A stretch of 31,302 bases of DNA from Eledone cirrhosa (lineage: Eukaryota), in NCBI GenBank assembly GCA_964016885.1, contig CAXHJY010001383.1, forward strand, positions 1 to 31,302. The letters are read 5' to 3'. A program made the translations under genes and the position numbers. Of this stretch, positions 1 to 31,302 are shown piece after piece. The stretch's first letter is position 1, and each line of letters starts with the position of its first letter. Below the pieces are notes generated by a model. The model searched no databases, was not told where the DNA came from, and saw only the letters and a program-made list of their open reading frames with translations.

Positions 1-7590
<7,590 letters not shown>

Positions 7591-8112
7591 ATCATCATCA
7601 TCATCATCACCGTTTTACGTCCGTTCTTCCACGCTAGCATGGGTTAGACGGGTTGTCCTGTTGTGGGCAGTGTCTGGTCGGCTGACCATGCCTTGCTCAT
7701 ACAGGAACTGATCTGGCTTGATTTCTACAGCTGGATGCCCTTCCTAACACCAACCTCATTTACAGTGAGTGCTGGGTGCTTTTTCGTGGCGCCTACACGT
7801 CCACTTTACAGTGTGGGCTGGGTGCTTTTTTGCCGTGGCACCTCCACGACCACCTTGCGGTGGGGGGGGGGGGGGGCATATTGTTTATATGCTTCAGCAT
7901 GTACCCGTGGGAGGTCGGGTACCCTGTATTACTGCGTGACGCCAGAAGTCACGGTCGTGTGTCATTGACTTTGAGAGGTGTAGTTGGGTAAGGTCGGCTT
8001 TTATCACCTCATCCCAAGTCATCTTGGGTCTCCCCACTCCGCGGTTTCCATCAACTTCTAGTGCTCTGCACCTTTTTATGCAGCTGTCATCCTTCATACG
8101 CATCACATGTCC
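7591..8112 (-). mobile_element. RTE-clade LINE 3' remnant (ORF C-terminus, 3'UTR, (GAT)n tail)
   Basis: Minus frame gives [42 protein letters not shown], the typical RTE C-terminal pattern. Stop at 7894; (ATC)6 at 7591-7608 is the tail. Confidence 0.85.
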
Positions 8113-8143
<31 letters not shown>

Positions 8144-8156
8144 TATATATACACAC

Positions 8157-8189
<33 letters not shown>

Positions 8190-8410
8190 TATATATATAT
8201 ACACACATATATATATATATATATACACACATATATATATATATATATACACACATATATATATATATATACACACACATATATATATATATATATACAC
8301 ACACATATATATATATATACACACACATATATATATATATACACACACATATATATATATACACACACACACATATATATATATATACACACACATATAT
8401 ATATATATAT

Positions 8411-8449
<39 letters not shown>

Positions 8450-8472
8450 TATCTATATATATACACACACAT
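8113..8472. repeat. (TA)n(CA)n microsatellite
   Basis: Direct inspection. Confidence 0.97.
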
Positions 8473-9083
8473 ATGGTGGCTGCCAACTCGTTTTCGAGTA
8501 CGGCCACTACTTTATATCCATGTAGGAGAACCCCTACCGATGCGCTGAACGAGTGTGACTTTTTAGTCTCAGCCAGCGACTTGAAAACTCTGGTACAAAC
8601 ACTACACCTGTGACAATTATTGACACATAGTGCTGGGCCCATGGTACCATGTGACGACAAGTGCAGAGAGATCTCCAGATATAAAGCAATGCCTGTGCTG
8701 TGAAGCTTTTATAGTGAGGAAAGGCACTGCACAAAGCCAGTCCCACTCTCTTAACCAAGATGATATTTACCAAAAAGAAGAACAAGTCAACATCATTGGA
8801 TACCATCAGGGTTGCAGGTGTTATATCAGAGTTTTCCTTCTCCTAGAATTCTGCCTTGACAAAGGCTAAGGGGTCATCTCTCCCGGTGATTTTGGATGGC
8901 CAATGACACTTAAGAGCTCCTTTGCCCTTTGACAGGTTTTGTTTTTAGTCCTGCAGGATGTCCAAAGTCACCCTCCTCACCAAGAAACCTTGGTGGGGTT
9001 GCCAGTTTAGTCGCCAACGACCCGACCATGAGACAGGTTGTACTGGGATACATGTTACCAGTAGCACCAACTGGTGACCTGAC
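8473..9083 (-). mobile_element. Unclassified interspersed-repeat fragment, probably an RTE-type 5'UTR
   Basis: Complex island between microsatellites with no convincing ORF. The minus strand contains CTAGGAGAAGGAAAACTCTGA (~8826-8846), which I recall from RTE 5' regions; not verified. Confidence 0.4.
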
Positions 9084-10920
<1,837 letters not shown>

Positions 10921-13900
10921 TGCACAAACTGCCATTGCTGCCATTAACAAACAAACAAATTAACAACACACCAAAATAATTAAAACCATCCACTCTCACC
11001 TCAACATTTTTGCTTAACGCCCAAGGCATCAGCCCTTCCACCAATACTCAAAAATGGAAGATCAAATTCCTGGAGGACTGGGTTGATGTCCATCCAAACC
11101 ACATCCCTTTCTTCGTCCTCACTGAAACCCATCTCAGTAACCTCCACTTGGAAGCCGAGGTGAAAGTGAAAAATTTCAAAGCCATCCGTGTTGATCGCGC
11201 TGGCAGAAGAAAGGGTAGGACTGCCATTTATGTCCATAATTCTTTCTCAACAGAGGCTATGAACATATTTACTAATGGATACTGCGAAGCAGTCACTGTA
11301 TTCAGTCAAACCAACAACCTAATAGTAGTTGGGCTCTATAGGCCACCCCAAACACCTCTACCATGCTTCAAGGAATGCCTCAACAGTATAAAGTGTTTCA
11401 TCCAAGAGTGTCACCCTGACAACATCTTAATGATGGGGGACTTCAACCTCCCCGGAGTTGACTGGTCCACAAACAGCCTGCCATCAGGTTCTTCTGCCTC
11501 AACCTCTGACAGGGAAGCAGTGGAATCGCTTCTTGACTTCATGGATGATTTCTTCCTGTCCCAACTGGTGCTCGAACCAACGAGGTGCCACAAAAACGTC
11601 CTAGACTTAATTTTCAGCAATCACACTGACACTATCCACAATATTGCAGTGGAGAAAACTCTACTCTCTGATCATGACATGGTTCTCTGTGATCTGAGAT
11701 TCCACCGTCCAATATACAAACCCAATGTCATCTCTCCTGTCCATCCGTTTGACGCTATGGATTTCCACAATGCAAACTGGGAAGCGATCAGTCATGATCT
11801 TGCAGATGTCGACTGGTCCTTCACACACACTCACACACCCACTAACATCAAAAAGTCCTGGCAGACACTGTTACAAACATATGTGCAAAACACACCCCAT
11901 TAAGAACTATAAACAAATCTAAGAGCAGAATCCCTAGAAATAGAAAAACGCTCATCAGGAAAATTAAGAGAACTAACAAAAAAATCAACAAGCTGAAATA
12001 CTGTCAGCAGCATCACATCAACTTGACTGCCATTTCATCACTAGAGATTAAAAAACATAACCTCCAAAACAATATGATGTCTATCATCAACAATCAGAGA
12101 AGAGCTGAAGAGGCCTGGGCCATTGAGAAGATCAAACTCAATCCCAAAGTGTTCTTTTCATTTGCAAAAAAACACAAAATCACTGGCTCTACTGTTGGCC
12201 CTCTAATTGATGAAAATGGCACTCTTCAAGACAATGCTAAAACCATGGGTGAGATACTGCAGAAACAATACTGCTCTGTTTTCAGCAATCCTGATATGGC
12301 CGATCTGGGCTGTATCGGAGATGTTACTCCCCATTACACCTTATCGGACATAACGTTTGGCGCCCCTGATGTCTTAGCGGCAATAAAGGAAATCAAGCAT
12401 AATTCAGCAGTAGGTCCCGATAGGTTCCCTGCTTGTGTCTTGAAGGCGTGTCAACACCAACTTGCATCTCCTCTTGCCAATCTGTGGTAGGACTCACTGG
12501 ATGCTGGATATGTGCCAGAAAACCTTCTATCCCAGTCTGTTGTCCCAGTTTTCAAAAAGGGAAACAAATCCCTTGCCGTGAATTACCGTCCAATCTCACT
12601 CACCTCTCATATCATTAAGGTATTTGAGAGAGTGGTGAGATCGTGAATGACTCACTTCGTTGAGAGTAACAATATGCTGAACTCCAACCAGCATGGATTC
12701 CGTAATGGAAGGGATTGACTGACGCAGCTACTGCATCACTTTGATGACATTTTGAGAGCCTTGGGAGAGGGTTCCAACACTGATGTTATCTACCTTGATT
12801 TCAGCAAGGCCTTTGACAGGGTTGATCACAACATTCTACTGAGAAAGCTGTCCAATATTGGTGTCACTGGAAAGCTGCTGCAGTGGATCAAGAGCTTCCT
12901 GTCAAACAGAACCCAACATGTTGTAGTCGAAGGAGTCAAATCCAGTCCAGCCAAAGTCAGTAGTGGGGTCCCACAAGGCACTGTGTTGGGCCCACTTCTC
13001 TTCATCATCTATATTAATGACATCACTGACATCATCAAACACAGCAACATTAGAATTTTCGCTGATGATTCCAAGCTGCAAAAGGTCATCAATGGCGTGG
13101 ATGACCGGATAAGCCTTCAGTCAGACCTACTGGCTGTTACCCAATGGGTGGAAAAGAACAACATGTTATTGAACGAAGACAAATTCGAACTGATCCACTT
13201 TGGAAAAGAGGATGCTCTGAAACTCCCGTACTCCCTTCTCTCCAGTGAAACTCTCGTGGCATCTAACAACATCAGAGACTTGGGAGTAACCGTGGACAGC
13301 AACATAAACTGGGCCACGCATATAAGCAGCAAAGTTGACATGGCCCGCAGAATGTGTTCCTGGATCCTCAGAACCTTCCAGTCGAGAGATTCCCACACCA
13401 TTATCCTTCTCTTCTCTACTTTTGCCCGACCACACCTTGAATACTGTTGTCCACTGTGGTCTCCCCACACGAAACAAAGTATCATGAAACTTGAAGCTCC
13501 CCAAAGAGCAATCACGAAAAAGATAGATGGCATGTCAGACCTTGACTACTGGGGTTGACTAGAAAAGCTGAAACTTTACTCACTCCAACGTCGCCGTGAG
13601 CGTTATATTATCTGCATGATGTGGAAAATGTTTCATCAGCACTGCTCAAATGATGTTGGCATCACCTTCAAAATACACCCAAGGCTTGGGCCCCGTGCTA
13701 TCCGTCCCAATAAAAATCTAAATCGCAACTCATAACAACAATACGGCACAATTATTTCACCTCAATTGGCCCTGCTCTCTTCAACATCACACCAGGACAC
13801 GTCAAAACAGAAACTGACCACTCAAAATTCAAGAAGTCTTTGGACAAATTCCTCCAAGTAATCCCGGACAAACCACCCACACCCGGATATGTCTCCGCAA

Positions 13901-14019
13901 ACAGTAATTCTCTTCTCGAATGGGCCATGGTGCCCAAATCCTGAATTGAAAAACTTCGCCAGGTGGTGCTATTAAGTTAGACATGGCCTGGGCCAATACT
14001 GGCCAAAACATTTCAAAGT

Positions 14020-14020
<1 letters not shown>
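10921..14020 (+). mobile_element. CR1-group LINE, 5'-truncated and decayed
   Basis: APE endonuclease and RT fragments in order; 3' hairpin GGCCA-ATAC-TGGCC followed by TTTCAAAGTT and (TA)n. Confidence 0.9.
10990..13944 (+). pseudogene. Disrupted LINE ORF2 (APE endonuclease + reverse transcriptase)
   Basis: Motifs [69 protein letters not shown]. In-frame stops at 12488, 12644, 12716 and 13556; frameshifts near 11850 and 13715. Confidence 0.92.
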
Positions 14021-14053
<33 letters not shown>

Positions 14054-14172
14054 CACACAGATATATACATACATGTATGTATATATGTATATACACAGAT
14101 ATATATACATGTATATAAGTTTTAATATAGATGAGATTCTACAGGACGAGAACTGTTTCATTCTTTATATAT

Positions 14173-14229
<57 letters not shown>

Positions 14230-14278
14230 GATATATATACATATATATATATATACATGTATATATATATATATATAT

Positions 14279-14327
<49 letters not shown>

Positions 14328-14352
14328 GATATATATACATATATATATATAT

Positions 14353-14393
<41 letters not shown>

Positions 14394-14516
14394 GATATAT
14401 ATACATGTATATATATATATACACATACATATATATATATACACACAGATATATATACATATATATATATATACATGCACACAGATATATATACATATAT
14501 ACACACACAGATATAT

Positions 14517-14562
<46 letters not shown>

Positions 14563-14780
14563 ATATATATATATATATATACACACAGATATATATACAT
14601 ACATGTATATATATATATATATATACACACATATGTATATATATATACACAGATATATATATACATACATGTATATATATACGTAAATATATACATAGAC
14701 ATAAATATATACATACATATACACATATATATATACACTTACACACATATATATACATATACACATATATATGTGCGTGT
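14021..14780. repeat. Compound TA/CA/GATA microsatellite
   Basis: Direct inspection; interrupted by a ~48 bp complex fragment at 14118-14165. Confidence 0.95.
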
Positions 14781-15023
14781 ATGTTTAAAAGATAACCTGC
14801 TATGATGATAAGGAAGAAGGAAAAGATATGAGTGTTATCTGATGTGTGTAGGAAATTATCTTTGCTGCTGTATCTGTCAGCATATCTCTCCATCTCTGTC
14901 AAGTTTCTAATTTATCCTTCCACTCATCTATCTTGCAAGCTCCTTTATATATACACATCTATCTCTCTCTCTATATATATATATATAAATATATGTATAT
15001 ATATATATACATATATACATCTA

Positions 15024-15186
15024 TATCATCATAATTTTACGTCCACTTTTCCCTGCTTGCAAGGGTGGGACGGGAACTGATTCTGGCTTTATTTCTACAG
15101 CTGGATGCCCTTCCTAACACTAACCTCATTTACAGTGTGGACTGGGTGCGTTTTTGCCGTGGGACCTCCATGACCACTTTGCAGTG
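15024..15186 (-). mobile_element. Second short copy of the RTE-type 3' tail
   Basis: Shares ATTTCTACAGCTGGATGCCCTTCCTAACAC..AACCTCATTTACAGTG and TTTTACGTCC with 7600-7860. Confidence 0.75.
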
Positions 15187-15214
15187 GAATGATAGGGACC
15201 CCAGCCCCTATCAT

Positions 15215-15351
15215 CTCATTTTTACAGCTGAGTAAACTGGAGTAATGTGAAATAAAGTGTCTTGCTCAAGGAAACAACACATCACCCGGTCTGAGAATTG
15301 AACTCACAACCTTTCGATTGCAAGGCCAATGCTCTAACCACTAAGCCATGC
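15215..15351 (-). mobile_element. tRNA-derived SINE (head + core fragment)
   Basis: Minus strand has A box TGGCTTAGTGG and B box GTTCAATTC, then CCTTGAGCAAGACACTTTATTTCAC; homologous to 25240-25375. Confidence 0.85.
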
Positions 15352-15669
15352 ATATATATATATGTACAAATCTATCTATATATAAATATATAAATGAAAA
15401 TAGAGAAATTAATGTAAGCAAAAAGCCGACAATAATTCAGACATCTAAGTGACTATAACATCAAGATGATACATTTTTAAAGTAAGATATGGGTTAAATA
15501 ATTCAATCTTAAATCAAAACAAGTCAAGAAGAAAAATTTTATCCTCAGACTTTGTGTAAGCTGGGGAAAAAAAAACAAATACAATCTTAACTCAAAATAA
15601 AATCAAGAAATACTTAACCGTCAATTTGGGGAAATCTACAAATGCACTATATAGTCTTAAAAGACATAT

Positions 15670-15806
15670 CTATAATCTATACATATATATACATCTATCT
15701 ATCTATCTATACATATATATACATCTATCTATCTATCTATCTATACATATATATACATCTATCTATCAATCTATACATATACATCTATCTATCTATCTAT
15801 CAATCT
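15670..15806. repeat. (ATCT)n/(AT)n microsatellite
   Basis: Direct inspection. Confidence 0.92.
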
Positions 15807-16789
15807 GGGCGCCTGGCACACCGAGTGTGCCCAGGCGCTCACGGCTCTCTGGCAGGCGGACCCGGCTGTCAGTGGAGAATCCACCTCGTCATTCTATAGA
15901 GGGCTGGTGGTTAGCAGGTGCGATGACGCCCTCGGAGAAGCCCTAGGCATGGAGGAAGACGAACTGGCCAACCTGTTCGGTAGGACATTCAGCCCGGGAC
16001 CCATGGATAACTTCCAGAGGTCCCTGGCCTGGCAATGCTACAGAAGGGCTCTGCCCGTTCGAGAAAGGCTCTACAGACACGGGCGCCCGGGTAGGGACCC
16101 ATCGAAAAAGATCTGTCCCAGATGCGTGTGCGACGAGGAAACCGTTGCACACGCATTGGTACACTGCTCGGGCATTGCCGATCTGTGGGGCTATGTCGAA
16201 CAACTGCTGTCAAGGGTGGGACCGATCCGGTTGACCACCGAGTCTATTGTAACGATCAAGTCGCCTCCCCTCTTCAAAAACGAAGGAGAGGCGGTGTTTC
16301 TGAGCGTAATAGCCATGGCGAAAGAGGTTGTATGGTGGACGCGTCTGAAAGGACTGAGGTCAGACACCTTTCTCTCTGGCCAACAACTGGTCCGTTTCTT
16401 CCGATATCATTTCGGAAGAAGGATCAGGATGGAGAGAGAGGTGCTGCACCCCAGGCGTTTTTATGAAAGATGGGTGAAAGTGGCAAGAATGGCCCGTGTG
16501 AATGGGCCTTCACTCTACATCAGACTATAGGTGAGGAAGATGAAAGACCAAGGGAGCACCCCTTCTCTGTGCTCCTGAGGAGCAGGGTTGCACACTTTTT
16601 TTCGGGGGTGTGTGCAACCCCCCAAGGCGCCTCCTCTCTATTGAGGACTTTGTTATAAATTTTATTTTTTGTTATATTTTATTTTATATATTGTTATTGA
16701 CTCCTCCTTATTGAGGACGCCTTGTTTTGTAAACTCCCCCCATTGTACTTGTCCCACTTTTGATGCCCTGGTGGCAAATAAAAGAAACA
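15805..16789 (+). mobile_element. Tx1/L1-clade LINE copy 1 (5'-truncated, ~1 kb)
   Basis: Near-identical to 19245-20234; encodes [18 protein letters not shown] zinc knuckle, stop at 16530. TSD TATCTATCAATCT at 15794-15806 and 16790-16802. Confidence 0.92.
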
Positions 16790-16944
16790 TATCTATCAAT
16801 CTATATATATATATACATCTATCTATATATATATATACATCTATCTATATATATATATACATCTATCTATATATATATATACATCTATCTATCTATCTAT
16901 ATATATATATACACGTCTATCTATCTATCTATCTATATATATAT

Positions 16945-19900
16945 TAGTGGGGGACTGGAATGGTATCCTAGATGCACGCTGGGACTACGTAGGGGCCTGC
17001 CCCGATAGAGAGGGGTGTAATAGCCTCAAAGGGTTAATCGGTCGATTTGACCTGGCCGATAGATATCGACTAGATTTTCCGACTGCGCCAACCTGGACTT
17101 GGGCAAATCGTAGCGGATCATCTAGGTCGTACCTAGATAGGTTCTTAGTTAGAATTAAGGATAAGGACTTTTTAAGTTGTCCAAAAATGCGCATGGTTGG
17201 CTATTCAGACCACAAATTAGTGACCTGCATGGTCAACCTTGACAGAACTCATAGACAGGGCCCCGGTTACTGGAAGTTCAACTTGTCCTTGCCGGCAAGT
17301 AGAGCCTACAGGAATCGGATTAGTACGTTAGTTAAGGAACGGTTGACTGGAGCGATCGTCAACAGCAGGTGGTGGGTATCTCTAAAGAGAGAGATTAGAG
17401 TAGTCTCGATAGAATTTAGTAAGGTTCTAGCTGCGGATAGGAATAGGAAGGAAAGGGAGCTAATAGATAGAGTAGAAGAGGCAATTAGAAGCGGCGACGT
17501 GGCCAGAGTGCTAGCGTCGAGAACGGCTTTGAGCCAGTTTTTCGACGCGAAGCACGAAGGCTGCGTTGTCCGAAGTAAAATACGTGCTCTAGGGAACGAG
17601 GGGACCAAAGCTGTTAGCTGGGCCCGCGTGACAGAGGCCAACAGTGGAACTAAATCCACCATCCAGTCTTTGCGAGACCTGGATGGACGGGCGATTCTTG
17701 AGCCTAAGCAGATGTGTGAGGCCTTTCAAAGGCACTTTGCCCGACTGTTCGGGAGGGGCGGGGAGCCGGTTGGGAACGTGGACTTCGGTCCATACCTCGA
17801 CGGCCTGCCGCGCCTCTCGGACAGGGAGGCGAAGTCCTGCGAGGAGCCGATTTCGGCCGCTGAGATAGAGGACGTGCTGAGCCAATGCGGCAAACGCAAA
17901 TCCCCGGGTCTCGATGGTCTTCCTTACGAATTATATCTAGCTATGCCGGACTTGTTCTCCGATCTCCTCGAGGCGGTCTACTGCAACTGGCAACAGAACG
18001 GGAGAATTCCCTGTACTGTGACCAAGGGCGTAGTCACGCTAGTGAGGAAGGACGAGAACAAGGGGGACGAAATAAGTAACTTCAGGCCCATAACACTGCT
18101 AAATACAGAGTTACAGATTTTGGCCAAGGTGCTAGCAAAGAGGTTGGCGCTTGTCGTTGGCAACCTGGTGGGAGATGCGCAGACATGCGCTATCCCGTCC
18201 AGGTCCATCCATGACAACCTCCACCTCATGCGATACATCATAGAGAGGGTTGGGAACGAACCCGGCTTTGGTGGGGCTCTGATCAACTTGGATCAATCTA
18301 AGGCGTTCGATAGGGTCGACCATGGTTACCTGGATGCGGTGCTAGCGGCGGCAGGCTTCGGACCCGTTTTCAGGGGCTGGATCACTGCTATGCACAGCAG
18401 CCGCATCTGCTCTAGGGTCAAGGTGAACGGCTACCTTTCGGAGCCGTTCAAAATCGCGCGGTCCATCCGACAAGGGTGCCCTCTCTCCTCCCTTCTGTAT
18501 GTGTTGACTCTCGAGCCACTACTGCGGAAGTTGGAGTTGTTGCAGGGCATCCCTTTGGAACCGGGATTGCGGAAAGCGGTGTCGGCCTACGCTGATGACG
18601 TGACAGTAATGGTGTCGACGGCCTCCGAAATCGAGGCGGTCGGCACCTTACTGGAGGAGTACGAAAAGTTCACAGGGGCTAAGCTGAACCGGGACAAGTC
18701 GATCGGTTTGCAACTCGGCACGTGGAGGGGCAGACCGATGCCCTCCGATAGCGTCGTCGGACGCTGGACGGAGGGCCCGGTGAAGTTGCTCGGGGTCTGG
18801 TTCGGACCGGACCTCCAGGTGGAGAAAAACTGGGCGGAGGTTACGAACAGGGTATTTGCACTGACCCAGAAGTGGGCCAGTTGCAAACTATCCCTGAAAG
18901 GTCGGGCGGAGGTGGCGAACACCTACATAGCGTCCGTCATCTACTACCGCCTGACCGTAGTGCCCTGCCCAAGGGAAACCCTCACCAAGATGGAGCGCGC
19001 GCTCTTCCAATTCCTTTGGAAGAGGCGGGCTCCTATGGTGAGGAGATCCATCTGCTGTCAACACCCTTCGAAAGGAGGGCTGGGGATGCCGTGGCTAATG
19101 ATGCGTAAACACGCATTAAGGCTACGGCACCTCTACGTATTCCTCACCGGACAACCGGTGTGGGCCTCGTTTGTGAGACGAACCTTTCCCAGACTCGTCT
19201 CACTCACCGAGCTGCAATCCTGGGTCAAGCAAAGACCGAGAAAACTGGGCGCCTGGCACACTGAGTGTGCCCAGGCGCTCACCGCCCTCTGGCAGGCGGA
19301 TCCGGTTATCAGTGGAGACTCCACCGCAACATTCTATAGAGGGCTGGTACGCAGCAGGTGCGACGACGCCCTCGGAGAAGCCCTAGACATGGAGGAGGAC
19401 GAACTGGCCAGCCTGTTCGGTAGGACATTCAGCCCGGGACCTATGGACAACTTCCAGAAGTCCCTGGCCTGGCAGTGCTACCGAGGGGCTTTACCCGTTC
19501 GAGAAAGGCTCTACAGACACGGGCGCCCGGGTAGGGACCCCGCCAAAAAGATCTGTCCCAGATGCGTGTGTGACGAGGAAACCGTTGCACACGCATTGGT
19601 ACACTGCTCGGGCATTGCCGATCTGTGGGGCTACGTCGAACAACTGCTGTCAAGGGTGGGACCGATCCGGTTGACCACCGAGTCTATTGTAATGATCAAG
19701 CCGCCTCCCCCCTTCAAAGATGAAGCAGAGGCGGTGTTTCTGTGCGTAATAGCCATGGCGAAAGAGGTTGTATGGTGGACGCGTCTGAAAGGACTGAGGT
19801 CGGGCACCTTTCTCTCTGGCCAACAACTGGTCCGTTTCTTCCGATATCATTTCGGAAGAAGGATCAGGATGGAGAGAGAGGTGCTGCACCCCAGCCGTTT

Positions 19901-20234
19901 CTATGAAAGATGGGTGAAAGTGGCGAGAATGGCCCGTGTGAATGGGCCTTCACTCTACATCAGACTATAGGTGAGGAAGATGAAAGACCAAGGGAGCACC
20001 CCTTCTCTGTGCTCCTGAGGAGAAGGGTTGCACACTTTTTTCGGGGGTGCGTGCGACCCACCAAGGCGCCTCCTCTCTATTGAGGATTTTGTTAAAAATT
20101 TTATTTTTTCTTATATCTTATTTTATTTTTATATTTTGTTATTGCCTCCTCCTTATTGAGGACGCCTTTTTGTGTAAACTCCCCCCTTTGTACTTGTCCC
20201 ACTTTTGATGCCCTAGTGGCAAATAAAAGAAATA
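16945..20234 (+). mobile_element. Tx1/L1-clade LINE copy 2 (truncated within the endonuclease)
   Basis: Open ORF2 plus ~260 bp 3'UTR ending AATAAAAGAAATA; flanked by a duplicated microsatellite variant containing ACACGTCT. Confidence 0.95.
16947..19970 (+). CDS. LINE ORF2, 5'-partial: APE C-terminal half, RT, CCHC zinc knuckle
   Basis: 1007 uninterrupted codons with [70 protein letters not shown] and C-x2-C...H-x4-C. The GTG is not a true start. Confidence 0.93.
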
Positions 20235-20326
20235 TATCTATATATATATATACACGTCTATCTATCTATCTATATATATATATACATCTATCTATCTATC
20301 TATCTATATATATATATACATCTATC

Positions 20327-20357
<31 letters not shown>

Positions 20358-20653
20358 CTATCTATCTATATATACATCTATCTATCTATATATATATATA
20401 TATATATACATCTATCTATCTATATATATATATATACATCTATCTATCTATATATATACATCTATCTATCTATATATATATATATATACATCTATCTATC
20501 TATCTATCTATATATACATCTATCTATCTATCTATCTATATATACATCTACATCTATCTATCTATATATACATCTACATCTATCTATCTATATATACATC
20601 TACATATCTATCTATACATCTATCTATCTATATATACATCTATCTATCTATAT
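20235..20653. repeat. (ATCT)n/(AT)n microsatellite
   Basis: Direct inspection. Confidence 0.95.
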
Positions 20654-20935
20654 AATGGCCCGAGTGAATGGGCCTTCTCTCTATATCAGCCTGTAGGTTG
20701 AGGAAAAGAAGGAGGAGAGGAAAGGAGTACAAGCTCTTCGTACTCCTGGAGATGAGGGTTGCACATTTTTTTCGGGGGTCTGTGTTACCCATATAAACTG
20801 TCTCCCTCTATTGGGGAAAATCGACTAACTTTTAAATTCCATCTGTGATAACATTTTACACGTTTTTATTGTATGTAAACTTCCCCCTTTGTATTTGTCC
20901 CCTTCTTTTGTGCCCCTGTGGCTAATAAAGAAATA
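20654..20935 (+). mobile_element. Tx1/L1-clade LINE copy 3 (diverged subfamily, 3' end only)
   Basis: Begins ATGGCCCGAGTGAATGGGCCTTCTCTCTATATCAGCCTGTAG ([13 protein letters not shown], compare [13 protein letters not shown]); ends AATAAAGAAATA-TATCTAT. Confidence 0.88.
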
Positions 20936-21355
20936 TATCTATCTATATATATACATCTATCTATCTATATATATAGATCTATCTATCTATATATATACAT
21001 CTATCTATCTATATATATACATCTATCTATCTATATATATACATCTATATATATATATAAATTTAAACAAAATGAAAACGAAATTTCATTTCTCACTCTT
21101 AGTATGGCACTTACTTAAATGTAAGTATGCATGTATACGTACATACATATATGTATACAGACGTACAGTAGCATGCACATATATATATATATATATACAT
21201 ATATATATACATACAGGTACACATACATATATGCACGTATCAGTTTAGCGGCGCTAACGTCGCTTTGTTCGTTTGTAAACAAACTGAACAGCCTGAATTT
21301 ATGCCATACGGTGTTAAGGCAACCACGTCACCTTTTTGTTCAACACTGACACAGG

Positions 21356-21400
21356 AACGATGTACTAGTTTCAAGCTTGTTAGCTATCATCAGCACCGTT
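21356..21400 (-). ncRNA. Type I hammerhead ribozyme, copy 1
   Basis: Minus strand AACGGTG-CTGATGA-TAGCT-AACA-AGCTT-GAAA-CTAG-TA^CATCGTT. Confidence 0.85.
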
Positions 21401-21817
21401 TACCCATCTGCCAGATAGTTGAACGTTCGAAAGTATATACTTTCCTTATGAAAATTAACGGCTGAGCAGCCTAATTTGCATATTGAGTGAGTTAAATCGG
21501 TCAGGCATACCGAAAACGATAAATTGAAACAAAATGAAAACGAAATTTCATTTCTCACTCTTAGTATGGCACTTACTTAAATGTAAGTATGCATGTATAC
21601 GTACATACATATATGTATACAGACGTACAGTAGCATGCACATATATATATATATATATACATATATATATACATACAGGTACACATACATATATGCACGT
21701 ATCAGTTTAGCGGCGCTAACGTCGCTTTGTTCGTTTGTAAACAAACTGAACAGCCTGAATTTATGCCATACGGTGTTAAGGCAACCACGTCACCTTTTTG
21801 TTCAACACTGACACAGG

Positions 21818-21862
21818 AACGATGTACTAGTTTCAAGCTTGTTAGCTATCATCAGCACCGTT
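21818..21862 (-). ncRNA. Type I hammerhead ribozyme, copy 2
   Basis: Identical 45 nt core, 462 bp from copy 1. Confidence 0.85.
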
Positions 21863-22547
21863 TACCCATCTGCCAGATAGTTGAACGTTCGAAAGTATAT
21901 ACTTTCCTTATGAAAATTAACGGCTGAGCAGCCTAATTTGCATATTGAGTGAGTTAAATCGGTCAGGCATACCGAAAACGATAAATTGAAACAAAATGAA
22001 AACGAAATTTCATTTCTCACTCTTAGTATGGCACTTACTTAAATGTAAGTATGCATGTATACGTACATGCATATATGTATACAGACGTACAGTAGCATGC
22101 ACATATATATATATATATATACATATATATATACATATGCATACAGGTACACATACATATATGCACGTATCAGTTTAGCGGCGCTAACGTCGCTTTGTTC
22201 GTTTGTAAACAAACTGAACAGCCTGAATTTATGCCATACGGTGTTAAGGCAACCACGTCACCTTTTTGTTCAACACTGACACAGGCTGTTCAGTTTGTTT
22301 ACAAACGAACAAAGCGACGTTAGCGCCGCTAAACTGATACGTGCATATATGTATGTGTACCTGTATGCATATGTATATATATATATATGTGCATGCTACT
22401 GTACGTCTGTATACATATATGTATGTACGTATACATGCATACTTACATTTAAGTAAGTGCCATACTAAGAGTGAGAAATGAAATTTCGTTTTCATTTTGT
22501 TTCAATTTATCGTTTTCGGTATGCCTGACCGATTTAACTCACTCAAT

Positions 22548-22555
22548 ATGCAAAT
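22548..22555 (+). promoter_or_regulatory. Octamer motif ATGCAAAT, present upstream of each hammerhead
   Basis: Perfect octamer ~110 nt upstream of the predicted cleavage site; function inferred only. Confidence 0.35.
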
Positions 22556-22628
22556 TAGGCTGCTCAGCCGTTAATTTTCATAAGGAAAGTATATACTTTC
22601 GAACGTTCAACTATCTGGCAGATGGGTA

Positions 22629-22673
22629 AACGGTGCTGATGATAGCTAACAAGCTTGAAACTAGTACATCGTT
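22629..22673 (+). ncRNA. Type I hammerhead ribozyme, copy 3
   Basis: CTGATGA at 22636-22642 and GAAA at 22657-22660; helix I AACGGTG/CATCGTT, helix II AGCT/AGCT; GUA triplet with predicted cleavage after 22666. Confidence 0.85.
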
Positions 22674-23096
22674 CCTGTGTCAGTGTTGAACAAAAAGGTG
22701 ACGTGGTTGCCTTAACACCGTATGGCATAAATTCAGGCTGTTCAGTTTGTTTTCAAACGAACAAAGCGACGTTAGCGCCGCTAAACTGATACGTGCATAT
22801 ATGTATGTGTACCTGTATGCATATGTATATATATATGTATATATATATATATATATGTGCATGCTACTGTACGTCTGTATACATATATGTATGTACGTAT
22901 ACATGCATACTTACATTTAAGTAAGTGCCATACTAAGAGTGAGAAATGAAATTTCGTTTTCATTTTGTTTCAATTTATCGTTTTCGGTATGCCTGACCGA
23001 TTTAACTCACTCAATATGCAAATTAGGCTGCTCAGCCGTTAATTTTCATAAGGAAAGTATATACTTTCGAACGTTCAACTATCTGGCAGATGGGTA

Positions 23097-23141
23097 AACG
23101 GTGCTGATGATAGCTAACAAGCTTGAAACTAGTACATCGTT
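23097..23141 (+). ncRNA. Type I hammerhead ribozyme, copy 4
   Basis: Identical core 468 bp after copy 3; predicted cleavage after 23134. Confidence 0.85.
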
Positions 23142-23375
23142 CCTGTGTCAGTGTTGAACAAAAAGGTGACGTGGTTGCCTTAACACCGTATGGCATAAAT
23201 TCAGGCTATTCAGTTTGTTTACAAACGAACAAAGCGACGTTAGCGCCGCTAAACTGATACGTGCATATATGTATGTGTACCTGTATGCATATGTATATAT
23301 ATATGTATATATATATATGTGCATGCTACTGTACGTCTGTATACATATATGTATGTACGTATACATGCATACTTA

Positions 23376-24254
23376 TATATATATATACATCTATATATAT
23401 ATATATATATACATCTATCTATATATATATATACATCTATCTATCTATATATATACATCTCTCTATATATATATACATACATCTCTCTATATATATATAC
23501 ATACATCTCTCTATATATATACATCTATCTCTCTATATATATACATCTATCTCTCTATATATATACACATCTATCTATCTATATATATATACATCTATCT
23601 ATCTATATATATATATATACATCTATCTATCTATATATATATACATCTATCTATCTATATATATATACATCTATCTATCTCTATATATATACATCTATCT
23701 ATCTATATATATATACATCTATCTATCTATATATATATACATCTATCTATCTATATATCTATTGAGGATTTTGTTAAAAATTTTATTTTTTGTTATATCT
23801 TATTTTATTTTTATATTTTGTTATTGCCTCCTCCTTATTGAGGACGCCTTTTTGTGTAAACTCCCCCCTTTGTACTTGTCCCACTTTTGATGCCCTAGTG
23901 GCAAATAAAAGAAACTTATCTATCTATATATACATCTATCTATCTATATATACATCTATCTACATCTATCTATATATATATACATCTACATCTATCTCTA
24001 TATATATACATCTACATCTATCTATATATATATACATCTACATCTATCTATATATATATACATCTACATCTATCTATATATATATATACATCTATCTATC
24101 TATATATATATATACATCTATCTATCTATATATATACATCTATCTATCTATATATATATATACATCTATCTATCTATATATATATATACATCTATCTATC
24201 TATATATATATATACACATCTATCTATATATATATATATATATACACATCTATC

Positions 24255-24285
<31 letters not shown>

Positions 24286-24772
24286 CTATCTATATATATA
24301 TATATATACACATCTATCTATATATATATATATATATACACATCTATCTATCTATATATATATATACACATCTATCTATATATATATATATATATACATC
24401 TATCTATATATATATATACATCTATCTATATATATATATACATCTATCTATATATATATATACATCTATCTATCTATATATATATATACATCTATCTATA
24501 TATATATACACATCTATCTATATATATATATACATCTATCTATATATATATATACATCTATCTATATATATATATACATCTATCTATATATATATATACA
24601 TCTATCTATATATATATATACATCTATCTATATATATATATACATCTATCTATATATATATATACATCTATCTATATATATATATACATCTATCTATATA
24701 TATATATACATCTATCTATATATATATATACATCTATCTATATATATATATATATACATCTATCTATATATA
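23376..24772. repeat. (ATCT)n/(AT)n microsatellite interrupted by LINE copy 4
   Basis: Direct inspection; regular ~22 bp unit ACATCTATCT(AT)n after 24400. Confidence 0.95.
23759..23916 (+). mobile_element. Tx1/L1-clade LINE copy 4 (last ~160 bp of 3'UTR)
   Basis: Nearly identical to 20077-20234; ends AATAAAAGAAACT-TATCTAT. Confidence 0.9.
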
Positions 24773-25079
24773 TTCATCCATCTGTAACCAGGTAACTTTA
24801 TGCCTTCCAATAATTCCATTTGCACGCTATCTCTCAATGTATATATATGTGCGTATATATATGTATACGTGTGTATATACACGAATTTGAGATGGAGAAG
24901 GGGGACTAATTTCAAGAATTGGTGTGTCTATAATATCCCTATTAAAATCATATCCTATAAATATATATATGTTATGATACCTTAACTTGATGTATGTGTA
25001 TGTATGTATGTGTATATATATATATATAAATAGGAAAAGATCCCCCCCCCCCCCTTTGGTCACAAATGACCATAGTATT

Positions 25080-25378
25080 TACACTTCTAAGGCACAACTC
25101 CAGGCAAGGTGTTTTTTTTGTGTGGAAGCTCAGCAGTCACCCATGTGCATACAAGGCTCGCCTCTCCATGTCTCTGATGTTATCCAAGGGAAAGGCAATG
25201 GCTGATATAGTTTGGCACAAGTGACGTCGTAACGCGATATCTACAGCTGATTGAACTGGAGCAACATGAAATAAAGTGTCTTGCTCAAGGACACAATGCA
25301 TTGCCCAGTCCAGGAATTGAACTCACAACGTCACAATTGTGAATCTGACAATCTAACCACTAAGCGCCGTACCTCCAA
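25080..25378 (-). mobile_element. tRNA-derived SINE
   Basis: Minus strand GCTTAGTGGTTAG...GAGTTCAATTCC then CCTTGAGCAAGACACTTTATTTCA; same family as 15215-15351. The 3' boundary is approximate. Confidence 0.8.
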
Positions 25379-25396
25379 CTGATATATATATATATA

Positions 25397-25652
25397 TTGT
25401 ACTTTGGGAGGGTCTTGCTGCCAATAAAAACACACAAAGACAAGAGGGTTTAAAATAGAACAAAGAGGAGACACAAAGTAACAAAGGTAGTCACCGAAGA
25501 GGTCACAGTTTGTGTGACGAAAGTGCTTTGACAATCTACAACTAAACAACCATCTGGTTGTTAAACTAACTGACAGGAAATTATAATAAATTGAAATGAA
25601 ACTCATCTGGTATGTGTGTTTTTATTGGCTGCATGACCCTACCAAAGTATAA
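25397..25652 (+). mobile_element. Element with 40 bp inverted ends and a degenerate hammerhead (Penelope-like remnant)
   Basis: 25397-25436 is the inverse of 25613-25652 with 4 mismatches; internal GGTAGTCA-CCGAAGA-GGTCACA..TGTGAC-GAAA-GTGCTT-TGACAATC. Confidence 0.65.
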
Positions 25653-25778
25653 CGATATCTGTTTCAAGACACATTTTCACATAAACATTCTTAGATGTGA
25701 AAAGGAAAAAGGAAAACAGTGTTCAATCGGGAAGAGAGGAGAAATATAGTAGTTATTTATGTTCATAAATGGAACAAT

Positions 25779-25978
25779 GGTGCTATCTAAGGTTTCAAGT
25801 CCCAAATTTGACCATAACTCCAGAAAACAAGAGGCATCAAAATAATAGCCTTTCTTCAGGCACAAGTTTATAAAATCTTATAAACTCATATTAATGTCTG
25901 AAGAAAGGTCACTATTTTGACGCCTCTTGTATTCTGGAGACATGGTCAAATTTGGGACTTGAAACCTTAGGTAGCACC
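25779..25978. repeat. Inverted repeat with ~84 bp arms, each resembling a hammerhead with a long helix II
   Basis: 25779-25862 pairs with 25895-25978; each arm reads CTGAAGA...GAAACCTTAG(G/A)TAGCAC. Confidence 0.75.
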
Positions 25979-25989
25979 TAAACATGGTC

Positions 25990-26333
25990 TTTTCTTCACC
26001 CATTCCTGCGAGGGTCGTGGAAGCAGAGTCCTCAAACATTCCCTCCTGGGGATCCCGTCAGAAGCAACTGTCTCCAACTCATCCAGCTGGATCCCCAAGC
26101 ATGACCATCCAAGCTCATAGATGTTATCCAACCATCTTGCTCGTGGTCTACCCCTGGGTCTCCTACCTGTTTGTTTCGCCCGTAAAATCTGTCTAGCAAT
26201 TCTTTCCTGAGACATTCTACCCACAGTATTGGAGCTGTGATCTCTCAATTCAGAGACTTAGCAGCTCTACCTGGGTGACTCTCTGATCTCAAGCTACACA
26301 CTTTATCAAGTAACATTACTCCAAAGACCCTTA
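25990..26333 (-). mobile_element. RTE-clade LINE C-terminal fragment
   Basis: RMSQERIARQILRAKQTGRRPRGRPRARWLDNIYELGWSCLGI...LLPRP. Confidence 0.8.
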
Positions 26334-26342
26334 ACTAATATA

Positions 26343-26377
<35 letters not shown>

Positions 26378-26624
26378 TATATAGTGCCTGCAGTGTGAAG
26401 ACCACTAAACAAATCAGAGCAGTACTTGATGCATGGTGAGATGCAGAGTGGGTATATTATTAACTAGAAATGCGCAACCGGTAAAAACTTAAAACTAAAT
26501 ACTAACCAATACTTATTACTAATTTTTACTTATTCCTAATTAAACTATTTTTCACTGGGAACAGTTTGTCAGCATTTTCTTTTCCATTTTCCAATATATC
26601 ACAACTCGTGTGTTACACCTCTAT

Positions 26625-26689
<65 letters not shown>

Positions 26690-26692
<3 letters not shown>

Positions 26693-26879
26693 CGAAGGAA
26701 ATGTGGTAAGGAACCAGGTGGACCATAACGCACCAAAGTACTCAATACTTGAGGTAGTAGAGTGGGTAATGGGAACCAGTAAGACCCAGACAGCTGAGCT
26801 CAAGCCGTTTCGACGGCTAATTCTGGACAGAATTAGCCGTCGAAACGGCTTGAGCTCAGCTGTCGGGGTCTTACTGGTT

Positions 26880-26883
<4 letters not shown>
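26690..26883 (-). mobile_element. ~195 bp fold-back element in (TA)n, copy A
   Basis: 54 bp arms at 26772-26825 and 26828-26881 with a 2 nt loop, plus an 80 bp unpaired tail; homologous to 30421-30620. Strand is assigned by treating the tail as the 3' end. Confidence 0.8.
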
Positions 26884-26918
<35 letters not shown>

Positions 26919-27078
26919 CACTGCAGTGAGGGTATATTAATGAGGTAGAGGAATATATATATATATATTCTACTCACTATATCAAGACATTTGACAGCTC
27001 TCGCTTGCAATGACTTTTTTTCTGACAGAATGAGAAAATAGGGGGGGGGGGGTCTGTTTCTTTTTAAAATCCAAGATG

Positions 27079-27111
<33 letters not shown>

Positions 27112-27639
27112 TGCAGTTAAAAGAAAAAAGGAGGATTTCTTTGTCAGAGATGAGCTCAGGTAAATTTAAAGAGCCAGTCATTCTAGATGTATTTAGATTT
27201 TCACAGGCTTCTTTCTTTCTTTCTATTCATTCACCTGTGTTTCTACAAAGCCCTGTATGTTTTATCTGAACTAAATATACCCGACATACATAAATGTGTG
27301 TGTGTCTGTGTCTGTGTATATATATATATATATTTGTATATATATATAGTTGTGTGTGTGTGTATATATATATATTTGTGCACGTGTGTGTATGTTCGTG
27401 TGTGTGTGTTAACAGTCAGGAGACATGAAATAGTTGAAAATGCCTTAAGTAACTGGAAGCTATGAGGCATGACACAGGCACATAAAAAGATAGAGGTGAT
27501 TATTATAATACCTTGTGTATATAAACATCCAATGTGTTGTGTATGTATAAATAGTATATGTATGTGGTTGTGTTCTGATACAGCTTTCCTCAATAGTAGC
27601 AAGAGTTATTACAGTCATAGAATGAAGCCATATATATAT

Positions 27640-27775
27640 CTGTGTGTCCTGGGTTCAATAGGGGGTAACCACAGTAAGTAACTTACTCAATACATTAGTA
27701 GAGTGTAAATATAATGTTTAATATAGAAATGGCTTCTACAGGACTAGAACTGTTTCATTCAAAAGAAATCATGCA
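27640..27775 (-). mobile_element. Short dispersed repeat fragment, possibly a Penelope-like 3' end
   Basis: TTCTACAGGAC.AGAACTGTTTCATTC is shared with 14137-14163; minus strand reads ATGA-TTTC-TTTT-GAAT-GAAAC-A-GTTC. Confidence 0.45.
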
Positions 27776-27822
27776 TGGTCCTTCATAATTTCTTAATTAG
27801 CAACAAGGTCTTGTATATATAG

Positions 27823-28240
27823 TACAGTAAACATTATAAACAGAGGTTATATTACATGTGGGGCTGGACAGAATGTTGTAATACAGTAACATTATAAATA
27901 TAGGGGTTACATTACATGTGAGACTAGACAATGTTATATCATAGTCGGTGGATTGGCAGTATCGGTAGAGGGTCGGACGCCATGCTTTGACGCATAGAGT
28001 TACGGCCCTTGCCATTCTGAGTTCAAATCTCGCCGAGGTTAACTTTGTCTTTCATCCTTACGGGGTCGATAAAATAAAGTACCAGTAACACACTGAGTAA
28101 TTGCTGGCCTTGTGCCAAAAGTAGAAACAGTTATATCATAAACAGGGGTTACATTACATGTGGAGTTGGACACAATGTAATACAGTAACATTATAAACAG
28201 AGAGGATTACAATACATGTGGGGCTGGATAAGGTTATATC
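27823..28240. repeat. Degenerate ~58 bp minisatellite interrupted by a SINE
   Basis: Four copies of TAAACAGGGGTTACATTACATGTGGGGCTGGACA-like sequence, three preceded by TACAGTAACATTA. Confidence 0.8.
27944..28129 (+). mobile_element. tRNA-derived SINE with 11 bp TSD
   Basis: TGGCAGTATCGG (A-box-like), GAGTTCAAATCTC (B box), core CTTTCATCCTTACGGGGTCGATAAAATAAAGTACCAGT. GTTATATCATA at 27933-27943 and 28130-28140. Confidence 0.85.
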
Positions 28241-28584
28241 GAGCAAGAAAGTTTTTACAAAATGCAGATCAAATTTCATAACACTTGAAATAAATATAAA
28301 ATTATTATAAAACAAAAACTAACGCAAGATATCCAGCTATACCTCTTTCTCACTTCTATTCTTTCACTCTCTCCTTCTCTGAAGGAAATAAGCTGTATGC
28401 AGTTCTGGAGAGAGATGGGCTCAACCAGGTTCTAAAATGCCCTAGAAACGCCATATGTCAATATGGTGTTCCGACAACTCGTGAGTTAAACGGGTTCATA
28501 TTCTACCATACCATAGGGACCCACTAGTTAGGTCCTGTTAGAAAACCCCATATTTCTGCCTATCTACTATATCTTATATGTTTG

Positions 28585-28820
28585 TCGGAGATAAGCTGGC
28601 TTCTCTCACTCTCTCAACATAAACACACACCGTACATTATATATTTTTCGGGGATAATGCCTCTCTCGCACCATACATTCTTTCTTGGAGATAAGCCCCT
28701 TTCACCATACATATATTTCTCTTTGTCTATCTATCGTCATACATTATATAATTCCTGGGGTTAAGCCTTTCTCTCTCTCGCGCCATACATTATAATATTT
28801 CTCGACGATAAGCCTCACCC
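28585..28820. repeat. Degenerate minisatellite (CATACATTATA..TTTCT..GGAGATAAGCC)
   Basis: Five GATAAGCC-like motifs at irregular ~40-70 bp spacing. Confidence 0.55.
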
Positions 28821-29724
28821 CTACTATCTCAGACAAGACAATGCAACAACGTGCTTCTAATAAGAAGCCTTGGTTGGCGTATGATGATCGCTCGGATAAA
28901 TATTGACTGGGAACATGCAATGTGCGTGACCGTATGGAAGAGCAATGGAATTGATGGATGAAATAGCAACACATCCCAGTATCAGACACCAGGGAATATG
29001 GTGTGGAGTAACTTGCTTAAGCCTTTCGTTATATTTCTAATGAAAGACAGTTTATGATTTTCAAATAATTTTGAAAACAATCGATTATTTGAAGTGGTTT
29101 AGTAATACAAAGGCAGTTTCATGTGGTCTGGTATCAACCTCACATATTGCTAGTAGCAGGAAAATCTTCCTCAAATCACGGGTTACTATTTTATTTTTTA
29201 TACAAAAGCTAATGTACTCCTAAATTTATACTATGGTTGAATAAAAGGAGCGATAATCACGGCTGGAGTATTTTTATTAGGGTTGCCAACAACACATACG
29301 AACTAAGGACAAGACAGAACATTCTAGTTCCAAATTCAGATCGAACCAAAATTGTTTTATCATACTTTATCTTCCATCAAAGATCGATGAGTTAGTAATC
29401 ATACGCACATTATAGACATACATAATCACACATACATATACAGATACACACATGCAGATAATTATACACATACACACCCAATACAGACAGACACACACAT
29501 ACATAAACATGCATAGACACACACATACATGCACCGACACACGCATATTTGTTTTCTTTATCAATGCCATGTAATCGCAGAAAGTACACAAACACATCTT
29601 TTCTTTATTAAGGCCCAGTAATCACAGATCATAAGAAAACTCTAGAGTACCAAAAGTCAAACTTGGCCATGAAAATATCTCTACTACGGTATGAGTACTC
29701 ATTCCTGCTACAGCCAATATTTAG

Positions 29725-29918
29725 CGGATATGTGTATGTGTGCCTATCTGTGTGTGTACGTACCTATGTACGTGTATGTGTATGTGCCTATGTACATGTG
29801 CATGTGCCTATGTGCGTGTGTATGTGTATGTGCCTATGTACGTGTGTATGTGCGTGCGTGTGCCTATGTGCGTGTGTATGTGTATGTGCGTGCGTGTGCC
29901 TATGTGTGTGCGCGTGTA
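29725..29918. repeat. GT-rich compound repeat with recurring GTGCCTATGT
   Basis: Direct inspection. Confidence 0.8.
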
Positions 29919-30391
29919 AAAACATTTAAATCGACACAACCCCTGTCGCAGGAAAGAGTTGATCTCACAACACCAAAGTCCAAAGATGTCTTACCGAGGC
30001 ACGAAGTTCAGAATGTGGAAATAAGCATGGACCAGTTGCATTGCTATGTTTTGTTGTTTTGTTTTACTATAATGTGACATGGTTTTAACTGGGAATCGAA
30101 ACCATATATAGCATATATATATATATATTAGAATGGAAGGCGAAAGAAAGACTACACTTTGATCTTAGCTAAAAGGCCGGACACCACCAGATAATAACGA
30201 CAGCAACATCTACAACGAGGAAACTACTATGTGGTCTCAAGATATGCTAGACCTAGTAGCTAAATCACCCTCTAATTACACCTAACACCGTCAAAGGACA
30301 GGGGCACATCTCTCTCTCTCATATTTATATATGAATAAAATTAGTCCTTCATCAGTGATCTTCCAGCCTTCATTGGTATTTCTTCGCTTTG

Positions 30392-30420
<29 letters not shown>

Positions 30421-30423
<3 letters not shown>

Positions 30424-30618
30424 GGAACAAGTATGACCCCGACAGTAGAGCTCAAGCCGTTTCGACGGCTAATTCTGGACGAGTCCAGAATTACCGTCGA
30501 AACGGCTTGAGCTCTGCCGTCGGGGTCATACTTGTTCCTATTACCCACTCTACTACCCTAAGTATTGAATACTTTGGTGCGTTATGGTCCATCTGGTTCC
30601 TTACCACATTTCTTTCGT

Positions 30619-30620
<2 letters not shown>
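30421..30620 (+). mobile_element. ~200 bp fold-back element, copy B (opposite orientation to copy A)
   Basis: Arms at 30421-30480 and 30483-30541 with a GA loop; tail 30542-30620 is the inverse of 26690-26768. Confidence 0.8.
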
Positions 30621-30657
<37 letters not shown>

Positions 30658-30817
30658 GTTTAGCCCCAGGTAGATGCTGACCTGATTAATCTAGGATAGG
30701 TGTTTCGGACATGACACACATGAGTGTGTGCATTCGTGTGAGCGTGAGCATACGTGTGTGTGTGTCAAACACCTTCGATCATAGATTAATCAGGTCAGGT
30801 TTTCCCTGAGGCTAAAC
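30658..30817. repeat. Short inverted-repeat element (MITE-like, or two inverted repeat tails)
   Basis: GTTTAGCCCCAGG..CTGACCTGATTAATCTA pairs with TAGATTAATCAGGTCAG..CCTGAGGCTAAAC; inner GGTGTTT/AAACACC also pairs. Confidence 0.65.
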
Positions 30818-30949
30818 AACAACAAACTCCAAAGAAAGGACACATTAGCTAATGTAGCCCTACACAGTCATAAAAAGATGAGGTGGTCACTACTGGAATG
30901 TTTTTTATCTGGGACTAAAATACGTAGAAAATAGCTGCCACAAAGCAAC

Positions 30950-31140
30950 TAGGGAGAGAAACGGAGACTAGCGAGAGAAAGAGAAAAGTGAGGAACAGAG
31001 ACTATATATATAGAGAGAGAGAGTGAGGGAGGGACAGAAACTAGAGAGAGTGAGTGATGGATTGGGACTAAAGAGAATGAAAGTAAATGAGAGAGAAAGA
31101 GGGAGAAAAGAGAGAGAAAGAGGGAGAAAAAAGAGAGACT
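30950..31140. repeat. GA-rich low-complexity tract
   Basis: Direct inspection. Confidence 0.75.
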
Positions 31141-31302
31141 GCTATGACAAGTGCTCTGTGGGTGATGTATGTGAGTGTGTATGTGATTATAAATATGTAT
31201 GTATTGTACTATATACATATGTATTTATACGTATATATATTAATAAGTACACACGCACACATACAAACACGTATATGCATATATACGTGTTTATATATCA
31301 AC

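Follow-up and report, generated by a model that had tools for sequence, protein, structure and literature searches.

The 31,302-nt stretch of Eledone cirrhosa DNA analyzed here (hereafter the window) is a complete, microsatellite-rich 31-kb contig of a 3.0-Gb genome, and it raises the question of how a noncoding, ribozyme-bearing repeat comes to stand in a microsatellite as two inverted tandem arms. Tandem Repeats Finder reports two arrays in the window, with periods of 462 and 468, whose full monomers are 468 and 462 nt long, and arm mapping resolves them into two divergent arms of a hammerhead-bearing repeat anchored in (TA)n. Our preferred answer, to which we assign a probability of roughly 0.75, is that the array is a young two-armed retrozyme insertion, which would have been written into (TA)n by a Penelope-type reverse transcriptase-endonuclease copying a circular RNA from both sides of the break. 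The features are listed in window positions; unit coordinates (q) are counted from the base 3′ of the predicted cut, so that q1 = 22667.

20933..21058: left target flank, (TA)n/(TATC)n microsatellite
21057..22285, minus strand: left arm of 2.65 units, running from q8 at its inner (5′) end to the distal site B (q310-312) at its outer end, then (TA)n
21339..21423, minus strand: type I hammerhead; core at 21393, predicted cut at 21363
21801..21885, minus strand: type I hammerhead; core at 21855, predicted cut at 21825
22282..22285: head-to-head arm junction with 4-nt microhomology
22282..23375, plus strand: right arm of 2.3 units, running from q68 at its inner end to the proximal site A (q247) at its outer end, then (TA)n
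22606..22690, plus strand: type I hammerhead with extended helix I; core at 22636, predicted cut after 22666
22667..23134, plus strand: predicted monomer RNA, cut to cut, 468 nt
22787..22902, plus strand: long TA-rich hairpin, about q121-236, length-variable; site of most A>G changes in sister insertions
22914..22978, plus strand: "tail" between end sites A and B (q248-312), a putative pair of reverse-transcription start sites, after the mechanism described in PMC11167929
23074..23158, plus strand: type I hammerhead; core at 23104, predicted cut after 23134
21429-21482 and 21891-21944, minus strand; 22547-22600 and 23015..23068, plus strand: candidate internal promoter (U6-like 12-nt element plus TATA-like palindrome)
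23376..23757: right target flank, (TA)n/(TATC)n microsatellite

The window array and its ribozyme

The left arm starts 7 nt 3′ of the predicted cut. Its outer end carries the tail (21057-21121), the right-arm outer end is without it, and the window array as a whole follows the A+B end rule set out below. The units are mosaic, with a 6-nt deletion common to the two outer left units and lacking in the inner left unit and in the right arm, and the TA tract also differs between the two outermost units, in line with an earlier sequence-only reading of this DNA that had described the tract as varying between units. No stop-free frame of at least 100 aa lies wholly inside the window array and the unit holds no ORF, so that by the criterion of an ORF encoding a reverse transcriptase and a GIY-YIG endonuclease the repeat is not an autonomous Penelope-like element. 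The GC content of the array is 0.34-0.35, below 50%, and the circular monomer is predicted to fold at -153.7 kcal/mol with 68% paired, a stability reached by none of 60 shuffles and to which the TA hairpin contributes much.

Four identical type I hammerhead motifs, one per unit, two per strand and consecutive within each arm, are found where the same reading had placed one hammerhead in each 462-468 bp unit, and a hammerhead descriptor gives 2 + 2 matches in the window against none in 20,000 dinucleotide shuffles of the unit. The secondary structure proposed for the motif was reproduced when the sequence was read again: helix I has 7 bp including one G.U, helix II has 4 bp with a U.U at its base in place of the usual G-C pair, and the triplet is GUA. 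Helix III comprises only 2 bp around the palindrome ACUAGU, which is capable of pairing between two copies, and a short palindromic helix III of this kind is usual for metazoan hammerheads of the dimer-dependent type (PMC4209133). The motif fits the metazoan dimer-type definition, which calls for a CUGANGA/GAAA/UH core, about 6 bp in helix I, 4 bp in helix II and a helix III that is short and palindromic, and two of its traits recur in axolotl, where the active ribozyme HHR_Amex2 has a U.U at the base of helix II and the dimer-dependent HHR_Amex1 has a weak palindromic helix III (PMC7229834). The model search suggested earlier gave a weak match: the Rfam hit to the motif (HH9, 18.5 bits, E 0.032) lies below the gathering score of 52, and HH9 models another hammerhead family. 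Over the whole window, the best 150 of 319 Rfam matches contained TA-repeat noise only. The predicted minimum-energy fold differs from the active fold, pairing part of the hammerhead core and disfavoring the proximal helix I (pair probabilities of 0.18-0.28). Among retrozymes of Xenopus, 8 of 9 dimers are reported to show no cleavage in vitro (10.64898/2026.07.22.740005).

Conservation and covariation across genomic copies, whose absence together with a lack of cleavage was to refute the sequence-only reading, are both found, the former clearly and the latter thinly. All 12 fixed core positions are retained in 95 of 109 distinct ribozyme copies, with the tolerant position N7 (38 T, 71 C) the only one in the core that commonly varies, and 95.9% of cells in the ribozyme helices are paired. 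At two helix I pairs both partners change (G.U/U.G/A-U at one; U.G/A-U at the other, which is unpaired in 43 rows); this is supportive, but thin in that it reflects few subfamily-level events, and the seventh helix I pair of the window motif is not conserved across the family. Comparison with three subfamily units of 420-430 nt shows 34-35 of 37 positions kept in the ribozyme region and 64-66 of 103 kept in q25-127. Between subfamilies no part of the unit is better conserved than the ribozyme, a pattern that we read as pointing to selection on it.

The genomic family and its insertion ends

A 32-nt pattern of the ribozyme core has 23,644 exact matches in the genome and none for the control, which answers the copy-number question raised by the first reading, and the window's subfamily has 8,300 genome matches. 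The repeat is dispersed over at least seven chromosome-scale contigs, and its units range from about 410 to 556 nt (66 full units from 68 stretches). The repeat shows every sequence-level hallmark of the metazoan non-LTR retrozymes, being noncoding, arranged in tandem with a type I hammerhead in each unit, about 35% in GC content and dispersed at high copy number, and this supports the earlier description of a retrozyme-like family; self-cleavage and a 462-468 nt RNA are predicted features. Those of coral, mussel and axolotl (Cervera and de la Pena 2020, PMC7229834) are alike in their noncoding tandem units with one type I hammerhead each, their GC content of <50% and their predicted self-paired circle. 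They differ in that their expression and cleavage are demonstrated, whereas the repeat here is known from genome sequence alone. The monomer had also been called rather long, a point we do not uphold: at 420-560 nt it exceeds the 170-400 nt circles of PMC7229834, and the retrozyme repeats of mussel, another mollusc, measure 350-390 bp, but its length is unremarkable within the 51-972 bp reported by Li, Clavereau and Pollet (2026; 10.64898/2026.07.22.740005). In the open literature we found no paper on cephalopod retrozymes or on in-register edited arrays; the supplements of PMC7229834 and 10.64898/2026.07.22.740005 may list such families, and the accessible part of PMC13282606 makes no mention of ribozymes.

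The first 100 core matches listed fall into 58 clusters, all of which were examined; 30 are two-armed and divergent, and 1 has a convergent neighbor. Insertion ends are fixed, with one site per arm: site A (q246-253) terminates one arm, and site B (q310-312), about 60 nt away, terminates its partner. In this first set, all 16 loci with both ends strictly classifiable were A+B and none was A+A or B+B, the remaining 14 two-armed loci having at least one unclassified end. A second, nonoverlapping set of 26 loci gave the same pattern, with both ends called in 18 and A+B in 18 of 18. Inner ends are scattered, with 3 of 80 falling in the first 20 nt 3′ of the cut, where about 3.5 would be expected. 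This count uses 40 of 129 junction rows; the 89 rows with a gap or overlap of >15 nt were dropped as spurious, at a TATA palindrome, and one of the kept rows (L190) is an artifact. Units join seamlessly across the predicted cut site, and inner ends ignore it, which argues for a template that is continuous across the cut. Since targets are (TA)n, target-site duplications, which in metazoan retrozymes are longer than 4 bp where present, are unreadable in them; one insertion that lies inside a Penelope ORF (L111) shows a duplication of about 9 nt, as judged by eye.

An inverted truncated partner copy and a tail at one end only are features of Penelope-like elements (PMC8557442), and a Penelope protein has been reported to cut and extend both strands of AT-rich DNA, with starts at two internal positions on the RNA between which the tail lies (PMC11167929). 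Two internal starts and extension of both strands would account for the two-armed A/B architecture seen here. The repeat shows a one-end tail arising from two fixed end sites, an inverted 5′-truncated partner and an AT-rich or (TA)n target, and we consider it very probable, from these footprints, that it is a retrozyme mobilized by a Penelope-type enzyme. Mobilization of this kind had been suggested before, and it is now backed by the end structure and by one hybrid copy described below. The likeness extends to Poseidon PAc (Frangieh 2024, PMC11167929) and to the Hydra clade (Craig 2021, PMC8557442), which have the same inverted 5′-truncated arm, one-end tail and (TA)n targets, as well as two internal starts with both strands cut and extended. 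Unlike Penelope-like elements, the repeat codes for no protein and its arms reach up to 15 or more units; the tail is about 60 nt, compared with 30-40 nt in the Penelope literature and about 90 nt in the local Hydra element.

The template of insertion

Several insertions carry marks that bear on the RNA that was copied. A sub-lineage variant, 329G>A, was traced into 11 further insertions. It had been taken as private to L061, but it has 469 copies in the genome, so the private-variant argument for that locus was dropped; the other variants called private are private among 29 insertions. Each of the 11 further insertions has its own modal unit length, and L061, L251, L255 and L257 each have their own extra G in the TA hairpin, common to both arms. 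Interruptions of the hairpin are 494 G vs 4 C, mostly common by descent rather than independent events. With the hairpin masked, A>G is no more frequent than T>C among private variants (14 vs 17), and the A>G signal lies in the TA hairpin and at the locus L250. A-to-I editing of the TA hairpin is the likely origin of these changes, with the editing enzyme itself inferred.

At L250, the long arm consists of 11 units of two types in strict alternation (ABABABABABA), and relative to an unedited unit of the same sub-lineage, 13 of 13 and 4 of 4 substitutions in the two types are A>G on the hammerhead strand. The short opposite arm runs from the end of A into the start of B with the same A>G changes, and both arms terminate in a B unit, at sites A and B. 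This edit pattern occurs as an array nowhere else in the genome: of its seven matches, six lie in L250, and the seventh, on a short piece of an older subfamily, suggests sites prone to repeated editing and not a source. The simplest reading is that L250 represents an edited 966-nt circular dimer that was primed twice in one unit, with copying in one direction extending for about 0.7 unit and in the opposite direction for about 5.7 laps; alternatively, an edited dimer may have been inserted first and amplified afterwards as DNA. Strict alternation is seen at this one locus only. Judging from these patterns, we think it quite probable that a circular RNA served as template for at least some insertions.

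Mosaic arrays also occur: beyond the window, 94G is found in 5 of 8 units at L200 and 448T in 3 of 17 units at L199. TA-tract length is nonmodal in 26 of 73 units within arrays. The mosaics of the window, L199 and L200, and the lack of strand bias in private variants outside the hairpin, argue against a universal monomer-circle model. A single monomer circle would not yield the window's mosaic units without slippage, and a multimer template is possible for the window's own insertion. A long uncut linear (or large circular) multimer could be copied by the same Penelope-type enzyme, with the ribozyme dispensable for insertion. The mosaic units of the window, L199 and L200 favor this explanation, the inner ends that ignore the cut site fit it equally well, and homogeneous daughter arrays could serve as sources; hammerhead mutants, moreover, had no effect on PAc insertion in vitro, cleavage being unnecessary there (PMC11167929). 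In a linear edited multimer, however, each unit would be expected to have been edited independently, yet at L250 a single edited pair recurs about 5.7 times with no source array elsewhere, and sister insertions of one sub-lineage each fix their own G pattern across both arms. We regard a multimer template as an unlikely general explanation, though some insertions, the window's included, may have taken that route.

Growth at the DNA level offers another account, in which short copies of a Penelope terminal-repeat satellite insert and then expand locally by unequal crossover or slippage with the hammerhead as a passenger, the scenario of Li et al. (2026). The variable TA-tract lengths within arrays suit it, an edited dimer could have been amplified after insertion, and the single junction common to L118 and L119 indicates that DNA-level duplication does occur. 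Yet in long arrays the A and B ends are exact and the units of the two inverted arms nearly identical, crossover between units that are 97% identical need not hold an even register over 11 units, and the ribozyme, supposedly a passenger, is the best-conserved part of the unit; we find this account improbable. Less probable still is that cleaved linear monomers were the templates and that arrays arose from repeated end-to-end jumps. Template jumps do occur, as the L208 hybrid attests, and the window's left arm begins just after the cut, but inner ends show no enrichment there, units are seamless across it, and the alternation at L250 would require ordered jumps between two molecules. That the inverted array is an assembly or read-chimera artifact of a small unplaced contig, as the microsatellite content of a window that is an entire contig might suggest, is scarcely credible: the arms are not mirror copies, differing in ends and variants, and the A+B architecture recurs on chromosome-scale contigs.

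Copying of a circular RNA from both sides of a break would require a series of steps. The arrays would probably be transcribed on the hammerhead strand, conceivably, at somewhat below even odds, from a U6-like element in each unit. Adjoining hammerheads are expected to base-pair with each other via their ACUAGU palindromes and to cleave 3′ of GUA. The monomers and dimers so released would, if axolotl and mussel are a guide, be circularized by a host ligase. The long TA hairpin would then likely be edited A-to-I, the strand-specific A>G changes being observed and the enzyme responsible being presumed. A Penelope protein, possibly (we would put it near an even chance) that of a young Hydra-clade element, would nick both (TA)n strands and start reverse transcription at the two internal sites about 60 nt apart, a step that draws on the observed end rule and on the biochemistry of another Penelope element (PMC11167929). 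Each enzyme would circle its template for a variable number of laps, which is strongly indicated at L250 and probable for at least some insertions, and the two cDNAs would join head to head by microhomology, at junctions such as those observed.

How retrozymes spread to new loci is an open question, and circle-templated copying by Penelope enzymes has been proposed without demonstration in the accessible parts of PMC7229834 and 10.64898/2026.07.22.740005. The class itself is already known; for the proposed Penelope-driven route by rolling circle, the genomic evidence here is unusually direct, the family offering footprints of each step in its two starts, its priming at both ends, a multi-lap edited template and a hybrid with a candidate helper. 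The accessible text of PMC7229834 describes neither two-armed A/B-ended insertions nor in-register A>G marks, and Li, Clavereau and Pollet (10.64898/2026.07.22.740005), who also link retrozymes to Penelope-like elements, appear from the available text to do so through co-occurrence and terminal-repeat homology, to suggest local tandem growth and to sample no mollusc; the link here consists instead of an insertion footprint and a hybrid, with no homology detected to the candidate helper. If the proposed route is correct, A-to-I edits have been fixed in a germline genome, and the route would help to explain the tandem and inverted structures of Penelope insertions generally. A bolder view, which we hold to be an even bet, is that the repeat is a self-contained circular RNA parasite, each unit carrying a promoter, a ribozyme and a Penelope loading site, whose ADAR-edited monomer and dimer circles would be copied by rolling circle by a pair of Hydra-clade enzymes at one break, with edits being heritable and seeding sub-lineages. 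Were this so, the genome would record single RNA molecules, and it would supply a named enzyme-template pair for reconstituting circle-templated retrotransposition.

Candidate helper and internal promoter

Penelope-like protein fragments of several families are present in 42 of 117 loci, and one locus, L208, is a hybrid. Its first arm is the long end of an autonomous Hydra-clade element, and its second is a fragment of the Hydra ORF joined in the sense orientation, via one extra base, to a single lap of the repeat that ends at site A; the remainder of the Hydra element is absent. This is the only direct sense hybrid among 42 one-armed arms without an element partner. Two further candidates were set aside, L111 as an antisense insertion into a Penelope ORF that was later remobilized and L109 as an unrelated adjacency.

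The Hydra-clade element is young, with 150 scored matches at 95-100% identity and frames of up to about 800-900 aa, and such a helper would make the route testable in vitro. An 809-aa frame at L239 contains RWK-like and DKT motifs, a CxCX5C linker and endonuclease CxxC and CxH motifs, by comparison with PMC8557442, and it is by such motifs that its element is placed in the Hydra clade. The Penelope proteins gave nothing significant in Pfam or PDB; 13 unnamed homologues were found at 33-38% identity. The element has its own hammerhead-like motif and (TA)n targets, and 6 of 6 two-armed copies, five of which were chosen as divergent pairs, combine a short end with a long one, both in (TA)n. An apparent Hydra end 236 nt after the endonuclease proved to be an internal microsatellite. 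No sequence common to the unit was detected in the first 900 nt downstream of the endonuclease region in 30 Hydra copies; the Hydra terminal repeat was compared with the unit by eye, and Hydra was the sole Penelope family compared. Given that no common sequence was found and that 1 of the 42 arms is a sense hybrid, the assignment of this family as helper of the repeat is a lead that could equally go either way.

The unit contains a 12-nt element resembling one located 77-78 nt upstream of the U6/U6atac genes of this genome, and this element and the TATA-like palindrome are conserved across subfamilies. The spacing between them is 43 in the unit vs 47-49 in U6 (4-6 nt shorter), the implied transcription start falls at q422-427, just before helix I, and T4-T6 runs downstream of the candidate start would hinder read-through by Pol III. 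That the unit holds a functional internal promoter is in our estimate a little short of an even chance. A Pol II promoter of the U1/U2 type was rejected, a matrix built from eight distinct promoters scoring the unit at -4.6 bits vs 7-25, and a comparison with RNase P was uninformative. Newt satellite 2 is a hammerhead tandem repeat reported to use an internal snRNA-type promoter, comparable to the candidate here (PMC2220036); its promoter is reported to be of the Pol II type, whereas the unit resembles the host U6 upstream element, not U1/U2, with nonmatching spacing.

Mosaic arrays and recurrent base changes

Two insertions of the retrozyme family elsewhere in the Eledone cirrhosa genome are mosaic arrays, in which particular base changes are carried by some units only. 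At locus L200, 94A>G is present in the outer five of the eight units. At L199, 448C>T occurs in 3 of 17 units that are spread over both arms. These mosaics could be a sign of multimer templates or of a template change in mid-run.

Other changes recur between insertions. A short fragment of an older subfamily (L261:4069-4102) shares five A>G changes with unit A of L250, the sister insertion with alternating units A and B, and these shared changes suggest recurrent editing sites. At q87 (unit position 87 counted from the predicted cut; window 22753), in the loop of a small hairpin, single units from several insertions (L004, L061, L062, L065) show a recurring A>T change. A modified base may have been misread at this position, or the position may be a mutation hot spot.

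A retrozyme insertion in a Penelope frame

At L111:1250-4310, the ORF of a Hydra-like Penelope element is interrupted by an antisense retrozyme repeat with a short duplication. The product of this insertion was apparently later re-mobilised as a two-armed chimera.

Other elements in the window

Further features of the window, on the strand given where one is assigned

65-7589: compound AT/AC microsatellite, 7.5 kb
10980-13558, plus strand: broken LINE whose endonuclease and RT fragments lie in different frames
16782-19970, plus strand: non-LTR retrotransposon frame, 1062 aa, domains RVT_1 and zf-RVT
15802-16944, 20076-20654, ~20655-20930, 23758-24060: repeats of the 3' part of the 1062-aa frame
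~25488-25535, plus strand: degenerate hammerhead-like motif
25779-25978: MITE-like fold-back element, 200 bp, 83% self-complementary
26687-26913, 30392-30623: (TA)n-flanked element that contains a ~115-bp palindrome, present here twice
~27735-27780, minus strand: degenerate hammerhead-like motif

The (TA)n/(TATC)n tract targeted by the retrozyme repeat also holds the tandem stack formed by the non-LTR retrotransposon, possibly Tx1/L1-like, and its 3' repeats. The palindromic element also adjoins L109 and L110. Compared by eye, the two degenerate motifs look like two other families, found in L065/L088 and L019/L021, and a second hammerhead family, with a period of 310 nt, lies inside or adjoining retrozyme-family insertions at L009, L082 and L120.

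Host snRNA promoters

Among loci L128-L170 and L180, host U1/U2 promoters have TCAGT at -56 to -58, most with a TATA-like box near -30. In U6/U6atac promoters, TATA lies at -30 and is preceded at -77/-78 by an octamer-like 12-mer.
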